DNA of 51,679 nucleotides from Actinomycetes bacterium (GTDB taxonomy: Bacteria; Actinomycetota; Acidimicrobiia; Acidimicrobiales; JAJZJN01), in contig JAJZJN010000002.1 in assembly GCA_021851165.1 (NCBI GenBank), forward strand, positions 1-51,679, in the 5' to 3' direction. Each line of letters begins with the position of its first letter. Positions within the stretch are counted from its first letter, which is position 1. The notes beneath the pieces are model-generated. The model ran no database searches. It saw only the letters and a program-made list of their open reading frames with translations, and was not told the DNA's origin. Positions 1-51,679 of this stretch are shown piece by piece. The translations under genes and the position numbers were made by a program.

Positions 1-93
1 CGGTCTTCGCAGCCGTGGCCCTGGTGGTCGGGGGCTTCGCTGCCGAGGGCTTTGCCGGTGCGGTCTTCGCAGCCGTGGCCCTGGTGGTCGGGG
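1..93. repeat. Coding direct repeat, 33 bp with 60-bp period
   Basis: cggtcttcgcagccgtggccctggtggtcgggg at 1-33 and 61-93; encodes PTTRATAAKT twice in the phasin-like tail. Confidence 0.9.
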
Positions 94-397
94 CACTCGT
101 CTCGCGCCCCATGGGCCTGCCTATCATTGTGGCGACCCGGCTGGCAAGAGAGTCGAGATTGGTCAACCCGAGATCCGATAGCTGGTCATGAACTTCCGAG
201 CGCACCTGAGCGACGAGAGTTTCCGAGCGCTCACGGCTTCTCTTGACAAGATCCTCAGCCCATTCCTGGGCCTTTCCTCGCTCCAACTCGCCGGAGCGCA
301 CCAGATCCCGCACGACCTCCTCTGCACGCGACCGGGTGATCTGCGTTAGGGCCATACCGGCCTGGATGTACCGCCGTAGAGCATCGTTTTGTGCCAT
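1..397 (-). CDS. Phasin-like helical protein with Ala/Lys/Pro/Thr-rich (histone-like) tail; 3' end runs off the window
   Basis: Not in the ORF track; translated by hand from ATG 397: MAQNDALRRYIQAGMALTQITRSRAEEVVRDLVRSGELERGKAQEWAEDLVKRSRE...APTTRATAAKTAPAKPSAAKPPTTRATAAKT. TAGCGT -10-like hexamer 7 nt upstream of the ATG. A phasin-like gene after a HAD-IIA gene matches the usual actinobacterial locus preceding tlyA. Confidence 0.75.
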   Translation of the reverse strand, partial: MAQNDALRRYIQAGMALTQITRSRAEEVVRDLVRSGELERGKAQEWAEDLVKRSRERSETLVAQVRSEVHDQLSDLGLTNLDSLASRVATMIGRPMGRETSAPTTRATAAKTAPAKPSAAKPPTTRATAAKT

Positions 398-407
398 GAC
401 CGATACG

Positions 408-1202
408 CTAGCCATCAAGGACGGCGGTCACCAACTCAGCAAGATTTCCATGCTGGAGGTCCGGGCTTGAACCACCAATGACGGCGTCGGTGGATGTCAC
501 ACCGGAGAGCACTAGCGCATAGGGGACATCGAGCTGCTTTGCCAGGACTCCATCGGTCGTGGGGCGGTCACCCACGACCACTGATATATCGGTTGCTCGG
601 GCCTTGATCAACTCCATCATTGCTCTATGTGGTTTACCTGCCACTTCGGGCACGCGTTCTGAAGCGGTCGCCACTGCTGCGAGCAGAGCACCTGTACCCG
701 GCAGCAGGCGATCCGGTGTCGGATGGGTGGGATCCTCGTTGGTGCCGATCAGCCGGGCTCCCCCGCGTACGGCGGCCATCGCGTCGCTCAGGAGGTCGAA
801 GTCGAACTGGCGTGCCCAACCGATCACGACTGCATCGGCGGGCGCTTCTCGCACTATATCCACTGCTCGCTCGGCAAGCGCCTGCGGGACCCCCGGTCCG
901 GCGTAAGCAAGGGCGGTGCTTCCTGGAGCGAGCATCGCTGCAGCCGCCTGGGCGGAGCTGACCAGATCGTCTACCTCCACACGTATGCCAGCATGCACCA
1001 GGCGGCCCAGCAGCTCCTCGCGTGTCGGTTCGGCATTGTTGGTGGCGAACAGGACGCCAATCCCGGCATCCTTCAGCCTGTTGACAGCCTCACCCGAGCC
1101 CGGTATCGGCACGCCGGCAAGCCACACGACACCGTCGAGGTCTATCACCCACGTGCCGCGTAGAAGCGCATCGCGGACTGATCTGGCTATGTGCTGTGCC
1201 AC
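408..1202 (-). CDS. HAD-IIA family hydrolase (NagD-like phosphatase)
   Basis: Motifs DLDGVVW, FATNN, AGKP, VGDRPTTD, VLSGVT. Start re-picked at GTG 1202; the ORF-track extension overlaps the MFS gene. Confidence 0.9.
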   Translation of the reverse strand: MAQHIARSVRDALLRGTWVIDLDGVVWLAGVPIPGSGEAVNRLKDAGIGVLFATNNAEPTREELLGRLVHAGIRVEVDDLVSSAQAAAAMLAPGSTALAYAGPGVPQALAERAVDIVREAPADAVVIGWARQFDFDLLSDAMAAVRGGARLIGTNEDPTHPTPDRLLPGTGALLAAVATASERVPEVAGKPHRAMMELIKARATDISVVVGDRPTTDGVLAKQLDVPYALVLSGVTSTDAVIGGSSPDLQHGNLAELVTAVLDG

Positions 1203-2464
1203 AGGTCCTCCGGCTCCTTGCCTCTTGTCTCGGGCAGAGCCCGGAAAAGCACTGTTACCAAGACAATAGGCGCGAACGTCACCAGACCGGCGAAGCCGAA
1301 GCGGTTGCCGACGTCTGCCATAGCACCGAACTCCACCAGGCCGACCGTCGCTCCGAGCACTCCGGCGGCAACCTGCCAGCCGGCCACCGATGCCCGTACC
1401 GATGTTGGAAAGAGCTCGTTGGACAGTGCTCCCGCAGCTGGGGCGAATGTGGCTCCGGAAAACACCCCGAGCTCGTAGCCCGCGACCAAGCCGATGCGCG
1501 ATCCGCTGTACGCGATGATGGCACACACCGCCAGAACGCCTAGAGCGCAGCCGGCAGTGATCCGCCTGCCGACATGGTCGGCCAGCCACCTACCGGCAAG
1601 GAGACCTCCGAGGCCTATAGCGCCCGCTCCGACGACCATCGCTGCGGTCATGGCCGCCGACATCTTGAGGACGCTTTGGGCATAGACGAACACGAAGCTG
1701 TTGGCAGGACCGGTAACCACCGCGACTGCGAATGCCAGGAGTGCGACGATCGCAAGCCTGCCTCTGTAGGGGCGCTCGATCGCACCGAGCACCGGGAGGC
1801 GCTCGGTACCGCCTGCCTCCGCGGCAACGAACCGGTCCGGCTCCTCGAGCCTGCGCGACAGCACGGGAAGCAGGAGGAGGGGAACCAGCGCCAGGCCCAA
1901 GAGCCCGCGAAAGCCGAGTGCCGTGTTGGCAATGCCATGCACGACGGCTACCAGTCCCGTCCCGACGGCGTATCCAGCAGCTATGAGGGCGATTGCCTTG
2001 GCTCTGTCGGCCGACGAGGTCTCCTCTGCAGCTCCCACCTGGGCAACTGCGCTCGTAGCACTAAGCGGAGGCCGTCCGACAGCGAAGATCGCCACGAACC
2101 ACCAATAGGAAGGACTTGCAGCCGCGAGCACCGTGAGGCCGAGCCCGATCGCGCATGTCCAGATCAGGACCTTGCGACGCCCTATCCTGTCTGCGAGTCC
2201 CGCCAGGGGGAGCCCGCCGAGCGATGCAAGCCTGATGATAGCGAGGCCGACACCCAGATCGGTCCCGGACAACCCTGCCTGGTCGGCGATCGTGGCACCC
2301 GGGCCGACCCGTCCGAAGCTCCGGGCGACGTTGGCGAGCGCAGCGATCACCCCGAACTGGCCGAAGCCTGCTGCCATCGCCAGAAGGGCGAGAGTGATGA
2401 CGGCTGGCTCGTTCCATCTATGGAGCCGGAGCCCACCTGGCACCTGGGAGGCTGGTTCCGGCAT
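1187..2464 (-). CDS. MFS transporter
   Basis: About 12 hydrophobic segments; GLADRIGRRK and WLADHVGRR motif A copies, ELFPTSVRA, terminal LPETRG. Confidence 0.9.
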   Translation of the reverse strand: MPEPASQVPGGLRLHRWNEPAVITLALLAMAAGFGQFGVIAALANVARSFGRVGPGATIADQAGLSGTDLGVGLAIIRLASLGGLPLAGLADRIGRRKVLIWTCAIGLGLTVLAAASPSYWWFVAIFAVGRPPLSATSAVAQVGAAEETSSADRAKAIALIAAGYAVGTGLVAVVHGIANTALGFRGLLGLALVPLLLLPVLSRRLEEPDRFVAAEAGGTERLPVLGAIERPYRGRLAIVALLAFAVAVVTGPANSFVFVYAQSVLKMSAAMTAAMVVGAGAIGLGGLLAGRWLADHVGRRITAGCALGVLAVCAIIAYSGSRIGLVAGYELGVFSGATFAPAAGALSNELFPTSVRASVAGWQVAAGVLGATVGLVEFGAMADVGNRFGFAGLVTFAPIVLVTVLFRALPETRGKEPEDLWHST

Positions 2465-2543
2465 GGTGCTGTCCGATGTTAGGCAACCTGTGAGCGGTGG
2501 ATGCGCCTTCCCATAGGCCTGCTTCTCGGCGTCGAGCGCGCAT

Positions 2544-2684
2544 TCACTCGACGCCACCGTCACACAGCGCTTCGACGGCGCACCCGCACCGGCCGCACCA
2601 CGCAACCGGTCGGTCCGGGTCCGAAGGGTGAACTAGTGCCCCGCATTTCTTGCAACGGTAGATAGTCGGAGACTGAGATATCAC
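2544..2684 (-). CDS. Candidate 46-aa zinc-ribbon microprotein
   Basis: MISQSPTIYRCKKCGALVHPSDPDRPVAWCGRCGCAVEALCDGGVE has two CxxCG knuckles; TACCAT lies 7 nt before the GTG (leaderless layout); fills an otherwise empty gap. Confidence 0.55.
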   Translation of the reverse strand: MISQSPTIYRCKKCGALVHPSDPDRPVAWCGRCGCAVEALCDGGVE

Positions 2685-2803
2685 GCTACCGATGGTAGCC
2701 ACTCCTGGTCGGCAGTAGGGCGATCGGCGTGGTGGCCCGCACCGTCCCGGGTGCCTTGTGTGCCCGGTAGGGCTTATCTCGGAGCGTTCCGGGCCCCTGT
2801 GAG

Positions 2804-3193
2804 TCAGCCTATGAACGACTCGATCTGCTTGACGAGCTTGTCCTCTATCTCGAGGTTCCATGCAGTCTCGGCAACGTCGACGACGAGGAACAGGCTGGAT
2901 ATGAGAAGTGTTTCTACCGCCATCACGCCCAGGTGCTCCAGCCACTTGCCGACCCCTATGCGCACGGTGAAGTCGTCCGGATCACCGGCAACGAGCACGG
3001 TGAGCGCACGATCTGCGTCGACTACGCCACCGAGGAATCCACCCTTCTTGGCCTGGATGACCGTGCCGTGCTTGCTCGGGGCAGAGGTCTGCACCGTAAA
3101 TCCCTCCTGGGTCAAGTAACCCTCGATCTTGGTCTGGAGGCTCGCAAGGTCTGTTCCCTTGCCTTGGAAGTGCTGAACCTTTTCACCGATCAT
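2804..3193 (-). CDS. Hypothetical protein (129 aa) with hydrophobic C-terminal segment
   Basis: Protein-like composition, GAGGA RBS before ATG 3193; divergent from sqr. Confidence 0.8.
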   Translation of the reverse strand: MIGEKVQHFQGKGTDLASLQTKIEGYLTQEGFTVQTSAPSKHGTVIQAKKGGFLGGVVDADRALTVLVAGDPDDFTVRIGVGKWLEHLGVMAVETLLISSLFLVVDVAETAWNLEIEDKLVKQIESFIG

Positions 3194-3300
3194 GCCGGTC
3201 CTCGTTTCCTCACTGGTTGGCCTTGTCGTGCAGTCCTGCACCCTAGTGCCATCCGCTCAGCGAGCGGCATCGGGTGCCACCTGTGGATGACCTACGACTT

Positions 3301-3314
3301 GGGTCCAAAGACCC
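3301..3314. promoter_or_regulatory. Palindromic operator candidate resembling a DosR/DevR box
   Basis: GGGTC-CAAA-GACCC inverted repeat 70 bp upstream of the sqr ATG; 11/14 match to the recalled GGGACTTTAGTCCC core. Confidence 0.35.
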
Positions 3315-3383
3315 TACGAATCCCCTGTTCAGCGATCCATACTCTGCTTACAGGGACTGGAGAACATCCGAAGGAGCGTGAGA

Positions 3384-4646
3384 ATGGCACACCAGATCGT
3401 GGTGCTCGGTGGTGGTACGGGTGGCACACTTACGGCCAATCGCCTGAGGCGCGCCTACGGGCAGAATGAAGCCAACATCGTGGTGGTCGATCAGAATGAC
3501 AGGCACATCTACCAGCCCGGACTGCTCTTCGTGCCCTTCGGGCTCGCTCACCCCGAGGACATTGTCCGGCCTCGCTCCAGGCAGCTCCTACCGGGCATCG
3601 AGCTGCACGTGAGCCCAGTGGACAAGGTCGACGTCGTCTCGGACAGCGTCCACCTCGCCGATGGCACCGTCCTTGCATATGACGCCCTCGTGGTAGCCAC
3701 CGGAGCGGTGTTGCAACCTCACGAGACCGAAGGGCTCACTGGCGAGGGATGGATGGAGCGCATGTTCACGTTCTATACACCGGAGGGCTCTGCCGCCCTC
3801 GAAGGAGCCCTCGCCCATTTCGATCGCGGCCACCTGGTCGTGAACTTCATCGATCTACCCATCAAGTGCCCGGTCGCGCCCCTCGAGTTCTGCTTCCTGG
3901 CCGACTGGTACTTCCACGAGCGCAAGATCCGTGACCAGGTCAAGATCAGCTTCGTGACACCACTGGACGGTGCCTTCACAAAGCCCGTCTCTTCCCGGGC
4001 ACTGGCGAGTCTGCTAGCCGAGAAGGATATCGAGCTCATAACCGAGTTCAATACCGGACAGGTCGACGGGGCATCGGGGAAGCTCGTTTCCTACGACGGC
4101 CGTGAGGTCCCCTTCGACCTCGGCGTGATCGTGCCGCTTCACGGAGGAGCCCCGTGGGTGTCCAATTCCCCCGGTCTTGGCGACGAGCTCGGTTTCGTGA
4201 TCACAGACGAGCACACCTTGCAGTCGAAGGCCTCGCCGAACATCTTCGTCATTGGTGACGCCGCCGGTGTTCCGACCTCGAAAGCCGGATCGGTGACACA
4301 CTTCGAAGGTGAGGTGGTGACCGAGAACGTCCAGCGGTTCCTGGCAGGCGAGCCGATTGACGGATCTTTCGATGGGCACTCGAACTGCTTCATAGAGACC
4401 GGCTTCTCGAAGGCGCTCCTGATCGACTTCAACTATGGTACGGAGCCACTCGAGGGACATTACCCGACAGACGTCGGCCTTCCCCTGCTGAAGGAATCTC
4501 GGCTAAATCATCTCGGTAAGCTCATGTTCCAGTGGTTTTACTGGCACGTGCTGCTCCCAGGGCGAGAGGTACCTGGAATCAAGTCGTCCATGCCTACTTC
4601 AGGTAAGAAGAAGCCAGTTGCTGCTAGCTCTCAGCCTGTACCGTGA
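3384..4646 (+). CDS. sqr: Sulfide:quinone oxidoreductase-like flavoprotein (type III/SqrC-like)
   Basis: FAD motif VVLGGGTGG, HIYQPG, KCPVAPLEF, IFVIGDAA, NCFIETG (two conserved Cys); AAGGAG RBS; adjacent to sulfur-relay genes. Confidence 0.85.
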   Translation: MAHQIVVLGGGTGGTLTANRLRRAYGQNEANIVVVDQNDRHIYQPGLLFVPFGLAHPEDIVRPRSRQLLPGIELHVSPVDKVDVVSDSVHLADGTVLAYDALVVATGAVLQPHETEGLTGEGWMERMFTFYTPEGSAALEGALAHFDRGHLVVNFIDLPIKCPVAPLEFCFLADWYFHERKIRDQVKISFVTPLDGAFTKPVSSRALASLLAEKDIELITEFNTGQVDGASGKLVSYDGREVPFDLGVIVPLHGGAPWVSNSPGLGDELGFVITDEHTLQSKASPNIFVIGDAAGVPTSKAGSVTHFEGEVVTENVQRFLAGEPIDGSFDGHSNCFIETGFSKALLIDFNYGTEPLEGHYPTDVGLPLLKESRLNHLGKLMFQWFYWHVLLPGREVPGIKSSMPTSGKKKPVAASSQPVP

Positions 4647-4687
4647 ATTGCCAGCCATGATCTCATATAAATACGAAAGGGGTTGCT

Positions 4688-5005
4688 ATGCCATCGAAGA
4701 TGATTGCTGGTGAAGATGTCGAACTTACCGATGACGGTTTCTTCGTGCATCCGGAGCAGTGGAAGGAGGACATGGTTCCCGATCTTGCCAAGGAAGAGGG
4801 AATAGATACCTTGACTGACCAGCACTGGCAGGTCATCCACTTCATGCGTAAGGAGTACCTGGAGAAGGGTGAGGGCCCGACGGTGCGGGTACTTGGGAAG
4901 ACCTCAGGGGTGTCAGTGAAAGAGCTCTACCAGCTATTTCCCAAGGGTCCCGCGAAGGTAGCGGCGAAGATAGCCGGAATTCCGAAGCCTATAGGATGCA
5001 TCTGA
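4688..5005 (+). CDS. tusE: TusE/DsrC family sulfur-relay protein
   Basis: DDGFF..PEQW, LTDQHWQVIHFMR, LYQLFPKGPAKVAAKIAGIPKPIGCI with penultimate Cys. Confidence 0.92.
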   Translation: MPSKMIAGEDVELTDDGFFVHPEQWKEDMVPDLAKEEGIDTLTDQHWQVIHFMRKEYLEKGEGPTVRVLGKTSGVSVKELYQLFPKGPAKVAAKIAGIPKPIGCI

Positions 5006-5040
5006 GTCGACTCTTACATACTCGATAGGAGTGTATTCAC

Positions 5041-5508
5041 ATGGGTGAGCAGATCGAGAAGGTGTCGGTCGTAATCTCCAAGGGATCTCTTGATGGAATA
5101 TATCCTGGACTAATAATGGCTAATGGGGCTCGAGCTGAGGGTATTGAAGTTAACATGTTCTTTACCTTCTTTGGCTTGGACGCAATCAATAAGAAACGCC
5201 ATGAACATATCAAGATGGCATCTGTGGGTAATCCTGGTATTCATCTCGCAACCTGGTTGGGAGGTTTTCCAGGTGTATCGAGTGTCATGACCAAATATAT
5301 GGAAAAGCAGATGGACAAGCTGGACATACCATCGTTGCCAGAGTTCGTCGAGATGATTGCAGACACCGGAGCCGGAATGTATGCCTGTAAGGCCTCTGTA
5401 GATCTATTCGGTCTGGATCCAAGCGACTTCGTCGATCAAGTGGAGGCTATCATCACCGTAGGCGATTTCTATGAAAAGGCGGCTGGAGGCCAGATCATAT
5501 TTACATGA
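5041..5508 (+). CDS. dsrE: DsrE/DsrF/DrsH-like (DsrE2-type) sulfurtransferase family protein
   Basis: MFFTFFGL, IPSLPEFVEM, YACKASVDLFG, C-terminal QIIFT; ATAGGAG RBS. Confidence 0.88.
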   Translation: MGEQIEKVSVVISKGSLDGIYPGLIMANGARAEGIEVNMFFTFFGLDAINKKRHEHIKMASVGNPGIHLATWLGGFPGVSSVMTKYMEKQMDKLDIPSLPEFVEMIADTGAGMYACKASVDLFGLDPSDFVDQVEAIITVGDFYEKAAGGQIIFT

Positions 5509-5581
5509 GCATCTATGGCAGGAACAGACGACGGGGTCCAGCACTTACGTCCCGATACGTCTATTGGGTGGGCGCATGCTG

Positions 5582-6778
5582 TTACAAGGTGAGCGCCAGG
5601 ATCTGTCCGGTATCGTCGGTCAGGAGCTGGAGGCCGTCGACGGCGGTGAGGCGCGCCGCATCGGACCGGACAGGTTCGCGTCGGCCGCCAATCGACGTAA
5701 GCCAGGTACCCTCTCCGCCTATCACCAGCACGTCGGATCCTTCGCGCATCACCACAGGCCCACTCGGGCCTTCTGACACGCATACGCGCCCTGTTCGAAG
5801 TGCAGGCAGGATGCCGTCGTCGGCAACCTCTATCCACGTCGTCGGCGACCCCGGTGCCTTGTCGGATCCCACCCTGTGGAAGTCGCTTCCCCCTATGGGC
5901 CGTGCACAGCCCCATCTCATCCACCAGGCCAGCGGCTCCTCGCTCTGGCGGTCCCAGCTCGAGTGCCATACCTCTGCCAGGGGGGGCACTGCCGTTGTCC
6001 GGCGGCGCCATCCGAGGTCACCGTCTACGGGGTGATTGATGGACAGCACTCCCCCGGCACGCTCCACGGAGGAGAGCCACTGGTCGGCATCACGTCGGAA
6101 GTCGATCCAACCCGTCCGTCCGAAGCAATTCGCATGGCCCTCGTCGGTAGTGAGCTCCTGCCCCGGAAGCAGCTCGACTCCGCTGTAAGCGCTCAGCTCG
6201 CGCAAGTAGGGGTGGTGGCTAACGGTGTTGTGATCGGTGACCGCGAGGAAGTCGAGGCCGCGAGACCTGGCCACCAGGGCGAGATCCATTATCTCGAGGG
6301 CTCCGTCGGAGTGGACGCTGTGGGTGTGGAAGTCCCCAGCCAGCCAGCGCCTCCCGGGCAGTGAGGGCAACAGGCGGCGGGGTGGGCGCTCAGGTAGGGG
6401 TGGGCGCTCCCCTGGCTCGACCATCGGCGAGGCCGAGAGCCTGGATACCTCTACGGTGTATTCGAGGCCGCTGTCTGGAATCCGGTAGAGTCCGAGGCAT
6501 ACCGACCAGCATCCCGGCTCTAGCTCGCCGGGAAGGTAGCCCGGCGTTGCCCACCCGCGCGACACGATAACGCTCGATCGCACGCCTCCGGACCAGCCAC
6601 GAAAGCCAAACGGGGCGAACAGGCCCAGGTCGAGGACCCCGGCGCCACGATCATAGTCGAGCGTGAAGCTGATTCCCTCGACGCCACCGGGCAGTTCAAA
6701 GGCAAGGTAGCGGTAGGTGCTCTCGGCCCGATCCTCTGGCATCCAGCGACCGTGGAAGCGTGCAAGCCGGTCAGCCAC
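5582..6778 (-). CDS. CehA/McbA family PHP-domain metallohydrolase
   Basis: GDFHTHSVHSDG, AVTDHN, GQELTT..GHAN, INHP, GGSDFH; N-terminal GFRGWSGG/ATPGYLPG domain; GGAGG RBS before GTG 6778. Confidence 0.88.
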   Translation of the reverse strand: MADRLARFHGRWMPEDRAESTYRYLAFELPGGVEGISFTLDYDRGAGVLDLGLFAPFGFRGWSGGVRSSVIVSRGWATPGYLPGELEPGCWSVCLGLYRIPDSGLEYTVEVSRLSASPMVEPGERPPLPERPPRRLLPSLPGRRWLAGDFHTHSVHSDGALEIMDLALVARSRGLDFLAVTDHNTVSHHPYLRELSAYSGVELLPGQELTTDEGHANCFGRTGWIDFRRDADQWLSSVERAGGVLSINHPVDGDLGWRRRTTAVPPLAEVWHSSWDRQSEEPLAWWMRWGCARPIGGSDFHRVGSDKAPGSPTTWIEVADDGILPALRTGRVCVSEGPSGPVVMREGSDVLVIGGEGTWLTSIGGRREPVRSDAARLTAVDGLQLLTDDTGQILALTL

Positions 6779-7943
6779 CGGCTCCTCCCGCTGCGGTTCC
6801 GATGGCCCCGGTGCCTGCATCCTTGGCTAGCGCGTGCGGCGCCACCCGCGGCGGGGCGGCAGCATTCTGGCCACGAATCCGCTCTCCGGTGGACGGATCG
6901 AACACGAGGACCCTCTCTGGGTTCGGAACAGCCCATCTGAGGTCTCCGAGCTGAACCGCGTCGTCTATGTTCACCTTCGCCCTGATGGTGACGCCCCCGC
7001 CTTCAAGTGTCACCAGGTCGTCGTCGCCCAGGTGCTCTACCAGGACCACGCTCCCCTCGAAGCCCCCGGTCTGCGCAGCATCGGAGAGGCTGACGTGCTC
7101 GGGTCGCACTGCGACAGTCACCTGCCTCCCGCTCGAAAGGCCGGCCTGGGTTCCACTCGGGATGCCAATCCGATTGTCCCCCACCCTCAGCACCCCCGTG
7201 TCGACCTTCGCTTCGAGCAGGTTGATCGGTGTGGCTCCCATGAAACCTGCAACGAACAGGTTGTCCGGGCGCAGGTAAACCTCCACCGGTGGCCCCACCT
7301 GACGTATCACGCCGCGCTCCATGACGGCCATCCTGTCGGCTAGAGCCAGTGCTTCGGACTGGTCGTGTGTGACGTAGATGGTCGTCACCGCCAACTCCTG
7401 TTGGAGCCGCTTCAAGAAGATCCTCGCCTCCATGCGCAACTGGGCGTCGAGGTTCGACAGGGGCTCGTCGAGCAGGAACACCTTTGCACGGCTCGTAATG
7501 GCCCTTGCCAGCGCAACGCGCTGCTGCTGGCCACCCGACAGCTCGGCTGGGCGGCGCTTCAGGTACTGGTCCAGCCCGAGGCTCGCAGCAGTCCTGGAAG
7601 CGGCCTCCAGGCGCTGAGCCTTCGGCACATGGCGGATCTTCAGGGGGTACGCGATGTTGTCCGCCACGGTCATGTGGGGTAGCAGCGCGTAGTCCTGGAA
7701 CACCATCGCTATCCCACGACCCCCCGGCGGGGTCCTGGTAACGTCCCGCCCTCCTATCAGCACCTTGCCCGAAGTCGGCCGCTCCAGACCCGCGATGCTT
7801 CTAAGCAGGGTGGTCTTGCCGCAGCCCGACGGGCCGAGAAGAGCGAAGAACTCCCCTTCCTCCACGGCGAGGTCTAGCTGATCGAGGGCCTTCACCCCGC
7901 CGGCGAACTCCTTCGTCAGAGCCTCTACGGCTACGTCCGCCAT
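6771..7943 (-). CDS. Carbohydrate ABC transporter ATP-binding protein (MalK/MsmX-like)
   Basis: GPSGCGKTT, VFQDYAL, LSGGQQQRVA, LLDEPLSNLDA, YVTHDQ, C-terminal TOBE domain; TGATG coupling to the permease. Confidence 0.95.
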   Translation of the reverse strand: MADVAVEALTKEFAGGVKALDQLDLAVEEGEFFALLGPSGCGKTTLLRSIAGLERPTSGKVLIGGRDVTRTPPGGRGIAMVFQDYALLPHMTVADNIAYPLKIRHVPKAQRLEAASRTAASLGLDQYLKRRPAELSGGQQQRVALARAITSRAKVFLLDEPLSNLDAQLRMEARIFLKRLQQELAVTTIYVTHDQSEALALADRMAVMERGVIRQVGPPVEVYLRPDNLFVAGFMGATPINLLEAKVDTGVLRVGDNRIGIPSGTQAGLSSGRQVTVAVRPEHVSLSDAAQTGGFEGSVVLVEHLGDDDLVTLEGGGVTIRAKVNIDDAVQLGDLRWAVPNPERVLVFDPSTGERIRGQNAAAPPRVAPHALAKDAGTGAIGTAAGGAGG

Positions 7944-8845
7944 CAGCCCTTGATACCTCCGTAGAAGCGAAACCCGTAGCGGCGCTGGACGAGAAGGTAG
8001 ATCACGACCACCGGGAGCGTGTAGAGCAGGGAGAACGTCGATATGAGCCTCAGGTTGGCCTGGCCACCCGAAGTGTAGAAGCTGTATATCTCGACTGCTG
8101 CAGGCGTAAGACCGGGGCTCCGTAGCAATATGAATGGGATCAGGAAGTTGCCCCATACATTGACCACGGCCCATACGCCGATCACAGCGAGCCCGGGGCG
8201 AACCGAGGGTCCCACCACGTCCCACAGCATCCGCAGGGGGCTCGCCCCGAACACTCGAGCCGATTCCTCGTAGCTCCTCGGGATCGAGTCCATGAAGTCC
8301 TTCAGGATGAAGATCCCGGCCGGCAGGAGGCCTGCAGCGAGAACGAGCACCACCCCTGCGTCGGTGTTGATCAGGTGCATGTCGAACACGAGTAGGAACA
8401 ACGGGACCATGGCCGCCGTCCCGCTCACCACCGATGAGAGCAGCAGCAGCACGTACAGCATGACGTCGCGCCCTGGCAGGTTGACACGGCTGAGAGCGTA
8501 AGCGGCAAGCGCTGAGGCCCCGACCACGATGAGCATCGTGAGCAGCGACAGGATCAACGAGTTATACAGCGAGGACAGTGCGTTCGGATTGTGAAAGACA
8601 TCGACGAAATTGGAGAGCGTGAGGTGGGACAAGCCCACGTCGAACCCGGGGTGCGCCTCGAAGGGCGCCGTTACCAGCCACAGCATCGGCAGCGCGAAGA
8701 AGGCAGCCACTACGACACCCAGCACATACCAGATGCTGCGAACGGCGACCGCTCTGGCCCACTCGGGCTTCCCCCGGTTGCTCGGTGGCGCCACATCGAG
8801 CTGGCCATCCCCACTGTGCTCAACTGGGATCCCGATGACGGTCAC
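7943..8845 (-). CDS. Carbohydrate ABC permease (MalG-like)
   Basis: EAA loop IPRSYEESARVFGAS; transmembrane pattern; GTGA overlap with the upstream gene. Confidence 0.92.
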   Translation of the reverse strand: MTVIGIPVEHSGDGQLDVAPPSNRGKPEWARAVAVRSIWYVLGVVVAAFFALPMLWLVTAPFEAHPGFDVGLSHLTLSNFVDVFHNPNALSSLYNSLILSLLTMLIVVGASALAAYALSRVNLPGRDVMLYVLLLLSSVVSGTAAMVPLFLLVFDMHLINTDAGVVLVLAAGLLPAGIFILKDFMDSIPRSYEESARVFGASPLRMLWDVVGPSVRPGLAVIGVWAVVNVWGNFLIPFILLRSPGLTPAAVEIYSFYTSGGQANLRLISTFSLLYTLPVVVIYLLVQRRYGFRFYGGIKG

Positions 8846-9786
8846 GTCCGCCTCCGCAGCAGTCGAAGATAGACCACGGCAATCAGAAGATTGATCACGA
8901 GCATGATAGTCGAGATGGCCGCACCGTAGCCCATGGCACCTACGTTGAACGCCTGCTGGTACACGTACACGCCGAGGACGTCTGTCTGGTGGATCGGCCC
9001 ACCCTGGGTGAGCAGGTAAGGCGTGAAGTCGTTGAAGGTCCACAGCGTGATCAGGAGGAGGTCGGTTAGTATGTGGCCCTTCGTGGACGGGAGGATGATG
9101 TCACGGAGCTGGGCCCAGCCACTCGCTCCGGCCAGGCGGGCGGTCTCGAGGTACGAGGGGGGCACGGTCTGCATCGCAGCAGCAAACAGCATCATCGAGA
9201 ATGCCGTGCCACGCCAGACGTTGAACACGACCAGCGATTGAAGCGGGTAATGAAGCAGCCAGTTGATCCCGACGCCTCCGATGCGATCGACGGTGCCGGT
9301 CGGATCGAGATATGCGATCCACAGGAAGGCCACCACGACACTCGGCACTATCCAGGCCACGATGACGAGGCCCTCGAGCGCCTGGCGGACCCAGCTGTGC
9401 CAGTCGCGGAGCTTCCATGCGAGAGCGAAGCCGAGCACGCATTGGCCGATGACAGCCGAGCTCAGGACATACACAACCGTCACCCGCAGTGAGTTCAGGA
9501 ACTCCGGGTTCGATACCGCGTGGGAATAGTTCTGAGTACCTACGATGTGCGGATGAGCAGCCGTGAAGCCGAACAGCGTGTAGTTGGTTATTCCCAGGTA
9601 GAGAGTCCAGATTGCAGGAAATGCGAGGAATACGCCTATAAGGACGATCGAGGGCGTCAGGAATCCCGTAGCTGCCCACCGGCTCAACCCGAACGTTGAC
9701 CGTCCGCGCCCGCGAGGCGCGCCCTCGTCGCCAGAGGGGATCGCCTCCGCCAGATCCTCGCCGAGAAGAGATCCTGCCGTCCTCAT
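8842..9786 (-). CDS. Carbohydrate ABC permease (MalF-like)
   Basis: VPPSYLETARLAGAS, LLTQGGP, MGYGAAIS. Confidence 0.92.
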   Translation of the reverse strand: MRTAGSLLGEDLAEAIPSGDEGAPRGRGRSTFGLSRWAATGFLTPSIVLIGVFLAFPAIWTLYLGITNYTLFGFTAAHPHIVGTQNYSHAVSNPEFLNSLRVTVVYVLSSAVIGQCVLGFALAWKLRDWHSWVRQALEGLVIVAWIVPSVVVAFLWIAYLDPTGTVDRIGGVGINWLLHYPLQSLVVFNVWRGTAFSMMLFAAAMQTVPPSYLETARLAGASGWAQLRDIILPSTKGHILTDLLLITLWTFNDFTPYLLTQGGPIHQTDVLGVYVYQQAFNVGAMGYGAAISTIMLVINLLIAVVYLRLLRRRT

Positions 9787-9831
9787 GCCGGCAACCTGGG
9801 CATGTCACGGAGCGCCGCGCCAAACCGGTGG

Positions 9832-9864
9832 CTTGAAGGTGCTGCCACCTCCTACACCTTCAAG
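9832..9864 (-). other. Intercistronic stem-loop downstream of the binding-protein gene
   Basis: CTTGAAGGTG (9832-9841) pairs with CACCTTCAAG (9855-9864), 13-nt loop. Confidence 0.6.
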
Positions 9865-9892
9865 GACGTCCGGCGGGTGCTAGCGAGAGCAC

Positions 9893-11371
9893 CTAGGAAT
9901 TGACCACATGGGTCGGACCAACCAGTCCGGCAACAGCAGAGGAGAACTGCTTGGCCGCCGCCGCCGGTGTAGCAGTTCCTTCGGCGACCGACTGGACCAT
10001 CGCCTGGATCTGGAGGGATACCTGTGGGTAGATAGCTAGCGACGGCCGGTACGCAGTCAGCGGAAGGACCTTGGTGGCGACGAAGGTGAGCTGCGGATGA
10101 CCCTTCAGGGCAACGGCGTTGACGTCGCGCCTCGCCGACAGGAAGGACTTGATCCCCTCTTCCTTCAGCAGCTCGGCCTTCGAGTTCATGAATGTGAGAA
10201 ATGCCCAGGCGGTTCTCGGGTGCTTCGTGTACGGGTTGATCGTCTGACCTCCTCCACCCGACATGCTCACGAAGCTCTGGCCCCTGATGCCCGTCCCCGG
10301 CTTCTCGGCTGGAATCAGGGCATAGCCGATCGTGGAGTCACGGTCCGCCATCGGGAACAGCGCCGTCGGGGTCGGGGCTATCACCGAGTCGTACAGATAG
10401 ATGCTCTCGGAGTAGATCGCTATCTTCCCCTGCGAGAAGAGCTCGAAGGTGTGCGAGCGGGCATGTGCACCGATCTGAAGCGTCGGGTTGGCCAACCCGG
10501 TGCTGTATATCTGGTGGTAGAAGTCGAGCACCTGGCGCACCTGGGGCGTGTTGCCCTGCCACTTGTTTGTGGAGGAGCTGTAGATGAGCGTGCCGGTGCC
10601 TGCCAGCATGGGTAGGAAGCCCTGCAGTGTAGTCGCCTCGGCCATCTCGGTACCCGCGTCGATCTGGAGAGGGGTCACGCCAGGGTCCTTCGCCTTGATC
10701 GTCTGGGCAGCGCTGATGATGTCCGCCCAGCTCTTGGGTTGCCACTTGGTTGGCAGACCTGCCTCGGCGAATAGCTTCTTGTTGTAGTAGAGGACCCGGG
10801 CGTCCGTTCCGGTAGGGATGCCGTAGCGGACGCCCCTGAACTCCGTGATCGACTGGACGGACTTCGGGATCTGGGCCCAACCTGACCAGCTCGCGTAGCT
10901 CGGACCGACCACCTTCGACAGCGGCTTCAGGTAGCCCGCCTCGACGAACTCGCCGTAGTACGGGCCGTCCAGATCGAAGACGTCCGGCCCGCCGCCTGAC
11001 TTCAGGTCCAAGGCGAGCTGCGTGGCAAAGTCGGTTCCAGACACGCCGGTGCCCTGGAAGTTCACGGTTACCTTCCGCCCCTTGGCTGCCTCCATCTTCT
11101 CGAACGCCGGTATGACGTCCTTCGTCAGCCAAGTCGCCTCCGATGCGTTCTTGCCACCGATTATCCCGTCGGCCGACATCGTGATGGTGACCGGTCCGGT
11201 GGAGGGATGTGCGGAGGGCTTAGCCTTCGGAGTCGAGCTGCACGCAGCGGCGATCACTCCAGCCGCCACGAGAGCTACCCCCGCCTTACTCATGCGTGCA
11301 ACCCGGCTCAGCCGATCTGCACCCGCCTGCCCGGTAGCACTGGCCTGCCCCATTCCCCGGAACTCTGACAT
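9893..11371 (-). CDS. Carbohydrate ABC substrate-binding lipoprotein
   Basis: Lipobox-like VIAAAC, GGGPDVF, YGIP, LYYNKKLF, AWAFLTFM; start uncertain. Confidence 0.92.
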   Translation of the reverse strand: MSEFRGMGQASATGQAGADRLSRVARMSKAGVALVAAGVIAAACSSTPKAKPSAHPSTGPVTITMSADGIIGGKNASEATWLTKDVIPAFEKMEAAKGRKVTVNFQGTGVSGTDFATQLALDLKSGGGPDVFDLDGPYYGEFVEAGYLKPLSKVVGPSYASWSGWAQIPKSVQSITEFRGVRYGIPTGTDARVLYYNKKLFAEAGLPTKWQPKSWADIISAAQTIKAKDPGVTPLQIDAGTEMAEATTLQGFLPMLAGTGTLIYSSSTNKWQGNTPQVRQVLDFYHQIYSTGLANPTLQIGAHARSHTFELFSQGKIAIYSESIYLYDSVIAPTPTALFPMADRDSTIGYALIPAEKPGTGIRGQSFVSMSGGGGQTINPYTKHPRTAWAFLTFMNSKAELLKEEGIKSFLSARRDVNAVALKGHPQLTFVATKVLPLTAYRPSLAIYPQVSLQIQAMVQSVAEGTATPAAAAKQFSSAVAGLVGPTHVVNS

Positions 11372-11600
11372 GGTGGATTCTCCCTTGCCGGACTGGCGCA
11401 CGGGTCTGCGCCGTACCCTGAAAAGCCTCACATGCAGTCGCCTGGCCTGGAATTATTCAGGCTCCGTAACACAATCATAATCTTTCCCGATGCCATTGCA
11501 AGAGCTAATCTCATGGTCACCCATGATCCCCTACTCCGTTGGCATCGGGACGCGCGACGGCGCTGGCCGGCGAAGTGGGCACGCTCCATACCGTGAAGGC

Positions 11601-13265
11601 GTGACCCGTCTTGCCGGGGCAGAGATCCAGGTGACGTCATCGTCCTGCGCGGATGGGCTCCGGCTGGACGTATCCCTACGCAACTCGTCGCCGAGGGCTC
11701 TCGCAGTCGATCGCGTCTACATCGACCTCCGGCCCGACATGCCTGTCGGTATGGCTCTTGACCAGGGATACCAGAGCTGGTCACCCATAGATCGCCGCCG
11801 AGTACGGGAGGTCCGTGGCACCCGGCGGCTCGCCCCGGCCATGGTTCGTGCCACCTATCATGCCGATCCCGTGCTGGCCGGGCGGGCTGTGTCGGGTGAC
11901 CAGTACCTGGTGACAGACGCCGGTGCAGCGGGCTTCCTCGACGCGGCCATGCACCTGGGCACGATCTCGGTGTCTCCAGACGGTACCGTCCTGCGAGCAA
12001 CAGCCCTACTGGACGGGGTCTTGCTGGGCCCCCGAGAGGAACGAGCCCTCGATCCGCTGTGGTTTGCAAGCGGCGAGCCTTCAGGGCGCTATTCGAGCTT
12101 TGCCCAATTGTGGGGCATCCAGGCATCAGCCCGCCGGCGGTATCCCTCGTCTGCGGCGCTGCCAGGGCGGCGCCTTCTCCCCGGCTGGTGCTCCTGGTAC
12201 CAATATCTGTGGAATGTGACTCCCGACGACGTCCTGGCCAACGTCGGCCTTGCCCGGGCAGGCGGCCTCGGCGTCGTGCAGATAGACGACGGGTACGAGG
12301 CGGCCGTGGGTGACTGGCTGGTTCCCAACCAGCGCTGGGCGCACAGGATGGAGGAGGTCGTAGGAGAGATCCGTGGTGCCGGCCTGGCGGCAGGGATCTG
12401 GACGGCGCCGTTCCTCGCGGGGGCCGGCAGCACCATCCTTGCCGAGCACCCCGATTGGCTTGTCCGCTCGGCAGGGTCTCTCGGACCTCTCAAGGCGATG
12501 TTCAACCCGGTTGCCTGGGGCGGCTGGGCATACGCCCTCGATACGACACGCGGCGAGGTCCTCGATCACATCAGGAGCACCTTCGCTACGCTTGTAGCTC
12601 AGGGATTCGACTATCACAAGGTCGACTTCTGCTATGCAGCCGCCCTCCCCGGCTTCCGCCATGACGGCCGCTTTACGCGCGCCCAGGCCTTACAGGCCGG
12701 GCTCCGCGCCGTGAGGGAAGGATTGGGTGACGACAGCTTCCTGGTCGGCTGCGGGTGCCCCTTCGGGCCTGCCGTTGGCCTGGTCGATGCGATGCGCGTC
12801 TCGCCCGACGTCGCCCCCAGGTGGTCGCCCGGCTTCGTGCGCTACCCATCGTATAGCGATGCCGCCCCAGCTGCGTCGAACTCGGTGCGCGCGAGCGTGC
12901 TGCGCGCCCCACTTCACAGGCGCGTGTTCATGAACGACCCCGACTGCCTCCTGCTACGCCCCACTGACACCCACCTCAACGCAAGGCAGCGTGACACGCT
13001 TGCTGCCGCCGTCATGGGCTGCGGAGGGTTCGCCATGGTCTCCGATGACTTGAGGCTATACGGCCAAGAGCAGTGGGACGTGCTCGACGCGCTGCGAACG
13101 GACCTGGATCAGCTGGACACCCCGCTCGAGCTGGAGGACCCGTTCGCCACGCGCCCGAAGGTACGGTCGGCTCGCTTCGAGCTATCCGTAGATTGGAGGC
13201 CCAACCGGTTGGCAGGCGGGCCTCATGGCGTGCTCCAGCGGCGGGGCGACTCCGCGGCGGGCTAG
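11601..13265 (+). CDS. Glycoside hydrolase family 36 (alpha-galactosidase-like)
   Basis: GWCSWY, QIDDGY, GIWTAPF, KVDF nucleophile motif, GCG, MRVSPD, NDPDC. GTG 11601 is preceded by TACCGT + 6 nt. Confidence 0.9.
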   Translation: MTRLAGAEIQVTSSSCADGLRLDVSLRNSSPRALAVDRVYIDLRPDMPVGMALDQGYQSWSPIDRRRVREVRGTRRLAPAMVRATYHADPVLAGRAVSGDQYLVTDAGAAGFLDAAMHLGTISVSPDGTVLRATALLDGVLLGPREERALDPLWFASGEPSGRYSSFAQLWGIQASARRRYPSSAALPGRRLLPGWCSWYQYLWNVTPDDVLANVGLARAGGLGVVQIDDGYEAAVGDWLVPNQRWAHRMEEVVGEIRGAGLAAGIWTAPFLAGAGSTILAEHPDWLVRSAGSLGPLKAMFNPVAWGGWAYALDTTRGEVLDHIRSTFATLVAQGFDYHKVDFCYAAALPGFRHDGRFTRAQALQAGLRAVREGLGDDSFLVGCGCPFGPAVGLVDAMRVSPDVAPRWSPGFVRYPSYSDAAPAASNSVRASVLRAPLHRRVFMNDPDCLLLRPTDTHLNARQRDTLAAAVMGCGGFAMVSDDLRLYGQEQWDVLDALRTDLDQLDTPLELEDPFATRPKVRSARFELSVDWRPNRLAGGPHGVLQRRGDSAAG

Positions 13266-14710
13266 CCCCCGTTTGCCTGGTTGTACTCTGTGAGCGCCTG
13301 GTCGATCTTGCTCTGGGCCGTTGCCAGTGCCGTCGCTACCGGCTCCCCGGAGAAGATGACAGCCTCCCACATCTGGTTCTCTGCAGCCGTGTAGCGGTTG
13401 AACGGGCCAATGAGCGGGCCGGGATCAGCTGGGTTGATGTCGCTCAACTCATGGTATGCCACTGCGGACATCTGGCCTGCACCGGTGTTCTTCCAGAACG
13501 CCTGGATCTGCGGGCTCTGGGCCGCATTGCCCACTACAGGCAGGAACGAGGAGCCCAGATGCCACGCCACCACCTCTGGCTCGGAAAGCATGAAGCGTAG
13601 GAAGTCCCATCCTGCGGCCTCCCTGGCGGCGTTGCCTGAATGGACCAGGTAGAACGCCGCTCCTCCGACCTCGACCTTTCCAGGCTGGCGGATCCCCGGC
13701 ATGGGACCGGCTGCTGCTATCAGATTGGAGGCGCTGGCCGACGAGGACGAGCCACCGGAGCCGAGAGAGGAGGATGTAAGCGTGCCTTTCAGGAAGGCAG
13801 CGATGGACGTTGCCGCGGCAGAGGTGGAGAACAGCATTGCCGAGCTCTTATTCAGGAGGGCCAGGTACTGATCGATCTGACCAGGAGTGTTGGAGAATGG
13901 CGCCAGAAGGCCTTCGGTGTTCATCTGCTGGAAATAGGTGAGCAGCTGGCGTGCCTGAGGCGTGTCGAAGAACACCTTGGTAGCCCGACCACTGCGGCCG
14001 TTGTCGTTATTGGTCACAGGCTGGCCGATCCCGTTCAGCCACTGACCGAGCCCCGTGCCCACGACCATCGCCAGAGGGTGAGCGACACCGGCTGCCTTCA
14101 GCTTGAGAGCGTCGGCCTTGAGCTCGACCAGCGTGCCGGGGGGGTTATCAGGGTTCAATCCTGCCTTGACGAACAGGGCTTTGTTGTAATACAGCAACGG
14201 CTCCGAGACGGCGGTGAACCCGGGCCAGAACTCCCCGTCTACTGTGTAGAAGCTGCGCACGGCGGGCTGGAACGAGCTGAGCGGAAAGCCCGCCGCCGAC
14301 ATGCACTTCTGGGCCGGGATCAAGGTACCGCTGTCCACGAGCGTCGCCACAGGCCCGCCGTAGATGATGTCGGGAAGCTCATGGGAAGGGATGGCCGAGA
14401 CATACTTCTGGAGGACCTCCTGGTAGGAGGTACCCTCGTCGTCGGCCTTCACCACCACCTTGGTCTGGCTCGCGTTGTAGGCGGCGACCATCCGCTGGAG
14501 GGTGGTCACGGTCTCGCCGGATAGTCCGCCATACCACAGGGTTACCGTCGTCGCTCCCGTGGCGTGCGACAGTGCGCCTACAGGGCACGCGGGGAAGCTG
14601 CTCGGCGACGGCGAGACCGCCTTCGGGGTACTCGGCGTGGAGCTGCAGGCCGCTGCGAGAAGCGACATGGCCAGCAATGCCCCGATGGCGGCCCGTGTCC
14701 TGGTGATCAT
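13262..14710 (-). CDS. ABC substrate-binding lipoprotein (UgpB-like)
   Basis: Lipobox LLAAAC, YNASQTKVVV, LYYNKALFVKAGLNP, VGGAAFY, AAGWDFLRF; GGAGG RBS. Confidence 0.9.
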   Translation of the reverse strand: MITRTRAAIGALLAMSLLAAACSSTPSTPKAVSPSPSSFPACPVGALSHATGATTVTLWYGGLSGETVTTLQRMVAAYNASQTKVVVKADDEGTSYQEVLQKYVSAIPSHELPDIIYGGPVATLVDSGTLIPAQKCMSAAGFPLSSFQPAVRSFYTVDGEFWPGFTAVSEPLLYYNKALFVKAGLNPDNPPGTLVELKADALKLKAAGVAHPLAMVVGTGLGQWLNGIGQPVTNNDNGRSGRATKVFFDTPQARQLLTYFQQMNTEGLLAPFSNTPGQIDQYLALLNKSSAMLFSTSAAATSIAAFLKGTLTSSSLGSGGSSSSASASNLIAAAGPMPGIRQPGKVEVGGAAFYLVHSGNAAREAAGWDFLRFMLSEPEVVAWHLGSSFLPVVGNAAQSPQIQAFWKNTGAGQMSAVAYHELSDINPADPGPLIGPFNRYTAAENQMWEAVIFSGEPVATALATAQSKIDQALTEYNQANGG

Positions 14711-14840
14711 CGCGTCCTCCCTAGAAGCGAGCTAGCCACCGGTGGGCTGAGCCTGCCCGGTCAAGCATGCCATCTACTGTGATCCATCCCGACATACCTA
14801 GCCTAACGGCCGGCGCCGGTTACCTCTGGTAAGCAGTTGA

Positions 14841-15701
14841 CTACCCCTTCACCGCGCCGGCCGTCAGACCTCTTACGAGCTGGCGCTGGAACGCCACGAG
14901 AAGCACGACGAGGGGCAGCGATGCGACTATCGCGCCAGCGAATGCGATATTGCTGTGGTCGGGGGTGGTAGCCGACAAGGCCGCTACGCCGATCTGTACC
15001 GTCTGCCAGTGGGTCTCAGTCGAAACCGCCTCTGGCCAGATGAACTGGTTCCAGGCCCCGAGGAAGGCAATGACGGTGAAGGAGGCTATGACCGGCTTGG
15101 ACAGCGGCACGGCGACACGTGTGAGGAACCGCATGTGGCCATATCCGTCGAGACTGGCGGCATCGAGCAGCTCGGTCGGAATGGCGCGGAACCCCTGATG
15201 GATCAGGAAGGTTCCAAGAGCGCTTGCGAGGAAGGGCCCGACCAGGCCTGGAAAGGAGTTGAGCCAGTGGAGATCCCGCATCGTCTGCACGTTCGGTATC
15301 AATGTCACCTCGATGGGCAGCATCAGGGTGCCGATGAACAGCACGAACACCAGCCGGCGGAGCGGGAAGCGCAGGAAGGCGAACGCGTAGGCGGCGAGGA
15401 TGGCAGTGACCACCTGGCCTCCGGTCATGAGCAGGGTGGCCACCGTGCTCACGCCCATCGACCTTCCGATCCCGCCTTCGTCCCACGCCGCGCGGAACAC
15501 TCCCCATTCGACGTCGACCGGATAGAGAGGACTTCCCCTGCCGAAATACGTGACCGGAGTGGAAAGTGCCCTCACCACCATCATATAGATGGGAAACAGG
15601 ATGATGACCGCCAGGGCGGTAAGGAGCAGGTACCACCCCGCAGTCCGGGCGCGTCTGGCCACATGATGGACCTGCGTCCTCGAGGCCGGCACGGCGCTCA
15701 T
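14841..15701 (-). CDS. ABC permease (UgpE-like)
   Basis: AAYAFAFLRFP, LMLPIEV, IPTELLDAASLDG, FLGAWNQFIWP, GLTAGAVKG. Confidence 0.92.
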   Translation of the reverse strand: MSAVPASRTQVHHVARRARTAGWYLLLTALAVIILFPIYMMVVRALSTPVTYFGRGSPLYPVDVEWGVFRAAWDEGGIGRSMGVSTVATLLMTGGQVVTAILAAYAFAFLRFPLRRLVFVLFIGTLMLPIEVTLIPNVQTMRDLHWLNSFPGLVGPFLASALGTFLIHQGFRAIPTELLDAASLDGYGHMRFLTRVAVPLSKPVIASFTVIAFLGAWNQFIWPEAVSTETHWQTVQIGVAALSATTPDHSNIAFAGAIVASLPLVVLLVAFQRQLVRGLTAGAVKG

Positions 15702-15705
15702 GGGG

Positions 15706-16599
15706 TCATCGCGTCCCATACTGAACCCGTCTTTGAAGAATAGAGAACTGGACTGCCGCGGCCATGGCGGTCACGACCAGCAGCCCGAGGGACATCACGG
15801 CGCCGACGCCCTGGAGATTCGGTGTCTGGCTGTTGAAGATGTCGTAGACCAGCGTCTGGGTGGCACCCGCCGGGCCGCCCTGTGTGAGGACCACGATCTG
15901 GGCATACGCCTGGAATCCGAACACCGACAGTACGACGATCAGGAATAGGTATACCGGCGACAGCAGAGGGAGCGTCACCCGGAGGAAGCGCCTGAACGCG
16001 CCGAAGCCATCGAGGGTAGCGGCCTCTATGAGCTCGTCTGGCACGGCCTGGAGACCGGCAAGCACGATGATGAAGCACAGGCCCAGGTTGGCCCACATCG
16101 AGGAGAACGAGACCCCGAGCAGCGCCCAGCGCGGATCGTTCAGGATGTTCGTCCTGAAGATACCTACCTCGGGATTGATCAGGACGAAGAATATGACCGA
16201 TGAAACCGCCGTTGACGTGGCGACAGTCGATGTAAAGATGGTCTGGAAGATCTTGATCCCGCGCAGCCTCCGGTGCGCCGACACCGCGAGCACCGTTCCT
16301 GCGACGAGACCGACGGGTACGGTGAACACGACATACAAGGCGCTGTGCGCAAGGCCGGAGAGGAACTCACCGCTCGACAACACGCTCGAGAACTGGCTGA
16401 ACCCGACATAGCGGCTCGCGGTGCCGAAGCTGTTGCTCTGGCGTAGCGCCTCCTGAACCAGCGCATAGAGGGGGTAGTAGGCGAACACCGCGAACACCAC
16501 TATGGAAGGCAAGAGGCACGCGTAGGCGATCAGTGCCTCCTTTCCCGAAAATCGCCTGCGTCTAGACGTGCTCGCCGGAGCGCGCGTCCAGAGGGTCAT
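15706..16599 (-). CDS. ABC permease (UgpA-like)
   Basis: LAGLQAVPDELIEAATLDG, VTLPLLSP, LTQGGPAGATQTLVY; ATGA overlap with the ATPase. Confidence 0.92.
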   Translation of the reverse strand: MTLWTRAPASTSRRRRFSGKEALIAYACLLPSIVVFAVFAYYPLYALVQEALRQSNSFGTASRYVGFSQFSSVLSSGEFLSGLAHSALYVVFTVPVGLVAGTVLAVSAHRRLRGIKIFQTIFTSTVATSTAVSSVIFFVLINPEVGIFRTNILNDPRWALLGVSFSSMWANLGLCFIIVLAGLQAVPDELIEAATLDGFGAFRRFLRVTLPLLSPVYLFLIVVLSVFGFQAYAQIVVLTQGGPAGATQTLVYDIFNSQTPNLQGVGAVMSLGLLVVTAMAAAVQFSILQRRVQYGTR

Positions 16600-17975
16600 C
16601 TGCTTGCTGCTGCCTGCAGGTGTGTGTCCCACGCGAGTCGCTGGCCGGAGGCCAGGTCAAACAGGTGAAGATGCCGGGGATCAGCGAAGAGCGTGACCGT
16701 GGCTCCGGCCCGTGGCGACTGCTCGTCGGCGCCGAGGCGCACCTCGATGGTGGTCCTGCTACCCGGAACATCCCCACCCTCCGAGTCACCGGTGCCGATC
16801 ACGGCGTCGGTGGGCATGCTGCTCGTGATGGCCACCGAGCTGCCTGCCCCGCTCCCCGTGCCACCGTCTCTCGCACCGGGGGGTCCGCTACCTATCGCAA
16901 CCGTTACGAGCGACTCGTGACCGAGCCACTCCACGTGAGCGACGGTCCCCGTGAGCAGCGGCTCGAAGCCGGATGCCACCTGCGCAGCTTCGCTGGATCC
17001 GCCCTCCTGCATGGCGCCGCCGAGCATCTGCAGATGCTCCGAGCGTATGCCTAGAACCACCGGGCGACCCTGCTCGATTCGTCCTACGCTTGCCGAAGCT
17101 CTCGCTTCGGTCTTGCCATCGTTGGTGCGTGAATCTCCTGGTGTGGGTGGCAGGGAGACGGTTACCCCGCCTATGCGCACCCCGAGGCCGCCTGTAGTTG
17201 TGATGGTCCCCTCGACGGTGTTCATCGGAGGCGTACCGAGGAAGCGCGCCACGAACAGGTTGGCGGGCCTGTCGTACACGCTCTGGGGATCGCCCACCTG
17301 CTGCAGGCGACCTGCTTCGATGAGAGCGATACGGTTTGCCATCGTCAGTGCTTCGACCTGGTCGTGGGTGACATAGATGATGGTGGTGCCGAGGCGCTGG
17401 TGAAGGTCGACTATCTCACCACGGGTCTGGACGCGCAGCTTCGCGTCGAGGTTCGAGAGGGGCTCGTCCATGAGGAACACCTTGGGGCGAGCTACGATCG
17501 CCCGTGCAAGCGCGACGCGCTGGCGCTGGCCACCGGACAGGGCCGAGGGCTTGCGGGCGAGAAGCGACTCCAGACCGAGAAGACGGGCGACGTCGTTCAC
17601 GCGCTCCTTGCGCTCGGTGCGGCTCAACTTGCGAACAGCGCCGTCCTCGCCGTCGACGTGCATCTCACGCGCAAGGAGCGGCGAGGCAATATTCTTCTCT
17701 ACGGTCAGGTGGGGGTATAGGGCATAGTTCTGGAAGACCATGGAAACGTCGCGGTGACGTGGCTCTACGTCGTTTACCACCCGGTCTCCGATGCGGATCG
17801 TGCCCTCGGTGGCATCCTCGAGACCGGCGATCATCCGCAGAGCTGTCGTCTTGCCACATCCCGAGGGCCCGAGCAGGACCATGAGCTCCCCATCCTCGAC
17901 AGCGAGTGACATATGGTCAACCGCGACGACTTCGCCGTAGCGCTTCGTCACGTCATCGAGGGTCACGCTCGCCAT
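16596..17975 (-). CDS. ABC ATP-binding protein (UgpC/MalK-like)
   Basis: GPSGCGKTT, VFQNYALYPH, LSGGQRQRVA, MDEPLSNLDAKLR; Gly/Ser-rich insertions in the C-terminal domain. Confidence 0.95.
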   Translation of the reverse strand: MASVTLDDVTKRYGEVVAVDHMSLAVEDGELMVLLGPSGCGKTTALRMIAGLEDATEGTIRIGDRVVNDVEPRHRDVSMVFQNYALYPHLTVEKNIASPLLAREMHVDGEDGAVRKLSRTERKERVNDVARLLGLESLLARKPSALSGGQRQRVALARAIVARPKVFLMDEPLSNLDAKLRVQTRGEIVDLHQRLGTTIIYVTHDQVEALTMANRIALIEAGRLQQVGDPQSVYDRPANLFVARFLGTPPMNTVEGTITTTGGLGVRIGGVTVSLPPTPGDSRTNDGKTEARASASVGRIEQGRPVVLGIRSEHLQMLGGAMQEGGSSEAAQVASGFEPLLTGTVAHVEWLGHESLVTVAIGSGPPGARDGGTGSGAGSSVAITSSMPTDAVIGTGDSEGGDVPGSRTTIEVRLGADEQSPRAGATVTLFADPRHLHLFDLASGQRLAWDTHLQAAASR

Positions 17976-18097
17976 TCATGCCTATCCTGCACGCTGCCTG
18001 GTTCGCCTACAAATCATTGCAGCCGAGACCTCAGCATTGGGCTTGGGAGTGCCAGCCCTTTGCCCGGGAAGCAGAGCGGGGCTAACCTGTCGCGATT

Positions 18098-19135
18098 GTG
18101 ACGGTTATCGCGCGACTGCGAGCCGCCGCCGGCACAGCCACCAGGTGCGTGCGATGCCACGGCAGCGCATCGGCCGGGATCCTGGTGATCGTCATGTCGG
18201 CGACCATACCCCTCGTCCAGGTTCCATCGCCTGCGTGGGCTCTGTCTGGCGCGCGTGGCCCCGGCATCTCGCCGAGCAGCCAGATAGCCGCTCTCAGCAC
18301 GCAGGTGATGGACGGCGGTGCTCGTCTGCATGCTCTTGCCGTAACAGCCGCCGAGGCCGAGCAGGCAGCAGAGCAGGCAGCGAGTAAGGTAGCCCAGGTG
18401 CATGCCGAGGTCGCCACGCGCACCCGCGAGCTCGATCAGGCAAAGGCCGCCCTGCTGGCCCAGGCACTGTCGCAATACACTCACAGTGCCCCGCTCGGGA
18501 AGGTCGCGTCGCTGTTCACCGGCAATATAGAGACTGCCGGTATCGCGAACGAGTACACGTCGGTGGTGATGGGCAACGAGACGAACGCGATAGTCAGCTT
18601 CCGCCGGGCCCGGGTTCAATTGGCCGAAACCGAGGCCAGCCTAGCCGTAGCGTCCGGGGCTGCGACGAAGCGCTGGCAGGATGTCCTGGTCCAGGAGCAG
18701 TCGCTTCAGGGGCAGATAGCCACCGAAGACAGTCTGCTCGGCCAGGCGCGCCGCCGCCTGGCGGCCGAGATGGCTGCTGCCAATGCGGCCAGACAGGCGG
18801 CCGCCGCTCGGCGTGCAGCCGCCGTGCTCGCCAGCGCACCTCAGGCAGTACCCGTGTCGGTGCTCGTAGCACCACCTGGCAACCAGGGCAGCTCCCTTGC
18901 CGAGGATATGGCGCGCCTGCGCCAGTGCGAGTCGGGTGACGACTACAGCCTCGACACGGGGAACGGATACTACGGGGCGTACCAGTTCTCGGCTCAGACC
19001 TGGAGTGGGCTCGGGTACCCGGGCCTGCCCAACCAAGCCCCGCCGCCTACCCAGGACCAGGCAGCTCTGACTTTGCATTCCGAGAGCGGCTGGAGCTCCT
19101 GGCCGGCCTGCTCAGCGATGCTCGGCCTCGATTGA
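18098..19135 (+). CDS. Secreted coiled-coil protein with C-terminal Rpf (resuscitation-promoting factor) transglycosylase domain
   Basis: RLRQCESG, TGNGYYGAYQF..QTW, Q...A..L, GWSSWPAC; Ala/Gln/Glu-rich helical stalk; hydrophobic N-terminal stretch. Confidence 0.88.
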   Translation: MTVIARLRAAAGTATRCVRCHGSASAGILVIVMSATIPLVQVPSPAWALSGARGPGISPSSQIAALSTQVMDGGARLHALAVTAAEAEQAAEQAASKVAQVHAEVATRTRELDQAKAALLAQALSQYTHSAPLGKVASLFTGNIETAGIANEYTSVVMGNETNAIVSFRRARVQLAETEASLAVASGAATKRWQDVLVQEQSLQGQIATEDSLLGQARRRLAAEMAAANAARQAAAARRAAAVLASAPQAVPVSVLVAPPGNQGSSLAEDMARLRQCESGDDYSLDTGNGYYGAYQFSAQTWSGLGYPGLPNQAPPPTQDQAALTLHSESGWSSWPACSAMLGLD

Positions 19136-19193
19136 CTACGAAGCAGAGTCCCCCCTGATGCCTCTGCTGGCCCATGCAAGCTGTGGTCCGCGC

Positions 19194-20195
19194 ATGCCCG
19201 AAAGCTGCGCTGTGGTCACCACTGGGCTCACGAAGCGCTTCGGGCACCGGGTGGCAGTCGATAGCCTCGACCTCGCCATTCCCGAAGGATCCATCTCGGG
19301 ATTCGTCGGTCCGAACGGTGCGGGCAAGACCACCACCATTCGCATGCTGCTCGGCCTCATGCGCCCCACTGCCGGCAGCGGCACGGTTCTCGGCTATCCG
19401 TTGAGCCAGTACAAGTCCTACCTGGCCAAGGTGGGCGCTCTCATAGAGGGTCCCACCTTCCATCCCGCGCTCTCGGGTTGGGACAACCTCGCTGTCCTGG
19501 CTCGCCTTGGAGGCATAGCCTCGGCGCGGATAGCAGAGGTGCTCGATCGTGTCGGGCTCGGTGATCGTGGCCACGATCCGACCAGGACATATTCCCTTGG
19601 CATGCGCCAGAGGCTCGGCATCGCTGCAGCCATGCTGCCCGATCCGGCGCTCCTGGTGCTCGACGAGCCGACCAACGGTCTCGACCCTCATGGCATCGCC
19701 GAGATCCGTGCGATGCTGCGGTCCTTCGCCGATGAGGGAAGGACGGTGTTTGTGTCGTCCCACCTGCTTACCGAGATCCAGCAGGTCTGCGAACATCTAG
19801 TGGTCATAGAAGGCGGCCACCTGGTATTCCAGGGCAGCGTCGCGCAGCTGCTCGCCTCGCGCGCTCCGGAGCTCGCAGTGCGTACCGAGAGCCCCGACGA
19901 CGTCGATCGCCTGGTTGCCCTGGTGAGAAGGCACGGACATGCCGCAACGGTCTCGGGCCGAGGTGCCGAGGCGACAGTCACGGTCTCGGCCAGCTGTGGC
20001 TGGGCCGGGGAGCTGAACCGGCTCGCGATGGCCGAGGGCATGACTCTCGTCCATATCGCCGAGCGACACTCGACGCTCGAGGAGGCATTCTTCGAGATAA
20101 CCGGGAGCTGCACCGAGGAGTCCAGGGAGCGCCGGACCCAGGCAGTCCACACGGAGACGAGCGATCCTCCGAAGGTCGAGGAGCACACTCGATGA
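19194..20195 (+). CDS. ABC-2 type exporter ATP-binding protein
   Basis: GPNGAGKTT, YSLGMRQRLG, LDEPTNGLDP, VSSHLL. Confidence 0.93.
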   Translation: MPESCAVVTTGLTKRFGHRVAVDSLDLAIPEGSISGFVGPNGAGKTTTIRMLLGLMRPTAGSGTVLGYPLSQYKSYLAKVGALIEGPTFHPALSGWDNLAVLARLGGIASARIAEVLDRVGLGDRGHDPTRTYSLGMRQRLGIAAAMLPDPALLVLDEPTNGLDPHGIAEIRAMLRSFADEGRTVFVSSHLLTEIQQVCEHLVVIEGGHLVFQGSVAQLLASRAPELAVRTESPDDVDRLVALVRRHGHAATVSGRGAEATVTVSASCGWAGELNRLAMAEGMTLVHIAERHSTLEEAFFEITGSCTEESRERRTQAVHTETSDPPKVEEHTR

Positions 20196-20977
20196 TCTTC
20201 CGGCCTTTCAAGAGCGAGTGGATCAAGCTTCGTAGGCGGCGCCTATGGTACGGCAGCTACGGGGCGATAGCCGGGGTAGTGGTCATGACCACGGTGGTGA
20301 GGATCGCCGGGGCCACTCACAGGGTCGGCTCGAGCGGTAACCTGACCCTCACCCAGCTGGCACGGGCCGGTGGTCTGGCGCAGGGCGTCACGGGGTCGAC
20401 GATCCTCCTCGGAGCGGTGTCGCTGTCCATAGCAGCCGCTCAATTTGGCGGTGAGTTTGCCCATGGGACGCTCAGGAACCTGCTCGTGCGCGAGCCGAGA
20501 CGGGCCCGGCTCATCGTCGGCAACGGCCTTGCCATCCTCAGCTTCATCGTGGGAGCGGTGGCGGCTGCCACGGTCGTCGACATCGGGGCTGCATTCGTGA
20601 TGGCCCATGCACGCGGGGTGACAACCGCAGCTTGGACCTCGGGAACCGGAATGGGGGATCTCGGCATAGCCGTGGGCGACATGGCCATAGCGGTCTGCGG
20701 ATTTGCGATCGTCGGGATGATCCTCGGGATCCTGCTCAAGTCATCGGTCATAGCCATAGCGACCGGGCTCGCGGTGCTGCTCCCGGTCGAGACGATCTTT
20801 ACCGACGCCGTCCCTGAGACCGCGCGCTGGCTGCCCGGCCACCTGCTCGAGGCCGTCGCACAGGGCGGAACCTCCGTCGCGGGATTCGCCGCCGCCCTGG
20901 TCACCGTATCTGCGTATCTAGCCGGGGCGGTGGCCGTCACACTGCTCGTCTTCGCCCGGCGCGACGTCACCTCCTGA
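20192..20977 (+). CDS. ABC-2 type exporter permease
   Basis: SEWIKLRR, GGEFAHGTLRNLL, FARRDV; ATGA overlap. Confidence 0.9.
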   Translation: MIFRPFKSEWIKLRRRRLWYGSYGAIAGVVVMTTVVRIAGATHRVGSSGNLTLTQLARAGGLAQGVTGSTILLGAVSLSIAAAQFGGEFAHGTLRNLLVREPRRARLIVGNGLAILSFIVGAVAAATVVDIGAAFVMAHARGVTTAAWTSGTGMGDLGIAVGDMAIAVCGFAIVGMILGILLKSSVIAIATGLAVLLPVETIFTDAVPETARWLPGHLLEAVAQGGTSVAGFAAALVTVSAYLAGAVAVTLLVFARRDVTS

Positions 20978-21166
20978 GTGGAGTGCCGCTAGCTACCAGG
21001 TCACGCTATGGGCACCGGCACCCCGAGGCGCCGCCCCGCTGCACGCTGATAACGCACCATGACGATTCACGCACAGCACGCCCCATCTAGTTTATAGTGC
21101 CTTTCTAGTCCACCATCCGTGGCTACAGGCGTCGCGGTGACCAAGGTGGCATACGAGGAGGGGAAG

Positions 21167-22414
21167 ATGGATACTTCTACCGGCACGTGGCGCGCGCGTG
21201 CACGGCGATCCCGCTGGATGGTGCTCCCTATGGCGGCAGTAGCCGCAGCGGCGCTCGCATCTTGCAGCTCGTCGAGCCCAAAGCCGACCACATCACCGAA
21301 GCCAACGTCGACCAGTACCGCATCGATACCCCAGGTAACGGCTGCTTCGTTCACCCGCACCTTCTCCACCATGGCGGATCTCAAGCCGCTGGCGGCCAAG
21401 GGCAAGGGCATGGTCGCTGCAATCCTGCCCGATACGGTGACGTCAGCGCGATACACGGAGTTCGACGCCCCGTATCTCACCAAGGCCTTCGAAACCGCAG
21501 GCTTGTCCTCATCGCAATTCGTCATCCAGAACGCCCAAGGCAGTGACGCTACCGAGTTGACCGATGCGCAGGCCGACATCGCCAAAGGTGCAAGCGTTCT
21601 CGTCATGGATCCGCTTGATTCCGGTGTCGGGGCCCAGATCGAGTCCTACGCGAAATCCCATGGCGTCGACGTGATCGACTACGACCGGCTGACCCTGGGC
21701 GGGAGCCGGGAATACTACGTGAGCTTCAACAACGTCGAGGTGGGCAAGCTGATCGGTCAGGGATTCGTCAGCTGCGTGGCTGCATGGCATGTCAAGAAGC
21801 CTCAGGTGATGGTGATGCGCGGGTCTCCCACCGACAACAACGCCACCTTGTTCGCCCAGGGATATGACAGCGTGCTGGCGCCCTACTTCAGCTCGGGTAA
21901 GTACTCCCTGGTCGCCCAGCCAGCCGGCACCTGGCAGCCGCCGAAGGCCGAGACCGAGTTCCAACAGGAGTACACCGCTCATCCGAACATCAACGCGGCA
22001 GTGACTCCGAACGACGAGAATACGGCGCCGATCATCACCTACCTGCAGACGCTGCACATACCACCCAAGACGTTCCCCCTCACGGGTCAGGATGCCACGT
22101 TGGTGGGCCTTCAGAACGTCCTGTCGGGGTACCAGTGCGGTACCGCATACAAGCCGATCTACCTCGAGGCGCAGGCTGCCGCTGCGCTGGCACTGTATCT
22201 GCGGGCAGGCCAGACACCTCCGTCCGGGCTGGTCAATGGCACGACGACCGATCCGCAGTCCCATACCCAGGTGCCCTCAGTGCTGTTGAAGCCAGAATGG
22301 GTTACGCCATCCAACATGGCCGCGACGGTGATAGCGGACAACTTCGTCCCGGCAGCACAGCTATGCGCCGGGGCCTACGCGACGGACTGCTCCGCAGCAG
22401 GCATCACCCCGTAG
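21167..22414 (+). CDS. Monosaccharide ABC substrate-binding lipoprotein (XylF/ChvE-like)
   Basis: Lipobox ALASC, LPDTVTSARY..FD, IDYDRL, YVSFNN, GSPTDNNA, TGQDA; GAGGAG RBS. Confidence 0.92.
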   Translation: MDTSTGTWRARARRSRWMVLPMAAVAAAALASCSSSSPKPTTSPKPTSTSTASIPQVTAASFTRTFSTMADLKPLAAKGKGMVAAILPDTVTSARYTEFDAPYLTKAFETAGLSSSQFVIQNAQGSDATELTDAQADIAKGASVLVMDPLDSGVGAQIESYAKSHGVDVIDYDRLTLGGSREYYVSFNNVEVGKLIGQGFVSCVAAWHVKKPQVMVMRGSPTDNNATLFAQGYDSVLAPYFSSGKYSLVAQPAGTWQPPKAETEFQQEYTAHPNINAAVTPNDENTAPIITYLQTLHIPPKTFPLTGQDATLVGLQNVLSGYQCGTAYKPIYLEAQAAAALALYLRAGQTPPSGLVNGTTTDPQSHTQVPSVLLKPEWVTPSNMAATVIADNFVPAAQLCAGAYATDCSAAGITP

Positions 22415-22464
22415 CGTTCTCCGCCTCTGGTGGGTCCCACGTCCATAGAGGGCATAGGACTGTT

Positions 22465-22506
22465 GGGCAGGCACCCGGCCCGCGTAGTGGAGCCGGGTGC
22501 CTGCCC
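22465..22506 (+). other. Perfect 15-bp stem-loop between binding-protein and ATPase genes
   Basis: GGGCAGGCACCCGGC-N12-GCCGGGTGCCTGCCC; no U-tract, so more likely an mRNA stabiliser or attenuator than a terminator. Confidence 0.75.
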
Positions 22507-22548
22507 CGAGGCAGGTGACCTGTTGACGATATCCGAGAAGGTGGTGCT

Positions 22549-23385
22549 GTGATGAGCTCGGGGCAGCCGTTATCCGAAACGGTCGTTCTCGCGGAAGGCA
22601 ACGTCGAGCCTCTCTTAAGGCTGAGAGGCGTGGGCAAGAGCTTCGGTCCGGTCCAAGCCCTAACTGACGTAGATCTGACTGTGCCGTTGGGTCAGGTCAC
22701 GGCGCTGGCAGGCGACAACGGGGCCGGCAAGTCGGTGCTCATAAAGACAGTGGCAGGAATCCACCCTCCCGATGCAGGGCAGATCTACTGGCAGGGCAAC
22801 CCGGTGCACATCCGCTCCCCGAGAGACGCGGCTGCCCTGGGGATAGAGACCGTTTACCAAGACCTGGCATTGTGCGACAACCTGGACATCGTCCAGAACA
22901 TGTTCCTGGGCCGAGAGCGCCTGCGCCGGGGCTTGCTTGATGAGGACAGCATGGAAAAGGCGGCAAAGGACACTCTGCTCAGCCTCTCGGTTACCACGGT
23001 CCGATCGATACGGCAGCCGGTCGCCTCGCTCTCCGGTGGTCAGCGCCAGGCCGTTGCCGTGGCCAAGGCAGCCCTGTGGACCTCCAAGCTCGTGATAATG
23101 GACGAGCCGACTGCGGCTCTGGGTGTGGCCGCCACCGGGATGGTGCTCGACCTAGTTAGGCACCTAGCGGCCCAGGGGGTCGCTGTTCTCGTGATATCGC
23201 ACAACTTGAACGACGTGTTCGCAGTTGCCGATCGCTTGGCGATCCTGCATCTCGGCCATATGGTCGCCGAGGGCCCGGCATCTGATTTCGACCGGCAGAT
23301 CGTCGTCGACTTCATGACTACCGGGAGATCCAGCCGTCGCAGCGGCGACGGGTTGGTTGACGGCGTAGGGAGATCAGGGGGCTGA
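22549..23385 (+). CDS. Monosaccharide ABC ATP-binding protein (single domain)
   Basis: GDNGAGKS, GIETVYQDLAL, LSGGQRQAVA, MDEPTAALG, ISHN. Confidence 0.95.
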   Translation: MMSSGQPLSETVVLAEGNVEPLLRLRGVGKSFGPVQALTDVDLTVPLGQVTALAGDNGAGKSVLIKTVAGIHPPDAGQIYWQGNPVHIRSPRDAAALGIETVYQDLALCDNLDIVQNMFLGRERLRRGLLDEDSMEKAAKDTLLSLSVTTVRSIRQPVASLSGGQRQAVAVAKAALWTSKLVIMDEPTAALGVAATGMVLDLVRHLAAQGVAVLVISHNLNDVFAVADRLAILHLGHMVAEGPASDFDRQIVVDFMTTGRSSRRSGDGLVDGVGRSGG

Positions 23386-23386
23386 C

Positions 23387-24769
23387 ATGTCTCAACATGA
23401 TGTAGAGGTGCCTGGCAACGCTGACGACACCTCGCCAGCACCGCAGGTCCGAGCGGAGGCGCTCGACTCGGCAGGTGTCCACGACCAGCACGCCGCGGCC
23501 CCTGGCCGTACGCCATTGGACGCGGCAGTAGTAGCTGCGCCAGAGGTGGTAAGCAACAGCTTCGGCGAGTACGTAAGAGCCTGGGCCAAACGCGTCCGGA
23601 GCGGAGAGAGCGGGGTCCTGCCAGTTCTGGGTGGACTTGTCGCCATCATCGTTATCTTCCAGGTCCAGGAGCCGGTCTTCCTGTCGGCGGGCAACCTGAT
23701 CAATCTCCTTGTCCAAGGAGCGGTCTTCATGCTCCTAGGCATGGGCGAGGTCTTTGCACTTCTCCTCGGAGAGATAGACCTCTCTATTGGCTACGTGGCG
23801 GGCGTAGGCGCCGTGATCGTCGCTGCTGTGGTCGCCTACCCTCACAGCTGGCCATGGTGGGCGGGCATAGCTGCCGGCCTGGCCGCAACCACCGCCATCG
23901 GAGCTTTGCAGGGAGCGCTGATCACGCGGCTGCACCTACCTTCGTTCGTCGTCACGCTGGCTGGTCTCCTGGGCTGGGAAGGCGTGATGATCTTCATCGT
24001 GGACAGCAGCGGCAGCGGTTCTGGCGGCACTATCCGTATCTCGAACAACATCCTAAACGACGTGGTCAACGGCAACATGAGCCCGATAGCGGGCTGGATC
24101 CTAATGGCCCTGGTGGTTGGTCTGTTCGCCTCGTTCACCGTCTTCCGTGACTCCCGGCGCCGTGCTGGCGGGCTCGTCACGCCGCCGGTGGGCGCGATGC
24201 TGCTCAAGATCATCATCGTCGCAGCGGCGGGAATCGTTCTCGTGGTCCTGGCCAACACCAACAGGGGTGTCCTCGTGCCGCTGAGAGGCGTTCCGTGGGT
24301 AGTGCCACTCCTGCTCGGCGTATTGGGCCTGTGGAGCTTCCTGCTCGGACGCACCCGCTATGGCCGCTACGTGTACGCGATCGGAGGCAATCCAGAGGCG
24401 GCCAGGCGCGCTGGGGTGAACCTGACCAGGATCAGAACAGTGGCGTTCGCCCTGTCGGGGCTGACTGCGGGGCTCGCAGGGATCGTCTATGAGTCCAGGC
24501 TGGGCTCGATCTCCATCAATATCGACGGGGGAACTCTGGTGCTCTATGCGGTGGCGGCGGCGGTTATCGGCGGCACGAGCCTCTTCGGAGGCCGCGGCAA
24601 ACCGCTTCATGCCGTGCTCGGGGGACTGGTCATAGCTGTCATCTACAACGGGCTGGGACTCCTTGGTGTCGGAGCGGCAACCGAGTACATAGCGACGGCC
24701 CTGGTCCTGCTGGCTGCGGTCACCGTTGACGCTGTGGCAAGACGAGGACGAACCCTGGGTACCTCCTGA
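23387..24769 (+). CDS. Monosaccharide ABC permease (XylH-like)
   Basis: [46 protein letters not shown]. Confidence 0.95.
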
Positions 24770-24797
24770 CAATGACCGCCAAGCCGGAGAGCAGCCG

Positions 24798-26006
24798 GTG
24801 AGAATAACCGAAGCCCGGGTGATCGTCACCTGCCCCGGCCGCAACTTCGTTACCCTAAAGCTCTTCACCGACGACGGTCTGACCGGGGTGGGAGATGCCA
24901 CGTTGAACGGTCGGGAGCTCGCCGTGGCCAGCTACCTGACCGATCACGTCTGCCGGCTGCTCGTCGGGCGCGACGCTCATCTCATCGAAGACACCTGGCA
25001 ATATCTCTATCAGGGAAGCTACTGGCGGCGCGGACCGGTGACCATGGCTGCCATAGCCGCAGTTGACACAGCCCTCTGGGACATCAAGGGCAAAGCCGCC
25101 GGTCTGCCTGTCTACCAGCTACTCGGAGGACGATCCCGCGAGGGGGTTCTCGTCTACGGGCATGCCAACGGCGCGTCCGTCGAAGAGGTTATCGACGAGG
25201 TGGCCCGCTACGATGCGATGGGCTACAGGGCCGTACGGGTCCAGTGCGCTATCCCTGGCCTGTCCGATACCTATGGCGTGAGCACTGACAAGCTGTTCTA
25301 CGAGCCAGCCGACAGCCCCCTGCCTCGCGAGACGCGCTGGTCCAGCGAAAGCTATCTGGACTTCATCCCCACCGTGTTCAGCGCGCTGCGAGAGCGATTC
25401 GGCTTGCATATGCGCCTGCTCCACGACGTTCACCATCGCCTGACTCCCATTGAAGCCGCTCGTCTTTGCAAGAGCATGGAGCCATACGGCCTGTTGTGGA
25501 TCGAGGACCCGATACGCGAGGAATTACAGGAGGGCTTCCGTCTGATCCGCCAGCACACCACAGTGCCCATCGCTACAGGAGAGGTCTTCAACAGCATCTG
25601 GGACTGCACGCAGCTGATAACCGAGCAGCTCGTGGATTACATACGCGTCGCAGTGTCGCATGCCGGCGGGATAACCCACGTCCGCCGAATCTTCCAACTA
25701 GCCGATCTGTACCATGTGCGATCCGGCTCTCACGGTGCAACCGACCTCTCGCCGGTGAGCCTGGCGGCGGCACTCCACGTCGACACTGCCATTCCGAACT
25801 TCGGCATCCAGGAGTACATGCGGCACACGCCGGCGACCGACGAAGTGTTTCCGCACAGCTACTTCTATAACGATGGCGAGCTCCATCTCGGAGACGAGCC
25901 TGGGCTAGGGGTGGACATAGACGAGGCTGCTGCAGCGCGCTTCCCCTATAGGCCGGCATACCTGCCGGTGAACCGCCTCATCGACGGCACGGTGCATAGC
26001 TGGTGA
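24798..26006 (+). CDS. manD: D-mannonate dehydratase ManD/RspA (enolase superfamily)
   Basis: [58 protein letters not shown]; GGAG RBS before GTG 24798. Confidence 0.93.
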
Positions 26007-27514
26007 GCACCCCGGAGCCCTCTCCCCCGCGGCTCTCACTTGGCACCCTGAGCTCGCTCGGTTCCAGCCTGCGTCCAGCCATCGATCCTCGCGCGGTTGC
26101 AGTGGGTATCGTCCACCTGGGGCTGGGAGCCTTCCATCGAGCTCACCAAGCCATCTTCACCGAGGATGCGATGCTGGCCACCGGCGAGTTGTCATGGGGC
26201 ATATGCGGAGCCAGCGAGCGGAGCAGCGCCGCAGTTGACCGCCTGCGCCCCCAAGACGGCCTGTACACAGTCGCGGCCCGAGACGCCAACGACGAGGCGC
26301 TTCGCGTCGTAGGTGCTCTACGCGAGCAGCTCTTCGCCCTCGGCAACCCCACGGAGCTGCGCCAGCGCCTTTCGGACCCCACGGTGCATGTGGCAACCGT
26401 GACCGTGACCGAGAAGGGCTACCGCCATGATCCGGCCTCTGGCCACCTCAACCTGGAAGACCCGGAAGTGGCTGCCGACCTGGCAGGCCGTCCGCCAAGG
26501 ACCGTGGTATTCCAGCTCGTGGCAGGCCTACGGGCACGCTTTGCAGAGGGAGCCGGGCCGATTGCCATCGTCAGCTGCGACAACCTTCCAGGCAACGGAG
26601 TCCTGCTGCATCGACTCGTCAGTGAAGCCGCAGAGCACCTTCCCCCGCCAGAGGCTACGGCCCTTCTCGACTGGATGGCCGCGAATGTCACGTTCCCCTC
26701 CACACTTGTCGACAGGATCGTGCCGGCCACCACGGCTGCCGACGTGGCCCATATCTCTGCCAGGCTAGGACTTCACGATGCTGCTCCGGTTGTCACCGAG
26801 CCGTTCAGTCAGTGGGTGATCGAGGACGCTTTTCGCGCGTCTCGCCCGGCATGGGACACCGCGGGTGCCCTCATCACGCGCGACGTGGTTCCGTACGAGA
26901 CCATGAAGCTCCGTCTTTTGAACGCCAGCCATTCCGCGATTGCCTACCTGGGTGGCCTCGCCGGATGTGCAACAGTTGCCGAGGCTCTGGACAACTCCGA
27001 CTTGGCCGACTATGCGAAGCGCCTGATGGACGAGGACGCGTCCCCGACGTTGAGGGTTCCCGATGGGTTCGATCTTGCAGCGTACAAGGCATCGATCCTT
27101 GCCCGCCTGGCAAACCCAGCGCTTACGCACAGTCTTGCCCAGATCGCGGCGGATGGATCTCAGAAGCTGCCGGTCCGACTGCTCGCGACAGCCCGGGATG
27201 CTCTTGCCGGTGGTACCGATTTCCGCTGGGTAGCACTCGCCGTCGCTGGTTGGATGCGATACATGACAGTCCGGCAGGCCGATGACGCGAGCCCCATAGT
27301 GCCTGACGATCCTCTAGCCGGCGCCGTGTCACATGCCGCGGCCGGTGCGGACAACCCTCGCTCTCTCGTCGCCAGATTGCTTGGAATCGAGGAGATCTTC
27401 GGTCCTGACCTGCGAGAATCCGCTGCGTTCTCCCAGATGCTCGTTGGGGACGTAGATCACCTCGCTGCAGATGGCGCGCTTCGCACGATTGCCATGGCAC
27501 TGCACGGGCGATGA
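26003..27514 (+). CDS. Mannitol dehydrogenase family protein (UxuB-like mannonate oxidoreductase)
   Basis: [57 protein letters not shown]. Confidence 0.92.
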
Positions 27515-28641
27515 CCGAGCCGGCTGCGCTGCGAGCTGCCTTGATCGGCTACGGTCTCTCGGGCCGCTTCTTTCACGCGCCTTTCCTCACTACGACCCCC
27601 GGCCTCAGGCTCAGCAGCATCGTCACCTCCGATTCGCAGCGGAAGTCGCAAGCACAAGCCGATCATCCAGGTGTCACGGTGTTCAACCATCCAGATGACC
27701 TATGGGCAAGGGCCGGTGAACATGATCTCGTTGTCGTAGCCACCGCGACGCCGTCACACGCGTCTCTTGCGATCCAGGCGATAGAGGCTCGATTGCCTGT
27801 AGTCGTGGAGAAGCCGCTCGCGCCCGATGCCCGCACCGCTCGGGCGTTGGCCGATCTAGCACGACTCCGTGGCATCCCGCTGACCGTCTTTCACAACCGT
27901 CGCTGGGACGCGCGAGCGGCCTTGGACCCGTCGGGCGGACTTATCCCGCTGACCGTCTTTCACAACCGTCGCTGGGACAGCGACCAATGCACCCTGCGAC
28001 TGCTCCTCGCGGCCGGGAAGCTGGGCCGCGTCTATCGCTACGAGGCGCGATTCGAGCGATGGTGACCAGATGCGCGGCCGGGGAGCTGGCGCGACCGTCT
28101 GGCTACAGAAGGTGGGGGGGGCGTGCTCCTCGACCTTGGCAGCCATCTCGTCGACCAGGCGATCGAGCTATTCGGCGCGGTGACACACGTCTACGCGGAG
28201 GTCGTGGCCCACGACCACCCTGCCGATAACGAATCCTTCGTGGCCATGACTCATTCCTGCGGAGTGCGGTCTCATCTGTCGATGGGATCGGTTTTCGCCG
28301 GACCAGGACCGCGACTACGTGTCCTGGGGAGCAGGGCTGCTTTCATCGTCGAACACCTTGACGGCCAGGAAGCGGCACTACGAGCGGGCCGCCTCCCAAG
28401 CGAGCCAGCCTTCGGGACGGAAGCTCCAGAGTCCTTCGGTCAGCTGCATATCGGAAACCTGAGCGAGGTTGTCCCGAGCGAGCCTGGCAGGTGGCAGTCG
28501 TTCTACTCGTCGCTGGTCGAATCCCTGACCGAAGGCACTCCCCTGCCTGTCGACGCACTCGATGCCGTGAAGGTTGTCGAAGTTCTCGACGCAGCGCGCC
28601 GCAGCTCCGAGTCGCACACGGTGCAGTGCATGGAACTGTAG
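27511..28641 (+). pseudogene. Gfo/Idh/MocA oxidoreductase pseudogene (in-frame 69-bp insertion plus premature TGA)
   Basis: ORFs 27511-28065 and 28123-28641 are in the same frame; reading through gives FERW*PDARPGSWR..GGGVLLDLGSHLVDQA. TGA 28063-28065 sits where Arg (CGA) is expected. VFHNRRWD is duplicated. Confidence 0.85.
27874..27978. repeat. 36-bp exact direct repeat flanking a 33-bp unique insert
   Basis: ATCCCGCTGACCGTCTTTCACAACCGTCGCTGGGAC at 27874-27909 and 27943-27978; insert GCGCGAGCGGCCTTGGACCCGTCGGGCGGACTT. Confidence 0.95.
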
Positions 28642-28733
28642 CGAAGCAGTGGCGCTCTGCTATCAGCCGACCCACAATCTCGGGTGCCCCCGGAGCGCAC
28701 ATTTCCAGGCACGTGGCGACAAACGAAGATCCC

Positions 28734-29777
28734 TCAGTACTCCTGGAGCGCAGCTATCCGCACGTACGGCGCATCGAGCTCGCCTATGAGCTCATCTCCT
28801 GTCACGCGCCCCCCAGGCGCCACGGTCCACATCCAACGCGTCGAGCGAGCCACGGCACCCGTGAGCATGGCTGAGCGAGGCGCGTCGAGCCCTCCGTCCA
28901 TGGCCGCGAGGGCTGCGGCCAGTCCAGGCGGGTAGCGGGTGACCTCGACGGCCGACTGGTCGGCACCGAACTCTCGTCCCCTTCCTACCAGCCTGTGAGC
29001 GAGCAGCTCGCCGGTCCCGGGCACGAGCATCGTCACCGGTGCTGCCACCACTGCACCGACTGCAGCCAGGGATGCTTCCCCCCGCTTCACATGCGCCAAC
29101 TCATGGGCGAGCACTCCTTCGAGCTGGACTGGGTCCATCTCCTCGATCAAGCCGGTGGTCAGCACGATAGCTGAAGCCCCTGGATGGCGCCCGACGGCTA
29201 TGGCGTCCGGCAGCGCATCCTCGACCAGGTATATGCGGGGCGAGGGCAGGCCCATCGATGCGCAAAGCCCCTCCACCAGGTTCGAGATACGTGGCAGGTC
29301 ATGCGGTCCGGCCTCGACAGCCCCGACAGAGCGCAGCACCATCGGCTTCGCACCCCACCAGGTCATCAGCCATACCGCTACCAGCACTACAGCTGCCACA
29401 CTCGCAGCCGTGAGAGCGCCTGAGACCACACCGGCTATCACGCCTGCCACGGTGCCTGCCAGGATGGCGGGCGCGGCGGCTATGGACAGCGCCCGGCGTC
29501 TGGCTCTCCGGGCGACGCGAAGGGTCGTGGACGCCCGATGTCTAGCCGAAGAATGGGCCCTTGCCCTGATGGCGGGGTCGGGCTCGAAGAGCGCCGTGGC
29601 AGCCCGGTCACGCTCCCTCGGACTCCCCGAGCGAGCCCGTCCCGCGTTCTTCCCACGGCTACCAGCACCCTTCGAGGACCCACGACGCGTTGTGCTCTTG
29701 GGCCCTCGGGATCCGCTCGAGGGGCCCGACCCGCCCGATCCCGCGGATCCGCCATGTCGTCGACGTGTTGTTGCCAT
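28734..29777 (-). CDS. M48 family (HtpX-like) membrane zinc metalloprotease
   Basis: LEGVLAHELAHV, REFGAD, TRYPPGLA; transmembrane helices after a basic disordered N-terminus. Confidence 0.85.
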   Translation of the reverse strand: MATTRRRHGGSAGSGGSGPSSGSRGPKSTTRRGSSKGAGSRGKNAGRARSGSPRERDRAATALFEPDPAIRARAHSSARHRASTTLRVARRARRRALSIAAAPAILAGTVAGVIAGVVSGALTAASVAAVVLVAVWLMTWWGAKPMVLRSVGAVEAGPHDLPRISNLVEGLCASMGLPSPRIYLVEDALPDAIAVGRHPGASAIVLTTGLIEEMDPVQLEGVLAHELAHVKRGEASLAAVGAVVAAPVTMLVPGTGELLAHRLVGRGREFGADQSAVEVTRYPPGLAAALAAMDGGLDAPRSAMLTGAVARSTRWMWTVAPGGRVTGDELIGELDAPYVRIAALQEY

Positions 29778-29789
29778 GAGGAAGCCAGT

Positions 29790-30902
29790 TTAGGGCATGG
29801 AGGAAACTGTCGAATATATCCCCGCGTATTGCCGGGCGAGATTGTCCATTGACCACTGGCGCGCTCGCTCGACTCCTGCCTCGAGCGCCAGGGATGATCC
29901 GCGCCCTTCGGACTGTGCCACGTCGTCCATCACCTGTCTTAGGGCGCAGGCAAGGGCAATCGGGTCCCCCGGTGGTACGAGAACTCCGTCTCGACCGACT
30001 ACTGCTGCATAGCCCGGTATATCGCTTGCCACTATCGCACACCGGGCTGCCAGCGCTTCGACGAGCACGACCCCGAATGACTCTCCTCGGAGCGCCGGAG
30101 CGCACAGCACATGAGCCCCGGCGAGACGACTCGCGAGCTCTGCATCATCCAGCGCGCCCAGCCACTCCACGCGGTCGTCACCCGGGTAGCTCCGCCGCAG
30201 CTCGGCTGTCTGCGGGCCCTCCCCAGCCACCCACAGCCGACCGGCTATACCGTCACCGTCCCGCAGTCGCTGCCACGCCGCCAGAAGCACGCTCAGCCCT
30301 TTGCGCGGCTCGTGACGACCGACGAACATCACGGTAGGGCGGTCAGCCGGCCAAGGCTCGGCAGCCGTGAAGCGTTCCACCTCGACCCCGTTGTACAAGA
30401 TGGTGAAGTCGCCTCCAATCAGCGAAGCCGCCGTCTCTGCAGCCTCGCCGGACACGGCGCAACGTGCCGCAAGGCGGCCGGCAGCCAGCCTTGCCGCCGG
30501 CGCAACGAGCTTGTACTCGAGCGTCATGCCTGCCCTGTGGAATGTCGCGACAAGCGGCAGGTGACAAGCGAGCATGCACGCCCAAGTTGGACCCGGCGCG
30601 AATGGCTCGTGCAGGTGGACCAGATCGTAGCGGCGCTGCCTCACGCTCCTCACGATCTTCCACGAGGATGCGGGCAGAAGGGCTAGTGGCGCCACGGATC
30701 CATTCGCCGGTATGGGGATCGACCTTCCCAGGCTCACTATTGCCTGAGCGGGAAGGCCTCCCGACTCCACCTGTCCGTCTACGGGTCCCAGTACGTCTGC
30801 GATGTGGCCGAGCCTTCGAAGGGCCCGCGCGAGACCAAGCACCTGGCCTTGAACCCCGCCTGGACGGCTGAGGCTATAAGGCGAGACGAGGGCTATCCGC
30901 AT
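29790..30902 (-). CDS. pimA: Phosphatidyl-myo-inositol alpha-mannosyltransferase (GT4)
   Basis: MRIALVSPYS..PGGVQ, IPANGSVA, HLHEP, ATFH, EPRKG, GESFGVVLVEA; follows pgsA-patA. Alternative start 30980. Confidence 0.88.
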   Translation of the reverse strand: MRIALVSPYSLSRPGGVQGQVLGLARALRRLGHIADVLGPVDGQVESGGLPAQAIVSLGRSIPIPANGSVAPLALLPASSWKIVRSVRQRRYDLVHLHEPFAPGPTWACMLACHLPLVATFHRAGMTLEYKLVAPAARLAAGRLAARCAVSGEAAETAASLIGGDFTILYNGVEVERFTAAEPWPADRPTVMFVGRHEPRKGLSVLLAAWQRLRDGDGIAGRLWVAGEGPQTAELRRSYPGDDRVEWLGALDDAELASRLAGAHVLCAPALRGESFGVVLVEALAARCAIVASDIPGYAAVVGRDGVLVPPGDPIALACALRQVMDDVAQSEGRGSSLALEAGVERARQWSMDNLARQYAGIYSTVSSMP

Positions 30903-30936
30903 GGGACGGCGGGCGTCACCGATGGCGTAGGGCTTC

Positions 30937-31974
30937 TCAGCCGTGGTTGGCTGCCCGCTCGGCTGTGACAGTTGGCCCACCTGATGCCCCGTCTGGGCCT
31001 TGAGCTGGCACAGTGCTCGATGAGCCCGGTAGCAATATCTCCCGCGTCGAGGATCGAGGTCTGTCGCTCGGCCAGTTCGGCTGGAATAGATGCCACTGAT
31101 CGGGCGCTCGTCTGATCAATGCCTCGAGGCTCAGGGCTATCTCCTGGGTGACGCGGGCGACGTCCTTGCGCAACCTGCCCTCGCGCACGGCTTCGATGGG
31201 AGGCGAGATGACAGCCGTATGGTCCCGTCCGGGGCCGCTGTACACCGCAGCGCTCATGAGCACCGCGCCCGTCCTCAACGCGAGCATTGCCGGCCCCGCC
31301 GGTAGGGTCGTCCGCTCACCGAAGAACTCGACCTCCACACCGGTTCCGGTGAGATCCCGATCGCACAGCAGGCCCACTAGACCTCCGCTGTGCAAGGTGC
31401 GCAGCAGCGCCTCACTGGTGTTGGCCTGAAGCGGGAGGATTCTAAGCCCCATTGCCTCGCGCTCGGAGACGAACCAGTCGTAAAGCTCAGGAGGGTCGAG
31501 CACCTCTGCCACGGTCGTCATCGGATACCCTCTGAGCGCTATCCAAGCGCCCCCCCACTCCCAGCTTCCCATGTGAGGCAGCGCCAGGACCACGCCCCTA
31601 CCCTGCCCCATCGCGTCGACCAGCAGGTCGAAACCGCGTTCCATCACCATTCGCTGCTCGATGCTAGCCGACGATATCTTCCCGAGCCGGGCCCCTTCGA
31701 CCCAATAGCGCGAGTACGAACCAAGGGCCCGGCGCGTCCACCGGTCCGCCTCGGCATCGCTTAGGTCGCTGCCTAGCACTCTGCGCATATGCCTGGCGTG
31801 GAGAGCTGCCTGATCGGGCTTGAAGCGGTACAGTGCCCGGGCTGCCACAGATCCGGCTCGAACAGCCAGGCCCTCGGGAACCATCCGGATCAGTTCGGCA
31901 GCGCCCCGATATCCAAGATAAGTGAGCCGAGTCTTGACCCGGCGCCGTGTATCGCTGCAGACAGCCAGAGCCAC
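30937..31974 (-). CDS. patA: Phosphatidylinositol mannoside acyltransferase
   Basis: ALPHMGSWE, LLCDRDL, VEFFGE, PAGPA, PDQWH.FQPNW; operon context. Confidence 0.88.
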   Translation of the reverse strand: MALAVCSDTRRRVKTRLTYLGYRGAAELIRMVPEGLAVRAGSVAARALYRFKPDQAALHARHMRRVLGSDLSDAEADRWTRRALGSYSRYWVEGARLGKISSASIEQRMVMERGFDLLVDAMGQGRGVVLALPHMGSWEWGGAWIALRGYPMTTVAEVLDPPELYDWFVSEREAMGLRILPLQANTSEALLRTLHSGGLVGLLCDRDLTGTGVEVEFFGERTTLPAGPAMLALRTGAVLMSAAVYSGPGRDHTAVISPPIEAVREGRLRKDVARVTQEIALSLEALIRRAPDQWHLFQPNWPSDRPRSSTREILLPGSSSTVPAQGPDGASGGPTVTAERAANHG

Positions 31975-32891
31975 TAGCGCCCGGATGCGTCGGGATGCCG
32001 GCTGCCAGACCTGCTACGAGGTCGCACCGATCTGCGAGCGCGCCAGATCCGTCCCGATCGACTCGACAGCGCGGCCTGGCGCCTCGAGCGCCAGCGGCCA
32101 AGCGGCTCCCCCGCTCTTCGCGGTGCAAGGGTGGGGGTCCTCGCTCCAGGCGTCACATTGTCCCGGGCCTGGCGCCATGCGCGCCAACGCGAATCGACAC
32201 GACCCTGCCTCCAGCGTGCCAGGGCCCGGTGACGCAGATCGCCCTGTCCCGCATGGAGCTCGCCTCCTGCCGGATAAGCCACTGCCAGCGGGCGCGGCGG
32301 GGCTCCTGCCGCATGCCACGCTCTCGAGAACCGCCCTACCGCAGTGACCAGCACCAACCCCAACATGACCAGCAGCAACGGGATCAGAAGCGGTGACCAC
32401 AGAGATCCTGCGAGCATGGCCACACCGAGGGCCACCATGCGCTCGGCACGCTCCATGAGGCCTCCCTTGGCCGGGAGCCCGAGAAGCTCCGCCTTGGCAC
32501 GCTGATAGGACACGAGCGAGCTGGCAGCCAGTATCGCGAAGGGAATGACAGCAGCCTGGCCATCGTGACGAGCGACCAGGTACCAGGTGAGCCCTCCGAG
32601 CAGGAGCGCATCCGACACGCGGTCGGCCACCGAATCGAAGAAGGAGCCCCGCACCGAGGTGGTGCCGGACGCCTTCGCCACCGGCCCGTCCAGCAGGTCC
32701 GGCAATCCCGTCGGTATGAGCAGGAAAGCCCCCAGGAAGAGGTGACCTGACGCAATGACGACCGACGTAGCGATCGACATGACCAGGCCGAAGCCGGTGA
32801 GGGCGTCCGCAGACAGGCCCACACGCTTCAGCGCGGTGCCTGCCGGTCTCGTCCCCCGGTCAACGGCACGGCGCCAGCGACCATCGAACAT
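31974..32891 (-). CDS. pgsA: CDP-alcohol phosphatidyltransferase (PI/PIP synthase) with long Arg/Trp-rich tail
   Basis: DLLDGPVAK...GSFFDSVADRVSD signature, VSYQRAKAE, GLMERAER; GGAGG RBS before ATG 32891. Confidence 0.9.
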   Translation of the reverse strand: MFDGRWRRAVDRGTRPAGTALKRVGLSADALTGFGLVMSIATSVVIASGHLFLGAFLLIPTGLPDLLDGPVAKASGTTSVRGSFFDSVADRVSDALLLGGLTWYLVARHDGQAAVIPFAILAASSLVSYQRAKAELLGLPAKGGLMERAERMVALGVAMLAGSLWSPLLIPLLLVMLGLVLVTAVGRFSRAWHAAGAPPRPLAVAYPAGGELHAGQGDLRHRALARWRQGRVDSRWRAWRQARDNVTPGARTPTLAPRRAGEPLGRWRSRRQAALSSRSGRIWRARRSVRPRSRSGSRHPDASGR

Positions 32892-33017
32892 GCACAATCC
32901 TCCAAGGCCTGTTTCACACAGGCTAGCACTCCATGGCGCGAACCGAGCCTGCCGGTAGGCTCTGGGGATTGCTCGGACGCACCACAACTCCACGATTACA
33001 CGAGGGAGGTTACCCGC

Positions 33018-35084
33018 ATGCAGAGCTACATGCCCTCCAGCATCCGCAACGTGGCCCTTGTCGGTCACAACGGCGCAGGAAAGACGACGCTAGCGGAGGC
33101 GCTGCTCGCCAATGCCGGTGTGATAGCCCACAGCGGGCGTGTCGACGACGGAACCACCGTATGCGACTTCGAGCCCGAAGAGATCAAGCGGCGGATGTCG
33201 GTGTCGCTGGCCATGGCACCTTTCGAAGTCAACGGCGTCAAGGTCAACCTCATCGACACACCGGGCTATGCCGATTTCTTCGGTGAGGTCAGGTCTGCAT
33301 GTGCGGTCGCAGAGCTCGTGGTCGTCGTAGTTAGTGCAGTCGAAGGCATAGAGGCCCAGACCGAAGCTGCTTGGGACCTTGCCGAGAGCCTCGGTCGGGC
33401 CCGCCTTATCCTGATCAACAAGCTCGACCGGGAACGAGCCAGCTTCGACAGGGTTCTCGACCAGCTGAGGGAGCGCTTCGGAGCCGGCATTGCCCCGCTC
33501 GAGCTGCCAGTTGGCCAGGAGGGCGAGTTCTGCGGCATCGCGGATCTGCTTACCGACAGCGCCATCACCTATACCGGAGCGGAATCCTCCACAGGCCCCA
33601 TACCACCAGACCTGGCCGACCTCGAGCATCGCGTACGCGAGCATCTCGTGGAAGGCATCGTCGTGGGTGACGATTCCCTGATGGAACGCTATCTGGATGG
33701 AGAGACACCCTCGACAGCGGAGCTCGAGTCCGCCCTGGGTGCCGGTCTGGCCGCCGGATCGGTGTTCCCCGTCGTGTGCGCCTCGGCGACCAAGGGAATC
33801 GGCACGGATCGCCTGGCCACCCTCCTCGCGGAGATCGGGCCCTCCCCTGCTGGTCGGGTGGTGGCCACCCTCCGAGCTCCCGGGGGTGCACATGAGGTCA
33901 CCTGTGACAGCACGGCACAGCCACTCGCCCAGGTGTTCAAGACCGTGTCGGACCCCTACGTTGGCAGGATCTCGCTACTGAAGGTCCTGTCGGGCACGAT
34001 CCGCCCTGACACCACGCTGGTCAATCCGCGGACACATTCCGAGGAGCGCCTTCACGTGCTCGAGTTGCTGCGGGGAAAGTCTGTCGAGCCGGTCCCCGAG
34101 GCCAGCGCCGGCGATATCATTGCGGTAGCAAAGCTCTCCGACACCATCACCGGCGATACCCTCGCGCCCAGGGGAACGCCAGTGGTGGTAGAGCCTCTCG
34201 ACCCGGAGCCCGCGGTGTTCTCCATTGCGATCCGCCCCAAGGCCAAGGGCGACGAGGACAAGCTGATGACCGGCCTCCACCGCCTCCAGGAGGAGGACCC
34301 CGCACTCGTGATCCGTCGAGTGGACGAGACCCACCAGACCCTATTGTCGGGCACAGGTGAGACCCACCTGGCCGTCACGTGTGAGCGGCTGCAACGGAAG
34401 TTCGGGGTAGAGGTTGGCACCGAGGAGGTCCTTGTCCCGTACCGGGAGACCATCACAGCCGAGGCCGAGGCCGAGGGCAGGTACAAGAAGCAGACGGGGG
34501 GCCACGGCCAGTTCGGAGTGGTCGACCTACGGGTGGCCCCGCTTGCGCGCGGCGAAGGATTCGTGTTCGTGGACGCCGTGGTCGGAGGCGCGATCCCGAA
34601 GCAGTACATACCGGCGGTCGAGAAGGGGGTGGTGGAAGCCATGAGCCAGGGCGGTCCGGCAGGCTATCCCGTAATAGACGTGCAGGTCACCTGTTACGAC
34701 GGAAAGTACCACCCGGTCGATTCATCGGAGATGAGCTTCAAGATGGCCGGGGCGATCGCATTCCGCGATGCAGTGGCGAGGGCTGCGCCCGTGATCCTGG
34801 AGCCGATCTCGCGCATGGAGGTCACCGTGCCTTCGTCGATGCAAGGAGACGTCCTGGGTGACCTCAACGCTCGTCGGGGCAGGGTCCAGGGCACAGATCC
34901 CCTGGGCGCCACTCACCAGCGCATAACGGCCCTGGTTCCAACTGCCGAGACCCTACGCTATGCCGTGGACCTACGTGCTCTCACCGCGGGCCGCGGTAGG
35001 TTCACGGCCGAGCACGACCATTACGAGCCACTACCGTCGAACCTGGCCGCCAGGGTGGGGCGCAACCAGGCTGCATCAGGCTGA
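33018..35084 (+). CDS. fusA: Elongation factor G-like protein (EF-G2)
   Basis: GHNGAGKTT, DTPGY, NKLD, GETHL, YKKQTGGHGQF, DGKYHPVDSSEMSF; divergent from pgsA, not in an rpsL-rpsG operon. Confidence 0.93.
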   Translation: MQSYMPSSIRNVALVGHNGAGKTTLAEALLANAGVIAHSGRVDDGTTVCDFEPEEIKRRMSVSLAMAPFEVNGVKVNLIDTPGYADFFGEVRSACAVAELVVVVVSAVEGIEAQTEAAWDLAESLGRARLILINKLDRERASFDRVLDQLRERFGAGIAPLELPVGQEGEFCGIADLLTDSAITYTGAESSTGPIPPDLADLEHRVREHLVEGIVVGDDSLMERYLDGETPSTAELESALGAGLAAGSVFPVVCASATKGIGTDRLATLLAEIGPSPAGRVVATLRAPGGAHEVTCDSTAQPLAQVFKTVSDPYVGRISLLKVLSGTIRPDTTLVNPRTHSEERLHVLELLRGKSVEPVPEASAGDIIAVAKLSDTITGDTLAPRGTPVVVEPLDPEPAVFSIAIRPKAKGDEDKLMTGLHRLQEEDPALVIRRVDETHQTLLSGTGETHLAVTCERLQRKFGVEVGTEEVLVPYRETITAEAEAEGRYKKQTGGHGQFGVVDLRVAPLARGEGFVFVDAVVGGAIPKQYIPAVEKGVVEAMSQGGPAGYPVIDVQVTCYDGKYHPVDSSEMSFKMAGAIAFRDAVARAAPVILEPISRMEVTVPSSMQGDVLGDLNARRGRVQGTDPLGATHQRITALVPTAETLRYAVDLRALTAGRGRFTAEHDHYEPLPSNLAARVGRNQAASG

Positions 35085-35094
35085 GGTGCTTCGC

Positions 35095-35607
35095 TCAGGT
35101 TGCCGGCCAGTGAGACCTGAGGCGTTCCCAGCTGACGTCGAGTGCCTCGGGGATGACTCTTACGTTCGCAACTGTCGTCATGAAGTTCGTGTCACCTGCC
35201 CAGCGAGGCAGGACGTGCATGTGCAGGTGGCCGGGAACCCCGGCACCAGCCACCCGGCCCAGGTTGGCCCCGAGGTTGAGCCCGTCGGGACCGTAGGCCG
35301 ATCGGAGGGCTCTTGCCGCCATCGTCGTTCCCTCCCATAGCCCGTAGCTCTCCGCGGGGGTTAGGTCATCCAGCTCCCCGACATGACGTGAGGGCATGAC
35401 AAGAAGATGGCCGCTTGCATACGGATAGGCGTTGAGCACCGCCATGGTCGTATCCGACCGCCACACCACGCCGGTGGCCACGCTCGCATCACCCGCACGC
35501 GCAATACGGCAGAACACGCAGTCGCCCGGCTGATCACCACCGGACCCAGCGTCACCAGACTCGATGTACGCGCTGCGCCACCCCGCCCATAGCTCGTCAA
35601 GGCTCAC
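35095..35607 (-). CDS. HIT family protein (Ap4A phosphorylase-like)
   Basis: LWAGWR, CVFC, LNAYPY.SGH, HLHMHVLPRW.GD.NF; follows thrS as in other actinobacteria. Confidence 0.92.
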   Translation of the reverse strand: MSLDELWAGWRSAYIESGDAGSGGDQPGDCVFCRIARAGDASVATGVVWRSDTTMAVLNAYPYASGHLLVMPSRHVGELDDLTPAESYGLWEGTTMAARALRSAYGPDGLNLGANLGRVAGAGVPGHLHMHVLPRWAGDTNFMTTVANVRVIPEALDVSWERLRSHWPAT

Positions 35608-37568
35608 CTAGTCGCGCCCCCGCTACTCGTGACGCCTCCTTGGCCGGGGCCAGCACCACGCTGGCCCGCCTCACGGGGCCCGTGATCGGGGGAAAGCACT
35701 ACGACATCTTCGGGTGAGGATCGCCCGAGCACTTCGCCTGCAACCATGGCCACGAAAGCACCGAGATCCACGGCCCGTTCCGGCTTGGAGCCACCGCGGC
35801 GGTTTACCCCCACGGTCCTGGAGGTCATGTCCTCGTCGCCGACCACGACGATGTAGGGAACCTTGGCGAGCTTGTGCCTGCGGATACGTGTGCCGAGAGG
35901 CTCGTCCGCCGAGTCGACCTCGACGCGGAGCCCGGCATAGCCGCATTCCTCCGCGACCTCGGCGCCATAGACCTCGTGAGCGTCTCGAACGGGCAGGATG
36001 GCAACCTGAGTAGGCATCAGCCACGTGGGAAGGGCGCCTGCGTAGTGCTCCAGAAGCACCGCGAAGAACCGCTCCACGGAGCCGAAGAGCGCCCTGTGGA
36101 TCATGTAGGGCCTGTGGCGCTCGTTGTCGGCTCCGACATAGGAAAGGTCGAAGCGCTGGGGAAGCTGCAGGTCCACCTGGAGCGTGGATACCTGCCAGCG
36201 CCGACCGATGGCATCACGCAGGTGTATGTCGAGCTTCGGGGCATAGAAGGCGCCCTCGCCTTCGGCGACCTTGTAAGGGATCCCGGACACATCGAGAGCC
36301 GACCTGAGGGCATCCGTCGCGATGTCCCAGTCCTCGACCTCGCCCACGAACTTCTCCGGTCGGGTCGAGAGCTCGGCGTCGAACTCTGTGAGACCGAAGG
36401 TACGCAGCACCCGGAGGACGAACGCGACCAGGCTCTCCAGCTCCCCTACGAGCTGATCGGCGGAGCAGAATATGTGAGCGTCGTCCTGGGTGAGCCCCCG
36501 GACCCTGGCCAGGCCGTGGAGTACTCCAGAGCGCTCGAAACGGTAGACCGTGCCGAGCTCGAACAGACGCATGGGCAACTCACGATACGAGCGTTGGCGG
36601 TTCGCGTATATGAGGATGTGCATCGGGCAGTTCATCGGCTTCAGCCGATATTCGGCCCCCTCCATCTCCATGGGCGGGTACATGTTGTCCGCGTACCACT
36701 GCAGATGACCGGATTTTTCGAACAGGGTTGCCTTTGCCGTATGAGGAGTCCATACCGGCTGGTAGCCACTCCCGAGGTGCTCGGAACGCGAGAAGTCCTC
36801 GAGCAGCGTGCGAATGAGCGCCCCCTTTGGGTGGAACACCGGGAGGCCTCCACCGATCTCGGGGGGGAAGTGGAACAGGTCCATGTCTGCGCCTATGCGG
36901 CGGTGGTCCCGCCTCTCTGCCTCCTCCAGGCGGCCGAGGTAGTCCTTCAACGCCTCCTCGGACTCCCATGCCGTGCCATAGATCCTCTGTAGCTGAGGGA
37001 GGTGCTCGTCTCCCCTCCAATACGCCCCCGCCACCCTAAGGAGCCTGAAATGCCCGAGCTGCGACGTCGATTCGACATGAGGTCCCCGGCACAGGTCCAC
37101 GAAGTTGTCCCCGTTGCGATAGGCGGAAACCGGTATGGACGAGGCGCTCGGCGATGACCGCTGTGGCCCGGTGGCCGCCTGTTCGCCGGCCAGGGCGTCG
37201 ATGATCTCGAGCTTGAAAGGCTGGTCGGCAAATATCGACATGGCCTCGTCGACCGTGTGCTCCTCACGAACGAAGGGCTGACCTTCGGCAATGATCTCGC
37301 GCATCCGCTCGTCGATACGGCCCAGGTCGTCATCTGTGAACCGCGCCCCGCCGGGAAGCTCGAAATCGTAGTAGAACCCGTCCTCTACTACAGGGCCGAT
37401 CGCGAGATGCGCCCCGGGCCACAGATCCACAACGGCCTGGGCCATCACGTGGGCCGTCGAGTGGCGGATCGTGTCGATGTCCTCGGGAGTCGACCGGCGA
37501 GCACGTGGTCCGGTCACCTGCACCGTCTGATCCGAGCCGTCACTGTCATCATGTCTTATCGGGTCCAC
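35604..37568 (-). CDS. thrS: Threonine--tRNA ligase
   Basis: RHSTAH, DLCRGPH, AGAYWRG, RDHR, KPMNCP, YRFERSG, TQDDAH, AFYAPK, IHRA; AGGAGG RBS before GTG 37568. Confidence 0.97.
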   Translation of the reverse strand: MDPIRHDDSDGSDQTVQVTGPRARRSTPEDIDTIRHSTAHVMAQAVVDLWPGAHLAIGPVVEDGFYYDFELPGGARFTDDDLGRIDERMREIIAEGQPFVREEHTVDEAMSIFADQPFKLEIIDALAGEQAATGPQRSSPSASSIPVSAYRNGDNFVDLCRGPHVESTSQLGHFRLLRVAGAYWRGDEHLPQLQRIYGTAWESEEALKDYLGRLEEAERRDHRRIGADMDLFHFPPEIGGGLPVFHPKGALIRTLLEDFSRSEHLGSGYQPVWTPHTAKATLFEKSGHLQWYADNMYPPMEMEGAEYRLKPMNCPMHILIYANRQRSYRELPMRLFELGTVYRFERSGVLHGLARVRGLTQDDAHIFCSADQLVGELESLVAFVLRVLRTFGLTEFDAELSTRPEKFVGEVEDWDIATDALRSALDVSGIPYKVAEGEGAFYAPKLDIHLRDAIGRRWQVSTLQVDLQLPQRFDLSYVGADNERHRPYMIHRALFGSVERFFAVLLEHYAGALPTWLMPTQVAILPVRDAHEVYGAEVAEECGYAGLRVEVDSADEPLGTRIRRHKLAKVPYIVVVGDEDMTSRTVGVNRRGGSKPERAVDLGAFVAMVAGEVLGRSSPEDVVVLSPDHGPREAGQRGAGPGQGGVTSSGGATR

Positions 37569-37610
37569 TTCAGCAGTCCTCCTGTCGCCGCGCACCCCTA
37601 ACCGGGCCAC

Positions 37611-38879
37611 TCATCGGATCCGTGCTCCATCGTCGCTGGAACCCTGGTCACTGGAACCCTGGTCACTGGAACCCTGGTCGCTGGAACCCTGGTCTCTGGA
37701 ACCCTGGTCTCTGGAACCCTGGTAGCTGGAACCCTGGTAGCTGGAACCCTGGTCACTGGGCACCGGGGCTATGCTCACTCCGAGCAGTCCGGCTGCCTCG
37801 GACACACCGCCCGACGGGGCGGCCTCGTCGAGCGCCCGCAGTGCACCAGGGGTATCGAGGTCGTCGTCCAGGCGCGCTCGCACGGCATCCAAGCCCGCCC
37901 CGCCAATGCCGGCCGCGCGCCAGCGCGCCAGGCGATCCGCCGCCTCTACCAGATCGCCAGGCGTCCACTCCCAGTCGTCACGGTAGTGGTGCTCCAGGAT
38001 GGCCAGACGGATCACCTCGGGCTCCCAGCTACGAAGGAGATCGCTTACGAATACGAGGTTCCCGATCGACTTGGACATCTTCTGTCCACCCAGACCGACC
38101 ATCCCGACGTGCATCCAGTGCCGGACGAAGGGAACCCCGGTGACAGCCTGGGACTGCGCAGCCTCACACTCGTGATGGGGGAATACCAGATCCCGCCCGC
38201 CTCCATGAAGATCGAGCGTGGTACCGAGCTCCCGCACGGCCAGTGCCGAGCACTCGATGTGCCAGCCAGGCCTACCAGGTCCGAAGCGAGACTCCCAGGC
38301 AGGCTCGTCTGGAAGCGACGGTTGCCAGAGCACGAAATCCAGTGGGTCGCGCTTGGCTGGATCGTCGGGATTTCCGCCGCGTTCTGCAGCCAGGAGAAGC
38401 ATCTCCGCCCGATCCAGGTGGCTCACCTGCCCGAAGCTCGGGCAGCTCGAGACGTCGAAGTAGACCGCGCCATCGGACTGATAGGCATGACCGGAGTCGA
38501 GCACCTCGCCAACGAGCGACAGGATGTCCGGAATGGCAGAGGTCGCCCTTGGCTCGGCATAGGCTGGAAGCAACCCGAGCGCCTTCATGTCGGCATCGAA
38601 GCGCGCCACCTCTTCGGCGGCGAGGTCCAGGTAATGGACTCCGAGCTCCCGGGCTTTACGAAGGATGTCATCGTCGACATCGGTGATGTTCCGCACGCAT
38701 CGGGTCTCGTGTCCCATGTCCCTAAGCCGCCGCTGGAGAACGTCGAAGGTCAGATACACCGCTGCATGCCCGAGATGGGCAGCGTCGTAGGGTGTAATCC
38801 CGCACGTGTACATCGTGACGACCGGGCCAGGAGTGAACGGCACTACAGCGCGCCGCGCCGTGTCGTACAGACGGATCAC
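37611..38879 (-). CDS. mshC: Cys:GlcN-Ins ligase MshC (mycothiol synthesis; CysRS paralogue)
   Basis: CGITPYDAAHLGHA, ERGGNPDD, GRPGWHIECS, KMSKSIGNLVFVS, DDLDTP; no anticodon-binding domain. Confidence 0.85.
   Translation of the reverse strand: MIRLYDTARRAVVPFTPGPVVTMYTCGITPYDAAHLGHAAVYLTFDVLQRRLRDMGHETRCVRNITDVDDDILRKARELGVHYLDLAAEEVARFDADMKALGLLPAYAEPRATSAIPDILSLVGEVLDSGHAYQSDGAVYFDVSSCPSFGQVSHLDRAEMLLLAAERGGNPDDPAKRDPLDFVLWQPSLPDEPAWESRFGPGRPGWHIECSALAVRELGTTLDLHGGGRDLVFPHHECEAAQSQAVTGVPFVRHWMHVGMVGLGGQKMSKSIGNLVFVSDLLRSWEPEVIRLAILEHHYRDDWEWTPGDLVEAADRLARWRAAGIGGAGLDAVRARLDDDLDTPGALRALDEAAPSGGVSEAAGLLGVSIAPVPSDQGSSYQGSSYQGSRDQGSRDQGSSDQGSSDQGSSDQGSSDDGARIR
37636..37759. repeat. 15-bp tandem repeat x8 in the mshC 3' end
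   Basis: CTGGAACCCTGGTnn with nn = CA,CA,CG,CT,CT,AG,AG,CA; encodes QGSSD/QGSSY/QGSRD. Confidence 0.97.
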
Positions 38880-39607
38880 CGGCTTCCGGCCCCATCTGCC
38901 GGCCCCGAGCCCCGTCCTGTGCCCTTGGCCTCGCTGGGCTGGGTGTCGATGCCTCCCAACCGCAGGGTGGCATGGGCCTTATAACGAATGTTGAGCGAAA
39001 CCAGGACAGCCGTGAAGGCCTCTATCGGTGCTGCGGACGCTAGGCGACCGGCATCGAGCGGCCGGAGACCTTCAATGTGGCCGAGGAGCTCCGACGCCGC
39101 GGTGACAGCGGCTGGATGATCAGAGCACACCAGCACGTCGGCATCCAACGTGAGGCTCAGATCCGCAAGATCCCCTGCTGGGAGGTGCTGGCAGGCCGCC
39201 GCCACCATGGACGATGGCAGGCTGGCCTGCACGGCGGCCGCTATAGAGCCACGTGACGGGAACAATGCCTGCATCTCGCGTCCCTGCCTCACCAACGCGT
39301 TGGCCACCGATATGACAACCTTGCCCGACAGAATGCCAGCCAGTGGCGCTACGGTCGCGACCGCTGCGTCCCAGGGCGTAGCCACGATTACCAGGTCACA
39401 TGCTGCAGCGCCCTCATTGGCGGCCCCCTCCGGGAGCCGCTTCGCTGCCGAGATGGCCGTTCGGATCGCCTCGCCGAGCTCGCCTGCCACCTCCGCCGCC
39501 CGGCTCGCCTCACGCGAACCCAGTACTACCTCAACCCCTGCTGCCCCAAGGCGCATGGCCAAGCCCCGCCCGAGTGGTCCTGTACCTCCAATGATTCCAA
39601 CGCGCAT
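38876..39607 (-). CDS. npdG: NADPH-dependent F420 reductase
   Basis: IIGGTGPLGRGLA.R, LGSR, VATPW, VLVCSD, LDAG.L, IEAFTAVL..LN.RYK. Confidence 0.9.
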   Translation of the reverse strand: MRVGIIGGTGPLGRGLAMRLGAAGVEVVLGSREASRAAEVAGELGEAIRTAISAAKRLPEGAANEGAAACDLVIVATPWDAAVATVAPLAGILSGKVVISVANALVRQGREMQALFPSRGSIAAAVQASLPSSMVAAACQHLPAGDLADLSLTLDADVLVCSDHPAAVTAASELLGHIEGLRPLDAGRLASAAPIEAFTAVLVSLNIRYKAHATLRLGGIDTQPSEAKGTGRGSGPADGAGSR

Positions 39608-39663
39608 CCCTCTACCCTTTCACATCGACAACCTCGCGTCGGTAACTCTTAGTCGCCCGGTTC

Positions 39664-39746
39664 GCCCTGCCCAAGCCGGCCCTGCCCAAGCCGGCCCTGC
39701 CCAAGCCGGCCCTGCCCAAGCCGGCCCTGCCCAAGCCGGCCCTGCC
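39664..39746. repeat. 15-bp perfect tandem repeat x5.5, intergenic
   Basis: GCCCTGCCCAAGCCG five times plus 8 nt, between the chelatase stop and the npdG start. Confidence 0.97.
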
Positions 39747-39796
39747 GCCCAGCGACCCGACTACGACGCCTAGGCCATGTGCACGGCAAGTCAATG

Positions 39797-41782
39797 TCAA
39801 GCCTGTGATACGAGCGCGGAGCGCACTACCTCGGCCAGCCGGTCCGGACGCATGTAGCCGACCGGAACGTAGCGCGCGCCCATCACCTGGGCCAGTGATG
39901 CGGCAAGCCCAAGGGTCACCGGCCCGTCCTCGGCATCCACCACGAGAGAGGCGACACCGGCGCGCTTCACCGCCGCCGCCACATCGAGCGACGCCTGAAC
40001 TGGATCCGTCCCTGGTGGAGCGAACGTGGCCCGCCCGTCCGAAACCACCACCAACAGCGGCCTATACGCACCCTCCTTGGTCGAACGGGCCACATCCAGG
40101 GCAGTCCTCAGGCCATCGGCGAGTGGGGTCCTCCCGCCGCTCGCAAGCGCAGCGAGGCGCTCCCTTGCCACCTCGATGCTCCCTGTCGGTCTGAGCACGA
40201 CCTCGGCACCATCGCCCTTGAAAGCCACCAGGGCTACCCTGTCCCGACGTTGGTACGCATCAAGCAGCAGTGACAAGATCACGCCCTTGGCTGTGCTCAT
40301 GCGCCTCTCAACGCCCATGGAGCCCGAGGCGTCGAGCGCAAGCACCACCAGGTTCGCAACCTTCTCCTCGTGGACCGCCTCGCGCAGGTCTTCCTCGATG
40401 ACTGGCGCTCCAATCCGACGACCTCGCGCTGCGGCCGCCTCGAACGTGGCGCTCAACGCGATGCTTCCCGGATTGCCTTCCGGCACTCTCGAGCCGATCA
40501 GCCTCCCGCGCGTGCCGATAGAGGTGCTCCTACGCCCCGGAGCGCTGGTGGCATCCGAGGGGTTTCGCACGGAATACCCGATCATGGGTGGCGGGCCTGC
40601 ACGGCCCACGGGTGCCGGGGGCACGGACTGGCCCCCGCCAGGCTCTCGTGTACCTCGAGGCAGGTCGCTCTGGCCTGCTCCCGAGCCAGGCTGGCCTGCT
40701 CCCGAGCCGGGCCGGCCTGCCTCCGAGCGCGAGCGGTGGCTACTGCACTCAGGTGCCTCGTCACCGCGGATCGTGTCGACATCGAGCGCGTCGCGATTCG
40801 ACGCCCCGTCGTAGCCGTGGGACCTGGTCTCGTCCTCCCGAGGTCGGCCCAATGCCTGGTCCATTGCCTCGATGAGCGCCTCGCGATCCACTCCGTGGTT
40901 CTCGAATGGCGACCTGCGAGCCCTGTGAGCAAGCGCCATAGGAGCAACTCGCCTGACGTCCTCGGGGTCCACCACCTCGCGTCCCTCCCAACCGGCAAGT
41001 GCTGCGGCAGCGCGGCAGCACACCAGATCGGCGCGCAGGCCTTCGGCTCCCATCCGGGAGCAGAGCTCGCTCACCGCCTCGACAATCCCGGATTCCAGAT
41101 GGGCAGGGCTGCTGCTCTCCAGCCTGTGGCGAAGCTCCTGCTCCGCATCGTGCCAGCGTGCCGTGAACACTTCGGGGTTCGCGTCGAACTCCAGGCGCCG
41201 CCGTACCGCCTCTGCCCTGAGCGCAGGGTCGTCTGGCGACACGACGTCGACGGACAGGCCGAATCGATCGAGCAGTTGAGGCCGGAGGTCTCCCTCCTCG
41301 GGGTTCATCGAACCAAGTAGGACAAACCGGCTGGGATGGGTATGCGATATCCCCTCCCGCTCGATCCGGTTGACGCCGCTCACTGCCACGTCGAGTAGGA
41401 CGTCCACCAGGTGATCGGGAAGGAGGTTGACCTCGTCGACATAGAGCACTCCCCCGTCGGCCGCAGCGAGGAGCCCGGGCACGAATCGCCTGACGCCATC
41501 GGACAGCACCGCGCGAAGATCGACCGTTCCGACGAGACGATCCTCCGAGGCGCCTACAGGAAGCTCGACGAACGGCGCACTGTCACCCAGCAGGTGGGCG
41601 AGACCCCGTGCGAGCGTGGTCTTGCCACTGCCTTTCTGGCCACGAAGAAGGACGCCGCCGATAGCAGGGTCCAGCGCGTTGAGCAACAGCGCCAGCTGCA
41701 GCTCGGTCTGTCCCACCACAGCGCTGAAGGGGAACAGCGCTCCAGCAGGCAGCGGCTCCTCGGGGTGCTTTCCCCGGTTCAT
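39797..41782 (-). CDS. ChlI/ChlD-type AAA+ / VWA chelatase subunit (CobN partner)
   Basis: FPFSAVVGQ, GQKGSGKTT, LYVDEVNLL, MNPEEGDLRPQLLDRFG, MIDAS DASGSM, GGRTPL, VSDGR; ATGA overlap with cobN. Confidence 0.92.
   Translation of the reverse strand: MNRGKHPEEPLPAGALFPFSAVVGQTELQLALLLNALDPAIGGVLLRGQKGSGKTTLARGLAHLLGDSAPFVELPVGASEDRLVGTVDLRAVLSDGVRRFVPGLLAAADGGVLYVDEVNLLPDHLVDVLLDVAVSGVNRIEREGISHTHPSRFVLLGSMNPEEGDLRPQLLDRFGLSVDVVSPDDPALRAEAVRRRLEFDANPEVFTARWHDAEQELRHRLESSSPAHLESGIVEAVSELCSRMGAEGLRADLVCCRAAAALAGWEGREVVDPEDVRRVAPMALAHRARRSPFENHGVDREALIEAMDQALGRPREDETRSHGYDGASNRDALDVDTIRGDEAPECSSHRSRSEAGRPGSGAGQPGSGAGQSDLPRGTREPGGGQSVPPAPVGRAGPPPMIGYSVRNPSDATSAPGRRSTSIGTRGRLIGSRVPEGNPGSIALSATFEAAAARGRRIGAPVIEEDLREAVHEEKVANLVVLALDASGSMGVERRMSTAKGVILSLLLDAYQRRDRVALVAFKGDGAEVVLRPTGSIEVARERLAALASGGRTPLADGLRTALDVARSTKEGAYRPLLVVVSDGRATFAPPGTDPVQASLDVAAAVKRAGVASLVVDAEDGPVTLGLAASLAQVMGARYVPVGYMRPDRLAEVVRSALVSQA
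40670..40728. repeat. 21-bp degenerate tandem repeat in the chelatase linker
   Basis: CTGGCCTGCTCCCGAGCC(A/G)GG twice plus a degenerate third copy; encodes AG(R/Q)PGSG units. Confidence 0.8.
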
Positions 41783-44700
41783 CGGTCCTCCTCCCATCCC
41801 TCCGCCTCGAGCAACGCAGAGCGGAGCACCTCCAGTGCCTCCGTAGTCGCATCCCACAGTCCCCTCTCCGATGCCTCGATGAGACGCTCGGCAATCGACC
41901 GAAGCGCCCAGGGATTGGACTCCTCGAAGAACTTCCTTACCTCGGGATCGGCGACATAGGCGTCGGTCACGCGCTCGTACATCCAGTCCTCCACTACACG
42001 GGCTGTGACGTCATATCCGAAGAGGTAGTCGACGGTGGCCGCCATCTCGAAGGCTCCCTTGTAACCATGACGCTGCATGGCCTGTATCCATTTCGGGTTC
42101 ACCACGCGGCTGCGAACCACGCGAGCGGCTTCTTCGGCGAGGGAGCGAACCCGCGGACGCGATGGATCCGCGCTGTCGCCGAAGAAGGCGTGGGGCTGCG
42201 CACCCGTTAGGGCCCTGATCGTCGCGACCATCCCGCCGTGATCCTGAAGGTAGTCGTCGGAGTCGAAGATGTCGTGCTCGCGGTTGTCCTGGTTCTTCAC
42301 GGCGACCTCGACTCCAGCCAGCCGACGGCGCAGGGCATCCAGCGCCGGCGCACCCATGGCCCGGCGGCTGTACGACCAGCCACCCCAGACAAGGTAGACC
42401 TGGGCCAGGTCGTCATCGGACCGCCAGTTGCGAGACTCTATGACTTCGAGAATCCCCGATCCGTACGAACCCGGCTTGGGACCGAAGATGCGTGGATCCC
42501 CGGTTCCACTGGCAGCCAACGGGTTCTCGGTCGGAGGCTCATCCAGCGCGGCCACCATATCTATGGCATCGTCGAGTATGCCGAGGACGTGAGGGAACGC
42601 GTCGCGGAAGAACCCCGAGACACGGATCGTCACGTCGATCCGCGGCCTACCAAGCTCGGCGAGCGGCACTACCTCCAGGCCCTCTACCCTGCCCGACTCC
42701 GCTGCCCACACCGGCCTCACTCCGAGCAGTGCCAGAGCCTCCGCCACGTCGTCTCCTGAAGTCCGCATGGCGGAGGTTCCCCAGATTACAAGGCCCACCG
42801 AGACCGGATATCGTCCTTCTTCGGTGACGTAGCGCTCGACCACTGCGTCTGCGAGACGGCTGCCGACATCCCAGGCAAGGCGTGATGGTATCGCCTTCGG
42901 GTCGACGGAATAGAAGTTGCGACCAGTGGGCAGCACGTGTGCCTGGCCGCGCGAGGGCGAGCCGCTCGGACCTGGCTGGACGAACCTGCCCTGGAGAGCA
43001 TCGAGGACCGCCGCCATCTCGCCCGACGTTCCCTCCAACGAAGGAATCAGCCGATCGCACACCCATTGCAGCACCTGCTGGACTCCGGGCACCCCACATA
43101 GCATCTGTGGACGCGCCTTGTCCCATCGCCACCCTGCCTCCTGACAGATGGCCAGGAGGCGCCGGCACTCGGCCTCCACAGCGTCGATCTCCAACCTGCG
43201 GCCTGCTGCAAGGTCGATCCCCAGATAGTCGGCGACCACGTCGCGTAGCGACGGGATCTTGCCCTGGGGCAGCCGTGTGAGGGCGAGGACCAGATCGAGC
43301 TGGGCTTCTCCTACCGGTGGGCTCCCGAGCACGTGGAGCCCACCTCGTATCTGGGCGTCCTTGAGCTCGCAGAGGTAACCGTCGACCTCGACGATCAGAT
43401 CGTCGAAGGACGGGTCGTCAAACGACACGTCGCGCCCGGCGAGGCCCATGTCCCGGTGGATCTCCGCCGCAACCAGGCAGTCCCACACCTGCCGGCGCAC
43501 GGCAGGCAGCTTTGCCGGATCCAAGGACAGGATCCTCGCATGCTCGTCTAGGAGCGTCTCGAGGCGTGCAAGATCGTCGTACGCCTCCGCGCGGGTGAGA
43601 GGTGGGATCAAGTGGTCGACGATCACCGCGTGCGTGCGGCGTTTGGCCTGGGTTCCCTCCCCTGGATCATTCACTACGAACGGATAGACAAATGGCACAG
43701 AGCCAAGAGCCGCGTCCGGAGCACACGATGCCGAAAGCCCGACGGCCTTGCCCGGGAGCCACTCCAGTGTGCCGTGCTTTCCCATGTGCAAGATCGCATC
43801 TGCGCCCCACGTCTCGTCGAGCCAACGGTAGAAGGCGAGGTAGTGATGGGTCGGAGGAAGATCAGGCGAGTGATAGACCGCTATCGGATCGGCTCCGAAT
43901 CCTCTCGGTGGCTGTATGGCGACCAGGACACCCCCGAAGTCGATCCCTGCGAACAGCAAGTCCGGCTCGCGGCCGCCCTCCAGGGCATCTCCCACATAGA
44001 CGCTTCCGGGTGGATCGCCCCAGGTGCTCACCATCGGATCGCGAAGTTCCGGAGGCATGGTGGCGAACCAGCCCGAGTAGCGCGATGCTGCCATCCTTCC
44101 CACGGCACGCTGCTGCTGGGAGGTCGCCATCATCCCCTCGTCGTAAGTGAGCGTCGACGCCAATTCCTCCATCAGCTCGTCACCGGTCGTCGGGATACGA
44201 TCCACCCTGTACCCCGAGGCGCGCATAGCGTGGAGCAGACCGATCACCGACGCGGGAGTGTCCAGGCCAACGGCATTTCCCAGGCGGCTGCGCTTGGTGG
44301 GATATGCCGACAATACGACGGCGACCCGCACATGCTCAGGAGCGGTCCGGCGTAGCCTCGCAGTACGCACCGCCAGCCCAGCTACTCGATCGAGGCGGTC
44401 GGGGATGCTTCGGTACGCCACCACCGGAGTGCCGAGATCGTCTCCATCGTCGACCATTTCCTTGAACGACCACGGAACGCTGACGATGCGCCCGTCGAAC
44501 TCCGGGATCGCAACGCCCATCGCGACGTCGACCGGGGCTAGGCCGGCCGAGGCGGAGTGCCACGACTCGTATGACGAGGTGGAGCACACAGCCTGGATCA
44601 CAGGTACTCCGAGAGCCGCCAATGCTCCGGCATCCCATGACTCGGAATCCTCATCCAGCTTCCCCGCAGCGAGGGTGGAGGTCACCACCACATCGACGCC

Positions 44701-45363
44701 TTGCTCGGCGAGAGTCTCAACCGCCCGGACCGCTCCAGATGTGGAATCTGTACCCGTGCTCTCCGCCCGTAACGAGTAGCAGAACACCGGGACTGCATTA
44801 GCCCCGTGGTGCTCTATGTGATCGCACAGCTCCTCTACGAACTGGGTGTTGCCGGCCAGGAGGTGGGCCCGGTAGAACACGACTCCCACCGTGGGCAGCT
44901 CCGGGTCCCGCTTTCTAGAGCCGAGCACACCACAGGCCGGAATCACAGCGGGAGGATCGAAACCGAATCCCTCCATCAGCACGGTGTCGGCGACGAACCG
45001 CAGCAGGTTCTCGATATTGCCTATTCCGCCTTGGACCAGATACTCGAAGCACTGGGTCGCTATGGCGCCAGGCACGGTCGAGGCGGCCATCATCTCGGCG
45101 TCGGGAAGCGACTCGCCCCCGAAGGCGAGAAGGGGCACTCCCTCACGCGCACACATGCCCGCCAGCTCGTCGAAATGCCCCTCCCACGCCTGGCGACCAC
45201 CCAGGAGGCGCACTATCACCGCGCGGACTTCCTCGAGCGAGCGAACCGTCCCTGTGTCGGACGGGCTCAAAGCACGGATCCGCGGGAAGCCCTCCGGAAG
45301 GCCTTCCGATACCACACGCAGAGCGAGTATCTCGGTGTCGGCGTTCGAGATGAAAAGGATCAT
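41779..45363 (-). CDS. cobN: Cobaltochelatase subunit CobN
   Basis: 1194 aa; IPEFDGR, GNAVGLDTPAS, QPPRG, HMGKHGTLEWLPGK, LPTGRNFY, SGFFRDAFP, DNREHD, HGYKGAFE. Confidence 0.97.
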   Translation of the reverse strand: MILFISNADTEILALRVVSEGLPEGFPRIRALSPSDTGTVRSLEEVRAVIVRLLGGRQAWEGHFDELAGMCAREGVPLLAFGGESLPDAEMMAASTVPGAIATQCFEYLVQGGIGNIENLLRFVADTVLMEGFGFDPPAVIPACGVLGSRKRDPELPTVGVVFYRAHLLAGNTQFVEELCDHIEHHGANAVPVFCYSLRAESTGTDSTSGAVRAVETLAEQGVDVVVTSTLAAGKLDEDSESWDAGALAALGVPVIQAVCSTSSYESWHSASAGLAPVDVAMGVAIPEFDGRIVSVPWSFKEMVDDGDDLGTPVVAYRSIPDRLDRVAGLAVRTARLRRTAPEHVRVAVVLSAYPTKRSRLGNAVGLDTPASVIGLLHAMRASGYRVDRIPTTGDELMEELASTLTYDEGMMATSQQQRAVGRMAASRYSGWFATMPPELRDPMVSTWGDPPGSVYVGDALEGGREPDLLFAGIDFGGVLVAIQPPRGFGADPIAVYHSPDLPPTHHYLAFYRWLDETWGADAILHMGKHGTLEWLPGKAVGLSASCAPDAALGSVPFVYPFVVNDPGEGTQAKRRTHAVIVDHLIPPLTRAEAYDDLARLETLLDEHARILSLDPAKLPAVRRQVWDCLVAAEIHRDMGLAGRDVSFDDPSFDDLIVEVDGYLCELKDAQIRGGLHVLGSPPVGEAQLDLVLALTRLPQGKIPSLRDVVADYLGIDLAAGRRLEIDAVEAECRRLLAICQEAGWRWDKARPQMLCGVPGVQQVLQWVCDRLIPSLEGTSGEMAAVLDALQGRFVQPGPSGSPSRGQAHVLPTGRNFYSVDPKAIPSRLAWDVGSRLADAVVERYVTEEGRYPVSVGLVIWGTSAMRTSGDDVAEALALLGVRPVWAAESGRVEGLEVVPLAELGRPRIDVTIRVSGFFRDAFPHVLGILDDAIDMVAALDEPPTENPLAASGTGDPRIFGPKPGSYGSGILEVIESRNWRSDDDLAQVYLVWGGWSYSRRAMGAPALDALRRRLAGVEVAVKNQDNREHDIFDSDDYLQDHGGMVATIRALTGAQPHAFFGDSADPSRPRVRSLAEEAARVVRSRVVNPKWIQAMQRHGYKGAFEMAATVDYLFGYDVTARVVEDWMYERVTDAYVADPEVRKFFEESNPWALRSIAERLIEASERGLWDATTEALEVLRSALLEAEGWEEDR

Positions 45364-46976
45364 TGTCCGACTGCTCCTGTGTAGTGCCGAGCGTTTGTCT
45401 CGCCGCCCTCCGATATGAGCTCGCCGAGAGCTCGGGTATCGAGGTGATCGCCGACCAGATCTGCTAACGCGTCCAGCCTTCCCACGCGTGCAGCTGCGAA
45501 GGAGGCGTCGCCTGGCGTTGCGGTCAGATCGCGACCACGGTGCCGAGCCACGAGTCGGAGCAGGGCGCGCCGGATCCCATCGGACTCGAGCAGGCCATGA
45601 AGGCTGGTACCGAATACAGCCCCGGCAAGGTCCGCTGCGCCTTCCATCTCACTGCAGCCTCCTGACGTGGTGGTGGAGCGCAGCTCCAGCCATGCCTCAC
45701 CCGGGGCGCCCCCGATCAGGCGCGTGCGACCATGATGGATCTCGTAACCCTCCACCTCCTCCCCTGCCAACGGTCCCGCAGCAGGTCCTACCGCGGCACC
45801 GATCCGCCGGCAAACGGTCTTTTCAACATCGAACACCGTTTCGACACCCAGCCAACCGAGGCCTGCTACCTCGCCGCGCGTCGATTCGACCATGTCGACG
45901 ATCCGCGTCCCGAGCATCTGGTATCCCCCGCAGATACCGAGCACCACTGCTCCACCCGGTCTACGCGAACGCTCTGCGATGGCGGCTGCGAGCCCTGTCC
46001 GGCGTAGCCAGTCGAGATCCTCGATAGTGGTCTTCGTGCCCGGCAGGACGACCAGGTCGGGATCGCCCAGAGCACCGGGGGACTCGACCATCCGAACCGA
46101 TGCGGCCGGCTCGATGCCGAGCGCGTCGAGATCGGTGAAATTGGAGAGTCGGGGGAACCGGACAACCGCCACATCCACGCCTGCACAGCGCGAGGCCGAC
46201 CTGTCCGGAGCCAGGTCCTGGCCTCCCTGCAGAGCCAGGGAGTCTTCGGCATCCAGGCCAAGGCCTCCCACCCACGGCACGACCCCTATCGTTGGCACGC
46301 CGCTACGCCGTTCGAGCTCTTCAAGACCGGGGGCGAGGATCTCGGGATCGCCACGAAATTTGTTGATGACGAACGCCCGGACCATCTCTCGCAGGTGATC
46401 CGGGAGCAGGGCCACCGTCCCGTACAACGATGCCAGAACGCCCCCGCGGTCGATGTCGCCCACCACGAGCGCCGGAAGGCCGGCAGCATGGGCGATGCCG
46501 AGGTTGACAAGATCGCCATCCAGAAGATTGATCTCTGCCGGGCTGCCCGCGCCTTCGCAGATGACCACATCGAAGCGCGCCCTCAGATCACCAAGAGCCC
46601 TCAGCACCACTGGTGCCAGTTCGCGCCGCGCGTCACGGTACTCGACCGCATCTAGATGAGCCCAAGGCTTGCCCATGACAATGACCTGACTTGTCCGATC
46701 GCCTGTGGGTTTGAGGAGGATAGGGTTCATGGCAGCTTCAGGCTCGGCCCCTGCAGCAAGAGCCTGGACACCCTGCGCACGTCCGATCTCGGCCCCATCT
46801 CGTGTCACCCAGGAGTTGAGGGACATGTTCTGGCCCTTGAAGGGTGCAACACTCACGCCGTGCCGTGACAGCAGGCGGCAGATGCCGGTCACCAGTGCGC
46901 TCTTGCCCACTTCGCTACCAGTGCCGCACACCATGAGCCCACCGACGAGTCCATCGGGAAGGAGCGCCTCATCCAT
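45360..46976 (-). CDS. cobQ: Cobyric acid synthase
   Basis: GTGSEVGKS, PFKGQNMS, MNPILLKP, EGAGSPAEINL, DIDRGG, NKFRGD, GICGGYQMLG, GYEIH. Confidence 0.96.
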   Translation of the reverse strand: MDEALLPDGLVGGLMVCGTGSEVGKSALVTGICRLLSRHGVSVAPFKGQNMSLNSWVTRDGAEIGRAQGVQALAAGAEPEAAMNPILLKPTGDRTSQVIVMGKPWAHLDAVEYRDARRELAPVVLRALGDLRARFDVVICEGAGSPAEINLLDGDLVNLGIAHAAGLPALVVGDIDRGGVLASLYGTVALLPDHLREMVRAFVINKFRGDPEILAPGLEELERRSGVPTIGVVPWVGGLGLDAEDSLALQGGQDLAPDRSASRCAGVDVAVVRFPRLSNFTDLDALGIEPAASVRMVESPGALGDPDLVVLPGTKTTIEDLDWLRRTGLAAAIAERSRRPGGAVVLGICGGYQMLGTRIVDMVESTRGEVAGLGWLGVETVFDVEKTVCRRIGAAVGPAAGPLAGEEVEGYEIHHGRTRLIGGAPGEAWLELRSTTTSGGCSEMEGAADLAGAVFGTSLHGLLESDGIRRALLRLVARHRGRDLTATPGDASFAAARVGRLDALADLVGDHLDTRALGELISEGGETNARHYTGAVGQ

Positions 46977-47949
46977 CGGAGCCTGCCTGTTCGTCGTGTT
47001 CCGGCGCGCCCTCGGTCGCTCGGAGGGCAGCGGACAGCCTTTCCATGCCAGCCGCGTCCGTCACGGCCACTCTTGCCACCCCGGGGAGACCGAACCCGGC
47101 ACAGTCCCGGACGAGCACCCCACGCGGTGCGAGGCGCTGCCTCAGGCCATGCGCATTACCGACGAGCACCCAATTCGCGTCCGACCTCCTGGGAGACAGC
47201 CCATGCGCATCCAGAAGTCCCGCCAGCTCGCGCCGTGCGCGCCGTACAGCCCTGGCCCAGCCCGGCAGATCGGCCATGTCGAGCAACTCCGGAAGCACCT
47301 CGACCGCGAGGGAATTGACCGACCACTGAGGCTTCCGCTCGCTTATGACAGATGCCAAACGAGCGTCAGGCGCCACCACATAACCTATCCGAAGCCCTGG
47401 ACAGGCGAAGAGCTTGGTCAGCGATCCGATCACCACGGCTCCGCGCGACGCAGCATCCCCTCTGGTCCAGAGGCCGGTGGCAAGCGGGAAGAATGCTTCA
47501 TCCCACACGTCGGCCGACTCGTCCGGCTGCGCCAGAAGGCCCGTGGGATTGTGCGGGTTGGATCGGAACACAGGCCCCGACGGGTCGAGGCCGCTGGGCC
47601 CGAGTGCAAGAAGATGTCTCCGATACAGCGAGAACTCCGGCTCGCCCGCCCATCCATGACTCAGCACGCCCGCCACCAGAGCGATGGCCTCGGAGCCGCC
47701 ATTGGTGAGCACCACACAATCTGGGTCGATTCCCATCGCACCAGCCAGCGCATCGCGGGCTGCCGAGTCGTCCGGGTAGCGGGCGAGAGCGCCGCTGTCG
47801 AGGTGCGGGGCGACCAGACGCGCCACATCCGGCGCGAAGGGATTCAAGCTGACCGAGAGATCGAGAATGGCTGACGGATCGAGCCCCAGGTGCCGCGCGA
47901 CTGCAAGCACGTCTCCTCCATGGGCACCCGGGGGTGGTACAGCGGTCAA
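46969..47949 (-). CDS. cobC: PLP-dependent threonine-phosphate decarboxylase-like protein (CobC/CobD)
   Basis: HGG, LDLSVSLNP, NPHNPTG, DEAF, SLTKLFACPGLRIGY, LVRDC..F; TTGA overlap with cbiB. Confidence 0.88.
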   Translation of the reverse strand: MTAVPPPGAHGGDVLAVARHLGLDPSAILDLSVSLNPFAPDVARLVAPHLDSGALARYPDDSAARDALAGAMGIDPDCVVLTNGGSEAIALVAGVLSHGWAGEPEFSLYRRHLLALGPSGLDPSGPVFRSNPHNPTGLLAQPDESADVWDEAFFPLATGLWTRGDAASRGAVVIGSLTKLFACPGLRIGYVVAPDARLASVISERKPQWSVNSLAVEVLPELLDMADLPGWARAVRRARRELAGLLDAHGLSPRRSDANWVLVGNAHGLRQRLAPRGVLVRDCAGFGLPGVARVAVTDAAGMERLSAALRATEGAPEHDEQAGSDG

Positions 47950-49208
47950 TTCGCCATGCCCGCTTCCTCGCTGCTGGCAACTTGCTCGCGGCCGCCGTCG
48001 GCCCGCCGGTGCCGCGCACCCCTGTCGCGGCCGAATGTCCACCTAGCCAGCTCGCTCGTGTAATGCCAGATCACAGGGCTGCACAGCGAGCACGCGAGCA
48101 GGGCCGACACGTCCCGGCTCAGTCTGACCGAACGGGCGATGTCCTTCACCTCCGGGGCCTTGCCTCGTCCGAGACGCGCCCGTACCTCCACGATGGAGCC
48201 GTATCGGTTCTCCCCGCCTAGGCGCAAGTCGAGAGCAGCGGCAAATGCCGCTTCGGCTACACCTGCGTTCGGGGAGGGATGCCTGGGGGCGTCCTGCGTG
48301 ACGGCACGCCAGATCGGGCGCGCCTGGCGAGGACGCACCGCCACGACGCACGCAGCGGTCAGGCGTGCAGGAAGCCAGTTCGCCACGTCGTCCAGGCGGG
48401 CGCTTGCCCATCCGAACCTGGCGTAGCGTCCGTCGCGATATCCAACCATCGAGTCGAGCGTGTTGACCGCCCGGTAGGCAAGAGCACCCGGCGCACCGGC
48501 CAGGGCTCCCCACAACGCTGGCGCCACCACCGCGTCGACACTGTTCTCGGCTACTGATTCCACCACCGCCCGTGCCATCTCCTCAGCTCCGAGGCCGGCC
48601 GGGTCGCGCCCGACAAGAGCGTTCAATGCCAGGCGAGCACTATCGAGGTCGCCCGAATCGAGCATGCCCGCTACCTCCGTTGCACTGCGCCGGAGACCCC
48701 TGCCGGCACTGGCTACACATACCGCGGCCGCTGCAGACAGAACTTCCACCGTCCCCACGCCCCGCGATGCTCGCCTGGCACAATCCGTCTTCCCGGGACC
48801 GCCGCACCAGCATCCACGATGTCTGGAAGGAACAGCCGCACGGAGCAGTCGGGCTGCCCCGGCCGTCGCAGCGATAGTTGCAATCCCGGCCACGAGGCCG
48901 CTCGCCACCCCGGCAATCGCGAGCATCACACCAGACACACGGCTGTCCCGCCACCACCTGCTGTCCCAGTGGCCCACCAGCTTGCCGAACAGAGCCACCG
49001 GATGGACGCGTTGTGGCGGCTCACCAAGAAGCCTGTCGCACAGAAGGCCGAGAGATGCCCCCGCCCCGTAGAGCCAGGTCCGGGTCACTGGCACACGGGT
49101 CACTGGCACACGGGTCACTGGCACACGGGTCACTGGCACACGGGTCACTGGCACACGGGTCACTGGCACACGGGTCACTGGCACACGGGTCACTGGCACA
49201 CGGGTCAC
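47946..49208 (-). CDS. cbiB: Adenosylcobinamide-phosphate synthase CbiB (CobD)
   Basis: GEP..HPV, VGRD, ESVAEN..D, YRAVNTLDSMVGY, ARLDDVANWLPAR, HPSPNAG..EA; GAGGAG RBS before GTG 49208. Confidence 0.93.
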   Translation of the reverse strand: MTRVPVTRVPVTRVPVTRVPVTRVPVTRVPVTRVPVTRVPVTRTWLYGAGASLGLLCDRLLGEPPQRVHPVALFGKLVGHWDSRWWRDSRVSGVMLAIAGVASGLVAGIATIAATAGAARLLRAAVPSRHRGCWCGGPGKTDCARRASRGVGTVEVLSAAAAVCVASAGRGLRRSATEVAGMLDSGDLDSARLALNALVGRDPAGLGAEEMARAVVESVAENSVDAVVAPALWGALAGAPGALAYRAVNTLDSMVGYRDGRYARFGWASARLDDVANWLPARLTAACVVAVRPRQARPIWRAVTQDAPRHPSPNAGVAEAAFAAALDLRLGGENRYGSIVEVRARLGRGKAPEVKDIARSVRLSRDVSALLACSLCSPVIWHYTSELARWTFGRDRGARHRRADGGREQVASSEEAGMAN

Positions 49209-49212
49209 TGGC
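49081..49212. repeat. 15-bp perfect tandem repeat x8.8 at the cbiB 5' end
   Basis: CGGGTCACTGGCACA eight times plus 12 nt; encodes (VTRVP)n. Confidence 0.97.
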
Positions 49213-49218
49213 TGCTCC

Positions 49219-49938
49219 TCACCAGCGTGCCGCGGCCATGACAAGGGCGACTGTCTCGGTCACCACGCCTGCGGCCCCGAGCACATCTCCGGTGAACCCC
49301 CCGAGGCGGCGCCTGGCCAGGACCAGCAGCGCGGCCCCGGCGGCGAGGCCCACCACCACGGCAATCGGACCTTCAACCGATCTCCACAGCGCGCTGCAGC
49401 CAATTGCCACAGCCAATCCGGCTCCCGCCGCCGCCATGATCATCCAGCGCCTGGGGAAGCCCCCCAGGAACGCGGTGGCAAGCCCACCCTCTGGGCGCGC
49501 GTATGGCAGGGTCATGGCGGCAATCGCCATCAACGCACGAGCCGCAGCCCAGAGCCCTGCGAGCAGCCACGGGTTTGCCGCAAGGCTGGCCAGGGCTGCC
49601 CATCTCAACAGAAGCGTCGCTCCTCCTATGGCCGTTGCGAACGCTCCCACCGATGAGTCGTGCATCACCTCCAACCGCCTGGATCGGGTCCCGTGGAGGA
49701 ACAGGCCGTCTGCCGAATCGAGCAGGCCGTCCATATGGAGCATCCCTGTCAATCCCAGGTCACAGGCGACGACTATTGCCGCAGCCAGCATGGGCGACCA
49801 GAGCTTCCCTGCTCCCCACCAGATGCCCCCCAGGAGCATCCCGATCGCAAGTCCCACCTCGGGGAACCATGCCAGGGCATTCGGGGTAGGCGATCTCGCC
49901 CCACCAAGCGGTGTCAGGAAAGCCAGGGCCTGGCGCAT
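49219..49938 (-). CDS. cobS: Adenosylcobinamide-GDP ribazoletransferase (cobalamin synthase)
   Basis: FLT, LTGMLHMDGLLDSADG, MHDSSVGAF, LGGFTGDVLGA..E. Confidence 0.95.
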   Translation of the reverse strand: MRQALAFLTPLGGARSPTPNALAWFPEVGLAIGMLLGGIWWGAGKLWSPMLAAAIVVACDLGLTGMLHMDGLLDSADGLFLHGTRSRRLEVMHDSSVGAFATAIGGATLLLRWAALASLAANPWLLAGLWAAARALMAIAAMTLPYARPEGGLATAFLGGFPRRWMIMAAAGAGLAVAIGCSALWRSVEGPIAVVVGLAAGAALLVLARRRLGGFTGDVLGAAGVVTETVALVMAAARW

Positions 49939-49943
49939 GACGC

Positions 49944-50552
49944 CTACTCGGCCCGACCGGGAACGGCGAGCTCGAGGATCCGCCCAGCAACTACCAGTAC
50001 CGCTCGTTCAGCCACTCGCGCGACTGCCTGGTTGATGGCACCGAGTGCATCGGCGAACCTCCGGCCCGACTCTGTGGGCGCATGGACCCCGAGACCGACC
50101 TCCTCGCTCACTACCAGCGTCGGAAGCGCTTGGCCCGAGCGCAGCGCGATGGCATCGCACAATGCCTGCACCTGAGCAGCACTCGGATCTCCTCCGGCGA
50201 CCCACGTGCCAAGCGAGTCGACCAATGCCACGCCGTTCACCTGGGCCAACATCCCGGCAAGGTCCCCTCCAGGAGGGACCTCAACCGTCTGCCATGCTGC
50301 AGGCCGCCTCCGACGATGGTCGTCCACTCGGGCATCCCAGTCGGGATCTCCGCCACCCGGAGCGGCTCCAGTAGCCACATATACGACCGTCCGGGTGTCA
50401 CTTTCCCCCAGCCGGGTCGCATAGTCTGCGGCAAGTGCCTCGGCGTACTCGGATTTGCCCGAGCGCGCTCCACCGAGCACGAGCACGCTCCAGCATGCAG
50501 GCACCGGATCTGGTGCCGGATCAATCATCACGTCTCCACGTCCTCGCGTCAT
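49944..50552 (-). CDS. cobU: Adenosylcobinamide kinase / guanylyltransferase
   Basis: LGGARSGKS, YVAT, HRRRRP..W, LVDSLGTW, VSEEVGLG, FADALG..NQ, VVAG. Confidence 0.95.
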   Translation of the reverse strand: MTRGRGDVMIDPAPDPVPACWSVLVLGGARSGKSEYAEALAADYATRLGESDTRTVVYVATGAAPGGGDPDWDARVDDHRRRRPAAWQTVEVPPGGDLAGMLAQVNGVALVDSLGTWVAGGDPSAAQVQALCDAIALRSGQALPTLVVSEEVGLGVHAPTESGRRFADALGAINQAVARVAERAVLVVAGRILELAVPGRAE

Positions 50553-50601
50553 GTCTCCGGTTCCTCGAGACCGGGAGGCTCCCGGCCTCTGTGGGCCGCC
50601 G

Positions 50602-50748
50602 CGGGCAGGTTTCCTGGCTCCCGGATCGCCGCTCCCCTCGGCCTTCCCGCCCGGCTAGCCGGACCGTGGCCACGCGATGAGGATCGCTCCCCGGTGACAG
50701 TTGCGGGACAGCCCCGGACTCGCACCGGGTTCCCCACACCGCTTCAGT
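50602..50748 (-). ncRNA. Cobalamin (B12) riboswitch
   Basis: Minus strand reads GGGAACCCGGTGCGAGTCCGGGGCTGTCCCGCAACTGT...GCCAC...GGGAAGGC...GAGCCAGGAAACCTGCC (B12 box) directly upstream of cobU. Ends approximate. Confidence 0.93.
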
Positions 50749-50749
50749 C

Positions 50750-50789
50750 AGCGTACCCGAACCACGGAGCCCCTGTGGCCAGTTATCCT
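50750..50789. promoter_or_regulatory. Back-to-back -10 elements for the riboswitch transcript and leaderless cobO
   Basis: TACGCT on minus strand (50750-50755) just before the riboswitch; TATCCT on plus strand (50784-50789) 6 nt before the cobO ATG. Confidence 0.55.
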
Positions 50790-50795
50790 GTCGCC

Positions 50796-51320
50796 ATGGC
50801 AAGAGCCCAGTCGGTCGTCTTGGTCAACACCGGCCATGGTAAAGGCAAGTCCTCGGCTGCATTCGGCGTCATGGCCAGGGGCTGGGCTCGCGGCTGGCGG
50901 GTCGGAGTCGTCCAGTTCGTGAAAAGCGGCAAGTGGCAGACCGGTGAGCGCAAGCTAGCCGATCACCTGGGCATAGAGTGGCACACCCTCGGCGACGGGT
51001 TCACATGGGAGTCCACCGACCTCGACGAGACCGCGGCCAAGGGGCGCCATGCCTGGCAGGTTGCCAAGGACAAGCTCACCTCGGGTGACTACGACCTGCT
51101 GATCCTCGACGAGATCACCTACGCGATGTCGTACGGCTGGGTCCCCGTCGAAGATGTCGTCGCCGCCTTGGCAGCGCGTGCACCGTCGACCAACGTCGTG
51201 CTCACGGGACGTAACGCTCCCCAGGAGCTCGTGGATGCGGCCGACACCGTGACGGAGATGCGGAAGGTGAAGCACGCCTACGAACGCGGGATCAGCGCCA
51301 AGAAGGGGAGCGACTACTAA
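50796..51320 (+). CDS. cobO: Cob(I)yrinic acid a,c-diamide adenosyltransferase
   Basis: VNTGHGKGKSSAAFG, VQFVKS, GDGFTW, ILDEITY, VLTGR, ADTVTEM..VKH; true start ATG 50796. Confidence 0.96.
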   Translation: MARAQSVVLVNTGHGKGKSSAAFGVMARGWARGWRVGVVQFVKSGKWQTGERKLADHLGIEWHTLGDGFTWESTDLDETAAKGRHAWQVAKDKLTSGDYDLLILDEITYAMSYGWVPVEDVVAALAARAPSTNVVLTGRNAPQELVDAADTVTEMRKVKHAYERGISAKKGSDY

Positions 51321-51328
51321 CCGGCGAG

Positions 51329-51679
51329 ATGCTCGGTCCTCGCCTGGTGATAGCCGGAACACATTCGGGTGCCGGCAAGACAACCATCGCCACCGGCATC
51401 ATGGCGGCGTTGTCCCGCTCGGGTCTGAAGGTCGCGTCGGCAAAGGTGGGACCGGACTACATCGATCCCGGGTACCACTCGCTAGCCACGGGGAGGCCGG
51501 GGCGCAACATAGACACCTGGATGTGCGGATCGGACTCCCCCTCCGTGCTAGCCGCCCACGCCGCCAGGGGATCGGATCTCCTGGTGGTCGAGGGGGTCAT
51601 GGGCCTGTTCGACGGAGTCGGCTCGGGTCATGAGGCGAGCACCGCCGAAGTGGCACTGGCGCTCCAGGCGCCAGTCGTG
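51329..51679 (+). CDS. cobB: Cobyrinate a,c-diamide synthase (partial, runs off the window)
   Basis: Hand translation MLGPRLVIAGTHSGAGKTT..KVGPDYIDPGYH...GR..RNID...VEGVMGLFDG...STAEVA. Confidence 0.95.
   Translation, partial: MLGPRLVIAGTHSGAGKTTIATGIMAALSRSGLKVASAKVGPDYIDPGYHSLATGRPGRNIDTWMCGSDSPSVLAAHAARGSDLLVVEGVMGLFDGVGSGHEASTAEVALALQAPVV

Follow-up and report, generated by a model that had tools for sequence, protein, structure and literature searches.

A 36-nucleotide duplication around a 33-nucleotide insert in an Acidimicrobiales oxidoreductase gene as a candidate scar of off-target spacer integration

How does a stretch of 36 coding nucleotides come to stand twice, letter for letter, around 33 nucleotides that resemble neither flank, in the middle of a metabolic gene? 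The question is raised by a locus in the genome of an Actinomycetes bacterium of the order Acidimicrobiales, which we analyzed within a window of 51,679 nt (the whole stretch of DNA under study). The usual sources of direct repeats offer no ready answer: slippage yields adjacent copies without foreign filler, and the target-site duplications of insertion sequences are much shorter and flank a whole element. The locus has in common with both that its direct repeats stem from a single mutational event. The first-pass annotation of this DNA had proposed a natural off-target spacer acquisition by Cas1-Cas2 that disrupted the gene, and here we ask how far this proposal holds.

Anatomy, empty site and host gene

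Sequence comparison of the region at 27874-27978 bore out the structure that had been described, an exact 36-bp duplication around a 33-bp filler. Identical 36-mers lie on the forward strand at 27874-27909 (R1) and 27943-27978 (R2), with a 100% match and a start-to-start distance of 69 nt. Such an exact recurrence of a 36-mer within 69 nt is far beyond chance. The insert between them (S, 27910-27942, forward strand) has a G+C content of 76% and is indeed unlike its surroundings, with identities of 12% and 24% to the equal-length downstream and upstream flanks, respectively. The imperfect inverted ends of the unit, also pointed out before, can be read in the sequence as 7/11 matching positions (counted from the sequence). 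The whole unit is in frame: the surrounding open reading frame (27511-28641) encodes IPLTVFHNRRWD twice, once from each copy, and the insert encodes ARAALDPSGGL. Whereas a simple tandem duplication would consist of contiguous copies, with any filler equal to flanking sequence, this filler has the low flank identities given above and is missing from the empty allele described below. Neither is the unit a bona fide CRISPR array, as it has two copies only, lies inside a coding frame and is found in an assembly without cas genes.

The source genome is a metagenome-assembled genome (G000) of 206 contigs of 2.6 kb or more, with a total length of 2.66 Mb, a G+C content of 65% and a completeness of 93%. 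The window is its contig C184, and its nearest relatives in the reference genome set belong to the same order at closest. Parts of the window were present in 14 sequencing runs; the five studies behind them concern mine drainage, mine tailings or sediment, and the site was compared in four of these runs (X1, X5, X9 and X10), using contigs rather than reads. In the Logan k=31 contigs of X1 (study P1), a 93-nt piece corresponding to 27880-27972 consists of 30 nt of R, the filler and 30 nt of R. A separate 36-nt piece in this run coincides exactly with R and has about double the depth of the flanks, as expected of a 36-nt repeat in a k=31 graph. The downstream piece in X1 differs from the window at three sites. 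A 33-kb contig from X5 (study P2), at a depth of 39.7, skips exactly 27874-27942. A contig from X9 (study P3) likewise omits exactly this interval, and at both junctions the 36 nt fit either side of the 69-nt gap. The site had no coverage in X10.

Both alleles were also found as proteins. Protein P0003 (353 aa, on 8 contigs) lacks 23 residues that are present in P0002 (376 aa, without a stop, on 2 contigs of up to 100,659 nt), and these residues are the sole difference between the two. A second insert-bearing protein, P0125, is encoded on an ENA contig. The structure is thus supported by independent contigs, with the filler path in X1, the empty site in X5 and X9, and both alleles in protein databases. 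Among more distant homologues, the motif occurs once in 80/80 metagenome loci (identity 58% or less), in agreement with the single copy in the near-identical allele P0003 and with the prediction that orthologues would carry one copy; the metagenome protein scan returned homologues at or below 58% identity only, with neither the filled nor the empty allele among them. The event is a 69-nt insertion, made up of the filler and one copy of R, into a single-copy site, R1 alone being present in P0003 and in the contigs of X5 and X9 that carry the empty site. By comparison of these alleles and homologues, the ancestral state is a single copy of the target. The insertion is recent, because R1 and R2 are identical, and it is polymorphic between studies, that is, between natural populations.

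The host gene (27511-28641, forward strand, a single reading frame throughout) encodes an oxidoreductase of the Gfo/Idh/MocA family, as assigned by the Pfam domains PF01408, PF22725 and PF02894 on its homologues, some of which are called scyllo-inositol 2-dehydrogenase (NADP+) by some sources. The duplicated segment encodes a motif conserved across this oxidoreductase family. The earlier claim that the insertion disrupted a gene stands only in part. The insertion is in frame and by itself leaves the reading frame unbroken, and a stop-free allele with the insert exists (P0002). The window allele does contain an in-frame TGA (28063-28065, forward strand), but this is a separate, later change that is private to it: all four compared runs read A at position 28063, so that the codon is AGA (Arg). 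The window allele has two more private substitutions, at 28045 and 28083; at 28045, 28063 and 28083 it reads G, T and G, against T, A and T in every covering run, and P0002 and P0003 have R and S where the window has a stop and A. Because all covering runs agree at these three positions, the substitutions are later than the insertion, and the order of events is the empty site, then the insertion (as in P0002), then the three private substitutions, one of which created the TGA. The C-terminal 172-aa fragment of the host protein is a separate NCBI protein with four accessions. The three substitutions are all transversions and fall within 39 nt, 67-105 nt downstream of the insert; such a cluster could be a recombination tract, the product of error-prone repair or a consensus error.

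Filler source, cas genes and other units in the same genome

We searched for the source of the 33-nt filler at several scales. Within the 2.66-Mb assembly, the filler shares no 14-mer with any other site, neither it nor R has another copy, and the best other site by Hamming distance matches the filler at 23/33 positions, equal to shuffled versions. Nor is the filler the end of an IS or a fragment of some larger duplication. There were 0 exact filler matches in viral, metagenome and genome contig collections, which may omit this or near genomes, chance-level blastn hits only against phages and plasmids (E of at least 0.3), and 0 matches with up to 3 mismatches among 400 other genomes of the order. 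A search for a protospacer and its PAM, suggested by the first-pass annotation, therefore came up empty, as no filler source was found among the viral, phage, plasmid, metagenome, genome or host sequences searched. Closer to the unit, Smith-Waterman alignment of the filler against ±1 kb on both strands revealed no significant local template (shuffle P 0.175). The first 11 nt of S have an exact inverted match at 27813-27823 (minus strand), 50 nt upstream of R1, which could be the trace of a template switch; it lacks significance, with P 0.175 when ±1 kb is searched and P 0.05 for ±100 nt. Tests for a mosaic of several templates likewise gave no significant result (P 0.05-0.18).

The cas1 and cas2 genes and arrays that were to be sought in the rest of the genome were not found in this 93%-complete assembly. 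It contains no match to Cas1 (PF01867), Cas2 (PF09827) or Cas4g/Cas1g (NF049935), and no CRISPR array or CRISPR-repeat-like sequence. A tblastn search with the cas-locus ORFs of 12 relatives found housekeeping genes only; one such match, on C49, is a P-type ATPase. A cas island could be missing from the assembly, because it is 93% complete and in 206 contigs. No Ku was found in the assembly either, and a Ku-dependent end-joining model was rejected for this reason.

The immediate context of the unit was compared with genuine spacer integration sites. On the minus strand the unit is preceded by the flank adjoining R2 (27979-27988), which together with the first 6 nt of R scores like a leader-repeat junction, at the 99th percentile of random sites in this assembly. 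We gave this score little weight, because the same matrix, built from 12 leader-repeat junctions, cannot tell the dispersed units of the relative G077 (see below) apart from random sites (P 0.39). Many of those units have an AGC motif upstream, which is missing here, and R is not repeat-like, its best match to type I-G repeats being 17 of 36 positions (P 0.12).

A proposed scan of the genome for other 36-bp duplications around short fillers gave a mixed outcome, with no other 36-nt unit and about nine isolated exact units of other, non-CRISPR sizes (R 24-42, S 19-78). The sizes of these nine are 42+20, 38+19, 33+27, 25+30, 24+25, 24+31, 24+65, 28+50 and 30+78. Gene ends, in several cases 3' ends, and disordered coding regions hold most of them (the units include C24:29364, C111:7485, C62:6995, C140:18676, C196:35056, C24:12451, C63:3749 and C186:310), and their fillers have no source in the assembly. 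Because there are about nine such odd-sized units, another process or an assembly artefact makes units of this kind in the genome, and from their size spread we estimate a roughly 10-30% chance that such a process would yield a 36/69 unit by coincidence. The other isolated units with R of at least 16 number 39; R is 35-37 in none of them, and the period falls at 69-74 in one. Nor does the period spectrum of the genome peak at 69-74; it shows only the harmonics of abundant tandem repeats of 15 and 18 nt.

Removal of S+R in silico lengthened some open frames at the other units, and one such case (C196) was discarded as a spurious fusion of Nramp and acyl-CoA dehydrogenase genes. The 38+19 unit lies in a disordered part of a FliK-like protein (C111), and a protein search for alleles of this ORF returned nothing at 1e-30. 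Another exact unit, 33+27+33 with a period of 60, occupies positions 1-93 of the window in frame; its filler partly resembles the repeat (12 of 14 positions), and a contig-end artefact and a diverged tandem repeat are both possible readings of it. Perfect tandem repeats are frequent in this genome (139 per Mb, whereas 661 kb of other loci had 29 per Mb). They are many-copy arrays of 15-18-nt units, and 15-nt arrays are present in the window at 37632-37759, 39664-39746 and 49081-49212.

Two further units of the genome have a type I-E geometry. The first (C138:19087-19175, L121) is 28+33, and its duplicated segment matches the type I-E repeat of the relative G036 (28 nt, period 61) at 17 of 28 positions (P 0.001), and the second (C82:3046-3137, L118) is 30+32, with a duplicated segment that matches this repeat at 16 of 28 (P 0.007), with P values relative to random segments of the assembly. 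On the basis of this resemblance, both suggest past integrase activity in the lineage, of another subtype.

CRISPR systems and dispersed units in relatives

Cas1 was found in 30/151 genomes of the order, a count that takes in G000 (no match) and the unpublished G042. All 12 of the Cas1 loci fetched (12/12) adjoin an array, with repeats of 36 nt (10 loci) or 37 nt (2 loci). As 12/12 arrays use 36-37-nt repeats, R, at 36 nt, is exactly as long as the repeats of the dominant system in the lineage, so that the comparison of repeat sizes favors the first-pass proposal. Spacers in the 12 arrays are mostly 34-38 nt long, and S lies at the short edge of this range: 33-nt spacers make up 6/520 of the array spacers, vs 3/43 among the ectopic units of G077. 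An insert of 33 nt would be attainable for such integration.

Other array types in the order have 36-nt repeats with a period of 66, 36-38-nt repeats with a period of 64, and I-E-like 28-nt repeats with a period of 61 (loci L204 in G143, L207 in G133 and L208 in G036). Several adaptation modules therefore circulate in the order, since arrays of differing repeat and period coexist. Single units were also seen in or beside the cas loci of G116 (L113:7869-7978, 38+34) and G038 (L112:4829-4928, 26+48, period 74), and these are possible candidates for ectopic integration.

The relative G077 has a type I-G locus by NCBIfam (Cas7g, Csb2, Cas3g, Cas4g/Cas1g and Cas2). In 420 kb around this locus (L106 17900-19901 and L124-L143, G077:C1:534400-954300), we found 43 isolated repeat-insert-repeat units outside the array, after subtracting 5 low-complexity or tandem rows from 48 listed. 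Their periods are tightly bunched, with 3, 4, 17, 18 and 1 units at periods of 69, 70, 71, 72 and 73, respectively, and about 0-1 units at each of the other periods from 45 to 110. Every unit duplicates its own, unrelated 36 nt, and the inserts of 33-37 nt are all different. Three of the units share the 36+33 geometry of the window unit, and two of these three are exact (G077:C1:582659 and 926631). The two copies are identical in 16/43 units and match at 29-35 of 36 positions in the remainder, so that the events differ in age. No insert has a full-length source in the 420 kb or a match among 62 array spacers.

The targets of the G077 units are not CRISPR-repeat-like (mean match of 11.4 of 36, vs 11.6 at random sites). 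An AGC lies within 5 nt upstream of one end in 21/43 units, vs 12.9% of random sites (P ~1e-8, for a motif chosen post hoc), and echoes the ...AGC[G/T] leader ends of the arrays of relatives. The depletion of open frames at the units fits an intergenic location and gene breakage alike. The units cluster near 580-590, 723-729, 752-757, 890-897 and 925-929 kb, and one of them (L106:18624) has the form R-S-R-S-R, with the same insert twice. The G077 units look like natural off-target integrations by a type I-G integrase. No such units of any size were found in 400 kb of the Cas1-negative G006, and the Cas1-positive G088 and G111 had 0 ectopic units outside their arrays in about 415 kb each.

Weighing the explanations and relation to known systems

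The likeliest single explanation for the unit in the oxidoreductase gene, though at about even odds, is that it is the scar of one off-target Cas1-Cas2 spacer integration. The proposed course would begin inside the oxidoreductase gene with a Cas1-Cas2 integrase that measures out 36 nt, probably a Cas4/Cas1-Cas2 resembling that of type I-G. The two 3' ends of a 33-nt prespacer would be joined to opposite strands, 36 nt apart, and gap repair would then copy the 36 nt on both sides. The outcome would be the 69-nt in-frame insertion, still polymorphic in natural populations, with the premature TGA arising afterwards on the insert-bearing allele. This fits the anatomy, the match in repeat length (36 nt vs the 36-37-nt repeats of the order), the single-copy ancestor, the precise empty site (X5 and X9, and P0003 minus exactly 23 residues), the G077 units of the same anatomy, including 36+33, and the I-E-like units of this genome; a filler without a source is usual for spacers and was counted in favor as well. 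The points counted against it are an assembly with no cas genes or arrays, and hence no cas1 and cas2 in the same genome as the unit, the background of odd-sized units, the short insert, a target motif that is not clear, and the zero units in G088 and G111. The anatomy, the precise empty site, the recency of the event and the existence of such a reaction geometry in the order were observed directly. What we infer is the part of an integrase in making the unit and, because none is present in the assembly, the past or present possession of this enzyme by the lineage.

A wider claim, to which we give slightly less than an even chance, is that the type I-G Cas4/Cas1-Cas2 is a genome-wide insertional mutagen in Acidimicrobiales and that the window unit arose by the same reaction, with the cas genes lost or unassembled. 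If true, G077 carries ~100 ectopic scars per Mb, of many ages, each with a 36-nt duplication and a 35-nt insert, and in nature off-target adaptation would repeatedly give rise to in-frame insertions, broken genes and the seeds of new arrays.

A process unrelated to CRISPR is a serious alternative, though we lean against it: a template switch or break repair may have duplicated the 36 nt, with 33 nt of untemplated or multiply templated sequence as fill and the match in size a coincidence. Such a process would account for the nine or so units of arbitrary size with source-less fillers in a genome both prone to repeats (139 vs 29 perfect tandem repeats per Mb) and assembled without cas genes, and the exact inverted copy of the first 11 nt of the filler at 27813-27823 is what a template switch might leave. 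The local-template signal is not significant, however (P 0.05-0.18), classical end-joining is unsupported in the absence of Ku, and the comparison units do not share the size in question, with none at R 35-37 and one at period 69-74 among the 39. Moreover, the other units of this genome are known from the assembly alone, so that some may be assembly artefacts, and no such units of any size occur in 400 kb of G006. That the window unit itself arose artificially, through assembly or binning of a strain-mixed metagenome, is very improbable. The genome is in 206 contigs and a similar unit stands at the very start of the contig (window 1-93), but the filler path recurs in the X1 Logan contigs, with a downstream piece that differs from the window at three sites, the insert-bearing protein is present in other assemblies (P0002 on 2 contigs, P0125 on the ENA contig), and the empty allele is clean in two other studies. 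It is also unlikely, if less so, that the unit is the footprint of another mobile element or integrase, be it an excised element with att-like repeats, an integration with a long stagger (casposase-type or other), or gene conversion from an unassembled paralogue. A duplication plus an insert is by definition an integration-type scar, and 7% of the genome is unassembled. Against this, neither the filler nor R has another copy in the assembly, no 14-mer of the filler recurs there, and we know of no mobile element that leaves a 36-bp duplication around 33 bp.

If the integrase reading is right, the unit is a natural instance of an off-target integration that is already known, and the observation in G077 is the more striking of the two. 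Nivala, Shipman and Church (2018, Nat Microbiol 3:310) reportedly described off-target integration by Cas1-Cas2 in E. coli, which is said to be able to seed new arrays ("neo-CRISPR"). A natural unit whose exact empty site survives in sister populations would illustrate cleanly, from the field, the autoimmune-like price of CRISPR adaptation, and would also show how new arrays could start. With 43 scars in 420 kb, G077 offers a ready system for studying type I-G target preferences from genome data alone. In the main texts of the open-access literature, we came across no account of natural ectopic units of this kind spread over a whole genome.

According to one report, off-target integration can spawn new arrays, with evidence outside E. 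coli that is circumstantial and limited to two other species (10.1101/148544). The events in E. coli needed overproduced Cas1-Cas2, as stated in another (PMC7054753), and off-target integration is also treated in a citing passage of a third (PMC6698737). Like the neo-CRISPR loci outlined in these papers, our unit has a spacer-sized insert flanked by a repeat-length duplication at a non-CRISPR site. Unlike them, it is natural and sits within an enzyme motif that is conserved; it is also polymorphic among populations in the field and has a 36+33 geometry instead of type I-E sizes, in an assembly without cas genes.

An enzymatic parallel is type I-G adaptation, in which a Cas4/Cas1 fusion works with Cas2 and the integrase makes two staggered transesterifications, as summarized in PMC10504553. 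The unit shares with this system the 36-nt repeat length and the roughly 33-37-nt inserts of the order's I-G loci. Canonical integration takes place at the leader-repeat junction, whereas our unit has no leader or array and its target is unlike the I-G repeats examined. Streptococcus thermophilus provides a further comparison, with ectopic spacer acquisition inside CRISPR arrays described in PMC7999890 and PMC5338259. As in those events, integration at our locus would have occurred away from a leader-proximal repeat; the S. thermophilus events use a genuine CRISPR repeat within an array, whereas this unit uses coding DNA.
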